Shown here: positions 1 to 64,000 of the stretch, piece after piece
Position numbering within the stretch: the first letter of the stretch is position 1
Layout: each line of letters begins with the position of its first letter
Source of the DNA: Caldisericaceae bacterium
GTDB lineage: Bacteria > Caldisericota > Caldisericia > Caldisericales > Caldisericaceae
Length of the DNA: 64,000 nt
Direction: 5' to 3'
Assembly: GCA_049967855.1 (NCBI GenBank)
Contig: JBMFRX010000005.1
Span: 15,344-79,343 of the forward strand
Notes under the pieces: generated by a model
Told to the model about the DNA's origin: nothing
The model's database searches: none
What the model saw: only the letters and a program-made list of their open reading frames with translations
Position numbers and translations under genes: made by a program

Positions 1-222
1 TATCTTGGCTTTGTCGGCCTGAGCAGCAAGAACCAGGCACGATGTTACGGCTTCACCATTCATAATGACGGTACAGGCTCCGCATTCGCCTTTATCGCAT
101 CCTTTCTTGGTACCTGTGAGGTTCAGTTTGTCGCGAAGAACCTGTAAAAGAGTCCAGTTTGATGGAACATCAAGTGAATAATGTTTTTCGTTTATATCCA
201 GGCTAATGGAAACGCTTTTCAA
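1..222 (-). CDS. Molybdenum hydroxylase (xanthine dehydrogenase/CoxS family) 2Fe-2S small subunit, runs off the window
   Basis: Own translation from TTG at 222 after GAGGTGA: MKSVSISLDINEKHYSLDVPSNWTLLQVLRDKLNLTGTKKGCDKGECGACTVIMNGEAVTSCLVLA. Has the GTKxGCxxGxCGACTV...SC 2Fe-2S signature. Not in the ORF track. Confidence 0.9.
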   Translation of the reverse strand, partial: MKSVSISLDINEKHYSLDVPSNWTLLQVLRDKLNLTGTKKGCDKGECGACTVIMNGEAVTSCLVLAAQADKAKI

Positions 223-227
223 TCAAA

Positions 228-1463
228 TCACCTCGTCTCAGAAAAGAAATGAACTTCGTCATTTAATTTCTCTTTCATTCTTATTGCATCAACAGGACAT
301 ACTTGCATGCACATTGCACAACCAGTGCACTTTTCTTCATCTACAGAAGGAGTTCTTGTTTCCGAGTTCCACTCTATTGCCATATGGCCACCATCATGGC
401 AGGCTGCATAGCAGAGACCGCAACCAATGCATTTGTCTGCGTTGATTTCTGAGTGAGTTTCGGGCTTTGGAAGGTCTTCCTGATTTTTAATATTCGGCAG
501 AGCTTTGCCTACAATGTCGCTTGGACTGCTGAAGCCCATTTCGTCAAGATAATGTTCAAAACCACTCTTAAGGTCTCTTATTGTCCTGAATCCATAGTGC
601 ATAGGAAGCGTGCAGAATTGAACATTCTGTGCGCCAACAGCCATAAATTCAACAGCATCTTTCCAGTTAAAAGCCCCGCCATTGCCAGATATTACTATGT
701 CGACATTCTTGGCAATTTCTGCAATCGTTCTTAAGGTTAAGGGCTTTATCGCAGGTCCTGATAGTCCTGAGTAGGAACCTTCGCCAAATAGGGTCGGGTA
801 TGGTTCAAAAGTCTTGATATCGACACCAAGGAGAGATGGCACAGTATTGCTTGCAGTTATCCCGTCGGCCCCACCTCTTTTGACAGCTTTTGCAACTTCG
901 ACTATGTCGGTCACCTGAGGGGTGATTTTGATTAAGACAGGCGTAGTGTCAGCGGCTTCTTTTACCCAGCGTGTGACTTTTTCAGTGGCCTCTATGCTTT
1001 GAGCAAGCATCTTTCCTGCCTCTTCGCCCATACTGCCCTGTGGGCAACTGAAACTGCACTCAATGAGGTCGGCACCTGCTTTTTTGAGTCGCCAGACGAG
1101 ATTTTGCCAATCCTCTTTGCTTGCTCCCATTATTGAAGCTGCAATCATCCTGTCGGGGAATTCTTTCTTCAGGTACTTAATTCGCTCTTCTATATCGTTT
1201 ATGTGATACTGAGAGATAAGGTCAATGTTTCCCAGGCCAACGACTTTCTTGCTCATTGGACCAAAAGATGACATCATTGGATTTTTCAAGTTCACTGGGT
1301 TGTTTTCAACGGAAGTTGTCTTAAGGATCACACCAGCCCAACCTGCTCTTAAACCATTTTCCGCTATTTCAAGTTCGTCAGTTGGAGGTGCAGCCGAAAG
1401 AATAAAAGGGCTTTCGAGGTGCAATCCCAGGAAATTTATGGATAGATCTCTTCTCTTATACAT
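228..1463 (-). CDS. preA: NAD-dependent dihydropyrimidine dehydrogenase subunit PreA
   Basis: DHOD-like FMN barrel (SAAPPT, LKT, NIDLIS, SCPQG, IKITP, GLSGPAIKP) plus two C-terminal 4Fe-4S motifs. Start moved to MYKRR (ATG 1463, GGAGGAG RBS). Confidence 0.88.
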   Translation of the reverse strand: MYKRRDLSINFLGLHLESPFILSAAPPTDELEIAENGLRAGWAGVILKTTSVENNPVNLKNPMMSSFGPMSKKVVGLGNIDLISQYHINDIEERIKYLKKEFPDRMIAASIMGASKEDWQNLVWRLKKAGADLIECSFSCPQGSMGEEAGKMLAQSIEATEKVTRWVKEAADTTPVLIKITPQVTDIVEVAKAVKRGGADGITASNTVPSLLGVDIKTFEPYPTLFGEGSYSGLSGPAIKPLTLRTIAEIAKNVDIVISGNGGAFNWKDAVEFMAVGAQNVQFCTLPMHYGFRTIRDLKSGFEHYLDEMGFSSPSDIVGKALPNIKNQEDLPKPETHSEINADKCIGCGLCYAACHDGGHMAIEWNSETRTPSVDEEKCTGCAMCMQVCPVDAIRMKEKLNDEVHFFSETR

Positions 1464-2724
1464 TTTCTCCTCCTGAAAGATATTGCAAAATATTCTGTGC
1501 TGCTTCTTTGCCGTCGTGGACAGATTCAACGATTGTGCTTGCCCCTCTCACTATGTCGCCGCCAGCAAATACGCCTTTGACAGATGTCATATAGTTCTCA
1601 TCAACTTTGATAAGGTGATTTTCGGTTTTTTCAAGCTCAGGGAAATAGTTAGATGCTTTCTGTCCTATGGCTATTATGACTGCATCGAGCGGGATAACAA
1701 AATCCGAATCTGGCACTTCCTCAAAGGTGCTTCTTCCAGATGCATCAGGAGCGCCAAGCCGTGCCCTCCTTACAAGAATCCCTTGCACTTTGTCAGAGCC
1801 TCTAACTTCAAGCGGTATGGCAAGGAATTGGAAGGTAACTCCCACGTTGGTTGCCTCGTCTATTTCGTCCTTGAATGCTTTTAGTTCTTTTAATCCTCTG
1901 CGGTATATAACTTCAACATCTCTATCTCGGTTTTCAAGTTTAAGGACTGTGGCAATTTCAATTGCAACATTACCTCCGCCTATTACGCCCACTCTTTTCC
2001 CGAGCCCTGTTTTGAGGCCAGACTTGGCAATTTTGAGAAGTTCCCTTGCGTAGTATACGCCTCTCAGGTTTGAATTGATGTTTGGCAAATCAAGTTCGCC
2101 AGTGAGTCCAGTGGAAATAAAAACAGCGTCAAACCCCTTTTCAATCTCGGAAAGACTTGTAATTTTCTTGTCTTTCACTTCACTTACGAAGTTCCTTAGA
2201 ATAAATTTAGTTTCCTTCTCTGTGATTGCAGTGTCAAGTCGAGCCGCTGAAATCTCATGCACTGGAATTCCGCCAAGGTTTTTCTTCTCAAATATGACGG
2301 TTGAAACACCCTCTTCTCCAAGTTCTCTTGCACAAGCCAATCCCGCAGGGCCTCCGCCAATGATTGCAACTTTTTTTGCTCCCATCTCAGGCTTTGCAAA
2401 ATTCTTGTAGACATCTGTTGAATCTGTGACAAACCTGTGGAGTTCACGAATTCTAATTGGTGAGTCGATTTTTGCGCGTGTGCAGGCAGACTGGCAAAAA
2501 CTTTCTTCGGGACAGACACGCCCGCATGTTTCAATTAATGGATTAGCTTCAACCAAAATCTCATGTGCGCCATTGAGGTTTCCTGTACGGATTGATTGAA
2601 TAAACTCAGGGACTGGCACATGAGCTGGGCAAGCTTTCTCACAAGGGGCATCATAGCAGTAAAGACATCTCTCTGCCTCTATGAGGGCTTCTTCTTTTGA
2701 AAGGCTTCTCTTCTGTTCTTCCAT
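1456..2724 (-). CDS. preT: Dihydropyrimidine dehydrogenase subunit PreT (GltD-like FAD/Fe-S oxidoreductase)
   Basis: EAERCLYCYDAPCEKACP, CGRVCP, GGGPAG, GGGNVA, FAGGD motifs; overlaps preA. Confidence 0.88.
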   Translation of the reverse strand: MEEQKRSLSKEEALIEAERCLYCYDAPCEKACPAHVPVPEFIQSIRTGNLNGAHEILVEANPLIETCGRVCPEESFCQSACTRAKIDSPIRIRELHRFVTDSTDVYKNFAKPEMGAKKVAIIGGGPAGLACARELGEEGVSTVIFEKKNLGGIPVHEISAARLDTAITEKETKFILRNFVSEVKDKKITSLSEIEKGFDAVFISTGLTGELDLPNINSNLRGVYYARELLKIAKSGLKTGLGKRVGVIGGGNVAIEIATVLKLENRDRDVEVIYRRGLKELKAFKDEIDEATNVGVTFQFLAIPLEVRGSDKVQGILVRRARLGAPDASGRSTFEEVPDSDFVIPLDAVIIAIGQKASNYFPELEKTENHLIKVDENYMTSVKGVFAGGDIVRGASTIVESVHDGKEAAQNILQYLSGGENV

Positions 2725-2754
2725 TATTCCTCCTTGAATGCAATTGTGGATATT

Positions 2755-2783
2755 ATTATATATTATTGTCTATAAACTGTCAA
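2755..2783 (-). promoter_or_regulatory. sigma70-type promoter for preT-preA
   Basis: TTGACA-17 bp-TATAAT on the minus strand, upstream of an AAGGAGG RBS. Confidence 0.65.
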
Positions 2784-3480
2784 CATCATCCGACGATTCT
2801 TCAACTGCTGAAGATTCAAGAGCTCCAACAACCACAATCACCTCGCCTTTGAGAGTTCGATTGGCTAGTTCTGCAAGGACGGTGCTTGTTTTTCCTCTGA
2901 TGACCTCTTCGTAGATTTTGGTAAGCTCTCTTGCAATTGCAACAGGCCTGTCACCAAGTTCTGTTAAGATATCCTCCAAAATACTTTTCACTCGATACGG
3001 TGATTCAAAGAAAATGATTGGTCCGTAAAACCATTTTAGGTCGCTTATGATTTTGCGCCGTTTGCCAGTTTTTCGCGGGAGAAAGCCGTAGAAAAGGAAC
3101 TTATCTGTGGGAAAACCTGAAAGGAGAAGTGCAGGGACAAATGAAGTTGGTCCAGGAAGTGCCTCCACCTTAATACCATTGGCTATACACTCTCTTATTA
3201 AAAGATATCCTGGGTCAGAAATGCCAGGAGTGCCTGCATCAGTCACGAGTGCCATATTTTTGCCACTCAAAAGCTCTTGGACAATTCTTTTGAGTTTTGC
3301 TTCTTTTGTATATGAATGAAAGCTTATTACGGGAGTAGAAATTTCGTATTTGTTTAACAAATTCCTGGTTACTCGAGTATCCTCTGCAAGAATTGAATCG
3401 CAGGATTTCAGGATATCGAGTACTCTGAGCGTTATGTCTCTAAGATTGCCAATTGGAGTAGGGCATATATAAAGGCTCAT
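2770..3480 (-). CDS. rsmI: 16S rRNA (cytidine-1402-2'-O)-methyltransferase
   Basis: LYICPTPIGNLRDITLR, AEDTR, DAGTPGISDPG, FFESPYR, ARELTKIYEE. Confidence 0.95.
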   Translation of the reverse strand: MSLYICPTPIGNLRDITLRVLDILKSCDSILAEDTRVTRNLLNKYEISTPVISFHSYTKEAKLKRIVQELLSGKNMALVTDAGTPGISDPGYLLIRECIANGIKVEALPGPTSFVPALLLSGFPTDKFLFYGFLPRKTGKRRKIISDLKWFYGPIIFFESPYRVKSILEDILTELGDRPVAIARELTKIYEEVIRGKTSTVLAELANRTLKGEVIVVVGALESSAVEESSDDVDSL

Positions 3481-3485
3481 TTATT

Positions 3486-5438
3486 TTAGCCAGAAATTTC
3501 GAAAACCTCAATTTCATCTCCAACTTTTATATCATTAAAGTTCTTAAGGCCAATTCCGCATTCATATCCTTTGGCAACTTCTTTTGCATCCTCTTTAAAA
3601 CGCTTTAGAGAAGAAATCTCAGTGGAATAAATAACTGCGTTGTTACGCAGAACCTTGGCTTTGGAATCTCTGATGACTTTTCCTTCTTCAACATAACAGC
3701 CAGCAATGGTGCCGACACCACTTACTTTGAAAACCTGCCTTACAAGTGCTTTGCCAAGGAAAACTTCTTTCTTCTCGACGGTTTGCATTCCTTTGAGTAC
3801 TCTTTCGAGTTCGTCTGTCAGTTCAAAGATGATGTCATAAGTTTTTATATCAATTCCACGTGAATTTGCCTCAAGCTTGGCCTCACTAGTCGCCCTTACG
3901 TTGAAGCCAAGGATAAAAGCCTTTGAAGCACTTGCGAGCAATACATCTCCCTTGACTATCCCGCCGATGCCTTCGTGTATTACTTCAAGCGGCACAGGCG
4001 ATTTGATTTCATGCACTGCCCTCTTGACTGCTTCCATCGTGCCCTGAGTGTCAGACCTCAAAACGACAAATAGCTTCTTTTCTTCCCTTTGAGACATTTC
4101 CTTTAGCAGTTCTTCAAGCGAGAGGTTGGGAACTGCAGCTGCAGAAAGATGAGAGCTTGATTCTGCTTCAAGTCTTTTTTCTTCTTCTTTGTACTCCGTT
4201 AAATCATTCAATTGATAGAAAATTTCTCCTGCTTCAGGGATAGTGGAAAGGCCTCCAACTTCAATTGCGCTTACAGCTTCAGCTTTATCAATTTTCTTGC
4301 CAAAGGTGTCATTTATGAATCTTATTTTTCCAAGAGTACTGCTCACACGTATGTAATCGCCAACTTTTAGCGTTCCTGTCTGAACAATTAATGTTGCAAG
4401 AGGGCCGCTGTTTTTATCTACTCTTGATTCAATTACAGTGCCTGAAGCAATTGTTTTTGGGTCTGTTTTTAGTTCGAGAAGCTCTGCCTGAAGAAGTATC
4501 ATCTCCAAAAGCTCGTTTACGCCTGTTCCTTTTTTGGCTGAAACAGATACATAAATTGTTTGTCCGCCCCAATCTTCTGGCAATAAACCTCTATCGGCAA
4601 GTTGCTGCTTAACCATTTCAGGATCGGCTCCTGGTTTGTCAATTTTGTTGATGGCTACGATGATAGGAACTTTTGCAGCTCTTGCATGATTGAGCGATTC
4701 GATTGTTTGCTCTTTAATTCCTTCATCTGCGGCAACGACAAGGATTACAATATCTGTAACAACCGAACCTCTCAGTCGCATCTCAGTAAAAGCCTCGTGT
4801 CCTGGAGTATCTATGAATATAAGTTTTTCGTTGTTGAAGTAGACAGTTGAAGCACCAATTGCCTGGGTAATCTGTCCCTTTTCCTTATCGGCAACAGAGG
4901 TTTTTCTTATTGTATCAAGCAGAGTTGTCTTACCGTGGTCAACGTGTCCCATTACCGTTACAACAGGTCCTCTTTTCACAAATCGAGAAGAAAACTTTTC
5001 GTTCTTGAATTGAGGAACATCTGCGCCAAACTCATAAAGAAGGTAGTGAACTTCATCTTTTGAGAGTTTGAGAGACGGCTTGAACGGAAGCCCAAGCTTC
5101 ATTATTCTTGCTCTCACTTCCTCAAATGGAATTGAATATTTCTTTGCAAAGTCGCCTATGGTTATGTTTTGAGCGATTTTTGAAGACCGTTTCTCTTCCT
5201 CTTCTTTCTTTGTTCTGAGGTCTTTTACATACTCGGTTACAAGTTCTATTGTATCGTTATCCACAACGGAAAGGTTGCCTTTGCCTTTCATTCCGAGATC
5301 TTCCATAATTTCAATCAGCTTCAATGATTTTATTCCGAGTTCTTTTGCAAGTTCATAAACTCGTATCTTTGTTTCAACTGTTTTCTTTCCAGTATTACTT
5401 TCCTTCTTCAATGTGCTCACCTTCCTCACTTGCTTCAA
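3486..5438 (-). CDS. infB: Translation initiation factor IF-2
   Basis: [11 protein letters not shown]-domain, [22 protein letters not shown]-terminal ECGI. True start may be slightly downstream. Confidence 0.97.
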
Positions 5439-6450
5439 ATAGATGGATAAAGTAGCCTGTCAATTTTGAGGCAAGCATCACGTTGATTCCATCGATTCCA
5501 AGGGCGATAGGATATTCACTCTTGGCAACAAAAACGTTTGCCCCTTTACCATCTGCCAACAACTCAACTCGCTTCACCTTTCCAGGACTCATTGCATTTT
5601 CAATGTACAGAGCAGGATTGCTATTCCATCGTATAATGTCTATTCTCTCATAATTTATTTCTCGCGACACGCTGTTTATCCTTACGCCTTTCTGTCCGAT
5701 GCAGGCACCAACAGGGTCAATGTGAATGTCTTTTGCAGCTACGGCAATTTTCGCCCTAATTCCAGGTTCTCTAACGATTCCCTTAACATCAACCAATTTG
5801 TCTTCAACTTCAGGAATCTCAAGCTCAAGAAGCTTTTCTAAGAATTCCGAGGATGCTCGAGACAGAACAACAATTGGCCCACCATCTGACATCTTCACTT
5901 CTTTTATGTATGCCTTTATTATTTTTTCTCTAAAAATTCTCTCATTGGGAATTTGCTCTTCAGGAGGAATTATTCCCTCAATGTTATAGGGTTCAATGTT
6001 AACTCCAATATTGCCTCTGCCCTTTATCCTGGTGACTCTGCCGTTAACAATATCTCCAACTTTACCTGTGAACACGTTGTAAGTTATTTCGCGCTTTTTG
6101 TCAAGAATTTTTTGTTGAAATACTTGCTTTGCAGTCATTATTGCGGCTGAGGATAGAGATTTGAGAGGAATCTCAATCAGAATAGTTGCGCCGATTTCTG
6201 GTGACTCCGAGAAGTTCAAAGCTTCTTTCAAGCTTATTTCAAGGTTTGGGTTTGTAACTTTGTCCACGATAGTTTTCTCGGCGTAAAGTCTCACGTCTCC
6301 CTTGGCAAGATTAACTTTGACAACAGCATTTGTTTCGTTGAACGTTTTCTCGTAGGCCGCTTTTAAGGTTGCATCTACGGCTTCAATTAGGTACTCTTTG
6401 GAGATACCTTCTTCTTTCTCTATGCTTTTTAATACATCTATGTCAATCAT
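5395..6450 (-). CDS. nusA: Transcription termination/antitermination factor NusA
   Basis: N-domain, S1 domain, LEIPEV, REPGIRAKIAV, DPVGACIGQKG KH motifs; lies between rimP and infB. Confidence 0.95.
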   Translation of the reverse strand: MIDIDVLKSIEKEEGISKEYLIEAVDATLKAAYEKTFNETNAVVKVNLAKGDVRLYAEKTIVDKVTNPNLEISLKEALNFSESPEIGATILIEIPLKSLSSAAIMTAKQVFQQKILDKKREITYNVFTGKVGDIVNGRVTRIKGRGNIGVNIEPYNIEGIIPPEEQIPNERIFREKIIKAYIKEVKMSDGGPIVVLSRASSEFLEKLLELEIPEVEDKLVDVKGIVREPGIRAKIAVAAKDIHIDPVGACIGQKGVRINSVSREINYERIDIIRWNSNPALYIENAMSPGKVKRVELLADGKGANVFVAKSEYPIALGIDGINVMLASKLTGYFIHLFEASEEGEHIEEGK

Positions 6451-6902
6451 TTTTTGCCACCTTTTCTTTCGCTGAATTCTTTAACATAAAGAGAAACCTT
6501 GTTTATATCATTGAAAGGAATCTCTTTAACCCCCGAATCTGTCTCAAACTTAACGCTTTCACCAAAGTTACCCAGCAGTTTTCCTATTTCGGTTGTAGTT
6601 TTACCATCATTTGAATAAACTATCTTCGCATCTTTGCCAGCAAAAATGTCAATTTCTTCACGGCTCTTCAAAACTCTGTCAAGTCCAGCTGACAGGAACA
6701 CGAGTTCATACTGTCCAGCAAAACCAAGTTTCTCAAGGTCTCTTGAAACATTATGAGTCAGAGTCTCCAAATCGCCAATAGAAATATTGCTGCCTGCTTT
6801 CGCAAGAACAGCTTCAATTTTCTCGCCCTGCACGCTGAACTCCAACAGAAGGAGTCCAAGCCTTTCGGCGTTTTCTTTAACAGCTTGTTTTATCTTATCC
6901 AT
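6447..6902 (-). CDS. rimP: Ribosome maturation factor RimP
   Basis: YELVFLSAGLDRVL resembles the RimP YxLEVSSPGxxRxL motif; first gene before nusA. Start reassigned to ATG 6902 (GGAG RBS). Confidence 0.85.
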   Translation of the reverse strand: MDKIKQAVKENAERLGLLLLEFSVQGEKIEAVLAKAGSNISIGDLETLTHNVSRDLEKLGFAGQYELVFLSAGLDRVLKSREEIDIFAGKDAKIVYSNDGKTTTEIGKLLGNFGESVKFETDSGVKEIPFNDINKVSLYVKEFSERKGGKK

Positions 6903-6910
6903 ATCTCCAT

Positions 6911-6944
6911 CAAAACAAAATGTGGGTTTTCCTACCCACATTTT
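6911..6944 (-). promoter_or_regulatory. rimP-leader-type attenuator (terminator hairpin in the 5' UTR)
   Basis: Minus strand AAAATGTGGGT-AGGAAA-ACCCACATTTT followed by GTTTT, between the promoter and the rimP RBS. Confidence 0.7.
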
Positions 6945-6964
6945 CACATAAAATCACCTGATAT

Positions 6965-6992
6965 ATTGTAAAGGAAAATTCATTTTTTGCAA
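6965..6992 (-). promoter_or_regulatory. sigma70-type promoter of the rimP-nusA-infB operon
   Basis: TTGCAA-16 bp-TACAAT. Confidence 0.6.
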
Positions 6993-7050
6993 ACTTTTTT
7001 TGTAAGAAACATGACTACTGGAAAGAAATTAGTTTTTTAAATAATTGCCT

Positions 7051-7079
7051 GGAACTTTTCTAAGTTTCTGTGAGTCTAA
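7051..7079 (+). promoter_or_regulatory. ECF (RpoE/AlgU-like) sigma promoter
   Basis: GGAACTT-16 bp-GTCTAA just before the AAGGAGG RBS of 7098; same motif and spacing as four sites at 61.4-63.8 kb. Confidence 0.7.
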
Positions 7080-7097
7080 ATAGCAAGGAGGAAGAAG

Positions 7098-8027
7098 ATG
7101 AACATAAAACTCAGTAAAAGCAAAATAATTGTCGTCATCATTATTATGATGGTTTTGGGCACTGCAGGGACGTATCTTGTGTTGTTCAGTAAAGGCGCTG
7201 CTCAGAAACTAACGCCAGGTTTTGTTGATAAGAGCTTTGTAAGCAGTTCTCCTGGAGTATATACTGCCGCAAGTGGGGTTTCGACAGAGACAAGCCCACG
7301 ATTAGGCGATTCAAGTGCGACTTAAATGGCTGGTCAGCCAGCAATCTCTGATTTGTCTTCGCAATTCGGCTTGAAAATAATCAAAAATGGAAACCTTGAC
7401 TTGCTTGTTGAAAAGGGTAAATTTACAGAGGTTTTTAATAAAATTGCATCTGTCACCAATTCCTTCTCTGGCAACGTGACAAATTCAAACTACACAAAAG
7501 ACAACGAAAATTACTATGGCACCGTAACGGTAATCATCCCCACAAAGGATTTTGACCAATTTGTTCAGAGTATTTCTGCGCTCGGCGAAGTCCTAACATT
7601 CAACGTAAATTCTGCTGATGTCACAGGGGAGTATGTTGACCTCAACTCAAAGCTCAAGGTCCTGAACGAACAAAATGATTTGTTGCTTTCGTGGTTGAAA
7701 GATGCAAAGAGTCTCCAGGATATGATCACTCTGAGGAATGAAATTCAGAACGTTCAAACTGAAATTGAAACAACAAAAGGAAGGCTGAACTACATTTCTT
7801 TTCACACTGACTTTTCTTCTATTTCAGTAAACCTAAGTGAGGTTAACAAAACTCCTTTGCAGCCATCAGAATGGACTTTCATTGTTGATGCCCTCAGAAA
7901 CTCTCTTTATTATCTTGTAAAATCCTTTTTTGCTCTCTTGGTTTTCATACTGGTAACCTTTCCCTGGGGACTGCTTGCCTTTGGCGTTTACAAACTTATA
8001 AGCAAGGGAAGAAAGACACCTTCTTAG
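7098..8027 (+). pseudogene. DUF4349-like membrane protein interrupted by an in-frame TAA (7323-7325)
   Basis: ORFs 7098-7325 and 7326-8027 share a frame and are separated only by TAA. N-part has the RBS and a TM/signal helix; C-part has KIIKNGNL...DVTGEYVDL...coiled coil...C-terminal TM typical of DUF4349. Confidence 0.65.
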
Positions 8028-8201
8028 GATATTTGTTGTACTGTTGGAAGTGGTCCAAACAAAATCAAGCTTGGCACTTTAGGATAGTTTTCGAAAGTAT
8101 GTTCTAAAAAGACAAAATGGCTGGATGCGTTTTTAAACGAAGTTCTGAGCTTGGGTTTAAGGCAGGTCAAGCACCAGGTTGTAAATTTCACGTACAAGCT
8201 A

Positions 8202-8229
8202 TTGACTTTTGGTGTATTTTTGCTAAAAT
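8202..8229 (+). promoter_or_regulatory. sigma70-type promoter of the regulator-acn-icd-aclBA operon
   Basis: TTGACT-16 bp-TAAAAT with TGn extension. Confidence 0.65.
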
Positions 8230-8273
8230 CAAGATGCAATAAAAAATTTTAAACGATATTCAAAAATTTTGAA

Positions 8274-8951
8274 ATGTTTAAAAAAAATGATGCACGCACA
8301 ATAGAATCACTGAAAAATGTTGTTAAGGGCCTGGCCGCGTTTCTAGGAGACGATGCGGAAGTAGTATTACATTCACTTGAAGATATGAACCATTCGATTG
8401 TGGCAATAGAAAACGGGCATATAACAGGAAGAGTCGTTGGGTCTTCACTTACTGACGCAGGCAGGAAAATCATAAAGGATGTGAACATCAACGATAAGCC
8501 CTTTATCGGTCCTTACAGAAGTATTTCACCAACAGGCAAAATCTTAAGGTCTGTCACCATTCCTATCAAGAACCCAGAGAAAGAGGTGATAGGTTTCATA
8601 TGTATCAATATGGACATAGCCAAATTCCTGCAGCTTGAGAAACTTGTGAGCGACTTTACAGAGTTTTCGAGAGAGAAGATATCAAATGGAGATCTTGAGA
8701 AGACAGGCGACAACATAGAACTTGAAGACCTTCGCAGGAAAATATTTGAAGAAGTTTTAGTGAAGAGCGGAGCCAAAGGTGAAATCCCTTTGAAAGAACG
8801 CAACAAATTCATCATAGAAGAACTCTACAGGAGAGACTTTTTTAGAGTAAAAGATTCGATTGATTTTGTAGCTCAAAAGCTTGGCGTGTCAATTTTCACT
8901 GTCTATAACTATTTAAGGGAATTGAAATTCGAAAAAAACGAAAGGAGGTAG
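8274..8951 (+). CDS. YheO/DauR-like PAS + HTH transcriptional regulator
   Basis: EVVLHSL...SIVAIENGHITGRVVG...LTD, LRSVT, IGFICINMD; C-terminal VAQKLGVSIFTVYNYL HTH. Confidence 0.88.
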   Translation: MFKKNDARTIESLKNVVKGLAAFLGDDAEVVLHSLEDMNHSIVAIENGHITGRVVGSSLTDAGRKIIKDVNINDKPFIGPYRSISPTGKILRSVTIPIKNPEKEVIGFICINMDIAKFLQLEKLVSDFTEFSREKISNGDLEKTGDNIELEDLRRKIFEEVLVKSGAKGEIPLKERNKFIIEELYRRDFFRVKDSIDFVAQKLGVSIFTVYNYLRELKFEKNERR

Positions 8952-8953
8952 TT

Positions 8954-10915
8954 ATGGGTAAGAACATTATTGAAAAAATCCTTGACAGTCACATTGTCGA
9001 AGGATTGCCCCAAAAGGGAGAGGAAGTTGGTATCAAGGTTGACCAGACTCTGACTCAGGATGCAACTGGTACTGCTGCTTATCTTGAGTTTGAGGCGATT
9101 GGATTTACTGAAGTCAAAACAGAAGCTGTAAGTTACGTTGACCACAACACTGTACAGGTAGGCTTTGAAAATGCTGACGACCACAAATACCTGCGAACTG
9201 TTGCCGAAAAGTACGGGATTACTTTTTCACGGCCAGGCAATGGTATCTGCCATCAAGTGCATCTGGAGAGGTTTGCAAAACCAGGGAAAGTGCTTATTGG
9301 TTCAGACAGCCACACTCCCACTGCTGGAGGCGTAGGTTCACTTGCAATAGGAGTTGGCGGACTCGATGTTGCTGTGGCAATGGGCGGTGGTCCATTCTAT
9401 CTTAACTATCCAAAGGTTATCAAAATCAACCTTAAGGGACATTTGCAACCTTGGGTTTCTGCGAAGGACGTGATTCTGAAAGTGCTTGAGGTGCTTACGA
9501 CAAAAGGAAATGTGGGCTATGCAATTGAGTATGCTGGAGAAGGTGTCAAAACGCTTAGCGTTCCAGACAGAGCAACTATTACCAATATGGGAGCTGAAAC
9601 AGGTGTAACAACTTCGGTTTTTCCATCAGACGAGATAACAAAAGATTTTCTCAGGAAGGAAAATCGCGAAGAGGATTGGATTCTGCTTGAGCCAGATTCT
9701 GACGCAACGTATGACAAGGTGATTGAGTTAGACCTTTCAGAGATTGAACCAATGGTTGCCCTTCCGCATTCTCCAGACAACGTGAAAAAAGTAAGTGAAG
9801 TTGAAGGGACAAAAGTGAACCAGGTAGCCGTGGGAAGTTGCACTAACTCTTCCTACAGAGACCTTATGACTGTCGCTAACATTCTGAGAGGGAGAGTGGC
9901 TTACAAGGACCTTGAGTTTGGAGTCGCACCAGGGTCAAGGCAGGTAATTGAAATGATTACCGAAAATGGCGGAATGGATGCTCTTGTTAAAGCTGGCGCA
10001 AGGATAATGGAAACTGCTTGTGGTTTTTGCATTGGTAATAGTTTCTCTCCAGGAAGCGGCGAGGTATCACTGAGAACAAATAACAGGAACTTTAAGGGAC
10101 GCAGTGGAACGGCGGATGCAAACGTCTACCTTGTGAGCCCAGAGACAGCAGCTGCCGCAGTTATAACAGGAGAGATTACTGACCCAAGAAAATTAGGAGA
10201 AATGGGCATAAAATATGAGGACATTAAGCTCCCCGATAGGTTTATAAAGGATGATTCTATGTATATCTTCCCGTTGCCAAAGGAAGAACGTGAGAAAGTG
10301 ACAGTGTTTAGCGGGCCAAATATTCAACCTATACCAAAGAATGATCCACTTCCTGAGTCTTTGAAGGGCTATGCAACTATTAAAGTTGGTGACAAAATTA
10401 CTACAGATCACATAATGCCTGCAGGGCAATATTTGAAGTACCGTTCGAACATTCCCAAGTATGCAGAACATGTTTTTGAACCAGTTGACCCGACATTTGC
10501 AAATAGAGCGCTTGAAAACAAGCAGAAAGGGTTTGCTAATTTTGTAATAGCTGGTGAAAGCTATGGTCAGGGGTCGTCAAGAGAGCATGCTGCGCTTTGT
10601 CCAATGTATCTTGGAGTGAAAGCAGTCATAGCTAAAACGATCGAAAGGATACATCTTGCAAACCTCGCTAATTTTGGCATTGTTCCGCTTCAGTTTGTCA
10701 ATCCTTCAGACTATGATTTTGTTGAACAGGGCGACGAAATCGAGATTCCTGATATAACAAAGAGCCTTGAAGATAAGAAAGAAGAAATTGTGGCTTTTGA
10801 CAAGACAAAAAATAGAGAAATGAAGCTTAAAGTTATGTTGACTGAAAGACAGATCAATTTCGTTTTAGCAGGAGGGCTATTGCCCTATACAGGAAAGATA
10901 GGAGGCAAGGAATGA
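8954..10915 (+). CDS. Aconitate hydratase (short ~650-aa single-chain type)
   Basis: QDATGT, DHN, GNGICHQ, DSHT, GSCTN, CGFCIG (three Fe-S Cys), NRNF, TTDHI, GSSREHA. Confidence 0.92.
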
Positions 10916-12132
10916 AAATTACAGTAGAAAACGGGAAAATGAATGTTCCCGACAACCCAACGATTCCTTACATCATTGGTGATGGCATTGGAATCGACAT
11001 TACTCCAGTAGCATTAAAGGTTTTTGATGCTGCCGTTGAGAAGGCCTATGGTGGTAAGCGCAAAGTCGAGTGGATGAAAGTGCTTGCAGGGCAAGAGGCA
11101 ATTGACAAAACAGGAGAACTTCTCCCGAAGGAAACACTTGATGCAATCAAAGATTACGTCATTTCAATTAAAGGTCCTCTTGAAACGCCAATAGGGAAAG
11201 GTTTCAGGTCGCTGAACGTCACACTCAGGCAAACACTTGATCTTTTTGTCTGCTTCAGACCCGTGAAGTACATCAAAGGAGTTCCATCTCCTATGAAGGA
11301 GCCAGAGCTTGTTGATGTTATGGTGTTCAGAGAAAATACCGAGGATGTCTATGCTGGCATAGAGTGGCCTGCGAATTCTGATAAAGCAAGAGAAGTAATT
11401 AATTTTTTGAAGGAAAAGATGGGGGTAAACATCCGAGAAGACTCAGGAATTGGTATAAAACCTATAAGCATAACTGGTTCACGGAGAATTGGCAAGGCTG
11501 CCATAGATTATGCGCTTGAGCATGGAAGAAAATCAGTGACTATTATGCACAAGGGAAATATTATGAAATACACCGAAGGGCTCTTCCAGGCAGAGATTTA
11601 TAAACTTGCAGAAGAACAATACAAAGACAGAGTTATCACCGAGGAGGAAGTCAATGAAAAATATGGAGGAAAAGTTCCTCAAGGTATGCTGATTCTCAAA
11701 CACAGAATTGCCGACTCAATGTTCCAGCAGATGATTTTAAGGCCTGACGAATATGATGTAATAGTTACGCCAAATCTCAACGGAGATTACATTTCAGATG
11801 CAGTTGCTGCGCAGGTTGGAGGAATTGGCATTGCCCCAGGAGCAAATATCAACTTCGAGAACAAGATTGCACTCTTTGAGGCAACTCACGGCACTTCCCC
11901 GAAGCATGCAGGTAAGAACGAAGTCAACCCTGGTTCGATAATTCTTTCAGGAGCGGAAATGTTCGAATATATGGGATGGAAGGAAGTAAAACAAATGATT
12001 CTTAACTCCATCGAAAAAACAGTCCTTGAAAAATACGTTACGTACGACTTTGCTCGTCTGATGGACGGAGCAACAAAAGTTTCAACTTCTGAGTTTGGTG
12101 ACAGAATGATAAAGAATATGGAGGCAATTTAA
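10912..12132 (+). CDS. icd: Isocitrate dehydrogenase (E. coli-type homodimer)
   Basis: [60 protein letters not shown]. Confidence 0.95.
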
Positions 12133-13376
12133 TGGCTCAAAGAGGAATAAGAGAGTTCCATGCTAAGAAGTTTCTCTCTAAATTTTTTGAAGAGCATCCA
12201 GAATATGGTTTTAGCTATGACGGAAGAATAGTTCTTGTAACCCCAGAGTCAAACTTCGAAAAACTGGCTGAAGAAAATAGCTGGCTCAAGGAAGGAAGAC
12301 TCGTAGCCAAGCCAGATATGCTCTTTGGAAAGAGAGGCAAACATGGTCTCGTCCTCCTCAATGCGACCTTTGATGAAGCAGTGAATTGGGTTCAAGAAAG
12401 GATGAATAAAGAAGTTCAGGTGGGTAAGACAAAAGGGGTTCTTACCCACTTTTTGATTGAACCTTTTGTGCCTCATGAAAAGGAGTACTACGTCGCCATT
12501 AAGACAGAGGAAGAAGGCGACAGAATATATTTTTCAGACATAGGCGGAATAGACATTGAGGAAAATTGGGAACATGTTGAGGAATTTTTTGTACCGATTG
12601 AAGGCAAAATCGAACAAATGCATCTTGAGGGAATTGACCCCTTGATTGAATCTTTTATTAAAGCTCTGTACAATTTCTTTGTGGAATACGATTTCACTTA
12701 CCTTGAAATAAATCCTTTTGCAATAAACAATGGAAAAGTTGTGCCTCTTGATTTTGTTGCAAGACTTGACGACACTGCCTTATTCAAGGACAGCGTGAAA
12801 TGGGGTGATGTAGAATTCCCAACACCTTTCGGAAGAAGTTTTACTAAAGAGGAACAATACATAAGAAGCCTCGACGAGAAAACTGGGGCGTCGCTCAAAC
12901 TTACAATTCTTAACCCTGACGGCCATGTATGGCTTATGGTTGCAGGCGGGGGAGCAAGTGTAATCTACACTGACACTGTTGTTGACCTTGGCTTTGGGCA
13001 GGAGCTGGCAAATTATGGAGAGTACTCTGGCGACCCAACTGAGCAAGAAACTTATGAATATGCAAAGACGATACTTGACCTTATGACAAGGAATAAGGAT
13101 GAGAAAGGAAAAGTTCTCATCATTGGTGGTGGGATTGCCAACTTTACGGATGTTGCAAAAACTTTCAAAGGAATAATAAGAGCTCTTACGGAGTACAAAG
13201 ATAAGCTCAAAGAGAATAATGTGAAGATATTCGTTAGAAGAGGCGGCCCAAATTACAAAGAAGGGCTTAAGATGATGGAAAAGCTTGGTGCTGATATAGG
13301 CGTACCGATAGAAGTTTACGGACCAGACCTCCATATGACCCGCGTTGTCAAAATGGCGCTCGGAGGCGAAAAATGA
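12132..13376 (+). CDS. aclB: ATP-citrate lyase subunit B (ATP-grasp + citrate-binding)
   Basis: [66 protein letters not shown]-type rather than SucC-type motifs. Confidence 0.92.
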   Translation: MAQRGIREFHAKKFLSKFFEEHPEYGFSYDGRIVLVTPESNFEKLAEENSWLKEGRLVAKPDMLFGKRGKHGLVLLNATFDEAVNWVQERMNKEVQVGKTKGVLTHFLIEPFVPHEKEYYVAIKTEEEGDRIYFSDIGGIDIEENWEHVEEFFVPIEGKIEQMHLEGIDPLIESFIKALYNFFVEYDFTYLEINPFAINNGKVVPLDFVARLDDTALFKDSVKWGDVEFPTPFGRSFTKEEQYIRSLDEKTGASLKLTILNPDGHVWLMVAGGGASVIYTDTVVDLGFGQELANYGEYSGDPTEQETYEYAKTILDLMTRNKDEKGKVLIIGGGIANFTDVAKTFKGIIRALTEYKDKLKENNVKIFVRRGGPNYKEGLKMMEKLGADIGVPIEVYGPDLHMTRVVKMALGGEK

Positions 13377-15205
13377 ACATATTTGAAAGAAACACTCAGG
13401 CAATAATATACGGTAGGCAGACAAAACCTGCTCAGAGGATGCTTGATTTTGACTTCATTGCTAAAAGGGAAACTCCTTCTGTGGCTTGTTTTATAGACCC
13501 AACAGAGAGTGGATTTGAAACGCTTTTCTTTGGAAGCGAAGAAGTTTTGATTCCTGTTTACAAAACGATTAACGAGGCAGTCAAGAAGCATGGGGATGCG
13601 ACTGTTATGGTTAATTTTGCTTCGTTCAGGTCTGCTTATGAAACCACTTTTGAGGCAATAAACACAGAAACTATAAAAACAATCGTGGTGATAGCAGAAG
13701 GAGTGCCTGAAAGAGACGAAAGGATACTCGCTCACCTGGCAAAAGAAAAGGGAAAGGTAATTATAGGGCCTGCAACTGTTGGTGGAATAGCTGCAGGCAA
13801 GTTCAGGATTGGAAATACTGGTGGAACTATTGAAAACATTGTTGCCTCAAAACTGCACAGGCCTGGTAGTGTAGGACTTGTTACTAAGTCTGGCGGAATG
13901 CTTAATGAAATGTTCAATATTGTAGCCAATAACTCTGATGGTGCTTTTGAAGGTATTGCTATTGGTGGTGACAGGTACCCTGGCTCATCTCTTGTTGACC
14001 ATCTTGTGAGGCTAAACAACATTCCTGAAGTTAAGTTTCTTGTGATGCTCGGAGAGGTTGGCGGCCTTGAGGAATACAAAGTAATTGAGGCTCTGAAAAA
14101 TGGCCAAATAAACAAGCCTCTTGTGGCTTGGGTTACGGGGACGTGCTCAAAGATTTTCCCAACAGAAGTTCAATTTGGGCATGCAGGAGCTCGGGCCAAT
14201 GCCACCAACGAAACTGCTGACAGCAAAAATATTGCCCTTAGGGAAGCAGGCGCAATTGTTCCCTCATCATTTGATGAACTGCCAGAGAAGATCAAAGCAG
14301 TCTACGAAGAACTAAAGAAGAGCGGTGTCATTGGAGAAGTTAATGAGTTTACCCCGCCATCCCTTCCTATCGATTATGATACTGCTGTCAAGAACGGAAT
14401 CGTTCGCAGGCATAGGCAGTTTGTGACAACTATTTCTGACGACAGGGGAGATGAGGTAAAGTATGCTGGCATTCCTCTTTCAGAGCTGATTGAGTCTAAG
14501 AAGACCATTGGTGATATCATAGGTTTGCTTTGGCTCAAGAAACAACTTCCTGAATATGCCGCAAAATTCATTGAGCTTGTTATAGAGACAGTTGCAGACC
14601 ACGGACCCTGCGTTTCAGGAGCTCACAATGCTATTGTAGCAGCTCGTGCTGGCAAAGACCTTGTCTCATCAGTTGCTTCTGGATTGCTGACAATAGGGCC
14701 GCGGTTTGGAGGAGCTATAGACGGAGCTGGATACTACTTCAAGTGGGGTAAAGACAACAACTTGAGTGCAAGAGAGTTTGTTGATGAGATGAAGGAGAAA
14801 GGTATACCAATACCTGGCATTGGGCATAGAGTTAAAAGTCTTAAGAATCCAGACAAAAGAGTGGTTATTTTGAAGGAGTTTGCGAAGAAAAATTTCTCTC
14901 AGACTGAATATCTTGACTATGCACTCGAAGTTGAACAAGTTACAACTTCCAAAAAAGAGAATCTCATTCTTAACGTTGATGGATGCACTGGCGTGTTGCT
15001 TGTTGATTTGCTGAAATCACTTGGCTTTAATGACGAGGAAATCAAAGAGCGGATAGATGCTGGATTGTTGAACGCATTCTTTGTGCTTGGAAGAACCATC
15101 GGAATGATAGGGCATGTGATCGATCAAAAGATGCTTAAATCAAACCTTTATAGAACTCCGTATGACGATGTGTTGTACAAATTACCTCGAAAGGAAGACC
15201 TATAA
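13373..15205 (+). CDS. aclA: ATP-citrate lyase subunit A (CoA-binding + citryl-CoA lyase domain)
   Basis: QRMLDFD, NFASFRSA, GPATVGG, phospho-His FGHAGA, DHGPCVSGAHN, IGPRFGGA, GIGHRVKS, LILNVDG. Confidence 0.93.
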   Translation: MNIFERNTQAIIYGRQTKPAQRMLDFDFIAKRETPSVACFIDPTESGFETLFFGSEEVLIPVYKTINEAVKKHGDATVMVNFASFRSAYETTFEAINTETIKTIVVIAEGVPERDERILAHLAKEKGKVIIGPATVGGIAAGKFRIGNTGGTIENIVASKLHRPGSVGLVTKSGGMLNEMFNIVANNSDGAFEGIAIGGDRYPGSSLVDHLVRLNNIPEVKFLVMLGEVGGLEEYKVIEALKNGQINKPLVAWVTGTCSKIFPTEVQFGHAGARANATNETADSKNIALREAGAIVPSSFDELPEKIKAVYEELKKSGVIGEVNEFTPPSLPIDYDTAVKNGIVRRHRQFVTTISDDRGDEVKYAGIPLSELIESKKTIGDIIGLLWLKKQLPEYAAKFIELVIETVADHGPCVSGAHNAIVAARAGKDLVSSVASGLLTIGPRFGGAIDGAGYYFKWGKDNNLSAREFVDEMKEKGIPIPGIGHRVKSLKNPDKRVVILKEFAKKNFSQTEYLDYALEVEQVTTSKKENLILNVDGCTGVLLVDLLKSLGFNDEEIKERIDAGLLNAFFVLGRTIGMIGHVIDQKMLKSNLYRTPYDDVLYKLPRKEDL

Positions 15206-15232
15206 TAGGCAATCATAACAAGTTATGCAAAC

Positions 15233-15262
15233 GAGAGCTCTCATTTATTGAGGGCTCTTTTA
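15233..15262 (+). terminator. Intrinsic terminator after aclA
   Basis: AGAGCTCTCA-TTTAT-TGAGGGCTCT followed by TTT. Confidence 0.7.
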
Positions 15263-15272
15263 ATAATGCGAA

Positions 15273-16112
15273 TTAGATAGTTTCGGTAAGAACGTGTCTC
15301 AAGCCTGCTTTCTGTAGTTTCCTAGAAATGTATTTAGCTTGTTCCAATTTATCGAACAAGGAAAAGAACGATGAACCAGACCCAGTCAAATGAAACTTTG
15401 TGCTTGTAAAATGTTCAACAAAGTCGAAAAGTTTGCGATAACGCGAGTCAATTTTCTTGAACAGCAATTCAAAGTCGTTGTATGCAAGGTCGTTCAACAT
15501 AGAAGCATTGTAATCTGTTGAGAGTGCCGAAATAAACTTATCTGTGTATGTTCCGTTTGAGAAGCTTCCAAATTTGTCAAAAAGTTCATAGGCAAGCCTT
15601 GTAGGAGAATGGAAGACTGGAAAAATAATTATAATATAAATTTTATTAAGGTTTTGAATGGGCTCGACAGTGTCACCTACTCCGCTCACAAAGGCTGTTG
15701 ACCCGTTGAAAAAGAAAGGAACGTCTGAGCCAATTCTTTTGCCAAGTTGGATGAGTGACGCATCACTCAGAGGATTCCCGAACAACCTATTAAGTAGAAA
15801 CAGAGTTGCCCTTGCATCGGAACTCCCGCCACCAAGCCCAGAACCTACGGGAATGGACTTCTTTACGGAAATATTCACTGGCTCTATTATAGATGTTGCT
15901 TCTCTGAAAATATCCCTTGCAATGTGGACAGTAGTTATCTTTGAAAACACCTTCCTGTTAAATGAAACTTCGTCAATGAAGGCATTCTCAATGGAAATAC
16001 GGTCGCTTAACTTTATTTTTTGAAAAACCGATGCTATTTGATGGTAAGCATCTTCAGTTTTGCCTGTTATCTCGAGAGTCAAGTTTAATTTTGCATTAGC
16101 ATATTCTATCAT
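15273..16112 (-). CDS. ispE: 4-diphosphocytidyl-2-C-methyl-D-erythritol kinase
   Basis: AKLNL, KSIPVGSGLGGGSSDA GHMP motif, GSDVPFF, NDFE, LTGSGS. Start taken as MIEYANAK (ATG 16112). Confidence 0.9.
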   Translation of the reverse strand: MIEYANAKLNLTLEITGKTEDAYHQIASVFQKIKLSDRISIENAFIDEVSFNRKVFSKITTVHIARDIFREATSIIEPVNISVKKSIPVGSGLGGGSSDARATLFLLNRLFGNPLSDASLIQLGKRIGSDVPFFFNGSTAFVSGVGDTVEPIQNLNKIYIIIIFPVFHSPTRLAYELFDKFGSFSNGTYTDKFISALSTDYNASMLNDLAYNDFELLFKKIDSRYRKLFDFVEHFTSTKFHLTGSGSSFFSLFDKLEQAKYISRKLQKAGLRHVLTETI

Positions 16113-16162
16113 GCAATTATTATACATTTCTTTTGCATAAATAAAATCAATTCAATTTTTTA

Positions 16163-16190
16163 TTGACTTTTATTGTAAACTAATTACAAT
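16163..16190 (+). promoter_or_regulatory. sigma70-type promoter of pheST
   Basis: TTGACT-16 bp-TACAAT; short leader to the GGAGG RBS, no room for a T-box. Confidence 0.65.
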
Positions 16191-16213
16191 TAAACTAATA
16201 CGGAGGAATTTTT

Positions 16214-17230
16214 ATGGACGATATTGAAAAGATAAAAAAAGAATTTGATACCAAACTGCATGAAGTCAAAGCGAGCTCTTTAAAGGAAATTGAAGATGAG
16301 TATTTGAGCCGAAAAGGGCTTATAGCTAATTTGTTCCAGCAGATGAAAGACCTTGATGAAGAGTCAAGGCGGAAATTTGGCAAAGAACTCAACATATTTA
16401 AGTCTTACGTCGAAAGCGAAATAGAGCACAGAAAGAGTGAACTTGAAGAGGCGCAAAGACAGGAAGAGCTTGAGAAAGAAAAGATTGACATTACAATTCC
16501 TGGTTTGAGGCTATCAAATGGTGCTTTGCACATATTGACGCAGACAATTAAAGAGGTGGAAGATATATTCATTTCGATGGGATTTGACATAAGAACAGGA
16601 CCTGAGATTGAAAGCGACTATTACAATTTTGAGGCGCTCAATATACCTGAGTATCACCCTGCGCGCGATATGCAGGACACATTCTACATTGCACCAAAGC
16701 TTCTGCTTAGAACACAGACTTCCCCGATACAGATTAGAACAATGGAAGCCCAGAAACCTCCTATTAGAATGATTGCAACAGGACGCTGTTATAGGAGAGA
16801 TGCTGTGGATAGTTCTCATTCTCCAATATTTCACCAGGTGGAAGGGCTTGTTATTGATAAAGACATCTCTTTCAGAGACTTAAAGGGTGTGCTTGCCGAG
16901 TTTACCAGAAAGATGTTTGGTGAGTCAGTTCGAGTAAGGTTTACGCCATCCTATTTTCCTTTTGTAGAGCCTGGTGCAGAAACCGCTATAAGCTGCGTTA
17001 TGTGTGGAGGAAAAGGTTGTCCTGTTTGCAAATTCTCGGGGTGGCTTGAGATGGGCGGTTCTGGAATGGTGCATCCTAATGTCCTTAGAAACGTTGGAAT
17101 AGACCCTGAAAAGTACCAGGGATTTGCATTTGGCTGGGGAATAGAAAGGATTGCTATGGTGAAGTATGAAATACCTGACATCAGGTTTTTCTATCAAAAC
17201 GACATCAGGTTCTTGAACCAGTTCAAGTAG
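16214..17230 (+). CDS. pheS: Phenylalanine-tRNA ligase alpha subunit
   Basis: HPARDMQDTFY, LRTQTS, FHQVEGL, YFPFVEP, GFAFGWGIER. Confidence 0.98.
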   Translation: MDDIEKIKKEFDTKLHEVKASSLKEIEDEYLSRKGLIANLFQQMKDLDEESRRKFGKELNIFKSYVESEIEHRKSELEEAQRQEELEKEKIDITIPGLRLSNGALHILTQTIKEVEDIFISMGFDIRTGPEIESDYYNFEALNIPEYHPARDMQDTFYIAPKLLLRTQTSPIQIRTMEAQKPPIRMIATGRCYRRDAVDSSHSPIFHQVEGLVIDKDISFRDLKGVLAEFTRKMFGESVRVRFTPSYFPFVEPGAETAISCVMCGGKGCPVCKFSGWLEMGGSGMVHPNVLRNVGIDPEKYQGFAFGWGIERIAMVKYEIPDIRFFYQNDIRFLNQFK

Positions 17231-17243
17231 GGGGAGGTGAGCG

Positions 17244-19634
17244 ATGATAATTTCTTTCAGGTTGTTAAAAGGCTTAATTGACTTTGACTATACCCCCCAA
17301 ACTCTTTCGCAAATGCTCACTTCATTAGGCATCGAAGTTGAAGGAATCAGGAAAGTGAACCACACTTTTGAAGGCATAGTTACGGGAAAAGTTCTTTCTG
17401 TTAATAGAATCAAAGAGACAGAGCTTTTTGAAGTGGAATTGGGGTATAAGGACTCGCGTGTGACGGTTATTACTTCAGCAAAAAATCTAAAAGCAAACGA
17501 TGTTGTTGGATTTGCACCTGTCGGCAGCAAAATAGCTAACGGAAATATCATTCAAGACAAAAGCTTTATGGGACACGTCTCTCAGGGGATGCTCTGCTCT
17601 GCAGAAGAGCTTGGCTTAGAGAACGAGCTTCTAAGTGCAGAGGAAAAGGAGGGTATCTTTGTTTTGCCGCAGGATACTCCCGTAGGTGTGCCCTTCGAAG
17701 AAGTTCTTCCTATTGATGACGATTTACTTGAGGTTTCGCTCCTTCCAGATAGGGCTGACGCATTTTACAGTGTTGGTTTTGCTCGTTGGGTTGAAATTTT
17801 AAGCGCACGCAATAATGGCCGAAAGGCTGATTTCAGTAAACTTGAGTCATATTATGATGTGCAGGATGAGTTTGAGAATAATTTTGAAGTGGAACTTGCT
17901 AATACCAATCTGTGTCCTTTGTACTCTTCAAGAATTATAAGAAATATAGACATCAAGAAGAGCTCTTACGAGTTGAGGAGAGAGCTGTTTCTTTTGAGAA
18001 TTCGTCCTATCAACAATATTGTTGACATAACAAACCTTGTTGCAAAGAAATATGGGCAGCCGCTTCACGCATTTGACTTTGATAAGCTGCAAGGAAAGAT
18101 AATCGTTCGTACCGCTAAAGAAGGCGAGAAGCTAAGGACTCTTGATGGAGTTCACAGAAATCTAAATACAAGCAACCTTTTAATTACTGACTTGTCTGGC
18201 CCAATTGCAATTGCAGGTGTAATGGGCGGTGAGGCAACGGCTGTCACGCAAGAAACGCGAAATGTCTTCATAGAGAGTGCATATTTTGACCCAATGACGA
18301 TTGCATATAGTTCAAGAAGCATTGGCTTGATAACTGATGCTTCGGCATTGTTCGAGAAAGGCGTAGACAGCTCATTCCAATCAGAGGCATCTCGCATAGC
18401 AGCAGCCCTTATAAAGAAAGAGGCGGGAGGTTCAGTATCCTCAGAGAGGATTACAGGGAAGCACATTCAGGGGAAAGTGGTTGAGGCAAGGTTCCAACGA
18501 ATAAGTTCTTATCTTGGTGAACAAATCCCTGAGAATGATGTGAAAAAATACCTTGAATACGAAGGGCTGGAATTTGATGAAAAGACAGATTCAGTAATCG
18601 TAAGGGCGCCTGCCTTTAGACAGGACATCAACATCGAAGAAGACGTTATAGAAGAAGTTTTCAGAATGAAGGGCTATAACGAGCTTGAAGAATCGACTAT
18701 AGTGAGCCCCGTGCGAAGTGGTGGGAGGTCAGAACAAGGAAATTTCCTACTCGATTTGAAGTCTTTCCTCGTTGAGTATGGATTGTTGGAAGTGAGTACT
18801 TTTTCTTTACTAAATCCGCAGTTGATTAATCAAACAAGCAAATCTCCTGAAGAGGAATGGGTTAGATTGATGAACCCATTGTCGGAAGATATGAACATAC
18901 TGAGACCTTCTCTTTTGCCGATGGTTTATCAGGTTTTAAAGCGGAACTTGAACGTAGGCGCTTCGAGCATTGCAATATTTGAACTGGACACAGTTTTCAA
19001 TAAGATTGGTCAGGATTACAAAGAAAGAACGGAGCTTGTTATAATACTTAAGGGCGAAAGATTGCTGCAGAACGGTTTTAAGAAACATCTCCCGTACGAT
19101 TTCTATTATCTCAAGGGCATACTTGAGGATGTTTTCGAAAGATTCAATATCCAAAGTGATTTTGAGAGAAAGCACTTCCCGTACCTCCATCCTTATCAAT
19201 CGTCAGCGATTTACTGCGACGGAGAGGAGATAGGACATTTGGGCAGGCTTTCTAAAGACCTTGATAAAGAGGCATACTTTGCTTCGGTTGATGTTGACAT
19301 TCTAATGAAGTTGTCTGGCAAAGCGAGAAAATTCAAGGCATTCTCTTTGTATCCATCTGTAAAAAGAGACATAGCCGTAGTTGTCAATGAGGACGTGGAC
19401 GAGATTGAAGTAAGGAAGGCAATCTTGTCGAACAACATAAAGGAACTTATAGATGTTAAGCTGTTTGATTTGTACAGAGGAGCTCCGATTCCTGACGGAA
19501 AGAAAAATCTTGCCTATTCGCTGGAATTTTCTTCGCAGGAGAAAACATTCAGAAGCGAGGAAATTGACGAGTTTATTTCACAGATTGAACGCTCCATAAA
19601 TACAGCCGTCAAGGGTGAGCTCAGAAGGAAATGA
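17244..19634 (+). CDS. pheT: Phenylalanine-tRNA ligase beta subunit
   Basis: SQGMLCS, INNIVDITN, GQPLHAFD, IAGVMGG, NPLS, RDIAVVV anticodon-binding domain. Confidence 0.96.
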   Translation: MIISFRLLKGLIDFDYTPQTLSQMLTSLGIEVEGIRKVNHTFEGIVTGKVLSVNRIKETELFEVELGYKDSRVTVITSAKNLKANDVVGFAPVGSKIANGNIIQDKSFMGHVSQGMLCSAEELGLENELLSAEEKEGIFVLPQDTPVGVPFEEVLPIDDDLLEVSLLPDRADAFYSVGFARWVEILSARNNGRKADFSKLESYYDVQDEFENNFEVELANTNLCPLYSSRIIRNIDIKKSSYELRRELFLLRIRPINNIVDITNLVAKKYGQPLHAFDFDKLQGKIIVRTAKEGEKLRTLDGVHRNLNTSNLLITDLSGPIAIAGVMGGEATAVTQETRNVFIESAYFDPMTIAYSSRSIGLITDASALFEKGVDSSFQSEASRIAAALIKKEAGGSVSSERITGKHIQGKVVEARFQRISSYLGEQIPENDVKKYLEYEGLEFDEKTDSVIVRAPAFRQDINIEEDVIEEVFRMKGYNELEESTIVSPVRSGGRSEQGNFLLDLKSFLVEYGLLEVSTFSLLNPQLINQTSKSPEEEWVRLMNPLSEDMNILRPSLLPMVYQVLKRNLNVGASSIAIFELDTVFNKIGQDYKERTELVIILKGERLLQNGFKKHLPYDFYYLKGILEDVFERFNIQSDFERKHFPYLHPYQSSAIYCDGEEIGHLGRLSKDLDKEAYFASVDVDILMKLSGKARKFKAFSLYPSVKRDIAVVVNEDVDEIEVRKAILSNNIKELIDVKLFDLYRGAPIPDGKKNLAYSLEFSSQEKTFRSEEIDEFISQIERSINTAVKGELRRK

Positions 19635-21301
19635 TAAACTGGGAGATTTATCAGAGACTCTTGGATATCAAGACTCTGTTTGAGCTTGAGGGAAAATCCA
19701 CTGAGGCATCGCTCTATGAGCAATCTGCCTACAGCATCGCTGCTCTTGAGTATCCAATTGAGACTTCGTTAGACAGGCTCTATTTTCTTCCTCGATTTGT
19801 GAAGGAAGACATTGAAGAGATGTTAAACGGCCAAGAGTGTACAACCAGAGAGTCTCTTGAAAAGGTCATACCTAAAAGCTTGCGTGCCATATCAAGAATT
19901 CCAGGTTTGAGGGCAGATGATGCAAAAAAGATTTATGAGAGTATTTCTGCTGACTCGATAGATGATATAAAAAATGCGGTTGATTCTGGGAAAATTTCAG
20001 CCATTTTTGGAGAAAGATTTGAGAATGAATTGAGACGTCGACTTTTTGAGTATCAGAAGGACAACCGCTCTTTAAATCTCTTTGACTCATTTTCATATGC
20101 AAAATCAATAATAATGAGCCTGGAGGGCTATTTTAAAATAGAGCTAGCAGGAAGCGTAAGGCGTGGAAAAGAAATTACCGAAAACATTGACTTTGTAGTG
20201 CTTGCAAACATTGATGAAGGTTATGAGAAAATTATGAACGTTATCCCTGCTAAACGTTGTGAACGAGAACGAGAAGATGCCCTGCATCTCAGGGACAAGT
20301 ATGGAAATCTTTTGAATTTCTACTTTGCAGATGCCGAGTTTTACTATTCTAAGCTCCAATACTACACGGGTTCTAAGCTTCATAATAGAGCCCTTGCAGA
20401 AATAGCTAAGGCAAAAGGCTTTAAGATTGCTAAACGCGGTTATATACTGGTTGGAGCGAGCAGCGAGGAAGAATTTTACGAAAAGTTGGGTATGAAGTAT
20501 ATTCCACCTGAAGTGAGAGAAGGAGAAGATGAAATCGAACTTGCAGAGAAGGGAAGCCTACCAAAGCTAGTCGAAGCAAAAGACATAAAAGGGGATTTGC
20601 ACGTTCACTCAGATTTTAGTGACGGAACAAATTCTATTTACGAGCTCAAAGACGAAACTGCTTTCTTAGGATACGATTATTTTGCTGTTACAGACCACTC
20701 TTCATCTCTCAAAATAGCTAACGGACTTAGTCATAAGAGGCTATTAAGAGAAATTGAAATTATTGATAAAATAAATAGTGAGAAATCTTCACCTTATATT
20801 TTGAAAGGAACTGAAACGGAGATTAATGATGATGGAAGTATTGATACAAGTTCTGAAGAAAGAGGAAGGCTCGACTTGGTTGTTGGTGCACTGCACTCTT
20901 TTTCTCAGAGAAGCGCTGAGAACACAGAAAGGATTGTTAAAGCAATGAAGAATAATTTAATTAACACACTTGCCCACCCGACAGGTAGAATTATCAACGT
21001 TAGAGAATCAATTGCCATAGACTTTGACAAGGTTTGTTCTGTAGCCTCATCAAGTGACACCGCTCTTGAGGTGAACCTGTTTCCAAACAGAATTGACCTC
21101 TCTAGCAACCTTGTAAAACAAGCTTTATCAAACGGTGTTAAGAGATTTACTGTTGGAACAGATGCTCATAGCGCAGGCCACTTGCATTTTATGGAATACG
21201 GCTTAAAAATACTTAGACGAGCCTGGCTGTTGCCAGAAAATATTTTAAATACATTTGAGCTTGAGGAGCTTAAGAAAACCCTATGGATGAAGAAACATTA
21301 A
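19631..21301 (+). CDS. polX: Family X DNA polymerase/PHP fusion, non-canonical polymerase site
   Basis: AGSVRR, YYTGSKLHN, YIPPEVRE; PHP motifs DLHVHS..SDG, TDHS, LAHP, GTDAH. Confidence 0.9.
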   Translation: MINWEIYQRLLDIKTLFELEGKSTEASLYEQSAYSIAALEYPIETSLDRLYFLPRFVKEDIEEMLNGQECTTRESLEKVIPKSLRAISRIPGLRADDAKKIYESISADSIDDIKNAVDSGKISAIFGERFENELRRRLFEYQKDNRSLNLFDSFSYAKSIIMSLEGYFKIELAGSVRRGKEITENIDFVVLANIDEGYEKIMNVIPAKRCEREREDALHLRDKYGNLLNFYFADAEFYYSKLQYYTGSKLHNRALAEIAKAKGFKIAKRGYILVGASSEEEFYEKLGMKYIPPEVREGEDEIELAEKGSLPKLVEAKDIKGDLHVHSDFSDGTNSIYELKDETAFLGYDYFAVTDHSSSLKIANGLSHKRLLREIEIIDKINSEKSSPYILKGTETEINDDGSIDTSSEERGRLDLVVGALHSFSQRSAENTERIVKAMKNNLINTLAHPTGRIINVRESIAIDFDKVCSVASSSDTALEVNLFPNRIDLSSNLVKQALSNGVKRFTVGTDAHSAGHLHFMEYGLKILRRAWLLPENILNTFELEELKKTLWMKKH

Positions 21302-23640
21302 GAATACTTGGATACTTTGACATCACCGATGAATTGTCTCGCCTCTGTATAACGAGTGGAGGAAAGGATTTTGCTCATAGACTTAAACCTCTTGAAACTT
21401 ATGATGAAGCTCTCTTAGAGCTTAAGGAGACCACTGAGGCAAAGTTCTTTTATGACAAAGAGGGAGACTTGCCTTTCGTTGAATTTGTCGATGTTGAGCC
21501 CATACTTGACAGCATTCGAGTTTTATCAATCGTAAGAGGCGAAGAGCTACTGAGAATTGCAAGTTTTATAAATACCCTCATAGAAATAAAGGACATAGGT
21601 GAATCGTTCAGTGACCAGCTGTCTCTCTTGAGAAATTATACCTCCAGAATAAGCGCTCTCCCTGAGATTGCAGAGAAAATTTATCATTCCATTGAACCAG
21701 ATGGCACCGTAAAAGACGATGCGTCGCCTTTGCTTTCAATAATAAGAAGGGAAATAAAAATATCATACGGAAGAATTCAGACAATATTGCAAAGCTTCAT
21801 TTACTCCAAAGATTACGAGGATGTCATACAGGACCCTATTATTACTAAGAGAAATGGAAGATACGTAATTCCGATACGACAGAATGTTAGGCCTGCCTTT
21901 CAGTATATTGTTCAAGGCGAATCGAGCACGCGCTTAACTGTTTTTGCTGAGCCAATCTCTGTAGTTGAACTTAATAACAAACTCGTTGACCTTGCATCAA
22001 AAGAAAAAGCCGAAGAAGAAAGGATAATTTTGGAAATAGAGGAACTTATTGCATCAAAGATGGGCAGCATATCAAGCTCCTTAGGAGAAGTCTACAAGCT
22101 GGATTTCATTTTTGCAAAGGCAAAGCTTTCCTCAAAGCTCAAAGGAGAAGAACCAGAACTTGCAACCGATTGCGAGATTTACCTTGCTGAAGCACGCCAT
22201 CCTTTTATTCCTGAGGAAGTCGTTGTGCCTATAAACGTTGAGGTTGGCAAAAACTTCAGAATGCTTGTAATTACCGGGCCAAACACTGGCGGCAAAACTG
22301 TAACTCTTAAAACCATTGGTTTGTTGACTTTAATGGCAATGTCGGGGCTGCATATCCCTGCTTATTCTTCGTCGAAGATTGGCTTCTTCAGTAAGGTGTT
22401 TGCTGATATTGGGGATGAGCAGAGCATACAGCAAAGTCTTTCGACGTTTTCGTCACATATGAGAAAAATCATCAATATTCTTAACAATGCCGATAATAGA
22501 AGCCTTGTGCTGATAGATGAACTTGGCGCAGGAACAGATCCAGAAGAGGGCTCTGCGCTTGGTTATGCAATACTTAAGAAACTTTATGAAATTGAAGCGA
22601 CTACTGTCGTTTCTACTCACCACAGCAAACTTAAAGAGTTCCCATACAAGTTTAAACTTTCTCAGAACGCAGCGGTTGGATTTGACACTGAAACCCTTGC
22701 TCCGACTTACCATCTCTATATTGGGATACCAGGAGAAAGCCATGCTTTTGTCATTGCAAAGAATCTCGGCCTTGCTGATGATATTCTTAATGAGGCTGAG
22801 AGCCAGCTATCAGAGGACTTTGTAGAATCCAAAGAGATAATTTCGAGGATGTCTCAAGAGCAAAAAAAGATTGGAGAATCAAGAGAAATCATAGAGAAAA
22901 ACAGGGAAGAAGCCGAAGAACTCAAAAAAACTTTAGAAAAAAAGGTTCAGGATATTGACGACAGAAAGCGGGTTGAGGTAAAGAAAGCTTACGATGAAGC
23001 GAGAAGAATTGTTGATGAAACCAAGAAAACTATGAACGAAATTCTTGAAAACCTCGATAATGCAATAAAGAGCCAGAAAGTGATTCAGGAACTCAAAAAA
23101 ACTTTTACAGAAGAAAGCCAGAAAATTGAAGAAGCCATTGAGCAATCCGAGCCAAAAGAAAATGTTGACATATGCGAGATTCAGGAGGGGACGCTTGTCT
23201 ATGTGCCTCATTTCAACAAGCAGGGCATCGTTTTATCCAAACTTGAAGATAAAGGAAAACTTGTGATACAGATGGGGAGCATTAGAGCCTCTGTGTCCAT
23301 AAATGATGTCAAAGCTATCAACAATGCAACTTATACTCCTCCTGTGCAGAAAGATGAGGAAAAAAGCGAAATACTTAAAGAGTTATCAAATTTGCAAGTC
23401 CCAATGAAGATAGACCTTCACGGTCTGACTGCTGAAGAGGCAATAGAGAAGCTCGATAAATACCTGGATTCGGCATATCTTGTTGGAATGCCTTTCGTGT
23501 ATGTTGTCCATGGCAAAGGTTCTGGAGCCTTAAGAGAAGCCGTAATCAATTACCTTAGAGCAAAAGAACATGTGTCTCACTTTTATATTGGCACACCTGA
23601 GGAAGGCGGAAGTGGTGTGACAATAGTTTACTTAAAATGA
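21283..23640 (+). CDS. mutS2: Endonuclease MutS2
   Basis: ITGPNTGGKT, ADIGDEQSI, LSTFSSH, DELGAGTDP; coiled coil, KOW-like segment and Smr domain (IDLHG...VHGKGSG). Confidence 0.96.
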   Translation: MDEETLRILGYFDITDELSRLCITSGGKDFAHRLKPLETYDEALLELKETTEAKFFYDKEGDLPFVEFVDVEPILDSIRVLSIVRGEELLRIASFINTLIEIKDIGESFSDQLSLLRNYTSRISALPEIAEKIYHSIEPDGTVKDDASPLLSIIRREIKISYGRIQTILQSFIYSKDYEDVIQDPIITKRNGRYVIPIRQNVRPAFQYIVQGESSTRLTVFAEPISVVELNNKLVDLASKEKAEEERIILEIEELIASKMGSISSSLGEVYKLDFIFAKAKLSSKLKGEEPELATDCEIYLAEARHPFIPEEVVVPINVEVGKNFRMLVITGPNTGGKTVTLKTIGLLTLMAMSGLHIPAYSSSKIGFFSKVFADIGDEQSIQQSLSTFSSHMRKIINILNNADNRSLVLIDELGAGTDPEEGSALGYAILKKLYEIEATTVVSTHHSKLKEFPYKFKLSQNAAVGFDTETLAPTYHLYIGIPGESHAFVIAKNLGLADDILNEAESQLSEDFVESKEIISRMSQEQKKIGESREIIEKNREEAEELKKTLEKKVQDIDDRKRVEVKKAYDEARRIVDETKKTMNEILENLDNAIKSQKVIQELKKTFTEESQKIEEAIEQSEPKENVDICEIQEGTLVYVPHFNKQGIVLSKLEDKGKLVIQMGSIRASVSINDVKAINNATYTPPVQKDEEKSEILKELSNLQVPMKIDLHGLTAEEAIEKLDKYLDSAYLVGMPFVYVVHGKGSGALREAVINYLRAKEHVSHFYIGTPEEGGSGVTIVYLK

Positions 23641-23682
23641 TTTAATCTCTGATGGCATTTAAGAGATTGTGTTCATAACTGA

Positions 23683-25908
23683 ATGGAGCAAAGTGTGAGT
23701 AATAGAATTCTTATTTTCTTTGACTTGGAAACCACTGGCCTTGATGCAGATTCCGACGATGTTATAGAAATCGGAGCCATAAAGACAAGTGACGGCGAAG
23801 TTATCGAGAAATTTCACAGTTTGGTTAAGCCTCGAAAGGGTTTAACTAAATTTATAACAAACCTTACGGGAATTACAGAAGAAGACCTTAAAGATGCTAA
23901 AGAAGCCGAGCAGATAAAAGAATCCATCAGTAATTTCATAAACAATTACCCGTTAATAGCTCATAACGCTTCTTTCGACAAAATGTTTCTTGAGAAACTT
24001 CTTTCAAGGCCGTTGCAAAACCCTGTATTTGATACGCTGGAGCTTGCGAGAATATTTTTCCCTGATATGGCGTCTCACAGTCTTCAGAACCTGGTGCGAC
24101 AACTTTCTATAAAAGACGCAGGGCCGCACCGAGCGCTTGGTGATACAGAAATGCTGCTGGATTTGTACAGGAAAATTGTTGCCGAAAAGGAAAATTTCCC
24201 TGCAAAATTGCTCAAGGTGATAAGAGAAACCGTCATAGATACAGACTATAGTGAGCTCTTTGGGGATGATTGGGATTTCTCAAATAATGATGAAGATTTT
24301 ACGTTATTTGGAACATATACTGCGCCAGAACTTGTTTTGCCTTTTAATGAGAGCAGCGAACACTCACAGTTTGAAAGCGGAGTTTTTTACATTGAGTCTG
24401 ACTCAAGCAAAAATGCAATTGATGAAGCTTACAAGATAGCAAAGTCTGGCAGGAAGGTTGTAATCTCTTTTTACTCGACTGATGAAATTGACTATGCAGC
24501 TCAAAAGTTCAAAGCACAAGGTTTTGATGTAGAAAAAATAGTGCAAATCGAAGGTATGCTGTGTCCGAAGAAGATACAATTCTTTATGGAACACAGGGAG
24601 TATATTCCTCGAGCATTCAGGTCGCATTTTGCAATCCTTGTTTCTTATCTTTACAAAACGAAGAATCTTGTCGTTACCGATGCCCCAACTCATATATTGA
24701 AAAATCCTTTGGTAAAAGTGTTTTCAAGCTGTGACGAACCATTAGAAAAGTGCGAGTTTGAAAATCAGTGTCCTTTTTTCAACAAACGTGAGAGACTTTC
24801 CCAGGCGCAGGTTGTTTTGACCAGCCACCAATTCATTGTAAAAGATTCGTTTTTCAACAGCGTGTTTGCCTCGAGTAGTCTTATAGTAGTTGATGCTTTC
24901 AGATTGCCAAAGATTGTTTATAACGCAAGGATAAGCTATTCATTGGAGGAATTGGAGATGATTTTGAAGTACTACGGGGGTAAGAGTGACTCAGAACAGC
25001 TTCTTAGAATAGTTTTTGAGAGAATCGAGAATACTGAATCTAAGGATTTTTCAAAAGAAATTGAAGCGCTCAGAACGATATTCAGTGGTATAAAGAACGA
25101 GCCCTTGAGGAATTTTTTTATAAGAGATAGTTATTACATTGACAGAAGAGGAAGTAGGACAAGCATAGTAGCCTCTAATGAGCGGCCAGAAAATCTGTTC
25201 AGAAAAGTGAATTCGACTTACAGTTCTATCCTATTTTTTTCTCCAAAGAATACAATCGAAGAAGTAAATATCATTGAGGAATTTACAGGACTTGATGGTA
25301 AGCTGCTTACCATAGGCGTTCCCAATGAGCATAAAAACGTGATTTCAATAGTGCCGCTCTACCTATCTCCCTCTTACAACGGTTCCTTTATGGGTGAGTT
25401 CGTTGACTTTTTCTCGAAGGTTCACAGGGAAGGGTACAGTTCGGCAATAATTTTCAACCAGCAAACGCTTCTCAAAGAAGTTTATTTCGAAATGAAAAAC
25501 AGAGGAGTCGACCCAAAAGCAATCGGAATTGACCTTGCCCAAGGAAGTTCAAAAATAGATTTATTTCTATATGACTATCCGTTTCAAAAGGATTATGATG
25601 AAGTTTTCTTTGTGAAACTTCCTTCTATACAAAGCGAAAACTATATAAATGAGAGTTTTGAATATTTTTCCGCGATTATAATAAGAAACGTAGCAGAGAC
25701 TATTGTGCAGCAATCTGAAAATCCGAAGATATTTTTCTATTTTGACAGCAAGCTGAAAAGAGAAGACTTCAGAGCAAAATTTGAAGAACTGTTTGTTACG
25801 TTCCCACTCTTTTTAGAGAAGGAAGAATCAGTTTTGCGTATGCTTACAACCTGGTCTGCTCGGCACATCTCAAATAAGAAAGATGGGCCTCCGTTTAAAG
25901 AAGAGTAA
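23683..25908 (+). CDS. DEDDh 3'-5' exonuclease fused to a degenerate DinG-like helicase region
   Basis: DLETTG, HNASFD, HRALGD exonuclease motifs; downstream LCP...C...C...CPF Cys cluster and AQVVLTSHQ resemble DinG; no Walker A or DEAH. Confidence 0.75.
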   Translation: MEQSVSNRILIFFDLETTGLDADSDDVIEIGAIKTSDGEVIEKFHSLVKPRKGLTKFITNLTGITEEDLKDAKEAEQIKESISNFINNYPLIAHNASFDKMFLEKLLSRPLQNPVFDTLELARIFFPDMASHSLQNLVRQLSIKDAGPHRALGDTEMLLDLYRKIVAEKENFPAKLLKVIRETVIDTDYSELFGDDWDFSNNDEDFTLFGTYTAPELVLPFNESSEHSQFESGVFYIESDSSKNAIDEAYKIAKSGRKVVISFYSTDEIDYAAQKFKAQGFDVEKIVQIEGMLCPKKIQFFMEHREYIPRAFRSHFAILVSYLYKTKNLVVTDAPTHILKNPLVKVFSSCDEPLEKCEFENQCPFFNKRERLSQAQVVLTSHQFIVKDSFFNSVFASSSLIVVDAFRLPKIVYNARISYSLEELEMILKYYGGKSDSEQLLRIVFERIENTESKDFSKEIEALRTIFSGIKNEPLRNFFIRDSYYIDRRGSRTSIVASNERPENLFRKVNSTYSSILFFSPKNTIEEVNIIEEFTGLDGKLLTIGVPNEHKNVISIVPLYLSPSYNGSFMGEFVDFFSKVHREGYSSAIIFNQQTLLKEVYFEMKNRGVDPKAIGIDLAQGSSKIDLFLYDYPFQKDYDEVFFVKLPSIQSENYINESFEYFSAIIIRNVAETIVQQSENPKIFFYFDSKLKREDFRAKFEELFVTFPLFLEKEESVLRMLTTWSARHISNKKDGPPFKEE

Positions 25909-25995
25909 AAAGGCTGCGAACTTTTTTGTAAACTGAGAATAAGCATAAAAACAATCTTACAGGGAACTTGCGGTTGTTTTACTCAATTTTGGCAC

Positions 25996-26023
25996 TTGAC
26001 AAGAAATCCTAATTCTGTAAACT
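25996..26023 (+). promoter_or_regulatory. sigma70-type promoter of rpsU
   Basis: TTGACA-16 bp-TAAACT. Confidence 0.7.
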
Positions 26024-26076
26024 AAGGTATATAAGTTGAAAGGAGGCGAATTTCTGGCTCCGGCTGGATTGGAACA

Positions 26077-26241
26077 GTGGCAGAGGTACATAAGAGACAA
26101 AATGAAACCGTTGAAGACCTTTTGAAAAGGTTTCGCAGAGAGTGCGTTAGAGACGGTCTTTACACAGAGATAAAGAAGAGAAGATACTACTTACCTCCAA
26201 GTGTAAAGAAGAAGTTGAAAGAACCTAACAAGAGAAAGTAA
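26077..26241 (+). CDS. rpsU: 30S ribosomal protein bS21
   Basis: Own translation from GTG: MAEVHKRQNETVEDLLKRFRRECVRDGLYTEIKKRRYYLPPSVKKKLKEPNKRK (54 aa), typical bS21 pattern. Below the ORF-track cutoff. Confidence 0.93.
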   Translation: MAEVHKRQNETVEDLLKRFRRECVRDGLYTEIKKRRYYLPPSVKKKLKEPNKRK

Positions 26242-26245
26242 AAAC

Positions 26246-26270
26246 GGGCAGGGTAATACCTGCCTTATTA
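26246..26270 (+). terminator. Hairpin / weak terminator after rpsU
   Basis: GGCAGG-GTAATA-CCTGCC followed by TTATT. Confidence 0.5.
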
Positions 26271-26292
26271 GGAATAAGGGAGGGAAACTCAA

Positions 26293-26544
26293 ATGGCTGT
26301 AGGTGCAGTTACAAAAAAAGTGTCAGTTTTGATTCTTACCGATGTGTATATTATTAGAGGCTACATCAATAGTCCAGCAAATATGCGCCTTTCAGATTCA
26401 ATCAACAAATTCCTGAGAGAAACTCAATTCTTAGCAGTTACTGATGCAGAAATCACCGTAGTTTCAACAGGTGCCTTGCTTGAAAAGCGCGACTTTGTGC
26501 TTGTAAACAAAGACCTGGTAAGGGGACTTTCTCCTAACGAGTAG
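26293..26544 (+). CDS. Small conserved hypothetical protein (DUF6812-like)
   Basis: GGAGG RBS; IRGYI..P...RLSDSIN...FLAVTDA pattern, recalled rather than searched. Confidence 0.6.
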   Translation: MAVGAVTKKVSVLILTDVYIIRGYINSPANMRLSDSINKFLRETQFLAVTDAEITVVSTGALLEKRDFVLVNKDLVRGLSPNE

Positions 26545-27790
26545 TTTTATCGCCGTTATTTAATAAGGCTTCCTTCAGGCTGTCTATTGTTGGCTCTATT
26601 ACAACAGGGCTCTTCACAGCCTTTAGTGCACTGTCAACATCCTTTAGTCCATTTCCTGTTACAATAACAACAACTTTGCTTTTCTTTGATATCGTTTCGC
26701 TTCTTAACGCTTTCAAATATCCCGCAAAACCAGCCGCACCAGCAGGCTCTGCAAAAATGCCTTGAACTGTACCAAGTAATTTTATCGCCTCAAGAATTTC
26801 ATTGTCAGACACCGATACCCCAAATCCCCCCGAATTCTTTATATCTCTCACTGCCATCAAGCCATTGCGAGGAACACCCACAGAAATGCTGTCAGCTATG
26901 GTTCGAGGATTTTCGATATTATGAATGATTCCATCCCCATTGACAGCCTCAACAATCGGGCTGCAGCCTTCTGCCTGGACAGCAACAAGCCTTGGCATCT
27001 TGCTTATGAAGCCAAGTTTATACAAATCATAAAAGCCTTTGTTTACTCCTGAGATGATGCATCCATCACCTACGGAAACAAAAACATAGTCTGGAACATC
27101 AAAATCTAATTGCTCGGCAATTTCAAGCGAGACAGTCTTTTTTCCTTCTACCATATATGGGTTAAATGAAGTGTTACGGTTGTACCAACCGAAATTCTCA
27201 GTTGCTTCAATTGACAAGTCGAAAGCCTCGTCGTAGCTCCCGTTTACTGCGAAAACCGTTGCTCCAAAGACGAGCAGCTGTGCAAGCTTAGCCTTTGGGG
27301 CAGTTTTTGGAACAAAAATATAATTCTTGAGCCCGAGTGAAGCAGATGCCCCAGCAAGAGAAGAAGCTGCATTTCCAGTTGAAGCACACGTTAGAGTGTC
27401 AATGTTCAGTTCCTGCGCCTTAACAACAGCAATAGCTGACGCTCTGTCCTTGAGAGAAGCTGTTGGATTTCTACCATCGTCTTTTATCCAGAGCGAGCTA
27501 ACTCCAAGGTATTCTCTTACCCTTTGTGCTGTGTAGAGCGGTGTCCAGCCAACCTGCAATGGGCCAACAAAATTTTCTTGCTGAACAGGTAAAAGTGGAA
27601 GATATCTCCACATTGAATACTCTCTGTTTTCAGAAAGAGTCTTCTTAGTGAAGAATTGTCTTATCCTGTCGTAATTGTAATTTACCTCAAGGATGCCATT
27701 GTTGCCGCAGTGAGGACAGGTATACCTTACCTCATCTGGTTTGTATTCCCTGCCGCATACAAGGCACTTCAAAGAGACAATGTTATCCAT
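26534..27790 (-). CDS. Threonine synthase-like fold-type II PLP enzyme
   Basis: N-terminal CxxC...CxxC, SMWRY, NPTASLKDR (PLP Lys), ASTGNAA, EGKKT, VGDG, EPAGA, TGNGLKD. Confidence 0.85.
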   Translation of the reverse strand: MDNIVSLKCLVCGREYKPDEVRYTCPHCGNNGILEVNYNYDRIRQFFTKKTLSENREYSMWRYLPLLPVQQENFVGPLQVGWTPLYTAQRVREYLGVSSLWIKDDGRNPTASLKDRASAIAVVKAQELNIDTLTCASTGNAASSLAGASASLGLKNYIFVPKTAPKAKLAQLLVFGATVFAVNGSYDEAFDLSIEATENFGWYNRNTSFNPYMVEGKKTVSLEIAEQLDFDVPDYVFVSVGDGCIISGVNKGFYDLYKLGFISKMPRLVAVQAEGCSPIVEAVNGDGIIHNIENPRTIADSISVGVPRNGLMAVRDIKNSGGFGVSVSDNEILEAIKLLGTVQGIFAEPAGAAGFAGYLKALRSETISKKSKVVVIVTGNGLKDVDSALKAVKSPVVIEPTIDSLKEALLNNGDKTTR

Positions 27791-28741
27791 TTATTTCTCC
27801 TCTCGCGAAAAAGGCAGACCAAGTTCTCTTGGCACACCGAGGTGTTTGAAACGAACAATAAGTGTTGATATTATTACAACAATTAAAGTGAGGAAGTAAG
27901 GTTGCATTGAAAGTAAAGAAGAAGGAATTGTTGTGCCTGATGCCTGCAGGAGGAATTGCAACGAATCAATACCACCGAAAAGGTAAGCTCCAAATATAGC
28001 TATAATCGGATCCCACATTGCAAATATGACAAGGGCGACTGCAATCCATCCTCTTCCTGCGGTAATGCCATCAAGCCAGAATGGTGCGTATCCAATTGTT
28101 AGATAGGCTCCGCCAGCTCCAGCGAGTAATCCTCCAAAAAATGTCCAGAAATATCTTGTTGCGTACACATCCACACCCATAGCGTCTGCTGCAACAGCAT
28201 TTTCGCCTACTGCACGCAAATGTACGCCGACCTTCGTTTTATAAAGAATATACCACATTGCAATTGCAAGAACGTATGAAAAATAGACAATCATATCCTG
28301 TTTGAAAAAGATGTTTCCTATTACAGGTATTTTAGAAAGAATCGGAATACTTATTTTTGAGAAACCGTTCTTCAGCTGAAGGTTGACGAATTTCTGTCCG
28401 TAGAAATTTGTAATTCCAAGACCAAAAATGGTCAAGGCAAGGCCGCTAACAACCTGTTTGCCCTGTAGCGTGATTGTTATAAATGCGTGTATGAGAGAGG
28501 CAAGCCCTCCCGCAAGCATTCCAGCGAGAAAACCAAGGTAAGGATTCTTTGTTAGATATGTTACGATAAAGCCTATAAAAGCTCCAATAATCATCATCCC
28601 TTCAATGCCGAGGTTCATAACGCCCGAGCGCTCGGTGAATATCTCGCCAACAGTTGGGAAAAGTATAATTGTCCCAGAACGAACGGCAGTGTAGAAGAGA
28701 TTTGTGAGAATAGTCAATAGAGATGGGCTTAACATTTTCAT
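27791..28741 (-). CDS. Nucleoside/purine ABC transporter permease (NupC-like)
   Basis: ERSGVMNLGIEG, LRAVGEN, GRGWIAVA. Confidence 0.9.
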   Translation of the reverse strand: MKMLSPSLLTILTNLFYTAVRSGTIILFPTVGEIFTERSGVMNLGIEGMMIIGAFIGFIVTYLTKNPYLGFLAGMLAGGLASLIHAFITITLQGKQVVSGLALTIFGLGITNFYGQKFVNLQLKNGFSKISIPILSKIPVIGNIFFKQDMIVYFSYVLAIAMWYILYKTKVGVHLRAVGENAVAADAMGVDVYATRYFWTFFGGLLAGAGGAYLTIGYAPFWLDGITAGRGWIAVALVIFAMWDPIIAIFGAYLFGGIDSLQFLLQASGTTIPSSLLSMQPYFLTLIVVIISTLIVRFKHLGVPRELGLPFSREEK

Positions 28742-29808
28742 TGCCTCCTTTTTGTTACATAGTGAACTGAATAACGCAGGAAGATTTCGCTGCCGATGAG
28801 GGCAAAAAGTATAGCGCTCTCAATCACAGAAACAATACCAAATGGAACCTGCATAGTTATCTGAATCTGATAACCTCCTGCAGCAAGTGCTCCTAAGAGT
28901 AGAGAAACAAAAACTGCCGTGAAGGGCTCAAGGTAAGAAAGCCAGGCAGCTATAATGGCAGTGTAGCCGTAATCAGGGTTTATTTCGATTTGCATCAGGT
29001 GTATAACGCCAGAAACCTGCGCCATCCCTGCAAGCCCAGCGAGGGCACCACTTATTAGCATTGCTATGATTATGTTTCTCTTAACATTGATTCCTGCGTA
29101 GAGAGCAGCATCCTTGCTTCCGCCAATAATCCTCATCTCGTAGCCAAGTCTTGTTTTCTTGATAATATACCAGATTATTAGGGCAGCAACTATTCCAAAT
29201 ATCAAGCCAAGGTGGACTCTTGAATTTGGGATAATTTTGTAGAGCTGCGCGTTATTCGGGAACATTTTCGAAAGCGGAAAGCCATGACTTGTTGGGTCTC
29301 TCCAAGGACCGTACATAAGGTACTTCAGGAAGTAGAGCGCTACATAGTTGAGGAGCAGAGTACTTATTACTTCGTTTACATCCCAGTACGCTTTCAACAC
29401 CGCAGGGATAAAAGCCCAAAAGGCACCACCTATCATTCCAGCAATGACCATTATCAGAAGAAACAAAGGCTTCGACGTTGAAGGTGGGAGAAAAAGTGCA
29501 AAATATGCACTTGCAATAGCTCCTACTATGTACTGGCCATATGCTCCAATGTTCCAGAAGTTCATCTTGAAAACCAGTATCAAGCCAACGGAGATTAGTA
29601 TCAATGGAGTCGCAAAGACAAGTGTTTCTGTGAAAGTATATTTACTTCCAAAAGAACCTATTATTATTGCCTTGAAAGCTGACAAGGGATTTATTCCTGC
29701 AAGTGCTATTGCAATAGCTCCAATAATCAAGCCAATCAAAACTGATATCAAAGGAATAAGCACTCTTAATTTAGTGGGAGTGTTTTCTCTTTTCTCAAAT
29801 TTAAGCAT
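28738..29808 (-). CDS. Nucleoside/purine ABC transporter permease (NupB-like)
   Basis: WNIGAYGQ, NEVISTLLLNY, TRLGYE, YGYTAI. Start taken as MLKFEK. Confidence 0.9.
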   Translation of the reverse strand: MLKFEKRENTPTKLRVLIPLISVLIGLIIGAIAIALAGINPLSAFKAIIIGSFGSKYTFTETLVFATPLILISVGLILVFKMNFWNIGAYGQYIVGAIASAYFALFLPPSTSKPLFLLIMVIAGMIGGAFWAFIPAVLKAYWDVNEVISTLLLNYVALYFLKYLMYGPWRDPTSHGFPLSKMFPNNAQLYKIIPNSRVHLGLIFGIVAALIIWYIIKKTRLGYEMRIIGGSKDAALYAGINVKRNIIIAMLISGALAGLAGMAQVSGVIHLMQIEINPDYGYTAIIAAWLSYLEPFTAVFVSLLLGALAAGGYQIQITMQVPFGIVSVIESAILFALIGSEIFLRYSVHYVTKRRQ

Positions 29809-31339
29809 AGGAAGCTCCTTTCGCATTTTCAGTTGACTTTGAACCGCCCATCAGTAAGCCAATTTCATCAATATTTGCGTTTTTGCCTTCAAATATACCT
29901 GTCATTTTTCCGCCGTACATCACACCGATTCTGTCTGATATCATTAGCAGTTCGTCGAGGTCCTCAGAGATAAGAAGCACTGCCGCGCCATTGTCGCGTG
30001 CCTCAAGCAATTTTTTACGTACGAATTCTGTTGAACCTATATCAAGGCCTCGTGTAGGGTGAACAGCTATCAAGAGGACAGGGTCTTCTTTTATTTCCCT
30101 TGCAAGCAGGAGCTTCTGCATATTTCCGCCTGAAAGCAGCTTTACAGGAGCATCTATTCTGGGGACGACGATGTTGAACTCTTCAACGAGTCTGTTTGTG
30201 TATTCCTGGGCTTGTCTGAAGTCTATCAGGCCTTTTGTCCCAACTGGCCTCCTCTTGTAGCAACGGAGTATAGCATTTTCAACAGACGATAAAGTTGGAA
30301 CAAGGCCAGTCCTTAAACGATCTGCTGGTATGTAGTTTACCTTCAAGGCAATAATTCTTGAGGGCGAATGGTTTGTAATGTCAGCACCATTTAGAAATAA
30401 TCTTCCTGAATAAGCTTTTCTCAGCCCGGTAATAACTTCTGCAAGCTCTTCCTGACCGTTACCTGCCACACCTGCTATGCCGAAAACCTCGCCGCTATTA
30501 ACCGAGAAACTCAAACCATTGACTGTCTTGATGCCTCTATTGTTATATGATTCAAGTTTCTCAACTCTCAGAACTTCTTTTCTATTTTCAATTTGCTTTA
30601 TATCAAATCTGAATAGCACTTCTCGCCCTACCATCATTTGAGCAAGTTCGTGCTCATTGGTTTCGCTCCTATTAACGGTACCAACAACCTTACCCTTTTT
30701 GAGTACTGTGATCCTGTCTGAAATATTAAGGACTTCCTCAAGCTTGTGGCTTATGAAAACTATTGATTTTCCGTCTGATCTTATTTTGTTTATTATCGAA
30801 AACAATGAATCTATTTCTTTTGGAGTGAGGACAGCCGTTGGTTCATCAAGAATCAATATTTTCGCGCCTCTGTAAAGCATCTTAATTATCTCGGCTCTTT
30901 GCTGCTCTCCGACTGATAATTGCCAGATTTTCGAAAAAGGGCTAATTTGCAGATTGTATCTTTCGGAGATGTCGGAGATGCTTTTTGCAATTTTTTTGCT
31001 ATCTACAACAAATCCTTGCCTCTGAAAGCCAAGCACTATATTCTCAGCAACAGTCAAAGTATCCACAAGCATAAAGTGCTGGTGAATCATACCAATGCCG
31101 AGTTTCATAGAATCGACTGGTGAATTGATATCTGCTTTTTTGCCATCAATGTAAATGTCTCCTTCATTAGGATAATAAAGTCCGTCGAGGACATTCATCA
31201 GAGTTGTCTTGCCAGCGCCGTTTTCACCGAGAAGGGTATGAACCTCTCCTTCATATAGGTCGAAATTAACATGGTCATTTGCTACAACCCCTGGAAAATG
31301 CTTTGTTATGTTTTTCGCTTCAAGAACCGTTTTTCTCAT
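29801..31339 (-). CDS. Nucleoside/purine ABC transporter ATP-binding protein (tandem NBD)
   Basis: GENGAGKT, HQHFML, LDEPT, LSGGNMQK, PTRGLD. Confidence 0.93.
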   Translation of the reverse strand: MRKTVLEAKNITKHFPGVVANDHVNFDLYEGEVHTLLGENGAGKTTLMNVLDGLYYPNEGDIYIDGKKADINSPVDSMKLGIGMIHQHFMLVDTLTVAENIVLGFQRQGFVVDSKKIAKSISDISERYNLQISPFSKIWQLSVGEQQRAEIIKMLYRGAKILILDEPTAVLTPKEIDSLFSIINKIRSDGKSIVFISHKLEEVLNISDRITVLKKGKVVGTVNRSETNEHELAQMMVGREVLFRFDIKQIENRKEVLRVEKLESYNNRGIKTVNGLSFSVNSGEVFGIAGVAGNGQEELAEVITGLRKAYSGRLFLNGADITNHSPSRIIALKVNYIPADRLRTGLVPTLSSVENAILRCYKRRPVGTKGLIDFRQAQEYTNRLVEEFNIVVPRIDAPVKLLSGGNMQKLLLAREIKEDPVLLIAVHPTRGLDIGSTEFVRKKLLEARDNGAAVLLISEDLDELLMISDRIGVMYGGKMTGIFEGKNANIDEIGLLMGGSKSTENAKGASYA

Positions 31340-31361
31340 CTTCTCACCTTAGCCTCTGTTT

Positions 31362-31396
31362 ATAAAAATATGCCCCGTTGGTTGATTAACGGGGCA
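31362..31396 (-). terminator. Intercistronic terminator after the BMP lipoprotein gene
   Basis: Minus strand TGCCCCGTT-loop-AACGGGGCA followed by TATTTTT. Confidence 0.75.
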
Positions 31397-31410
31397 CGAT
31401 AATTACAAAG

Positions 31411-32517
31411 TTAAGAGCCGCTCTTTGGGATTGTTCCTACTACTCCTTGAACAAACCACTGCAAACTGAGCTGGTCTGCGTCTGAAAGCCTTTCGCCAGC
31501 TTTGACCATAAGTTTCCCACTCTGGTCGTAGATTGGCCCATCAAATGGGTCATACTTACCATCAAGAATATCTTGTTTTCTCTTGTTAACATAGTCCTGG
31601 ACGTTTGCTGGAACAAAGGAGGCCATTGGAGCTAAGTCGACGATACCGTCTTTCATGCCACCCCAATATGAATCTGACTTCCACGTACCGTTATGAACTG
31701 CCTCAAGCACTTGTTTGTAGTAAACCCCCCAGTGCCAGATACGAGATGTCAAAACAGCTTTTGGCGCCGCAGAGGACATATCGTTGTCATAGCCTATGCC
31801 GTATTTGCCTGCTTTTTCTGCTTCGACAAGAGGTGCTGGGTCGTCAACTCCGCTTGCAATAATATCAGCACCGCTCGCAAGGAAAGTGTCAGCAGCCTGA
31901 GCCTCTTTGGTTGGGTCAAACCATGAGTTGGTGTAAACCACGTGAACTTCTGCTTTTGGATTTACTTCTCTTACGCCAATGGTGAAGGAGTCGATTTCTC
32001 TAATAACCTCAGGCGTAGAGAATGGTGCCACGAAGCCAATATAATTAGACTTTGTCATCATTCCTGCGACAAGTCCTGACAAATAATCAGGCTGTTCCAT
32101 TCTGCCGAAATAATTGCCCATATTTGGCAGGGTTTTGTAGCCTGAACAGTGTTCAAAGATTACATCAGGATAATCTTTAGCAACATTATATGTAGGATCC
32201 ATAAAGCCAAAACTTGTTGTAAAGATAACCTTGTACCCCTGGTTAGCATAGTCCCTGAGGACTTTCTCGCATTCAGAGCCTTCTGGCACGTTCTCAGAAT
32301 AAGCAGTCTGAACATAAGGAAGCTGCTGCTCGAGATAGAGCCTTCCGTCATCGTGTGCCTGGGTCCACCCGCCATCATTCTTTGGGCCAACATAAATAAA
32401 GGCAACTTTAATCTTTTCCTCAGGTTTAGTAGCTTGCTTTGTACTGCAGCCAGCAAAAACCGAAGAAATCATTACCACTAAAAGCAACACTGCTAAGACT
32501 TTTAGTTTCTTGCTCAT
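31411..32517 (-). CDS. BMP-family purine/nucleoside-binding lipoprotein
   Basis: Lipobox FAGC; YVGP..DGGWT.AH, TSFGFMD, SWFDP.KE. Confidence 0.92.
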   Translation of the reverse strand: MSKKLKVLAVLLLVVMISSVFAGCSTKQATKPEEKIKVAFIYVGPKNDGGWTQAHDDGRLYLEQQLPYVQTAYSENVPEGSECEKVLRDYANQGYKVIFTTSFGFMDPTYNVAKDYPDVIFEHCSGYKTLPNMGNYFGRMEQPDYLSGLVAGMMTKSNYIGFVAPFSTPEVIREIDSFTIGVREVNPKAEVHVVYTNSWFDPTKEAQAADTFLASGADIIASGVDDPAPLVEAEKAGKYGIGYDNDMSSAAPKAVLTSRIWHWGVYYKQVLEAVHNGTWKSDSYWGGMKDGIVDLAPMASFVPANVQDYVNKRKQDILDGKYDPFDGPIYDQSGKLMVKAGERLSDADQLSLQWFVQGVVGTIPKSGS

Positions 32518-32583
32518 ACTTACCTCCTATTTAGTTTTTTAAAAGACTGATAGAATTGCTAACTTAATTTTCAAACACGTTAT

Positions 32584-32611
32584 ATTGTAATATTAATTGC
32601 GATTTAGTCAA
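32584..32611 (-). promoter_or_regulatory. sigma70-type promoter of the BMP-ABC operon
   Basis: TTGACT-16 bp-TACAAT. Confidence 0.65.
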
Positions 32612-32639
32612 AATGCTTTGGAACGCCTTATTTTTGTTA

Positions 32640-34016
32640 CTATAAAGCACTCTTTACATACCTTCCGTATCCTCTTTTGCCAACGACACCAACTGAGTCG
32701 TCAAAAACCAATTCACCTCTTACAAATGTTTTCTTCACTTTGCCTACGAGCTTTTGCCTGTCGATAACCGAGTATTTGCCTTTGCTCTCAAGCAACTCTG
32801 CTTGAACAGTCCACTCTTCGTCAGGATCAATAAAAACTAAATCAGCATCTGACCCAATTGCCAGCGAGCCTTTCTTTGGGTATAGTCCATAACGTTTTGC
32901 GGCATTTGTTGAAAGAAGTTCCTGAATCTTGCTCAGCGTGAGTTTGGAAGAGTGAAACCCGAAGTTCAGGAGTATCGGTGCCATCAACTGTGTTCCTGGA
33001 ATGCCAGCATAATTCTCAAAAAAATCTTCACTACTCTTTTCTTTTGGATATTGCGCTGCTGCGTGGTCGCTTGCTACAAAGCTTATAATGCCTTTCTTGA
33101 GTCCTTCCCACAGTGCATCGCGGTCTTCTTCGTAGCGCACAGGTGGAGCAGTTTTAAGTATTGGCCCAAGCCTCACATAATCTTGAGATACAAAAAGCAG
33201 ATAATGAGGGCATGTTTCAGTGGTTATGTCAATCTGACGGGATTTTGCCCACTCTATGACATTTAGCCCTGCTTTTGAAGAGAGGTGAACGATGTGAAGT
33301 TTGTTGCCAACTTTCTCTGCGATGCTTGCAACAGTCCATATTGCAACAGGCTCTGCCCCGTAAACTCTTGCTTCAGGCCAGCTTGCTGGGTCTTTGCGTC
33401 CAAGTGAACGCAGGTATTGCGTGTAATAATCTACGAGATAAAAATCTTCAGAATGCACAGCGCAAACAACGTTTAAATCTTTTAGAAGCCTGAATGCTTT
33501 GTCCATAAGCGGAACAGGCATTCTTGGATAAGTATCCATTCCAGAAATAGTATAAAACTTTACTCCAACGATTCCTCTTTGATGCAAATCTCTGAGACTT
33601 GTAAGATACTCTCCTGATTCTACTTGAGATGGTGTCACTCCTCCCCAGAAGGCAAAGTCGACATAAGCCTTAACACTTACAATGTTTAGCTTATTATCAA
33701 AGTTTTCTGCTGTTGTAACAGGAGGGACAGAAGTACAGGGCATATCAATGACTGTTGTAATTCCGCCTGCGGCTGCGCTTCTTGTGCCTGTCTCAAAATC
33801 CTCTCTTTGGGTGTAACCTGGGTCGTCGAAATGCACGTGGGGATCTATAAAGCCTGGCATTATTATTGCATTGTGAGCGTCAATTTCCTTTTCAACCTGC
33901 GTTGAAGTATGTTCAAAGGGAAATATGGAGTTTATTTTGCCATCTTCTATATAAATGGTTGCCTTCTCTAATTCGTTCTCCTGCTTTACAAGAAAGCCGT
34001 TTTTTATCCTGATCAT
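32640..34016 (-). CDS. Cyclic amidohydrolase (allantoinase/dihydropyrimidinase family)
   Basis: IDPHVH, SAAAGGITTVIDMP, VHSE, HIVHLS, ETCPHYL, SDHA, DADLV. Confidence 0.85.
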   Translation of the reverse strand: MIRIKNGFLVKQENELEKATIYIEDGKINSIFPFEHTSTQVEKEIDAHNAIIMPGFIDPHVHFDDPGYTQREDFETGTRSAAAGGITTVIDMPCTSVPPVTTAENFDNKLNIVSVKAYVDFAFWGGVTPSQVESGEYLTSLRDLHQRGIVGVKFYTISGMDTYPRMPVPLMDKAFRLLKDLNVVCAVHSEDFYLVDYYTQYLRSLGRKDPASWPEARVYGAEPVAIWTVASIAEKVGNKLHIVHLSSKAGLNVIEWAKSRQIDITTETCPHYLLFVSQDYVRLGPILKTAPPVRYEEDRDALWEGLKKGIISFVASDHAAAQYPKEKSSEDFFENYAGIPGTQLMAPILLNFGFHSSKLTLSKIQELLSTNAAKRYGLYPKKGSLAIGSDADLVFIDPDEEWTVQAELLESKGKYSVIDRQKLVGKVKKTFVRGELVFDDSVGVVGKRGYGRYVKSAL

Positions 34017-35744
34017 CTACTCCTCCAGAAAAAGAGGAACAAACTCAAATTTATCAACATCCACAAGGCCTTTGTCTGTAATCTTGAGTTTGGGTATCAC
34101 AGGCAACGCCATAAAAGCGAGAGTCATAAAAGGATCGCTTATTGTAGCCTTGTTCTCTTGCTTGACAAGGCTATGCAATTCTTTGAGGGAATCTGCTACC
34201 TCTTCCAAAGGCCGATTGGTCATCAATCCACCGTACGGAAGAGCAAGGGAAGCAAGCACTTTGCCATCCTTTGTTATGGCAATTCCTCCGCCCATTGCTT
34301 CAAGCTGCGCCACAGCTAGTAAAATGTCTGCATCATTTACTCCTGCGGCTATAATATTGTGAGAATCGTGCGCAATTGACGTAGCAAATGCTCCGTTCTT
34401 GATGCCGATTCCGTTGATGAATCCGCACATCACATTACCGGTGGCATGGTGCCTCTCGAAAACAGCTATCTTTATGACATCACGTTGAGTGTCTGATACA
34501 GCATTTCCTTCAACGACCTTCGGCTCTACGATGAGTTCATCGGTAAGAACAGAGTCAGGGATAGTTTTTATTACTCTCATTTTGTTACCTTTTGCTTTGA
34601 CAATGAGTTTATCAAAAGTTGCCTGCTTAAGATTTATTGTGTTCTTTACTGCATCCTCGTGAAAAGCAACATCGGTATTGAAAAATGCTCTCCCTTCTTT
34701 TGCAACTTGCCTGCCATTTTTCAAAACTGATTGAATCTTGAGAACATCGTCGAAGATTGCAATGTCGGCAACAAAACCTGGAGCAATACCGCCCTTCCTT
34801 CTAAACCCAAAGAAACTCGAGGGGTTCAGAGTTGCAAGTCTCACCGCGACAGGCAGAGGGATGTTGTTCTTCTCGAGTAAATGTATGGCATAGTTAATGT
34901 TTCCTTCAAAAAGCAAGTCCTCAGGATGCTTGTCGTCTGAACACAGCATAATCCTGTGTTTTGTTTTGTCAGAAATGATTGGCATAAGGCGTAATACGTC
35001 ACGTGTTACAGAGCCTTCCCTCATCATTATGTACATTCCCTTTGACAATTTCTCAAGTGCTTCTTCTGGAGTTGTGCATTCGTGGTCTGCCATTACACCA
35101 GCTGTAAGATAAGCATTAAGGTCATTGCCAGAAAGCCCTGGAGAATGTCCGTCGATAATCGTATCGTAGAACAAACTGACCTTGTCCATCACTTCTGGCG
35201 ACCTGTGCAGTACCCCAGGGTAGTTCATTAGCTCGGCAAGGCCCAAAACTCTTTCGTTGCCTTTAAGTATTTGCAGGTCTTCTGCATAAAGGTGTGCCCC
35301 TGAAGTTTCAAAACTTGTTGCAGGAACGCAACTTGAAAGGAGAAAATAGATGTCAACAGGCAGGTTTTTGGAGGAATTAAGCATAAATTGAATCCCTGGT
35401 ATCCCTGCAACGTTTGCAATTTCGTGAGGGTCTGCTACAACGGTTGTAGTTCCAAGCGGAAGCACGGCTTTTGCAAACTCAGGCGGAATGAGCATTGTGC
35501 TCTCTATGTGAAGGTGAGAATCAATAAATGAAGGAGAAATAAATGCCCCGTCAACGTCTATTACCTCTTTCGCGCTTTCGTAATCTCCAACGCCTGCGAT
35601 TCTACCTTTGTGGATTAAGACATTTTTCTTCTCAATCTCTTCATTAAAAACATTTATCAGGCGTCCGTTGGTAAGTAGAGTGTCTCCCAACCGTTCTCCT
35701 CTTGCAACTTCAATTAGCTCGGCCAGGTCTTCTTTAGAGATCAT
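34017..35744 (-). CDS. ade: Adenine deaminase
   Basis: DSHLHIES, DPHEIANV, AELMN, DGHSP, DHEC, REGS, AHDSHN, LPVIP. Confidence 0.95.
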   Translation of the reverse strand: MISKEDLAELIEVARGERLGDTLLTNGRLINVFNEEIEKKNVLIHKGRIAGVGDYESAKEVIDVDGAFISPSFIDSHLHIESTMLIPPEFAKAVLPLGTTTVVADPHEIANVAGIPGIQFMLNSSKNLPVDIYFLLSSCVPATSFETSGAHLYAEDLQILKGNERVLGLAELMNYPGVLHRSPEVMDKVSLFYDTIIDGHSPGLSGNDLNAYLTAGVMADHECTTPEEALEKLSKGMYIMMREGSVTRDVLRLMPIISDKTKHRIMLCSDDKHPEDLLFEGNINYAIHLLEKNNIPLPVAVRLATLNPSSFFGFRRKGGIAPGFVADIAIFDDVLKIQSVLKNGRQVAKEGRAFFNTDVAFHEDAVKNTINLKQATFDKLIVKAKGNKMRVIKTIPDSVLTDELIVEPKVVEGNAVSDTQRDVIKIAVFERHHATGNVMCGFINGIGIKNGAFATSIAHDSHNIIAAGVNDADILLAVAQLEAMGGGIAITKDGKVLASLALPYGGLMTNRPLEEVADSLKELHSLVKQENKATISDPFMTLAFMALPVIPKLKITDKGLVDVDKFEFVPLFLEE

Positions 35745-35771
35745 CTTTTGCCTCTTTCGTTTGAGGAGAAC

Positions 35772-37103
35772 TTAAGATTCCATTTTCCGCCAGAGCGTTC
35801 TGGCAACTTCCATAGACTTTTTCATTATCTCTTCCTCATCAAACTTGGTGAAATTGTGATTATCAAGAACAGCTTCCCCGTTTATGAAAACTGATGAAAC
35901 TGCACTGTCCCTCAACCCAAAAATTAGGTGCCCAAAGAAGTTATCGCTGTTCAATGGGGTGGGAGGATAGTAATCAAGAGCAACAAAATCCGCATAAGCC
36001 CCTTCTTTTATTACCCCAAGAGGAGCTCTAAAGAATTTAGAGAAAATTTTACTATTATTCTCAAAAAGCATTTTCTTGGCAAGTTGCCATCCCACTTGAG
36101 GGTCTCTATAAACAAGTTTAGGAAGTATATAAGCCACTTTTACCGATTCAAGCATCGATGGAGTATAACCGTCAGTTCCCAGGCCGACAACTATGCCTTC
36201 ATTGTCCATTTCAAGCACTGGTGGCACTCCAACGGCGTTATTCATATTTGATTCGGGATTGTGTACAACCATAGTCTCCGTTTCCCTTAGGAGTTCTATT
36301 TCTTTGCTATCGATGTGCACGCAGTGTACTGCAAGGGTTTTGTTTCCGAGGATACCAAAGTCGTTTAATCTGAAAAGAACTCTCTTTCCCGACCTTTCAA
36401 GTGAGTCTTCAACGTCTTCTATTCCTTCTGCAACGTGCACGTGGAATCCTGAATTAAGGGAACTTTCATACTCCTTCGCCAGCCTCAGAGTGTCATCTGA
36501 CAAGGTAAGTGAAGCATGCAGTCCAAAAGAAGCTGCAACAGAATTTCTGTCTTTTTCTTTCTTTATAAACCTTACGTTCTCTAAAATGGATTGCTTTGCA
36601 AGTTCTGTCCCCCATCTGTCAGAAACCTCATAAGCAAGAACACCTCTTACTCCTGTTTTATTGAGGGCTTCCTCAAGTATGTCGAGGCTGCCATCGACCA
36701 TTCCAAATGAGGCGTGATGGTCAATTATTGAGGTCGTACCGCTCTTTATCCCTTCAAGGAGAGCCACCAGGGCACTGTAAAATATCTCATCGTAGGTCGA
36801 GAGGTTCCTGTCAAGCTTCCACCAAATCTGCTTAAGAATGTCAACAAAAGTCCTTGGAGTTGCTCCACTAAAGCCATACCCTCTTGCAAAAGTGCTGTAA
36901 AGGTGCATATGTGTATTTAATAGCCCAGGTATAACGAGTTTACTATGCATATTAATGAATTCGGCGTCTGGAAAAGCTTTTAAGAGAGTTTCAGTTTGGG
37001 CGATTGATATAATTTTCCCGTTGTCTTCAAGGATTGCACCATTTGCAAGAAATGGGAGAGTTTCATCAAGAGTTACCAGAGAACAATTTCCTATAATTTT
37101 CAT
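35772..37103 (-). CDS. ssnA: SsnA-type aminohydrolase
   Basis: NTHMHLYSTFARG, WWKLD, DHHAS, YEVSDR, GLHAS, HVHVAEG, HNPESNMNN, GTDG. Confidence 0.85.
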   Translation of the reverse strand: MKIIGNCSLVTLDETLPFLANGAILEDNGKIISIAQTETLLKAFPDAEFINMHSKLVIPGLLNTHMHLYSTFARGYGFSGATPRTFVDILKQIWWKLDRNLSTYDEIFYSALVALLEGIKSGTTSIIDHHASFGMVDGSLDILEEALNKTGVRGVLAYEVSDRWGTELAKQSILENVRFIKKEKDRNSVAASFGLHASLTLSDDTLRLAKEYESSLNSGFHVHVAEGIEDVEDSLERSGKRVLFRLNDFGILGNKTLAVHCVHIDSKEIELLRETETMVVHNPESNMNNAVGVPPVLEMDNEGIVVGLGTDGYTPSMLESVKVAYILPKLVYRDPQVGWQLAKKMLFENNSKIFSKFFRAPLGVIKEGAYADFVALDYYPPTPLNSDNFFGHLIFGLRDSAVSSVFINGEAVLDNHNFTKFDEEEIMKKSMEVARTLWRKMES

Positions 37104-37115
37104 TTTTTCCTCCAG

Positions 37116-37397
37116 TTAAATTAGTTCAGTGTTGAAGTTTATCACCTTTACGCGTAGATCCGATTCGATAAAGGTTACAACTGACGCAAGCGTAGAATTT
37201 AGATGAGAGCCTTCTGTATTTACGCTAACGATGGCAAGCTGTGCATATCTCACTGAGTTTAGTTTTCCCACTTCTGCTACTGAAACATTGTAGCTGGCTC
37301 TTATCTTTGCGAGCAGACTCAGCACAACAGAACGCTTCTCTTTAAGCGAGAAAGAATCTAAAACTTCAATGTCAATGGTGCACAGCCCTATTCTCAT
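37116..37397 (-). CDS. DUF503 / YlxP-family protein
   Basis: SLKEKR...YNVSVAEV signature. Confidence 0.85.
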   Translation of the reverse strand: MRIGLCTIDIEVLDSFSLKEKRSVVLSLLAKIRASYNVSVAEVGKLNSVRYAQLAIVSVNTEGSHLNSTLASVVTFIESDLRVKVINFNTELI

Positions 37398-38509
37398 TAA
37401 AGAATTGCTTTTTCAGTATCCTTGTCAAAAATATTAATCTTTGAGATATCAACAAAGAGTGTGACTTTCTGTCCCATCTTGTAATCTTCGTTCGCACTCA
37501 TTCTTGCGACGCACAAGGAGTCGTTCACTCTGAAGTGCACAAACGTTTCAGAACCCATAAGCTCTACGAAATCTATAGTAATATCCAGTTTTTGCATCAC
37601 TGACTTATCAAGACCTTCTATTTCTTTCGGAAGATAGAAGTCTTTAGCTCTAACTCCCAAAAGTACTGATTTGTTGCCGAGCTTTGCTTCTTCAATCTTT
37701 TGCGCCTGATCTTTCATCAGCTTTACTGAAATGTCCTTGTTCTTGAGGTACAGTTCTCCGCCTTCCTGTGATACTTCAGTGTCAATAAAGTTCATTGGAG
37801 GAGTTCCTATGAAACCTGCGACAAATTTATTCACAGGTTTGTCAAATACGTCTTTAGGCGTCCCTATCTGCTGTATTAGACCCTTATTCATAACTACAAC
37901 TCTGTCGCCAAGAGTCATTGCCTCGGTTTGGTCGTGTGTTACGTAAACGGTTGTTACTCCAAGCCTTTCGTGCAATCGAATAAGTTCGCCTCTTGTCTGG
38001 ACTCTCAGTTTTGCATCGAGGTTTGATAATGGTTCGTCCATCAAGAAAACTTGTGGGTCTCTTACGATTGCTCTTGCCAGAGCAACTCTTTGTCTTTGAC
38101 CTCCAGAGAGCTCCTTTGGCTTCCTAGTGAGTAAGTTCTCAAGGCCAAGCATACCTGCAACTTCCTTTACTTTCTTATCAATTACATCTTTAGGGACCTT
38201 ACGCATAGTTAATCCGAAGGAGATATTTTGATAAACATTCATATGGGGATAAAGTGCATAGCTCTGAAATACCATTGCAATATTTCTGTCTTTTGGAGCT
38301 ACTTCGTTAACAACTCTGTTTCCGATGTAGATAGTTCCGCTACTAAGTTCCTCAAGCCCTGCGATAAGCCTTAGGGTAGTTGTTTTGCCGCAACCCGACG
38401 GCCCTAACAAGACAAGGAACTCACCGTCTTTGACGTTTAAGCTAATGTTATCAACCGCAATAACTGAACCAAACTTTTTTGTAACATTTTCCAACATTAC
38501 TTCTGCCAT
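37397..38509 (-). CDS. Carbohydrate ABC transporter ATPase (MsmX/MalK/UgpC family)
   Basis: GPSGCGKTT, VFQSYALYPH, LSGGQRQR, DEPLSNLD, TOBE C-terminus. Confidence 0.93.
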   Translation of the reverse strand: MAEVMLENVTKKFGSVIAVDNISLNVKDGEFLVLLGPSGCGKTTTLRLIAGLEELSSGTIYIGNRVVNEVAPKDRNIAMVFQSYALYPHMNVYQNISFGLTMRKVPKDVIDKKVKEVAGMLGLENLLTRKPKELSGGQRQRVALARAIVRDPQVFLMDEPLSNLDAKLRVQTRGELIRLHERLGVTTVYVTHDQTEAMTLGDRVVVMNKGLIQQIGTPKDVFDKPVNKFVAGFIGTPPMNFIDTEVSQEGGELYLKNKDISVKLMKDQAQKIEEAKLGNKSVLLGVRAKDFYLPKEIEGLDKSVMQKLDITIDFVELMGSETFVHFRVNDSLCVARMSANEDYKMGQKVTLFVDISKINIFDKDTEKAIL

Positions 38510-38544
38510 TGCATCCTCCTAATTTATAACATAATGTAATTAAT

Positions 38545-38572
38545 TTGTAAATTTAGCGATTTTATATAAAAT
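38545..38572 (+). promoter_or_regulatory. sigma70-type promoter of the GH57 gene
   Basis: TTGTAA-16 bp-TAAAAT. Confidence 0.5.
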
Positions 38573-38609
38573 ATGATAATCAAAATTCAAAAAAAAACAA
38601 AGGAGTAGT

Positions 38610-40061
38610 ATGGAAGAAAATTTGACGAGTGATAAGCTAACTTTATGGTTGCATATGCATCAGCCTGATTATTGGGATTCTGTCAACAATATTCAGTATC
38701 TTCCCTGGGTAAGGAAGCACTCAACAAAAGCTTATTATATGATACCTAAACTGATATCCAAATCACAAGCAAAAATTAATATCAATTTTTCTGGAATTTT
38801 GTTGGAGCAACTTTCAGCGTATGCTTCTGGGTCTATTGAAGATGTCTATGAAGCGCTTGAAAACAAAGATGCGAAAACTCTCACCCAGTCGGAAATTTCA
38901 TTTATTGTCGATAGATTTCTTATTCCTCTTCCGAATGAATCAGAGAGATTTAAATACCTTCGTGATAAAAAAATGCACGGGCAAAACCTGTCCGTTGATG
39001 AAATCAGGGATGTTCAGGTGCTTTTCAAGTTGCTTTTTTTTGCTCCACTTGATGAAGAGGTTATCGAGCTGAATAAAAAGAGTGCCCATTTTAGTGAGAA
39101 CGACAAGCAAGTGCTTAGCTTGGTAGAGAAAAAGATAATCCAGGGCATTTTTCCACTCTACAGGCAGCTTGCAAATGACAAGCGCGTTGAGCTTACGGTT
39201 ACCCCATACTATCACCCTATTCTGCCTCTTCTTATAGATGTAAACAGTGCGAAGAGAAGCAAAAGCAACGCCATTTTACCCAATATCGTTTTTTCTCACC
39301 AGGATGATGCTCTCTACAATATCCAGAAATCAATAGAAATATTTCAAAAAGTGTTTGGGTTTAAGCCAGTTGGAATGTGGCCTGCGGAGGGGAGTATTTC
39401 TGCAGAAGCACTGGATTTGATTAAAGCCAGTGGATTTGAGTTTGTTGGAAGTGACGAAATGGTCCTCAAGAAGTCATTTCAAGGACCACAGGGAGCTTAC
39501 ACTGTTCGTGGCCTCAAGGTTCTCTTCAGAGACCATATAAACTCCGATAAGATAGGATTTGTGTACAACAAGGAGCATCCGCAAGATGCAGTAAATGACC
39601 TTCTTGCTCAGAAAAAATCAATTTTGATTCTTGACGGTGAAAATCCTTGGGATTATTATTCAGACCTTGGAATGGAGTTTTTGTCGACTCTTTTTAACAA
39701 TCTCAATGAGGATAACTGCTCGTTTGCAAGCGAAGTTTCTCCGTCGGCTCCTTTGCAATCTATCGAGCCTGGGTCCTGGATAAATGGGTATTTTGATACC
39801 TGGATTGGTGATGAGGAATCAAATCGAGCCTGGACGTATCTTGCCGAAGCAAGAGATAAGTTTTCACAGAATGCAGGCGCAATGGAGGAAGTTTACAAGG
39901 CAGAGTCAAGCGACTTTTTTTGGTGGTACAGTAATTTTCACAGAAGGGAAGTGAACCACGACTTTGACTTTTTATTCAGAAACCATCTTATAAGAGCTTA
40001 TTTGAATGCAGGGGAGAAAGTTCCTGAGTATCTGCTTTATCCTGTTAAGGTAAAGCTTTGA
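38610..40061 (+). CDS. Glycoside hydrolase family 57 (amylopullulanase-like)
   Basis: Conserved regions HMHQP, TPYYHPILP, WPAEG (nucleophile), DGENPW (acid/base), AESSDFFWW. Confidence 0.9.
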   Translation: MEENLTSDKLTLWLHMHQPDYWDSVNNIQYLPWVRKHSTKAYYMIPKLISKSQAKININFSGILLEQLSAYASGSIEDVYEALENKDAKTLTQSEISFIVDRFLIPLPNESERFKYLRDKKMHGQNLSVDEIRDVQVLFKLLFFAPLDEEVIELNKKSAHFSENDKQVLSLVEKKIIQGIFPLYRQLANDKRVELTVTPYYHPILPLLIDVNSAKRSKSNAILPNIVFSHQDDALYNIQKSIEIFQKVFGFKPVGMWPAEGSISAEALDLIKASGFEFVGSDEMVLKKSFQGPQGAYTVRGLKVLFRDHINSDKIGFVYNKEHPQDAVNDLLAQKKSILILDGENPWDYYSDLGMEFLSTLFNNLNEDNCSFASEVSPSAPLQSIEPGSWINGYFDTWIGDEESNRAWTYLAEARDKFSQNAGAMEEVYKAESSDFFWWYSNFHRREVNHDFDFLFRNHLIRAYLNAGEKVPEYLLYPVKVKL

Positions 40062-40099
40062 TTTTTTCAATAGTATTATATAATTTATGGAGGTAAGAA

Positions 40100-41107
40100 A
40101 TGCCAGAACTTAGAAGGGATCCAACTACCGATAAATGGGTAATAATTGCAACGGAACGTGCCGCAAGGCCCAATGATTTTAAGCAAGAAGAGGAGCCAGC
40201 TGCAGGTTCAGCGAATTGTCCTTTTTGTGAAGGAAACGAAGCAAAAACTCCGCCTGAAATAACATCTGTCCGTAAGGATGGAAGTCTCCCAAACGGTCCA
40301 GGTTGGGAGGTGAGGGTTATACCAAACAAGTTCCCAGCTCTCAAAATTGAAGGTGAAGAAAACCGTCACGGTAACGGAGTCTATGATGAGATGAACGGCA
40401 TCGGAGCGCACGAGATTATAGTAGAATCGCCAAATCACAGTGATTCCCTTGAGACGTTACCTATAGAACACATTGGCAAAATAATTTGGATTTTTAAAGA
40501 GAGATTACTCGATTTAAGAAAGGATAGCAGATTGCGATACATTTTGGTTTTTAAGAATAAAGGTAAACGTGCAGGAGCTTCTCTTGAACATTCGCATTCT
40601 CAGCTTATTGCAACTCCTGTTCTTCCTGACCTTGTAAAGAATGAATTGAATGTTGCCTCGCGTTACTACGGCTTTAAGGAAAGATGCGTCTACTGTGACA
40701 TTATTGACCAGGAGAAGTACGAAGACAAAAGAGTGATACTCGAAAACGACCTATTCATTGCAATCACCCCGTTTGCTTCAATTGTGCCTTTCGAGGTAAT
40801 GATTTTGCCTAAAGAACACTGCTCTGATTTTGGCCAAATTAAGTTGAGCTCGGTTAATAGCCTTGCAGAGATATTGCAGAACTCCCTGAGATTGATTAAT
40901 AAGGTCGTGCCGAATGTTGCGTATAATTTTTACATTCATACCTCCCCACTTGATGATTTAATGTTACCTCATTATCACTGGCACATCGAAATTCTGCCGC
41001 GGTTAACCCACACAGCTGGGTTTGAGTGGGGTTCTGGGCTTTACATTAATCCAATGCCGCCTGAGCAGGCTGCAGCATTCTTGAAGGAAGCTAAGGAGGT
41101 AAAATGA
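40100..41107 (+). CDS. galT: GalT-family nucleotidyltransferase
   Basis: ELRRDP, ERAARP, CPFC, NKFPA, GASLEHSHSQ, HWHIEI, GFEWG. Confidence 0.88.
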   Translation: MPELRRDPTTDKWVIIATERAARPNDFKQEEEPAAGSANCPFCEGNEAKTPPEITSVRKDGSLPNGPGWEVRVIPNKFPALKIEGEENRHGNGVYDEMNGIGAHEIIVESPNHSDSLETLPIEHIGKIIWIFKERLLDLRKDSRLRYILVFKNKGKRAGASLEHSHSQLIATPVLPDLVKNELNVASRYYGFKERCVYCDIIDQEKYEDKRVILENDLFIAITPFASIVPFEVMILPKEHCSDFGQIKLSSVNSLAEILQNSLRLINKVVPNVAYNFYIHTSPLDDLMLPHYHWHIEILPRLTHTAGFEWGSGLYINPMPPEQAAAFLKEAKEVK

Positions 41108-42531
41108 AAATAGGAATTGTAGCAAGCGAAGCAGTTCCTTTCGCAAAGACTGGTGGTCTTGCTGATGTTACAGGGGCGCTGTTCAAAATTTTTGGTGAAC
41201 TTGGAAACGAGACTTTTCTTTTTATGCCTCTTTTCAAACAAGCTAGGCGCAAATCGGACGGAGCTCAAAAGATAGGAACCGTCAGTGTAAATATAGGTGA
41301 CAGACTTGTTGAAGGCACTGTTTATACAAAACAGGTTTATGCAAGATCCGTTGCAGTATTCATTGAGGCAGACGAGTATTTTGGAAGAGAAGAGCTGTAT
41401 GGAGTTAAAGGCGTAGATTATACTGACAATGCCGAGCGCTTTGGTTTCTTTGACAGGGCAGTTCTTGAAGCTATTAAGCTTCTGGGCGTTAAACTCGATG
41501 TGTTGCACCTTAATGACTGGCAGACTGGTTTGATACCACTTTTCCTTAAAGAAGATAATTTAGGTGCAAAATCGGTTTTCACTATACATAACCTTGCCTA
41601 TCAGGGGAATTTTGATGATGCTATCCTTGATATGCTTCACATTGACAGAAAGTACTACACACAGGAAGGTATAGAGTTTTATGGAAAAATGAGTTTTCTT
41701 AAGTCTGGCTTAATATACTCTGACTTTATTACAACCGTGAGCCCAACATATGCAAGGGAAATTCTCACTCAACAGTTTGGAGAGCGGCTTGACGGCGTTC
41801 TTAACACACGTAAATCAAGTCTTAGGGGAATATTGAATGGAATAGACTACGAAATTTGGAACCCTGAGAGTGATAAAAACATTTATACTAAGTTTGGTTC
41901 CGAAAACCTCTCGCTGAAAGAAGAAAATAAGATTGCTTTTCTTAAAGAGGTCGGCATCCAGAATACAAAGGCTCCTCTTTTTGGTATGGTCACGAGGATT
42001 GCTTCCCAGAAAGGACTGGACATAATGATTCAAAGTCTTTCTGAATCGCTCGATAGGCTTGATTCAACGTTTGTTATTCTTGGAACAGGTGATAAGAGCC
42101 TTGAGGATGGACTGAAAGCACTTGAACTTAAATATCCTACAAAGATAAAGGCGATAATAGGTTTCGATGATGCGCTTGCTCACAAGATTTACGCTTCATC
42201 TGATTTTTTCCTGATGCCGTCTAAGTATGAGCCGTGCGGGCTTGGCCAGCTAATAGCTCTGCGTTATGCGACTCTGCCTGTAGTAAATGGAACTGGGGGC
42301 TTGAAGGACACGGTTGATGACTACAATGAATACACGCACTGTGGGAATGGTTTTATGATGAGTGAATTCACCAAGGAGGCACTAACAGAGGCAATTGATA
42401 GGGCTTGTTCTCTCTATAAAGATGCTGAGATTTTGGAAAATATGCGTTCTTTAGCAATGAAGTGCGATTTCTCCTGGGAAAATTCAGCTAGAAAATATCT
42501 TGAATTATTCAGTAGCATTGTGAGGCACTGA
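41104..42531 (+). CDS. glgA: Glycogen synthase (ADP-glucose)
   Basis: KTGGLADV, NDWQT, TIHNLAYQG, TVSPTYA, PSKYEPCGL. Confidence 0.95.
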   Translation: MKIGIVASEAVPFAKTGGLADVTGALFKIFGELGNETFLFMPLFKQARRKSDGAQKIGTVSVNIGDRLVEGTVYTKQVYARSVAVFIEADEYFGREELYGVKGVDYTDNAERFGFFDRAVLEAIKLLGVKLDVLHLNDWQTGLIPLFLKEDNLGAKSVFTIHNLAYQGNFDDAILDMLHIDRKYYTQEGIEFYGKMSFLKSGLIYSDFITTVSPTYAREILTQQFGERLDGVLNTRKSSLRGILNGIDYEIWNPESDKNIYTKFGSENLSLKEENKIAFLKEVGIQNTKAPLFGMVTRIASQKGLDIMIQSLSESLDRLDSTFVILGTGDKSLEDGLKALELKYPTKIKAIIGFDDALAHKIYASSDFFLMPSKYEPCGLGQLIALRYATLPVVNGTGGLKDTVDDYNEYTHCGNGFMMSEFTKEALTEAIDRACSLYKDAEILENMRSLAMKCDFSWENSARKYLELFSSIVRH

Positions 42532-43955
42532 TGGAAATAAAGTTTGGAACATCTGGCTGGAGGGGAGTAATAGCAGAGGATTTCACTTTTGAGAATGTGA
42601 GGATAGCAACCAAAGGTATAGCTATTTACCTAACTTCGAAAAATGCAAAATCAGTTGTAATGGGCTATGACACAAGATTTTTGTCAGAGGATTTCGCAGC
42701 AGTTGCATCAAAAATCTTGGCCAAAGCGGGCATAAAGGTTTTCTTATCAACAAATGACCTGCCAACCCCTGTAATTGCTTACGAAATAAGGAAGAGGCAA
42801 GCTGATGGAGGAATAAATTTCACTGCATCGCACAATGATTACATTTATAATGGATTGAAATTCTCAGCTAAGTCTGGTGGTCCAGCTTTGCCTGAGGACA
42901 CTCAGCAGATAGAGAGCAACATAAACAGGATTCTTGCAAATAAAAGTGGCTTTGATATAGAATATACTGAAGAAAGTGATTTAATAGAGACTTTTGAGAG
43001 CACAACTTACAGTGAAGATTTAGTTAAGTTGATTGACCTTGAGCCAATTAAGAGCAGAAAGCTCTCGGTAGTTTATGAACCTTTTTTTGGTACAGGCAGA
43101 AGATTCACTCCTGGATTGCTTGAGGGCATTACCAACTTTACAATGATTCACGGAGTGCGAGACCCTCTTTTTGCTAAGATGCATCCTGAGCCTATTGAGT
43201 CAAACCTCATTGACCTCAGGAACGCTGTCGTATCCAAAGGTTGCGACCTTGGCGTTTCAACCGATGGAGACGCTGACAGATTTGGTTTTGTTGACAAGGA
43301 TGGCTCTTTTATCAGCCCTGACAAAATTCTATCCATTATCTATTATTATCTTCTTTCGGAAAGAGGATTCAAAGGAAACGTAGTGAGAACCGTTGCAACT
43401 ACACACCTGCTCGACAGGATAGCAAAGGGTTTTGGCTTTGAGGCTTTAGAAACTCCCGTAGGCTTCAAGTATATTGGAGATGCTCTTGAAAAAGGTGAGG
43501 CAGTTTTCGGAGGAGAGGAAAGCGGAGGTTTGTCAATTAAAGGCTGGCTTCCTGAAAAAGATGGAATGCTTGCGATTTTACTTGTCGCTGAAATTGTATC
43601 AAGAAGGAAAAAGTCACTTACAGAGTTGTTCAACGAGTTAACCGCAAGATATGGAGAATCGTATTCTTCAAGACTTGACTTTCCTTTTGAGGGCAACAAA
43701 GAGGCAGTTGAAGGCAATATACTTGAAGAGGTAAGGAAGCTTAAAGAGTCTCAGGTAATTGCATCTATTGATGAAGTAGACGGTATAAGAGGAACGATGG
43801 ATGACGGAAGCTGGATACTCTTCAGGCCGTCTGGCACGGAGCCAAAAATGAGAATTTATTTTGAAGCCACTACTCAAGAAAGGCTTAATCAATTGTTAAA
43901 GTTTGGCAGGGAGATTTTTAAACAGCCAACAGAGGGAGGCAAAAATGATATTTGA
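42531..43955 (+). CDS. Phosphoglucomutase/phosphomannomutase
   Basis: FGTSGWRG, TASHN, DGDADR, GEESGG, RPSGTEP. Confidence 0.93.
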   Translation: MEIKFGTSGWRGVIAEDFTFENVRIATKGIAIYLTSKNAKSVVMGYDTRFLSEDFAAVASKILAKAGIKVFLSTNDLPTPVIAYEIRKRQADGGINFTASHNDYIYNGLKFSAKSGGPALPEDTQQIESNINRILANKSGFDIEYTEESDLIETFESTTYSEDLVKLIDLEPIKSRKLSVVYEPFFGTGRRFTPGLLEGITNFTMIHGVRDPLFAKMHPEPIESNLIDLRNAVVSKGCDLGVSTDGDADRFGFVDKDGSFISPDKILSIIYYYLLSERGFKGNVVRTVATTHLLDRIAKGFGFEALETPVGFKYIGDALEKGEAVFGGEESGGLSIKGWLPEKDGMLAILLVAEIVSRRKKSLTELFNELTARYGESYSSRLDFPFEGNKEAVEGNILEEVRKLKESQVIASIDEVDGIRGTMDDGSWILFRPSGTEPKMRIYFEATTQERLNQLLKFGREIFKQPTEGGKNDI

Positions 43956-45351
43956 TTTTTATAATGCACTTTTGGAAAGAGTTGGCAGTAACGGCATTGA
44001 ATACAGTGAAATTGAGGGCTACAAGGAGAGGCTTGAACAGATAAAGAAAGCGATAAGCGCAAAAAAAGTGAACGACTATTTTGCTCTGACACTTCCGACA
44101 GTAATGAAAGAACAATTGAGTGAGATAAAAAGTTATGCAAAGTTCGTCCAGGACGGCTTTGACAATTTTGTCGTTGTAGGTATGGGTGGGTCTTCGCTTG
44201 GCAACGAGATGCTCCATTACGCAATGAAGGGTATTTACTACAATGATGGAAAACATAATGGACTCCCGAAGATGTATTTTCTTGAGAACATTGACCCCGA
44301 ATCTACTACAAGACTGCTTGAGAATCTAGATTTAAAAAGGACGATGTTCAATATTATCACAAAGTCTGGCGGTACTAGCGAAACGATAATGAATTTTCTT
44401 ACCATAATCAGGTGCTTGAATGATAAGGGAATTGATTTCAAAAATAATGTTGTCGTGACAACTGACCCACAACACGGGTTTCTGAGAAGATTTGCTGGTG
44501 AGTATGGAATAAAGTCTTTTTCTATTCCTCAACTGGTTGGCGGAAGGTTCTCTGTGCTTTCTCCTGTGGGACTTCTCTCTGCGAGCGTGGAAGGAATAGA
44601 TGTGGAGGCTTTGCTGAATGGAGCAGCGCTTGAAGCAGAAAGAATTGAAAAAGTTGATGCGCTTTCTTCTTCTGCTTTTGTTTTCCCTCTTTTGCAATTT
44701 TTGTTGCAAAAAAACAGGAAGGTAAATATCACTTCCATCCTTAGTTACTCAGATGGCTTAAGCTACTTTGGCAGATGGTACACGCAACTGCTTGCAGAAA
44801 GCATTGGCAAGGAGAGCAGCAGGGATGGCGAAACTATAAATGCAGGAATTACCCCGCTTCCTACAAAAGGGGCTACTGACCAGCACTCCATACTTCAGCT
44901 CTTTATGGAAGGCCCATTTGACAAGTTGATAGTATTCCTAAGCGTTGACAAATACAACAGCACTACTAACACAGGTAATGTTCTAAATTCAGATGACGAG
45001 ACAATAAGCTATCTGCAAAACAAGAATTACACCGACCTTATAAAAACGGAGTTCTTGACAACACGACTTGCATTGACGAGTAAAGGCCGACCGAATGTCA
45101 CCTTTAAGCTTGACTCTGTTAACGAGGAGGAGTTAGGAAGATTAATCTACTCATTTGAATACGGGGTAATTGTGTTAGGGGAGCTTCTTAACATTAATGC
45201 AATTAATCAACCAGCAGTGGAACTTGGCAAGAGATTCACCTACGCATTAATGGGAAGAAAAGGGTTTGACAAGGAGAAGGAAGAATTTTTCAACCTTGCA
45301 AAAGGGAACGATAAATATGTAATTAAAGAGGCAATTAATGAAAAGAACTGA
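43945..45351 (+). CDS. pgi: Glucose-6-phosphate isomerase
   Basis: GMGGSSLG, TKSGGT, GGRFSV, QLLAESIGK, DQHS..QL, NQPAVELGK. Start ATG 43945 after GGAGG. Confidence 0.93.
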   Translation: MIFDFYNALLERVGSNGIEYSEIEGYKERLEQIKKAISAKKVNDYFALTLPTVMKEQLSEIKSYAKFVQDGFDNFVVVGMGGSSLGNEMLHYAMKGIYYNDGKHNGLPKMYFLENIDPESTTRLLENLDLKRTMFNIITKSGGTSETIMNFLTIIRCLNDKGIDFKNNVVVTTDPQHGFLRRFAGEYGIKSFSIPQLVGGRFSVLSPVGLLSASVEGIDVEALLNGAALEAERIEKVDALSSSAFVFPLLQFLLQKNRKVNITSILSYSDGLSYFGRWYTQLLAESIGKESSRDGETINAGITPLPTKGATDQHSILQLFMEGPFDKLIVFLSVDKYNSTTNTGNVLNSDDETISYLQNKNYTDLIKTEFLTTRLALTSKGRPNVTFKLDSVNEEELGRLIYSFEYGVIVLGELLNINAINQPAVELGKRFTYALMGRKGFDKEKEEFFNLAKGNDKYVIKEAINEKN

Positions 45352-46483
45352 TAAGATTATTGCAGTTGTTCTTGTAGTTTTTTTTTCTTTTTCGGCAGGG
45401 TACATTGCTGGTTACAAATATCCGCCATTTAACTTAGCGACTTTGTCTAACAACAACCATACTCTTTTGATTCAGACTGCTGATACCATCGAAAAGAACT
45501 TTTACAAAAATGTTACCGAGGAGTCTCTAATTAAGGGAATGGTTGATTCGCTTAACGATCCCTACACTGTTTTTATGAACCCTGAAGAAACAAATGCGCT
45601 TAACGAGGAAATAAGTGGAACTTATGCAGGCATCGGGGTAGTGATACAGGAGAACGCAACTTACAAGCTGCCTCAAATACTAACTGTTTTTCAGCCATCT
45701 CCTGCTTTTTCAGCTGGGCTTAAGAAAGGAGATATCATCCGAACTGCCGATGGGAAGGACCTTAAAGGGCTAAACCTTGACGAGGTTTCTCTCATCATCA
45801 AAGGCAAAATAGGCACAAAGGTTACTTTGACAATACTGAGAGGCAAAGAGACACTCACCTTTCAGGTGGAAAGAGCAACAATTAACATTCCTCTTATAAA
45901 TGTTAAATACCTTGATAATGGAAATATAGGATACCTCCAGATGAATATGTTCTCTGAAGGGCTTTCTACAGCAGTTAGTAAGGCGCTTGACGGGTTTAAG
46001 GCAAAGAACGTAAAAGGCATAATTCTTGACTTGAGAGATAATCCAGGCGGATTACTATCGGAAGCTCAAGGTGTCGCAGGTGACTTTATGAATTCGAATA
46101 TCCTCCTGTGGACCAAGGACAGAAATGGCGTTGAGAAGCCGCTTGACTTCACCGGGAAAAAGCTTAATCTTCCAGTTGTTATCCTTGTGAATGGTGGCAC
46201 TGCCAGCGCATCTGAAATTTTCACTGGTGCAATGAAATACTACGGAGAAGCCACTGTCGTTGGAGAAAAAACATTTGGAAAAGGTGTAATTCAGCAAGTA
46301 TTCAATTTGCCTGGTAACTATACCGTGAAGGTAACTATTGAAGAGTATTTGCTCCCCGATAAGACTTCGATTAACGGAAAGGGTATCGAACCAGATGTTG
46401 TTGTTGCAAATAACCCAGATAATGTGGATGTCGATGCTCAACTTGACAAAGCAGTTGAGATAATTAAAGGTAAAATAAAGTGA
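45338..46483 (+). CDS. ctpA: S41 carboxyl-terminal processing protease
   Basis: N-terminal TM, DPYT, PDZ (GIG), DLRDNPGG, ASASE, TFGKG. Confidence 0.92.
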   Translation: MKRTDKIIAVVLVVFFSFSAGYIAGYKYPPFNLATLSNNNHTLLIQTADTIEKNFYKNVTEESLIKGMVDSLNDPYTVFMNPEETNALNEEISGTYAGIGVVIQENATYKLPQILTVFQPSPAFSAGLKKGDIIRTADGKDLKGLNLDEVSLIIKGKIGTKVTLTILRGKETLTFQVERATINIPLINVKYLDNGNIGYLQMNMFSEGLSTAVSKALDGFKAKNVKGIILDLRDNPGGLLSEAQGVAGDFMNSNILLWTKDRNGVEKPLDFTGKKLNLPVVILVNGGTASASEIFTGAMKYYGEATVVGEKTFGKGVIQQVFNLPGNYTVKVTIEEYLLPDKTSINGKGIEPDVVVANNPDNVDVDAQLDKAVEIIKGKIK

Positions 46484-47037
46484 TAATTATCGTCTCGGGT
46501 CCCTCAGGAGTTGGCAAGGGCACTGTAGTGAAGGAAATTGGCAAGCGCTTAAGCGACCTAAAGATAGGAATCACCTGTACTACCCGTAAACCCAGGGTGG
46601 GTGAGAAAAATGGTGTCGATTACTACTTTGTAAGCGAAGAGGAGTTTGAAAAGCTAGTAAGCGAGAATAGGCTCGCCGAGCACTCATTGGTGCACGGGAA
46701 CCACTATGGTACTCCAATGGATGAAATTGAACAAGGACTCCACGATATGGATATCGTATTTCAAATTGATGTTCAGGGGGCAAAGAAAATTAAGAACCTC
46801 TACAATGATGCCTTGCTTATCTTTCTAATGCCGCCAAGCCTGGATAGCCTTCTGTTACGACTCAACGGAAGGGGCACAGAAACAGCAGAAGAGAGGGATA
46901 GAAGGATAAAGCGTGCACAGGAGGAAATGGAAGAGCGTATCTATTACGATTATATTGTGACTAATGACAATCTTGAGAAGGCTGTAAACGAAATAATTGA
47001 CATCATAAAAAGTGAAAGATTGAATAGAGGGGCTTGA
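46480..47037 (+). CDS. gmk: Guanylate kinase
   Basis: GPSGVGKGT, TTRKPR.GE..GVDYYF, YGTP, IDVQGA. Confidence 0.96.
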   Translation: MIIIVSGPSGVGKGTVVKEIGKRLSDLKIGITCTTRKPRVGEKNGVDYYFVSEEEFEKLVSENRLAEHSLVHGNHYGTPMDEIEQGLHDMDIVFQIDVQGAKKIKNLYNDALLIFLMPPSLDSLLLRLNGRGTETAEERDRRIKRAQEEMEERIYYDYIVTNDNLEKAVNEIIDIIKSERLNRGA

Positions 47038-47041
47038 GCAA

Positions 47042-48661
47042 TCAGCCCCCCATTTGTATTGTAATTTCCTTTGAAGTCGAATTGTAACTAACTGTCCCGT
47101 CAAATGATTCCCCAATGAACCTCAGTGGAACCATTGTTCTTCCTGGAGGAATTATTGTAGGTGCAACATCAAGTGTTGTATTTTGAAGATTGACTTTAGC
47201 GGTTTTGTTTCCAATCCATAGCTCTATTAGCTTTGGAGCAAGAGTATCTGTTGCTTCGCGTCTTATCGTAACTTTACGCGTATTAGAATCCCATTCGACA
47301 GATGCGCCAAATGCCTGAGAAATAAAACGGACAGGAACAAGGGTTCTTTCAGAAAGTTTGTCTATAAACGGTGCTGCGTCAAGTTTTATAAGGTTTCCGT
47401 TGACATAAGCATTCGTTGAGCCAATTGTGAGTTTAACTGTAACTGCTCCTGTTGGGATGATTTTAAAATTGATGTACACAGTTTCATCTCCACCGTTTGA
47501 TGATATTTTTACTGGAATCGAGTAGGAGTCAGGATTGAGGCTTGAGGAATCTATTGAAAAGGAAAGCAAGGTAGCAGCCGAAAATGATGTCGAGCTGAAT
47601 TTTACAAAGGAGGGCGCATTTATCGTGCCTGACAGAATACCTGAACCAGCGTTTTCAATTGGAATCTTTCCTTCAAAAGTGCTACCCTTTTGAATTGTTC
47701 CAAGGTCAATGATATTGTTCGGGAGCAAAACAGGATTCCCAAGGTTCACAGAGAAAACGTTTCCATTTGTATCGCCAAAGTACATATTTCTGGTTGCGCC
47801 ATCAATGAAGATTGCAGACGGACTGGTTAGAGTGTCTGGAAACAAAGGGTAAAAAGCTGTACCATTTGCGGAAGAATACACGCCGAATGTAGAGAGAACC
47901 ACAAAAATCCTGTTTGAATAATTAAGAAGAGACAGAACATAAGGATTGCCAGCTTTCACGCTAATAGATTTTAGAGCAGTAGGATTGCTTATTGGGGCTG
48001 TAAACATTCCTTGATTAGTTCCAACGAAAAGAGAGCTTCCAAGGTAAGATAGAGACGTGATTGAGTAGTCCTTTAAAATATTGCTCCAGTTACAAGTTTC
48101 TCCCAAATTGTCAGAGTAAAATAGCCCAAAATGGTCAGTTCCCAAAAAACACCTGCCAGAGGGAGCCTTTAAAAAAGAAGTCGTTCGCAGAGTTGGAAGG
48201 CCTCCATTTCGCTCCACCCACGTTGTTCCGCCGTCGAAACTCACGTGAAAACCGCTGCAAACCGAAGTAACATATATAGTTGAACCATCTGAATTTACTG
48301 AAGTCACCGTTGGACAATCTACCTTGGCGCTAAGTGAGCTCCAGCTGTCAGCGTTGTATTTTCCTGAATACAATCCACCATTTTTTGTCCCGATGAAAAC
48401 GGTATCGTTCACTTTGGTAACGCCAGAAATTGAAAGGTCCTCTAAGCCCTTGTTTTTTTGAGTAAACGTTTTGCCACTGTTTAAGGAAACGTAAAGGCCG
48501 TTATCTGTTCCAACAAAAACCTTTTCGTTTTCTGAGAAAATTGTCGTAACTTGGTATGGGAGAGAGGTTACTTTATTCAACACGCTCAAAGCGGCTGCAC
48601 TAAGCCCATATGAAAATACAAGAAAACAAATTAACAAATAAAATACAGCTTTTTTAATCAT
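47042..48661 (-). CDS. Secreted beta-propeller + Ig-like + copper-amine-oxidase-N (stalk) domain surface protein
   Basis: Signal peptide; Asp-box-like repeats (SLNSGKTF, SFDGGTTW); two RTxVP(V/L)RFI stalk repeats. Confidence 0.8.
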   Translation of the reverse strand: MIKKAVFYLLICFLVFSYGLSAAALSVLNKVTSLPYQVTTIFSENEKVFVGTDNGLYVSLNSGKTFTQKNKGLEDLSISGVTKVNDTVFIGTKNGGLYSGKYNADSWSSLSAKVDCPTVTSVNSDGSTIYVTSVCSGFHVSFDGGTTWVERNGGLPTLRTTSFLKAPSGRCFLGTDHFGLFYSDNLGETCNWSNILKDYSITSLSYLGSSLFVGTNQGMFTAPISNPTALKSISVKAGNPYVLSLLNYSNRIFVVLSTFGVYSSANGTAFYPLFPDTLTSPSAIFIDGATRNMYFGDTNGNVFSVNLGNPVLLPNNIIDLGTIQKGSTFEGKIPIENAGSGILSGTINAPSFVKFSSTSFSAATLLSFSIDSSSLNPDSYSIPVKISSNGGDETVYINFKIIPTGAVTVKLTIGSTNAYVNGNLIKLDAAPFIDKLSERTLVPVRFISQAFGASVEWDSNTRKVTIRREATDTLAPKLIELWIGNKTAKVNLQNTTLDVAPTIIPPGRTMVPLRFIGESFDGTVSYNSTSKEITIQMGG

Positions 48662-49428
48662 AGACCCTCCTTATTAGAATTTTCGTTGAAAGCAGGGCAA
48701 ATAGACCTGAATTCACAGGTGGAGCAGTACCCATTTTTCTTTGGGTAAAAAACACGCTTCTCAATCAAATTGCCAATCTCAATAATTCTCTTCTTACTCT
48801 TGTCTATGAGGTGCTCGTCAATCAGAAAGTTCACTTTCTTCTGGTATCTCAGAAAGTAAAGGTAGACCTCTGATATTTTGTCTGCCTCATCTGGGATAAT
48901 GCCCTCTGCAGCAATTCTATAAATCACAGGTTGCAGAATTTCTTCCTCAGTAAAAGACTTAGGCATCATTGAAGAGGTTTTGTAATCAACAATCGCAAAT
49001 TTACCATCATTTTTATCAATTCTGTCTATGCGCCCTTTGACCTCGAAACCACCAAGCTGGAATGAAAATTCCTTCTCCACCAAATAGGCAGGCTTGAAAG
49101 AATTTATATTTTTTTTACAGTAGTCATACAGTATTGCCTGTGCCTCTGCTTTTGCTTTCCTCTCTTGGTAAGGACTGCCGTATCCTGCGCTAATCCAGTG
49201 CGTATCAAGCAACTCCAGTAAATACTGATGTGGTTTCTTGCCAAGATCGTTGTAAGTGACTAAAGGGTTGTAGAACTCTTCAAGAACTTTATGAATCGAA
49301 TTGCCAAAGCTGAAATAACTTCTTACCTGTGTCTCCATTTTATCTACATAGATAAATTTGTACCGTAACGGGCACTTAATGTAAGTGGAGATTTTGGAAT
49401 GGCTCAAATAGAATCCAGTCTCATCCAT
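48658..49428 (-). CDS. PD-(D/E)XK RecB/AddB-like nuclease with a 4-Cys Fe-S staple
   Basis: S.S....Y..CP, G..IH, E, GRIDRID, IVDYKT, Q...Y, CxxCxxxxxC. Confidence 0.85.
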   Translation of the reverse strand: MDETGFYLSHSKISTYIKCPLRYKFIYVDKMETQVRSYFSFGNSIHKVLEEFYNPLVTYNDLGKKPHQYLLELLDTHWISAGYGSPYQERKAKAEAQAILYDYCKKNINSFKPAYLVEKEFSFQLGGFEVKGRIDRIDKNDGKFAIVDYKTSSMMPKSFTEEEILQPVIYRIAAEGIIPDEADKISEVYLYFLRYQKKVNFLIDEHLIDKSKKRIIEIGNLIEKRVFYPKKNGYCSTCEFRSICPAFNENSNKEGL

Positions 49429-50000
49429 AATTCTCTAACCTCACGCCTCACTTTGTCGAGACTGCCGCTATTGTCAATAACAACATCGGCTCTTTTTATC
49501 TTTTCACCAATTCCCATCTGCGACCTTATTCTGCTTAGTGCAGCGCTTTCATCAATATGCTCTCTTTCCATCAGCCTTGAAAGCTGTGTTTCTTCAGAAG
49601 TATATACGACCCAGATTTCGTCAGCAATTTCATCCCAGCCTGCCTCAAACAGGATTGCAGCGTCAATTACCACAATCTTTGCACGTTTTTGCCTGTATTG
49701 CGATAGCATATCGTTTAGCTTTTCAGTCATCAGAGGAATCATTATTTCGTTGAGCTTTGCTAACTGCTGAGTATCGGTGAATACAAGGGTAGCAAGCAAC
49801 TTTCTGTTTATCTTTTTGTCCTGTATTACCGTGTCGCCAAAGGTTGCACTGATTATTGAAACCACATTCTTGTAATTTGTATCCTGAATTTCTTTACCTA
49901 CTCTATCCATATCTATTACATTTGCTCCAAGCTCCTTGAGGATGTTTGAAATAGCACTCTTGCCTGAGGCAATATTTCCAGTGAGTCCTATGATTTTCAT
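49404..50000 (-). CDS. coaE: Dephospho-CoA kinase
   Basis: IGLTGNIASGKS, LFEAG, RLMER, RIRSQM. Confidence 0.95.
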   Translation of the reverse strand: MKIIGLTGNIASGKSAISNILKELGANVIDMDRVGKEIQDTNYKNVVSIISATFGDTVIQDKKINRKLLATLVFTDTQQLAKLNEIMIPLMTEKLNDMLSQYRQKRAKIVVIDAAILFEAGWDEIADEIWVVYTSEETQLSRLMEREHIDESAALSRIRSQMGIGEKIKRADVVIDNSGSLDKVRREVRELWMRLDSI

Positions 50001-52510
50001 GCCTTTGCCTCAAGCAGATCGTGTCCCCAGGCAATGTTCACCTTGAGAGGGACAGAAAGAGAATAAGCATTTTCCATTTCGTTCTTTAATATTTCTTTGG
50101 CTTCGTTTATATACTTTTGTGTTGTCTCAACTATGAGCTCGTCGTGAATTTGAAGTATGAGGAACGCATCAGTTGGAGAGAGCCTGCTGTCGACTTTAAG
50201 CATCGCAATTTTTATCAGGTCTGCGGCGCTGCCCTGAATCGGGCTATTAATTGCGAGCCTTCTTGCATTATCTCTAACAGAGCTATTTTTGCTGTCCAGG
50301 CCTCTTATAGTCCTTCGCCTGCCAAGAATTGTCCTCACTTCACCTTCATTGAGAGCCTTGCTTACGACGCTTTGAAAATAGTCCCTTACGCCTGAATAAC
50401 GCTCAAAGTAGTTGTTTATTATGGTTGCAGCCTCTTCATTGCTACATCCTATTTGTTTGGAGAGGCCATAAGGAGAGATTCCATAAATTATGCCAAAGTT
50501 GACTGTCTTTGCCTTTGACCTCAACTCACCTGTTACCTCTGACTGCTTCACTTTGAATATTTCCATTGCCGTGTAAACATGAATGTCTTCGTCATTTGCA
50601 AAAGCCTCAACAAGACGTTTATCCTGGCTTAGGTGGGCAAGCACTCTGAGCTCTATTTGAGAGTAATCTGCGCTCATCAAGAAATGTACTTCGTCACTTG
50701 ACACGAAACCTTTTCTTACCTTCTCGCCCCAGGTGCCTCTTATCGGAATATTCTGCAAGTTTGGGTCAGTACTTCTGAGCCTACCTGTTGATGTCCCAAG
50801 GTGTTGAAAATGTGTATGAAGCCTGAAATCGGTTTGTGAGACAAGATGGGGAAGAGCTTCAATGTAAGTTGACTTGAGCTTGGTGAGGTGTCGGTATTCA
50901 AGAACCAGTGATACGATTGGGTGTTCTTCGACAAGGTCCTCTAGGACTGCGATGCTTGTTGAGAAATTGAATTTACCCATCTTTTGTGGTCGAAGCCCAA
51001 GCGAATCAAAGAGTATTGCTGAAAGTTGTTTTGACGAGGAGATGTTAAAAGATATTCCAGCAAGGTTGTAAATTTGTTTTTCGAGCTCCGAAATTCTTAT
51101 GTCTATTTCCTTAGACAGTTGTTCAAAATATGCAAGGTCAATTTTAATGCCGTGCTTCTCCATTGAGAAAATCACCGTGGAAAGAGGAAATTCAAGCTTA
51201 CTGTAGATTTCAAAAAGTTTTTCTTTGATTAATGTCTCCTGAACTAAGCCTGCAAGTTCGTAGACAAGTTTGGCTTTTGAAGCAAGGTCATCTCCCAGAG
51301 CTTCGACACCAAACATATGCGACAGAACTTCAAAGGAGTAATCAGTTTTCTCAGGGTCAATGAGATATGCTCCAAGAGAAACATCGATATGGATGTTCTG
51401 AGCCTTTATGCCGAAAAGTTCTTCAACAAGATGCAATTCTCTTGCGTTGTAAATTTCCTTCCTTACGGAAGCATCTGAAAGAATGTTTCTAAGAATGGAA
51501 ACCGAGTTCTCGTTTCTGAAAAGTTCCTCTCCGATTGAATATTCCACTTTTGATTCATCAGTTGCAAGGCCAAACCCTCGCAAATTGTTTCCGTAAAAGT
51601 CAAAAACAATCCCTACAGTTTTCTCTTGTGTTTTATTTTCAAGCGGAATTGCAACGCTGGGAGGGTCATTGAGCCCAAGAGATTTGAGGAGAGTCTTAAA
51701 TTCAAGACGGGTGAGTATATCCTTAACTCTGCTGTTTCCGAAATCCTGCAATTTAAGAGAGTCTATGTCGATGTTTACAGGGACATCAACAAGCGAACAG
51801 AGTCTCTTGTTTTGAACAAGCATTTCTGAATACTTTGCGTATTTCGAATCATTGCCCTCAGGACTGCTTATTAAATTTTCAATGTTTTTGTATTTTTCAA
51901 TGAGCTTTCTTGCAGTTTTTGGTCCTACTCCAGGAACTCCCCCGATATTGTCGGATGTGTCGCCTATAAGAGCCTTGTAATCGGTTATCTGCTCTGGCTC
52001 TACACCAATTGCTTCGAGCAGCTTCTCCCGTGTAAGACGTTCTATTTCTGTGACACCTTTCTTTGTAAGAAGCACGGTCACGTTTTTGCCTATAAGTTGC
52101 GAGAGATCCATATCGCCTGTAAGGATAAGAAAATGCAAATCGTCCTCACGTAAATTCCTCACGAATGTTGCAATAATATCATCTGCTTCATATCCGTCCA
52201 TTTCGAAATAAGCTATTTTGAATGCCTCAAGCACTTCTTTGATGGTATTGAATTGTATCACAAGCTCATCAGGCGTTTCAGGCCTTTGCGCTTTGTACTC
52301 TTTGTATTCAATTTGCCTGAATGTGGGAGCTTTTCTGTCAAATGCAACAGCCACATAGTCTGGGTGCTCGTCTTTAATGATTCGAAGAAGCATCTGCAAG
52401 AACCCGTAAACTGCTCCTGTGGGCTCTCCTTTTTTGGTTAAAAAGTGCGGTAAGGCGAAGAAAGCTCTGTATAGTATGCTGCTCCCATCTATTAGCAAAA
52501 TTTTTTTCAT
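49997..52510 (-). CDS. polA: DNA polymerase I
   Basis: 5'-3' exonuclease (YRAFFA, EADD, GDTSDN); motifs DYSQIELR, KTVNFGIIYG, QIHDEL; proofreading domain degenerate. Confidence 0.97.
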   Translation of the reverse strand: MKKILLIDGSSILYRAFFALPHFLTKKGEPTGAVYGFLQMLLRIIKDEHPDYVAVAFDRKAPTFRQIEYKEYKAQRPETPDELVIQFNTIKEVLEAFKIAYFEMDGYEADDIIATFVRNLREDDLHFLILTGDMDLSQLIGKNVTVLLTKKGVTEIERLTREKLLEAIGVEPEQITDYKALIGDTSDNIGGVPGVGPKTARKLIEKYKNIENLISSPEGNDSKYAKYSEMLVQNKRLCSLVDVPVNIDIDSLKLQDFGNSRVKDILTRLEFKTLLKSLGLNDPPSVAIPLENKTQEKTVGIVFDFYGNNLRGFGLATDESKVEYSIGEELFRNENSVSILRNILSDASVRKEIYNARELHLVEELFGIKAQNIHIDVSLGAYLIDPEKTDYSFEVLSHMFGVEALGDDLASKAKLVYELAGLVQETLIKEKLFEIYSKLEFPLSTVIFSMEKHGIKIDLAYFEQLSKEIDIRISELEKQIYNLAGISFNISSSKQLSAILFDSLGLRPQKMGKFNFSTSIAVLEDLVEEHPIVSLVLEYRHLTKLKSTYIEALPHLVSQTDFRLHTHFQHLGTSTGRLRSTDPNLQNIPIRGTWGEKVRKGFVSSDEVHFLMSADYSQIELRVLAHLSQDKRLVEAFANDEDIHVYTAMEIFKVKQSEVTGELRSKAKTVNFGIIYGISPYGLSKQIGCSNEEAATIINNYFERYSGVRDYFQSVVSKALNEGEVRTILGRRRTIRGLDSKNSSVRDNARRLAINSPIQGSAADLIKIAMLKVDSRLSPTDAFLILQIHDELIVETTQKYINEAKEILKNEMENAYSLSVPLKVNIAWGHDLLEAKA

Positions 52511-52526
52511 ATCTTTATTATTATAC

Positions 52527-54503
52527 TCAATAAGTCACTATTTTATATATGGCTTTCTCATTATTGCTAAGTGATTGGAAACTTGTTTCGGGCATATAAA
52601 CCTCGACAGGTGACGAATGAGCGATTTCGGATAGACTGCCTGGCTTAGGAGCAAAAGCAAGAGTTTCTGAAGGGGAAGAGATAATAAAAGACGAACCTTC
52701 CTTAAACTGTATCTTGAAACTATTATATGAGACTGTAGAATTATTATGAAGAGCGTATGTATGGCCATCCCATTTGAAAGGCAAGGCAGAATCATCACTC
52801 AGAATGGCATTCTTAACGAGGAAATTCTTATCTTCAAGCAGGCTAAGTGCAAGTGACCAGTCTTCGCTTGAAACACAGTGCCCTATAAATATACAATCTA
52901 TACTGTTTACTCCATTCTGCTTGAGAAAATTGCTGAACGTTGAATATGTTGCACCTGTTTTTGAGGCATTCGGCAAGAAGAAGAGAATAGTTTTTGAGTT
53001 TTCCCGTAACAGAAAACAGTCTTCTCCGTCAAAGGATTTCGCTATCCTTACATCTCTTGCAAAAAATATCGGGAAAAGGAATACTGCAATTAGAAGCAAT
53101 GTTGCAACAAATGCGAAAATCTTTCTTTTCTTTGAAAATGCGACAATGGTTAGCACAATCAAAGCATAAGAAGCAGCCATAAGAGGAATCGTAAAGTTGA
53201 CATAGATGTGGCTCAAATATAATTTAGATATTGCGTTTATAAAGAAATTGACAGCACTGAAGGTGAAGTTCACAACTGGGGCAAATATTTTTGCAACTTT
53301 CAAGCTTATTGCAGAAAGTAAAACCTGGATGAACCCTATGGGGGCAACTACATAGAGAGAAGGTATAAGAATCATATTTGCAATTATTGAATACAGGGTC
53401 ACAACGTGAAAGTAAGCTGCAATAATCGGAAGCGTAAAGACTTGAACCGAAACAACTGGAATGAAAATACGAAACAAATTGTTAATTTTAAAGTTTGCTT
53501 CGATGATTTCTGGCAGCACTAATAGCGAGAAGACAGCTGCGAATGAAAGGTAAAAGCTCAACGAAAAAAGCGAAGAAGGAGAAATCAGTAAAACAATTAT
53601 TGCAGATACGAATAGAGAGTTTATTGATTTGACAGGAATGCCAACATATCTTGAAATTAGCATAAAAGAATACATAACAAAAGCCCTGACTGCGGAAACT
53701 TTGAATCCTATGAGCAAGAGATAAATCAAGAGTATGAGGATTACAAATATCGGAGATAGAATTGTGATTTTGGATATGAAGAACCTTAAAACTTCTCCCA
53801 GAATGCCTATGTGAAGTCCAGAGATTGCGAAGATATGAGCGGTTCCAGTGTTTGTATATGGTTCTTTGTCCTGTTGCGACATACTTTGAACCCCAAGGAT
53901 AGATGAAAGTAGAAGGAAGCTCTCGTCGCTTCGCATAGAAAGCATAACGTTGCTGATAATTTTTTCTCTAAGGCTGCTCAGCTTTACGAAAATGTCTTTT
54001 GACGATAATGTCTGAACAGACGTTGCAAAGCAGTAATACGAAGAGCCACTAATATTGGTTATGATGGAGCTGTTATTGTAAGAAACTATCTTGCCATCGA
54101 GCTTTATTGCGCTGTATGCAGGAGGTAAACTGCCATTTGTGTATACCTTGAGCGCTCCTGAGTAGGTTTTTCCATCAATGGAAAGGTTGTTCACGGTAAA
54201 ACTCTTCGGGTAATAAGCCTCCTCAGAGAATCCTGAAACGTTGCCATATACTGTAATTGTTTTCTCGTTCAGCGATGGAGGAATACGGTCGTAGGTAAAT
54301 GGCTTAAAACGTACAAAGCTTGTCAATGAAACCAGAATGGCAAATAAAAGGACGAAAATTCTTTGTTTTCTCTGGGAAAAGAATGAATTGAGAATGACGA
54401 GAGCTATTAAAATAGGAATTGCTAAAAAATTTTTCTCAAGAACCAGAATCGATAAAGCAATGCCTAGTACAGTTGAAATCAGAACGCTTAAGGAAAGAAT
54501 CAA
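52527..54503 (-). CDS. comEC: ComEC/Rec2 DNA uptake channel
   Basis: HIFAISGLHIG, SAVRA, SFYLSF core; follows comEA. Confidence 0.88.
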   Translation of the reverse strand: MILSLSVLISTVLGIALSILVLEKNFLAIPILIALVILNSFFSQRKQRIFVLLFAILVSLTSFVRFKPFTYDRIPPSLNEKTITVYGNVSGFSEEAYYPKSFTVNNLSIDGKTYSGALKVYTNGSLPPAYSAIKLDGKIVSYNNSSIITNISGSSYYCFATSVQTLSSKDIFVKLSSLREKIISNVMLSMRSDESFLLLSSILGVQSMSQQDKEPYTNTGTAHIFAISGLHIGILGEVLRFFISKITILSPIFVILILLIYLLLIGFKVSAVRAFVMYSFMLISRYVGIPVKSINSLFVSAIIVLLISPSSLFSLSFYLSFAAVFSLLVLPEIIEANFKINNLFRIFIPVVSVQVFTLPIIAAYFHVVTLYSIIANMILIPSLYVVAPIGFIQVLLSAISLKVAKIFAPVVNFTFSAVNFFINAISKLYLSHIYVNFTIPLMAASYALIVLTIVAFSKKRKIFAFVATLLLIAVFLFPIFFARDVRIAKSFDGEDCFLLRENSKTILFFLPNASKTGATYSTFSNFLKQNGVNSIDCIFIGHCVSSEDWSLALSLLEDKNFLVKNAILSDDSALPFKWDGHTYALHNNSTVSYNSFKIQFKEGSSFIISSPSETLAFAPKPGSLSEIAHSSPVEVYMPETSFQSLSNNEKAIYKIVTY

Positions 54504-55078
54504 TTTACCTTAATCAAATCCTTTAAAGAATCAAACGTTTTCTGACCTATGCCTGAAACGTTAACGATGTCCTCGATTCTTTTAAAATCGCCATTCTTTG
54601 TTCTATAATCAATTATTGCCTGAGCTTTCACATCGCCGATTCCAGGGAGGCTAACAAGTTCGGCTTTTGTTGCAGTGTTTATGTTGATTTTACCGTCAGA
54701 TTGACTTGTAGCAGTGTTGGTAGTTCCAGAGTTTGCTGTTTTGTAAGGCACCGCGACCTCTTCGCCGTCTACAAGTTTCTTTGCAAGATTAATTGCAACT
54801 AAATCTGCGGATTCTAATGCGCCGCCTGCTTTGATAATTCCGTCCTTTACAATGCTTCCTTCCTTCAATTTGTAGACATCGGGCATTTTTACAGCGCCAG
54901 TTATGTACACAGTAATCTGCGCAGGAACTTCTGGGGCAGAAACATTTGTGATAGTGTCTTCAACAACAGCAGGTGATTTTCTGGGCAATTGTTTTCCTAA
55001 AATGACGCCTCCTCCAAAAGTGATAACTGTAATAAGAACTATTATTACGAGCCATTGCTTGACGCTGAAATCTTCCAT
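54500..55078 (-). CDS. comEA: ComEA DNA-binding competence protein
   Basis: N-terminal TM, SLBB (VYITGAV), HhH (ININTA...LPGIG...VSGIG). Confidence 0.93.
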   Translation of the reverse strand: MEDFSVKQWLVIIVLITVITFGGGVILGKQLPRKSPAVVEDTITNVSAPEVPAQITVYITGAVKMPDVYKLKEGSIVKDGIIKAGGALESADLVAINLAKKLVDGEEVAVPYKTANSGTTNTATSQSDGKININTATKAELVSLPGIGDVKAQAIIDYRTKNGDFKRIEDIVNVSGIGQKTFDSLKDLIKVN

Positions 55079-55097
55079 ATCTTTTTCTCCTCAAAGT

Positions 55098-55913
55098 TTA
55101 TTTTTGGCATTCAGGGCAAAAATAAGAGGTCCTTCCCTTTATCTTGACAGTTGCAACGAGCCCTGAGCAATTAAAACACTTTTCTCCTTCGCGTTTGTGA
55201 ACTTTGAAATGTTGCTGCATTTTGCCTTTTTCGCCGTTTAGATGAACAAAAGAAAGTTCGCTTTCGCCTCCATATTTTCTTGCCTCTTCGAAAATGACAA
55301 AAATTGAATCATAGACGGTCCTAATTTCCTTCTCGGAAAGAGTCTCGCAAAGCCTGAGTGGAGAAACTCTTGCTTCGAAAAGGATTTCATCTGAGTAAGC
55401 ATTTCCAATGCCTGCTATTAATGACTGCTCTGTCAGAACTTGTTTGATAGTTTTCTTCTTATTTGTGAGCAATATACCCTTGAAGACACTGAATTTGAAT
55501 TCTGGGCTGAGGGCGTCTATTCCAAGGTCTTTCAGAAGCTCATCGCTAAATACAGTTTCTGTACTAAGAACTTTTATGCAGGCTGCTCCCATAAGGCCGC
55601 CAACGACAAGACAGCCGTCATCAAAAACAAGTCCAGCTTGAAATTTATCCCTTTCACACTGAGATGTGAGTTTCATATACCCTGTAAGCAGGAAATGAAA
55701 AGCAAGCGAAACACCATTGGACATATCTATTATAAGGATTTTTCCTTTACGCCTTGCTCCAGTAATACTGCTACCTTTTAATGTGCTTTGAAAGACGGAA
55801 CTATTTAGGTTAGATGCCTTCTCTTTGTTCAAGAAGGCATCTATTATGAGTTTACCTGATAATTGGTCGCTAATTTCCTGTTTGAGAAAATCAACTTCAA
55901 TTATCTCAGGCAT
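55098..55913 (-). CDS. mutM: Fpg/Nei-family DNA glycosylase
   Basis: N-terminal MPE..E, RKGK, GIGNAYSDEILF (H2TH), zinc finger CxxC...R...CPECQ. Confidence 0.88.
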   Translation of the reverse strand: MPEIIEVDFLKQEISDQLSGKLIIDAFLNKEKASNLNSSVFQSTLKGSSITGARRKGKILIIDMSNGVSLAFHFLLTGYMKLTSQCERDKFQAGLVFDDGCLVVGGLMGAACIKVLSTETVFSDELLKDLGIDALSPEFKFSVFKGILLTNKKKTIKQVLTEQSLIAGIGNAYSDEILFEARVSPLRLCETLSEKEIRTVYDSIFVIFEEARKYGGESELSFVHLNGEKGKMQQHFKVHKREGEKCFNCSGLVATVKIKGRTSYFCPECQK

Positions 55914-55916
55914 TGT

Positions 55917-57203
55917 TTACTCCCTGAGAAATTTACCAAATACAGATAGGCCTGCATAAATTGCATTGTCTCCGAGCTCTTCTTCTATCCTGAGCAGCTC
56001 GTTGTATTTTTCGAGACGTTCAACCCTGCATGGCGCCCCGCTCTTTATCTGACCCGTACCTAACCCGACCACAAGATGGGAAATAAATGCATCTGCGGTT
56101 TCACCAGAGCGATGTGAAACAACGGAGTTAAAACCAGCATGGGTTGCCATATTTACTGTCTGGATGGTTTCTGTTAGAGTGCCTATTTGATTGAGCTTAA
56201 TTAGAACAGAGTTTGACGCAGAAAGCTCGATTCCCCTGGCAAGCCTCTTGGGATTAGTAACATAAATGTCATCTCCAACTAGTTGTATGCTGCTGCCGAG
56301 ACTTTTTTCGAGTTCAACCCATCCGTCCCAATCCTCTTCAGAAAGGCCATCTTCAATTGATATTATCGGGAACATTGACGTTAGCGACTCATAAAATTCT
56401 ATCATTTCTTTAGAACTTCTATTCTTGCCTTCAAAATCGTAATAGCCTTCTTCTCTGTAGAATGAATTTGCTGCAGAGTCAATTCCAACAAAAACATCTG
56501 AACCTGCAACGTACCCAGCCTCTGTTATTGCCTTTACGATGAATGAGACAGCCTCTTCTGTGTCTTTGAGCCTTGGAGCAAATCCGCCCTCATCGCCTAC
56601 GCTAATTGAGTAACCGTTCTTTTTGAGAATTTCTGCAAGCTTGTGGTAAATCTCAGAACCTGCACGCAGTGCATCACTAAACTTCTTTAAGCCTGCAGGA
56701 AGTATCAAAAATTCCTGGATATCCAATCCTGAATCTGCGTGTTCTCCTCCGTTAAGGATGTTGAACTGTGGAACAGGCAAAGTGTTAGAATTGAGGCCTC
56801 CAATATACCTGTAGAGAGGTATGCCGAGCTCCACTGCCGTTGCCCTTGCAACTGCAAGCGATACGCTGAGTATTGCGTTTGCACCAAGTTTGCCCTTGTT
56901 GTCAGTCCCATCAAGATCAATCATAAGATTGTCGATAAGAGCCTGATTTTCTGAATCCATTCCAACAACGTTCTCTGCTATTATCTCATTTACGTTGGCA
57001 ACTGCCGTAAGGACACCTTTCCCATCGTAACGGCTTTTGTCGTTATCTCTCAGTTCAACTGCTTCATGCTTGCCTGTTGATTTCCCTGAAGGCACCTGAG
57101 CCTTTGCGGAGAAACCGCTCTCCAAAAAAACTTCCGTTTCCACAGTAGGATACCCTCTGGAATCCAAAATTTCCCGTGACTTTAAAGCCAAGATTTCGCT
57201 CAT
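55917..57203 (-). CDS. eno: Enolase
   Basis: EILDSRG.PTVE, NGGEHA, GDEGGFAP, SIEDG, SHRSGET, GQIKSG. Confidence 0.98.
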   Translation of the reverse strand: MSEILALKSREILDSRGYPTVETEVFLESGFSAKAQVPSGKSTGKHEAVELRDNDKSRYDGKGVLTAVANVNEIIAENVVGMDSENQALIDNLMIDLDGTDNKGKLGANAILSVSLAVARATAVELGIPLYRYIGGLNSNTLPVPQFNILNGGEHADSGLDIQEFLILPAGLKKFSDALRAGSEIYHKLAEILKKNGYSISVGDEGGFAPRLKDTEEAVSFIVKAITEAGYVAGSDVFVGIDSAANSFYREEGYYDFEGKNRSSKEMIEFYESLTSMFPIISIEDGLSEEDWDGWVELEKSLGSSIQLVGDDIYVTNPKRLARGIELSASNSVLIKLNQIGTLTETIQTVNMATHAGFNSVVSHRSGETADAFISHLVVGLGTGQIKSGAPCRVERLEKYNELLRIEEELGDNAIYAGLSVFGKFLRE

Positions 57204-57222
57204 TTTGCTTCACCTCTTTAAA

Positions 57223-57822
57223 TTAGAATTCTTTCCTATCTTTTATCGCTAATGAAAGCGTAACAGAATCAACAAAATCAATTTCAGTTCCCTTTGGTAA
57301 CCCCATGGCGATTCGAGTAATTTTTATGCCAAAGGGCTTGAGCAGTTTACCCAGATAAGTTGCAGTTATGTCGCCGTTGAAGTTTGGATTTGTAGCTATG
57401 ATTACTTCTTTCACTTCACCGCTTTTGAGTCGCGAAATCAATTCCTTAACCTTCAAATCCTCAGCCGACATATGATTCATAGGGTCGAGCCGTCCGTGAA
57501 GCACATGGTAGACCCCTCTGTACTCGCCGCTCTTCTCTATTGCAAACAGGTCTCTTACTTCCTCTACGACGCAAATCTTGCTGTGGTCGCGAGAATTATT
57601 ACTGCATATGTCGCAGGGTCCTTCGTTATCGGTGATGTTAAAACAAACAGGGCAAAGGTGAATTTTGGAACGTGCCTCATTTATTGAGTCGGTCAGGTTA
57701 GAAGCTTCTTCGCTGCTCAGTGAAAGTATGTAAAGAGCAATACGCTCGGCACTTTTTGGTCCAATCCCTGGTAGCTTGCCGATTTCCCTTATGAGTCTGT
57801 CAAGCTTGTTGCCAACTTCCAT
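57223..57822 (-). CDS. recR: Recombination mediator RecR
   Basis: LPGIGPKSA.R, C4 zinc finger, TOPRIM (EVIIATN). Confidence 0.96.
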   Translation of the reverse strand: MEVGNKLDRLIREIGKLPGIGPKSAERIALYILSLSSEEASNLTDSINEARSKIHLCPVCFNITDNEGPCDICSNNSRDHSKICVVEEVRDLFAIEKSGEYRGVYHVLHGRLDPMNHMSAEDLKVKELISRLKSGEVKEVIIATNPNFNGDITATYLGKLLKPFGIKITRIAMGLPKGTEIDFVDSVTLSLAIKDRKEF

Positions 57823-58142
57823 TAATTGGGAAATCCCACGCCTCCCATTCCGCCTGGTAATCCAAGCTCAGCAAATTTCTCAGAGGCAATTGCCCTTGCT
57901 TTGTTTTGAGCGTCTCTTATTGCGGCTATAATCAAATCCTCGAGCATTTCTTTGTCGTTCGCTTCGATGAGGGAAGGAGCAATTTCCAGGGAGACTACTT
58001 CCAGTTTTCCAGTAACCTTCGCCTTAACAAGATCTCCTGAAGAAGAACCTTCGACTTCAAGTGCATTTAGCTCAACTTCAATTTTCTCCATTTTGTCCTG
58101 CAATTCACGTGCCTTTTTCATAAGGTCATTGATGTTTTTCAT
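57822..58142 (-). CDS. ybaB: YbaB/EbfC nucleoid-associated protein
   Basis: Lies between dnaX and recR; DKEMLEDLIIAA. Confidence 0.92.
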   Translation of the reverse strand: MKNINDLMKKARELQDKMEKIEVELNALEVEGSSSGDLVKAKVTGKLEVVSLEIAPSLIEANDKEMLEDLIIAAIRDAQNKARAIASEKFAELGLPGGMGGVGFPN

Positions 58143-59731
58143 TTGTCCTCCTCGATCTTATTTACATCTGTAACAGAACCGTCAAAAAGCTTAAGAACTT
58201 CTTTAACAACAGGTTTTTCAATCACTTCTTTCATTGCCTCTTCTCTGTTAAAGAGCTTCTCGTCCATAGGCTCTGAAATAGAAACGCTGATTTGAGTTCC
58301 AAATACCTGCTGTAAGGCCTCCTCAATAATGTGCAAATTGTTCTCTTGCCTTAACATTGATACGTAGAATTTCTTTTCTGGTATAAGCGTTACACATTTA
58401 TCTTTGTATTCAACGGGGTTTGATTTAGCAACCATAGGGAAGAGAGCAACGCTTTTAGACTTAACTGCCGCAAGCACTTTGTCCCAATTTGAAGAAATCT
58501 TTTCAATTGTGAGCTCTCCTGAAACCTCGCTCGCTTTTGTTTCAAGAGGAATATTTGCTTCATTTGCCTCTGCTTTGACGGTTTTTGGTTTGGTGTCGCT
58601 GGCTGCTTGCACTTCAACCTGTGCGGCAGGTATTGCAAAAGAGCTTTCATCAGTAATGAAATTGAGAGAGGCCAGGAGTATTGGGAAATAGGGCTCTTTG
58701 AAATTTCTCAATTTTGGGAGCAGGTCTACGAGCACGGACGACAGTTCTATGAGTTTCTTTGGGGACACTCGCTTGCTTTGCTCCTTCATAAGTTCAACTA
58801 ATTCTGAGTCACGCTTATTTTTTATGTCGTCAAAACCTGTTATGCGCGCAGTTATGAGGTCTTGCAAATAATCAAGCAAGCCTGAAAGGAAAACTTTCGC
58901 ATCTTTCCCGTTGTCTTCTAGTGAGCCAATGTCTTTTAAAATGGAGGGTTGGTCCTTTGCGATGAAAGCATTAACGAAGTCATAAAAAGCTCTGTCCTCT
59001 GGCGTGTCAAATAGAATTTCAAGATTCTCTTCGTTGATTTCGCTGCCGTACATCGTCATTGCCTGGTCAAGCAGGCTGAGTGCATTACGCAAAGAGCTTG
59101 AAGCAAGCCGAGCAATTATTCGAGCTGCCCCGTCAGTAATTTTCACGCCTTCGCTGTTGCAAACGAGATTAATGCGCTCAACCAAATCCTGTATTGATAT
59201 GGGTTTGAAGTAAAAGCGTTCGCATCGAGAAATTATTGTCTGAGGAATCTTCTCTGCCTCTGTTGTAGCTAATATGAAAACTACATTTTTGGGGGGCTCT
59301 TCAAGGGTTTTGAGGAGAGCGTTAAATGCCTGGTTGGTGAGCATATGTGCTTCATCGATTATGTATACTTTGTATCTTGCACTCACAGAAACATATTGGA
59401 CTTTATCTTTGAGGTCTCTAATTTCATCTATTCCTCTGTTTGATGCTGCATCTATTTCAAGGACATCGATATTGGTGCCATTTGTTATGCTTAAGCAACT
59501 GTCACACTGCATGCAAGGTTTGTCTGTTGGCCCGTTCACGCAATTCAAGCCTTTGGCGAATATACGAGCAACTGTTGTTTTGCCGGTGCCTTTTGGGCCT
59601 GCAAAAAGATATGCATGAGCAATCTTCCCTTGCTTAAGGGCCTGCCTTAGTATAGCAACTGTTGCTTCCTGGCCAACTACATCCTCGAAGGTGAGAGGCC
59701 TGTATTTCCTGTAAAGTGCTAAATATTCCAT
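58139..59731 (-). CDS. dnaX: DNA polymerase III subunit gamma/tau
   Basis: LYRKYRP, GPKGTGKT, IDAASN, DEAHML, TIISRC. Confidence 0.97.
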   Translation of the reverse strand: MEYLALYRKYRPLTFEDVVGQEATVAILRQALKQGKIAHAYLFAGPKGTGKTTVARIFAKGLNCVNGPTDKPCMQCDSCLSITNGTNIDVLEIDAASNRGIDEIRDLKDKVQYVSVSARYKVYIIDEAHMLTNQAFNALLKTLEEPPKNVVFILATTEAEKIPQTIISRCERFYFKPISIQDLVERINLVCNSEGVKITDGAARIIARLASSSLRNALSLLDQAMTMYGSEINEENLEILFDTPEDRAFYDFVNAFIAKDQPSILKDIGSLEDNGKDAKVFLSGLLDYLQDLITARITGFDDIKNKRDSELVELMKEQSKRVSPKKLIELSSVLVDLLPKLRNFKEPYFPILLASLNFITDESSFAIPAAQVEVQAASDTKPKTVKAEANEANIPLETKASEVSGELTIEKISSNWDKVLAAVKSKSVALFPMVAKSNPVEYKDKCVTLIPEKKFYVSMLRQENNLHIIEEALQQVFGTQISVSISEPMDEKLFNREEAMKEVIEKPVVKEVLKLFDGSVTDVNKIEEDK

Positions 59732-59737
59732 ATTTTA

Positions 59738-59765
59738 ATTATACAACAAAATGCTTTTAATACAA
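59738..59765 (-). promoter_or_regulatory. sigma70-type promoter of dnaX, probably leaderless
   Basis: TTGTAT-16 bp-TATAAT-6 nt-ATG, no SD. Confidence 0.6.
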
Positions 59766-59788
59766 TTTTTAATTTGCGGGCTCTTAGC

Positions 59789-60400
59789 TCACCATTTGAG
59801 TGGAGTATCTGGTTCTTTTCCTTCCGAAAGGCGTTTGAGGTTTTCTCTCAAAGCAACCAAAAGGAAAGTTGCTCCAGCCCCCGCAAAAAAGATATAACTA
59901 GTGGGGAAAATATGAAGAAAAGCTGAGAATATCACGATTAGGATAAACAAAAGCCATGAAAAAATCATATTCGTAAGGCTCGTCTTTTTTGTGAGGGCAA
60001 AGATTAAAAGTGCTGCAGGGAAAAAGTAGACGAAATACCTTGCCCCAATCAGTCCGAGAGTTGCGCCATAGAAAGAAGATGCTCCTTTTCCTCCACGGAA
60101 CTTCAAGAAAATTGGGAAAACTTGCCCCAACATTGGGAGCAAAGCAACAATAATGACAAACCATTCGTTTGTAAGGAATAGCCTCCCGAGGTAGGCAGGC
60201 AAAGCTCCTTTTGAAAAGTCAAGCAAAGCCGAAACTAACGCCCAACGCCAGCCTAGGGCTCTCGATACGTTTGTTGAAGAGGCAGACTTTGAACCGAGCG
60301 TAAGCACGTCTACTTTGTTTAGCCTGCCTACGATGTACCCAAAAGGAATAGAGCCCAAAAGGTACGCAAATATACTCAAGCCTATAAATTTAACAATCAT
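59789..60400 (-). CDS. PlsY-family membrane protein with altered catalytic motifs
   Basis: YLLGSIPFG, DFSKG, FRGGKG, NLKRL..G.E; canonical His residues absent. Confidence 0.8.
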   Translation of the reverse strand: MIVKFIGLSIFAYLLGSIPFGYIVGRLNKVDVLTLGSKSASSTNVSRALGWRWALVSALLDFSKGALPAYLGRLFLTNEWFVIIVALLPMLGQVFPIFLKFRGGKGASSFYGATLGLIGARYFVYFFPAALLIFALTKKTSLTNMIFSWLLFILIVIFSAFLHIFPTSYIFFAGAGATFLLVALRENLKRLSEGKEPDTPLKW

Positions 60401-61389
60401 GCTTTCTCCTTTATCATTTTGTAGATTTTGCTATTTACAGGAGTTTCTACTCCAACTTTTTTAGCAAGAGCTATCACTGCTCCATTGTAGTAGTCAATCT
60501 CATCGATGTTTCCTTTCTGTTTGCCGCCACGTCCTTTTAGAATAATCTTTGCAATGCTACCCTTGAAAAGTCTAAGCACGGCAAAGGGGACTTTTTCAAC
60601 AATGAAAGCAAGAGTAGCAATGGGATAGTGCTTGAAGTTCAGGAAACTGCCGCCGTTTTTCTTTACAGTAGCTACGTACTCTTTGAGAGTGGAAACCTCA
60701 TCATAAAAGCATTTATCGTCAGTTAACCCTTCCTCGATGGATTTACCGTTTGCAAACGATGCAACTCCAATAAGATTGGTGAAAAGTTTTGAATACTCCA
60801 TATCCTTTGTGTGTGCCTTGCTTACTGGGTAGGCTTCAACACCTGCTGAGGACAGAATTTCTGCAAGGTCAGAAACGTTGTCGTCACCATAGGCAACTCC
60901 GAGCGATAGACGAATTGGGTGAGAATAAGAAATAATGGACACGTTGTCGACAGTTGCGCTAGAAACTGCATTAAAGAGGGAAACCCTGATGATTCGAATG
61001 TTGGCAACCTTGCTTCCGAAAATTTCCTTGAGCACGGGGTAGGCTTCCTCAGCCACTGATAATCCGTTCTGTGGAAGTATTAAATCGGGAATGTGCGTTA
61101 TGTTTATGCTTTGGTAGTAATGCCTGATAGCTTCGCCAACTGGATTCTTTGTTGCAAGCAGAATGAAGTTAGCTTCTATGTCTGTGCCCAATTGAGTATC
61201 AGGAATTATCGTAAAATTTGGTTTTGTCGGTTTCTGTCCATCAATTGAGACAAGAATGCTGCCATCTGCAACTCTTGCAACCATAGCTTCCCTGCCAACA
61301 CCTACAACTTCGGCAGCTCTTTGCAGCTCTTCAGTGAAGAGAATGCCTGTTCTTCCTCCTGCTCCGACCACAAGAAATTTCTTTCTCAT
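60397..61389 (-). CDS. Ketopantoate reductase (PanE/ApbA)-like NAD(P)H oxidoreductase
   Basis: VVGAGG..G, LATK, PQNG, SKLFTN, EIDYYNGAV, ETPVN. Confidence 0.75.
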   Translation of the reverse strand: MRKKFLVVGAGGRTGILFTEELQRAAEVVGVGREAMVARVADGSILVSIDGQKPTKPNFTIIPDTQLGTDIEANFILLATKNPVGEAIRHYYQSINITHIPDLILPQNGLSVAEEAYPVLKEIFGSKVANIRIIRVSLFNAVSSATVDNVSIISYSHPIRLSLGVAYGDDNVSDLAEILSSAGVEAYPVSKAHTKDMEYSKLFTNLIGVASFANGKSIEEGLTDDKCFYDEVSTLKEYVATVKKNGGSFLNFKHYPIATLAFIVEKVPFAVLRLFKGSIAKIILKGRGGKQKGNIDEIDYYNGAVIALAKKVGVETPVNSKIYKMIKEKA

Positions 61390-61395
61390 ACTTAT

Positions 61396-61423
61396 ATGAT
61401 ATCAAATGTGTCAAATAATTCAA
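61396..61423 (-). promoter_or_regulatory. sigma70-type promoter of the panE-like gene, probably leaderless
   Basis: TTGAAT-16 bp-(TGn)TATCAT-6 nt-ATG, no SD. Confidence 0.6.
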
Positions 61424-61452
61424 TAAGAAAGCAAAAATTCCTAAAAATTATG

Positions 61453-61624
61453 TATGGAACTTTTTTGGGAGTTAGTCAGTCTAAAGATTAAAGTAAAAAA
61501 TAGTAAATTATTTTGGGAGCTTTCTTGCAAAGTTTTTGGATAGAGAGAAAGATTTTTAAAAATTCTCTCAAAATTGTGGAACTTTTTTGGGAGTTTGACA
61601 GTCTATATATATGAGGAAGCTAAA
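61453..61624 (+). repeat. ~170-bp regulatory module, copy 1 (two tandem ECF promoters)
   Basis: GGAACTT-N16-GTCTA at 61456 and 61578; direct repeat of 63621-63792. Confidence 0.85.
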
Positions 61625-61655
61625 CGGGATATAATAAAATAACAGGAGGAAAGGT

Positions 61656-63617
61656 ATGAAGAGTTTTGCAAGGAAGGCTTTGATTGTTTCATTTGTTGTC
61701 ATTTTCCTTTTTCAATTTAAGGTGAAACTAGCAAAAGGTGATGCAGGTCCTGTATTTGCTTATGGATTAAATATCGCTCCGTATCAGGAGAACAATGTAA
61801 CGCTTGTCAAAGAAACACTTTCTATTCTATTGCAGGATGACAAAGATACTTATGGGGAAAAGGTTGCTGTCAACGCAAAATTCGTATTTGTAAACGAAGG
61901 AGAGAAAGCCATTGTCAAGATGGGTTTTCCTTTTGGAGTGAAAGATGCAATGGGCAGAGAACCAAGGGATATATCCGTGAAGGTCGATGGAAAAAGTGTG
62001 AACACCACAGAAATTACTGTTGTACCGCAACTTATCGCTTACAGTCCCTGGGTTATCTTTGATGTTGCATTTAACAAAGGTGAAACAAAGACAGTCGACG
62101 TAAGTTACAGAGGAATTCCTTTAGGTGGAAGGTTTGTGTACATCCTTGAGACAGGAAGATTTTGGAAAGGCCCAATAGGTACTCTTGATATTAGCATCAA
62201 GTTTTCTTTAACTCCCGAATATCCGTATCTACTCAGCCTTAAGCCACAGGGCTACAGTATTGCTGGAAATGAAGCATCGTATCACTTTGTCAATTTTGAG
62301 CCCTACCAGAATATCGAAATCGAATTTCTACCTGAAGAGTTTTACAATAAGATAAAGCCTTTTAAAGATAAAGCGGAAAAAACTAACAGTGCAAGCGACT
62401 GGTTCAATTATGCCTTGTCGCTTTTACCGGAAAATCCGTTTGGCCCTTTTCGAATTTCTCGTGAAGAAGGCGGCTTTGCGGATTCATACAGGACGAACAA
62501 TTTTCAAGACTATGTGCTTGATACACTCGACAGAGCTCTTCTATTGCAAAAAGAAGGAAGCACCGAACAGAAGATACTTTCAGCATTGAAGGTTCCAAGG
62601 GAGCAACTTAAATTTATCGATGGTTTTGCGGACTCATCAGGCTCAATTTACAATGTAGATTCGAGTCTTTTTTACTTTGGTGACGATGTTACGAGTCCTA
62701 TGAGCGATTTAGAGGGTAAAATGATTTCCTTTCTTATGGAATACAAAGTTTATACAGATTTCAAGTACACTTATGCGATAAATGGCGTAAACGATTTAAA
62801 CACTTTACTCAAGCTTGCTGACAGGTACTTTAACAAAGAGGATTTAGACATTACACCTTATATTTACTCCGGTTTCATAAACCCTTCTACAAATGAACCC
62901 ATTTTTATGGAATGCTTTGTTCCAGAGGTAAGTATTGTTAACTCCAAAGTCATAATACAATACAATCTGCCCTACAGCATGCAAAATAGATTTTTAGAAA
63001 GTGGAGTTTCTTATTATGATCCTTCACAAGGCATACAGGCAAACTTGGAGCAATTCCCACCTTATGCTTATTTGGTTACAATTGATTTATCTTCTGCAAA
63101 GAACAAAAAAGACCTTGATTTATTGAAGACGACTATCAAGAACAAGGTTAGTGAAATGATGCCATCTGAAAACATAGAACTGGATAATAACTCTTTCTGG
63201 GCAAGATTTGTGGGCACTTACCTCTATGATATCCTTGACAATGTTGATATTGATAGCAGCGGGAAAATTTATTATATTAAAAGTTCCCTTGACTGCACTC
63301 CAAAAATTGAAAAGGCAATTTCTGATTTGGATAGCAAGACGCAAGCTATTTCTGGCTACAAGAGCAAGTTTGAGGGAACTACTTTAGGTAATATCTATCT
63401 AGACACGTCGCTAAACTATTTATCAAGCAATAGAAAGGTGCTTTTATATGCAAAAGCACATCCGTTTATTTATTTTGAAGAGGTATCTTCAGCGCACAGC
63501 TCAGATTCAAAAATAAAAGATTATGCAATAATCATTCTTTCAATTTTGCTTGCCATTCTTGCAGCACTTTCCACATTCTTATTTATAAAGATTAAGCATA
63601 TGAGAAAATCATCTTGA
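61656..63617 (+). CDS. Exported, C-terminally membrane-anchored protein with a DUF4424-like N-domain
   Basis: AGGAGG RBS, signal peptide, F.N.G....MGFP and YILETGRFWKGPIG motifs, C-terminal TM plus basic tail. Confidence 0.7.
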   Translation: MKSFARKALIVSFVVIFLFQFKVKLAKGDAGPVFAYGLNIAPYQENNVTLVKETLSILLQDDKDTYGEKVAVNAKFVFVNEGEKAIVKMGFPFGVKDAMGREPRDISVKVDGKSVNTTEITVVPQLIAYSPWVIFDVAFNKGETKTVDVSYRGIPLGGRFVYILETGRFWKGPIGTLDISIKFSLTPEYPYLLSLKPQGYSIAGNEASYHFVNFEPYQNIEIEFLPEEFYNKIKPFKDKAEKTNSASDWFNYALSLLPENPFGPFRISREEGGFADSYRTNNFQDYVLDTLDRALLLQKEGSTEQKILSALKVPREQLKFIDGFADSSGSIYNVDSSLFYFGDDVTSPMSDLEGKMISFLMEYKVYTDFKYTYAINGVNDLNTLLKLADRYFNKEDLDITPYIYSGFINPSTNEPIFMECFVPEVSIVNSKVIIQYNLPYSMQNRFLESGVSYYDPSQGIQANLEQFPPYAYLVTIDLSSAKNKKDLDLLKTTIKNKVSEMMPSENIELDNNSFWARFVGTYLYDILDNVDIDSSGKIYYIKSSLDCTPKIEKAISDLDSKTQAISGYKSKFEGTTLGNIYLDTSLNYLSSNRKVLLYAKAHPFIYFEEVSSAHSSDSKIKDYAIIILSILLAILAALSTFLFIKIKHMRKSS

Positions 63618-63620
63618 AAT

Positions 63621-63792
63621 TATGGAACTTTTTTGGGAGTTAGCCAGTCTAAAGATTAAAGTAAAAAATAGTAACTTATTTGAGGACTCTTTTTAAGGAA
63701 TATGTGTCGGGAATTTTCTGCATTTTGAAAATTCTATGAAATTTGTGGAACTTTTTTGGCAGTTTGACAGTCTAATATATGAGGAAGCTAAA
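63621..63792 (+). repeat. ~170-bp regulatory module, copy 2 (two tandem ECF promoters)
   Basis: GGAACTT-N16-GTCTAA at 63624 and 63747; first 54 nt differ from copy 1 at one position. Confidence 0.85.
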
Positions 63793-63863
63793 AATGTGAT
63801 AGAATTATGTAGAGCAGTAAAAAGTAAAGAAATTAAAATCTTTAAGAAGAAGGAGGTTTTATC

Positions 63864-64000
63864 ATGAAACAATCTTTAAAAAAGTTGTTTGTACTAATGC
63901 TTATCGTGGCACTTTTGCCACTAAGTTTTGTTGGAAAAACTAAGGCGATGACTGCAAGCATAACTGCAAGTCCTAACACTGCTGGGGCAACTGCTACGTA
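63864..64000 (+). CDS. Secreted/surface protein, 5' part only
   Basis: AAGGAGG RBS; MKQSLKKLFVLMLIVALLPLSFVGKTKAMTASITASPNTAGATAT, a Sec signal peptide; open to the window end. Confidence 0.75.
   Translation, partial: MKQSLKKLFVLMLIVALLPLSFVGKTKAMTASITASPNTAGATAT

Follow-up and report, generated by a model that had tools for sequence, protein, structure and literature searches.

An acn-icd-aclBA operon in a Caldisericaceae bacterium as a possible outlet for amino-acid-derived 2-oxoglutarate

A Caldisericaceae genome carries its ATP-citrate lyase (ACL) genes in a regulated acn-icd-aclB-aclA operon whose place is taken, in some relatives, by a 2-oxoglutarate-to-succinate pathway. This same-spot replacement suggests that the operon probably degrades surplus glutamate carbon and does not fix CO2 for growth. 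We propose that it is a regulated outlet for amino-acid-derived 2-oxoglutarate, working mainly in the citrate-cleaving direction to give oxaloacetate and acetyl-CoA, a reading on which our confidence is evenly balanced. The replacement, and a lyase-dead AclA variant described below, are what is new here, neither being in the findings that we saw.

The window analysed is a stretch of 64,000 nucleotides. Five open reading frames, all on the + strand between positions 8274 and 15205, follow each other in the order regulator, acn, icd, aclB, aclA, with a 2-nt gap between regulator and acn and then overlaps of 4, 1 and 4 nt. A preliminary description of this DNA had proposed a promoter-regulator-acn-icd-aclB-aclA-terminator operon with abutting or overlapping genes, and both the reading frames and the profile searches agree with it, the terminator being probable. 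The features are:

8202..8229, + strand: sigma-70-type promoter (-35, extended -10 with TG; consensus matches 10/12)
8239..8273, + strand: candidate operator, an A/T-rich direct repeat with a period of ~20 nt, lying after the -10 box and ahead of the regulator gene
8274..8951, + strand: YheO-like transcriptional regulator (PAS_6 and HTH_22 domains)
8954..10915, + strand: acn, aconitate hydratase of PRK07229/TIGR01342 type (PRK07229 926.6 bits vs. cut-off 612)
10912..12132, + strand: icd, isocitrate dehydrogenase, probably NADP-dependent (TIGR00183 601.7 vs. cut-off 567.3; PRK07006 cut-off also passed)
12132..13376, + strand: aclB, ATP-citrate lyase small subunit (ATP-grasp and citrate-binding; PF24948 and PF16114)
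13373..15205, + strand: aclA, ATP-citrate lyase large subunit (CoA-binding, phospho-His and citryl-CoA lyase domain)
15233..15262, + strand: probable terminator, an 11-bp hairpin with a short U tail, between the convergent aclA and an ispE-like gene

AclB scores above the cut-offs of both PF24948 (244 bits) and PF16114 (300 bits). AclA is a single frame of 610 aa with PF02629, PF00549 and PF00285, and falls far under the SucD and citrate synthase cut-offs. Among solved structures, AclB aligned over its full length with the Methanothrix subunit 6hxi_A (508 bits, vs. 423-427 for human and 189 for 6hxj_A), and AclA matched 6hxi_B best (802 bits, vs. 738 for human and 444 for 6hxj_B). The catalytic motifs had been described as intact, and H270, H410 and D536 are indeed preserved in AclA, D536 aligning with the Asp mutated to Ala in PDB 6znw; we take the roles of these residues (phospho-His, lyase His and Asp) to be those of the ACLY literature. 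By domain layout and intact catalytic residues AclAB is thus an ATP-citrate lyase, with predicted cleavage activity. An AclA variant with Asp changed to Gly, predicted to be lyase-dead, occurs in four relatives. The acn and icd products are the only LeuC/aconitase-like and LeuB/Icd-like matches, respectively, in the genome. A recent foreign origin of the operon was rejected (GC3 of 0.38-0.42 vs. 0.37 +/- 0.04 for the genome; ancestral in the RpoC tree), and codon bias was uninformative about expression, being weak and placing GroEL only at the 38th percentile.

The promoter scan is weak by itself, because it returned 22 sites vs. 13.0 +/- 3.8 in shuffled sequences. All eight ACL-operon loci aligned have the -35/-10 pair at the corresponding position, and neither of the two succinate-module loci aligned has it there. 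The direct repeat stood above base shuffles, which do not preserve A/T runs (p<0.05), in 16/18 ACL-module loci, 4/5 succinate-module loci and 0/3 loci with a paralogous regulator. An operator matrix built from 16 relatives, this genome left out, gave site 8239..8273 a score of 26.5, and a genome scan for a wider regulon found one other site above threshold, a weak one (15.1). The regulator probably binds this repeat. Matches to it occur in 23 of the 25 relatives in the family, and the regulators of the succinate module are nested among those of the ACL module (support 0.999); the search for similar solved structures gave just two weak, unrelated matches. At the other end of the operon, none of 200 shuffles folded as well as the hairpin at 15233-15259 (z = -4.46), which the pattern scan for terminators did not call and whose U tail is short.

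Twenty of the 26 family genomes have the ACL module (19 with a full aclA, plus G012, in which reg-acn-icd and the aclA tail lie at contig ends), six have SucCD, KorDABC and a DASS transporter, and none has both. Orthologs of SucC and of the four-subunit KorA occur in exactly these six, from which aclA, icd and any PF00285 match are absent. In five of the six, the orthologous regulator is followed, at the chromosomal position of the ACL operon, by sucC-sucD-korDABC-DASS. The two cargos share an upstream oxidase cluster (8 ACL and 5 succinate loci), downstream pheS-pheT (5 and 4 loci, respectively) and the operator-like repeat; the best PDB matches of the oxidase cluster are 1y56 A/B, which we take to be Pyrococcus L-proline dehydrogenase. 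The sole carbon-skeleton intermediate common to both cargos is 2-oxoglutarate. Sdh/Frd had no match in the six succinate-module genomes, so that succinate must exit or enter via the transporter. In an RpoC tree that took in four of these six, the ACL module is ancestral and the succinate-module genomes are nested, and the exclusivity therefore amounts to just one or two evolutionary events.

The host genome is of Caldisericota type and 99.99% complete. Genome-wide, neither Si- nor Re-citrate synthase was found, PF00285 being confined to AclA and no HMGL-like protein being present; E. coli queries for SucCD, Sdh/Frd, fumarase and Mdh (E<=1e-3) matched ACL and FdrA alone, and the genome has neither a SucC ortholog, nor PF02910, nor a four-subunit KorA ortholog. 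In view of these absences there is no reductive TCA (rTCA) cycle, in line with the non-autotrophic use of ACL first suggested from the locus. That citrate synthase, a citrate transporter, 2-oxoglutarate oxidoreductase (OGOR) and fumarate reductase are missing nearby is true of the locus; genome-wide, two caveats apply, a TIGR03710 2-oxoacid:acceptor oxidoreductase pair on contig C7, which is a counterpoint to be kept in mind (POR is also present), and two PF03600-family transporters encoded elsewhere, unlinked to the operon.

Synthesis of Leu, Ile/Val, His, Trp and Pro, together with DapB, SerC, AroA, ArgB/H, CarAB and GltB, had no matches. By gene content, the host lacks most of the amino-acid biosynthesis tested and is a predicted peptide fermenter with broad auxotrophy. 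Genes for a route from histidine to glutamate (hutU, hutI, a formiminotransferase) are present, as are an E. coli-like NADP-type glutamate dehydrogenase (GDH) and two GlnA. The idea that oxaloacetate is reachable by transamination alone was rejected, since GTP-PEPCK is present (some PEPCK is found in 25/26 family genomes). Hydroxyglutarate, methylaspartate, methylmalonyl-CoA mutase and ScpC-type routes gave no matches in the genome, and none of the three known glutamate fermentations searched for (methylaspartate, hydroxyglutarate and succinate routes, by glutamate mutase, HgdAB or Kor plus SCS) was found.

For the proposed outlet we infer the enzyme activities, their direction, the regulator ligand and all fluxes. 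Peptides, histidine and probably proline would supply glutamate, which transamination or GDH would turn into 2-oxoglutarate. Icd would then carboxylate it (2-oxoglutarate + CO2 + NADPH -> isocitrate), aconitase would convert isocitrate to citrate, and ACL would cleave citrate with ATP and CoA to oxaloacetate and acetyl-CoA. Oxaloacetate could go to aspartate and threonine or, via GTP-PEPCK and PPDK, to pyruvate, while acetyl-CoA would go to acetate with a gain of ATP; the reductive route would also re-oxidise NADPH.

We sampled dG over a range of conditions. With aspartate aminotransferase at equilibrium and an Icd dG0' of -7 to -10 kJ/mol, the oxidative direction had a negative dG in 2-7% of samples via ACL, vs. 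100% via citrate synthase; an older value for Icd (-21 kJ/mol) left the direction undecided (49-51%). GDH-coupled conversion of oxaloacetate to glutamate was near equilibrium, 27-58% of samples having a negative dG. Should GDH deamination and Icd draw on a common NADP pool, isocitrate could rise no higher than 0.03-0.14 uM with ammonium at 10 mM, and the reductive route therefore requires transamination, low ammonium or high CO2. ACL cleavage itself is put at +5.6 kJ/mol in the portion of 10.1101/2025.03.31.646503 available to us. Both directions had been proposed initially; the module swap, the amino-acid auxotrophy and the thermodynamics together favour the reductive one, with the citrate-forming one keeping a smaller share.

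The reductive outlet may, more tentatively, lie at the heart of an as yet undescribed type of glutamate fermentation, in which carboxylation to citrate and ACL cleavage would be followed by conversion of oxaloacetate via PEPCK, PPDK and POR. This would have a net of glutamate + 2 H2O -> 2 acetate + CO2 + NH3 + 2[H], with an ATP yield of approximately 1 and an equally approximate electron sink. Our literature search found no paper combining ATP-citrate lyase, reductive carboxylation and glutamate fermentation.

A rather unlikely but serious alternative is that ACL stands in for citrate synthase, PEPCK-derived oxaloacetate and acetyl-CoA giving citrate (and ATP), from which 2-oxoglutarate, NADPH and biosynthetic glutamate would follow. 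The genome has no other citrate synthase, and it has GTP-PEPCK as an oxaloacetate source, as well as aconitase, Icd, an aminating NADP-type GDH and the two GlnA; the near-equilibrium GDH-coupled conversion (27-58% negative) also fits. The anabolic chain is complete on paper (GTP-PEPCK, POR, NADP-type GDH), which speaks against the outlet reading. Streptococcus and Clostridium have aconitase-citrate synthase-Icd operons, which the layout seen here resembles. GTP-PEPCK was suggested as an oxaloacetate source in Thermococcus kodakarensis, in the part of PMC11921379 consulted, and ACL forms citrate in vivo, with ATP yield, in the oxidative TCA cycle of Desulfobacter postgatei, according to the sections seen of 10.1101/2025.03.31.646503. 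However, the host already takes up the majority of its amino acids and derives glutamate from histidine, and the direction is unfavourable if aspartate aminotransferase sets the 2-oxoglutarate/oxaloacetate ratio. Furthermore, 41/61 class genomes (the 35 outside the family and the six with the succinate module) have no Icd match, so that citrate-route glutamate synthesis looks dispensable in the class. The swapped module, for its part, would make 2-oxoglutarate from succinate that would have to be imported. A counterpoint to the outlet reading is that both modules could be 2-oxoglutarate suppliers, the swapped one by succinate import and reductive carboxylation.

It is improbable that the operon is a reversible valve balancing C4 (aspartate), C5 (glutamate) and NADPH pools with no dominant direction. 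Each of its three reactions lies close to equilibrium (+5.6 kJ/mol for ACL cleavage; ranges span zero under some assumptions), and a dedicated regulator and single strong operator-like site would suit such a role, but the succinate module cannot yield C4 amino-acid precursors without Sdh/Frd and is therefore no equivalent valve. More improbable still is citrate catabolism, in which imported citrate would be cleaved by ACL and partly oxidised via aconitase and Icd. The two PF03600-family proteins could be importers, but both score under the DASS and ArsB cut-offs and match no NCBIfam citrate-carrier model at E<=1e-12. No locus inspected has a transporter gene within the operon, CitT, CitC, CitE, CitF and CitG have no matches in the genome, no linked citrate carrier with CitCDEFXG or oxaloacetate decarboxylase was found, and neither TctA nor 2-HCT matched among the transporter candidates scanned (most, not all, of 51 multi-membrane proteins); the swap would also be left unexplained. 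An ordinary rTCA cycle fixing CO2 autotrophically is hardly credible and already contradicted: aclAB, aconitase, Icd, a POR and the C7 oxidoreductase are present, but SucCD, Sdh/Frd, fumarase and Mdh are missing, PF02910 occurs in just 2/26 family genomes and auxotrophy is broad.

Beyond the family, 23 of the 35 class genomes have neither module by these queries, and glutamate mutase was above cut-off in 0/61 genomes of the class as a whole; a glutamate outlet is therefore not universal. The prediction of a methylaspartate route in class genomes with neither module failed (0/61). Two of the four other-phylum genomes with the cluster also carry SucC, exclusivity thus breaking down outside the family, where a predicted adjacency of sucCD to kor failed in 3/3 loci inspected.

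The family offers a natural experiment, with one locus, one regulator and two interchangeable cargos sharing 2-oxoglutarate; the predicted end products from glutamate are acetate and aspartate with 13CO2 uptake for the ACL module, and succinate for the swapped one. If the reductive reading is true, anaerobic communities have an additional route of glutamate breakdown, and aclAB counts in them report peptide fermenters. If the undescribed fermentation is true, the many acn-icd-aclBA operons of heterotrophic bacteria and archaea would be signs of amino-acid catabolism with transient CO2 uptake, not of autotrophy. The initial interpretation, with its confounded marker, was overstated: citrate formation by ACL has its precedent in D. 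postgatei, and surveys demand more than ACL, about 90% pathway completeness being required besides it in the genome surveys covered by the passages seen of PMC9802188.

Among known systems, GDH-OGOR-SCS is the glutamate-to-succinate catabolic route of T. kodakarensis, on the evidence of the excerpts seen of PMC9986279, and the same enzyme chain makes up the replacing module in 6/26 family genomes. These relatives, however, have a SucCD-type ligase and a DASS transporter, and the present genome has the ACL module instead. D. postgatei runs a full respiratory cycle, whereas the present genome has no cycle, nor was any route onward from succinyl-CoA found in it. The ACLY-A/B of Methanothrix (Methanosaeta) concilii (6hxi, 6znw) likewise has two subunits with the catalytic His and Asp and is the top PDB match for both, but here the enzyme belongs to a regulated acn-icd-aclBA operon of a predicted bacterial peptide fermenter. 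The ACL-type rTCA cycle of Chlorobium and Campylobacterota uses the same three reactions between 2-oxoglutarate and oxaloacetate plus acetyl-CoA; here, in contrast, SucCD, Frd, Fum and Mdh, which make up the C4 arm, are missing and the ACL is Methanothrix/eukaryote-like (AclA scoring 802 bits against the Methanothrix and 738 against the human subunit, but 444 against 6hxj). In mammalian reductive glutamine carboxylation, IDH runs in reverse and, with aconitase and ACLY, feeds lipids and aspartate. The proposed route is the same, from 2-oxoglutarate via citrate to oxaloacetate and acetyl-CoA with NADPH, but in this bacterium it would serve as a fermentative outlet.

The five genes of the ATP-citrate lyase (ACL) operon lie where the preliminary description had placed them, an ORF check confirming their abutting or overlapping ends:

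8202-8229 (+), promoter, recurring in 8/8 ACL loci aligned
8239-8273, candidate operator, an A/T-rich direct repeat
8274-8951 (+), YheO-type regulator
8954-10915 (+), acn
10912-12132 (+), icd
12132-13376 (+), aclB
13373-15205 (+), aclA

In a family profile search, curated cut-offs were passed by the PAS_6/HTH_22 regulator, the aconitase, the NADP-type Icd and the ACL domains. Both ACL subunits match the Methanothrix concilii ACL best, followed by the human enzyme and 6hxj; this ACL is a member of the Methanothrix/eukaryote-like group. As had been claimed, its catalytic motifs are intact, AclA retaining H270, H410 and D536; the catalytic roles of these residues are those known from ACLY. The hairpin 3′ of the operon is strong, yet its U tail is short. 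The operon is real, intact and conserved.

In the host genome (1.30 Mb, 42 contigs, completeness 99.99%, contamination 0.5%), AclA is the sole PF00285 match and no HMGL-like protein was detected; hence neither type of citrate synthase (Si or Re) turned up, nor did pyruvate carboxylase or OadA. Queries with E. coli proteins yielded no Sdh/Frd, SucAB, fumarase, aspartase, Mdh, malic enzyme, Ppc, GltB or citrate lyase, and profile searches with PF14010 and PF02910 were empty. With no Sdh/Frd, fumarase or Mdh detected, the pathway is not that of the reductive TCA cycle (rTCA), in agreement with the earlier proposal of a non-autotrophic ACL operon: this is not autotrophy. The genome does encode a GTP-PEPCK adjoining threonine genes, POR, VOR, IOR and one further 2-oxoacid oxidoreductase, an NADP-type GDH, PPDK, acetate kinase, two phosphate acyltransferases and an Nfn-like pair. 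Among the biosynthetic references tested, those for Leu, Ile/Val, His, Trp and Pro, and for DapB, SerC, AroA, ArgB/H and CarAB, gave no ortholog. Histidine-to-glutamate breakdown is largely encoded (hutU, hutI, formiminotransferase), and searches for hydroxyglutarate, methylaspartate, methylmalonyl-CoA mutase, ScpC and PutA-type proteins gave no match. The host looks like a peptide fermenter producing glutamate, without any tested glutamate-degrading route.

Elsewhere in the host genome, a membrane cluster resembling complex I (NuoB/D/H plus two antiporter subunits), together with a GltD-like flavoprotein of 617 aa (G000:C12:25131-33326, L073), may be an ion pump linked to NAD(P)H, and FdrA with an AllG-type oxamate carbamoyltransferase subunit (G000:C2:19533-24133, L075) suggests purine or allantoin catabolism. 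Two genes at 228-2724 (-) of the window, with a GltD-like match, resemble a PreT/PreA dihydropyrimidine dehydrogenase pair. Against NCBIfam, G000:C2:91559-92758 (L066:13560-14759) best matches a serine palmitoyltransferase of Bacteroidota type, scoring 552 bits where the cut-off is 640. Among the 26 family genomes, PEPCK types are mutually exclusive (GTP type 10/26, ATP type 15/26, both 0/26). Stand-alone OadA/PycB-like genes occur in 6/26, all six carrying the ACL module (acn-icd-aclBA); examples are L115:925-2379 (G010), preceded by a paralogous YheO-type regulator, and L078:8338-9807 (G005).

Full-length aclA is found in 19 of the 26 family genomes (host included), as is Icd, and both in 0/35 other class genomes. 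G012 (77% complete) has regulator-acn-icd and the tail of aclA, both at contig ends, and G025 (75% complete) has just aclBA. Orthologs of SucC and of four-subunit KorA are confined to exactly the remaining six family genomes, five of which share the order oxidase cluster - regulator - sucC - sucD - korDABC - DASS transporter, with pheS-pheT-polX next in the four loci whose contigs extend there. ACL genomes such as G009 show oxidase cluster - regulator - acn - icd - aclB - aclA - (ispE) - pheS-pheT-polX; the window has the same downstream genes, the host's oxidase cluster being on a different contig. In G002 the succinate module lies at another location, without the regulator. Both cargos are preceded by orthologous regulators, which have in common an operator-like repeat absent from three paralogs, and a matrix built without the host genome singles out window 8239-8273. 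In an RpoC tree of 28 genomes (20/26 family genomes and eight outgroups), ACL occurs in both basal subclades; therefore the succinate module replaced ACL once or twice. The positional evidence for the swap is strong, from few independent events.

By the queries used, neither module occurs in 23 of the 35 class genomes that lie outside the family. Cargo exclusivity was not upheld in other phyla, where SucC occurs in 2/4 genomes with the cluster and a true citrate synthase in 1/4. Of the AclA-bearing loci in the named collection, 8/12 bear the title Caldiserica, Caldisericales, Caldisericum or Caldisericota, the others being TA06, WOR-3 (2) and Bathyarchaeia; among the named database homologs are Thermoplasmata, Odinarchaeia, Promethearchaeota, Anaerolineae and Desulfurobacterium. 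A Bathyarchaeia-titled locus (L049, G064) reads aclB-aclA-acn-icd then proC, in a genome that additionally encodes a Si-citrate synthase and gave an Sdh-like match.

The sole carbon-skeleton intermediate common to both cargos is 2-oxoglutarate; therefore they are either both consumers or both suppliers of it. The oxidase beside the swap locus resembles 1y56, a proline dehydrogenase, and paralogous regulators precede a Rid protein with a D-cysteine-desulfhydrase-like gene, an amino-acid ABC transporter, or oadA. The six succinate-module genomes gave no Sdh/Frd match. According to the available part of PMC9986279, the same enzyme chain in T. kodakarensis breaks glutamate down to succinate.

We sampled dG using +5.6 kJ/mol for ACL (available part of 10.1101/2025.03.31.646503), background standard values for the other steps, and assumed concentration ranges. 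The oxidative direction was negative in 2-7% of samples if aspartate aminotransferase sets the 2-oxoglutarate/oxaloacetate ratio, in 49-51% if an older Icd value is used, and in 27-58% when GDH draws 2-oxoglutarate down. The calculated reductive route from a millimolar 2-oxoglutarate pool is comfortable (isocitrate ceiling 5-1400 uM), and is choked at 10 mM ammonium if one NADP pool serves both GDH and Icd. From the cargo comparison and these calculations, we give about an even chance to reductive disposal of 2-oxoglutarate. That ACL acts as a citrate synthase, for which the anabolic chain is genetically complete, is possible but doubtful on the same grounds; a valve running either way is unlikely, and citrate uptake, despite two predicted CitMHS Pfam family transporters, quite improbable. 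The rTCA, lacking the enzymes listed, is scarcely credible.

In four relatives, the full-length AclA carries Gly at the catalytic Asp position:

L033:10464-12293, Gly-variant AclA of G009; separate lyase gene at 12488-13477
L034:7368-9197, Gly-variant AclA of G004; separate lyase gene at 6226-7191
L035:10428-12257, Gly-variant AclA of G001
L036:5189-7018, Gly-variant AclA of G016

They have about 20 more changes at lyase-domain sites elsewhere invariant, and their lyase halves are 88-95% alike mutually and 57-58% to the window's, with AclB unchanged. In G004 and G009 the separate lyase gene, directly behind the variant aclA, is intact; G001 and G016 have no second PF00285 match. The Asp is missing in 7/106 aligned database homologs, so the variant recurs; stand-alone lyases (307-347 aa) are likewise found there repeatedly. 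The Gly variants may represent a re-split synthetase and lyase system, or a new activity. Proteins P0004-P0013, P0016, P0017, P0055, P0062 and P0115 (866-1040 aa) carry an AclA-like unit and, behind it, a second, partial one.

Reductive carboxylation is known from mammals, and citrate operons from streptococci and clostridia. A literature search, outside supplements (which may list aclAB) and most subscription journals, returned no report of the operon in Caldisericota, of the swap or of glutamate fermentation through ACL. In the available parts of published accounts, complete rTCA occurs in few ACL-bearing taxa (10.1101/2022.10.25.513756), D. postgatei is a precedent for citrate-forming ACL (10.1101/2025.03.31.646503) and aclAB is taken as an rTCA marker (PMC6461988, 10.64898/2026.04.10.716911); likewise in the parts available, PMC9802188 demands 90% completeness and leaves Caldiserica unmentioned in its main text, PMC9986279 and PMC11921379 concern T. 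kodakarensis, and PMC7015854 does not mention citrate. The operon type is a recurrent one; its exchange, at the same locus, with a module that forms succinate offers a new handle on the operon's direction.
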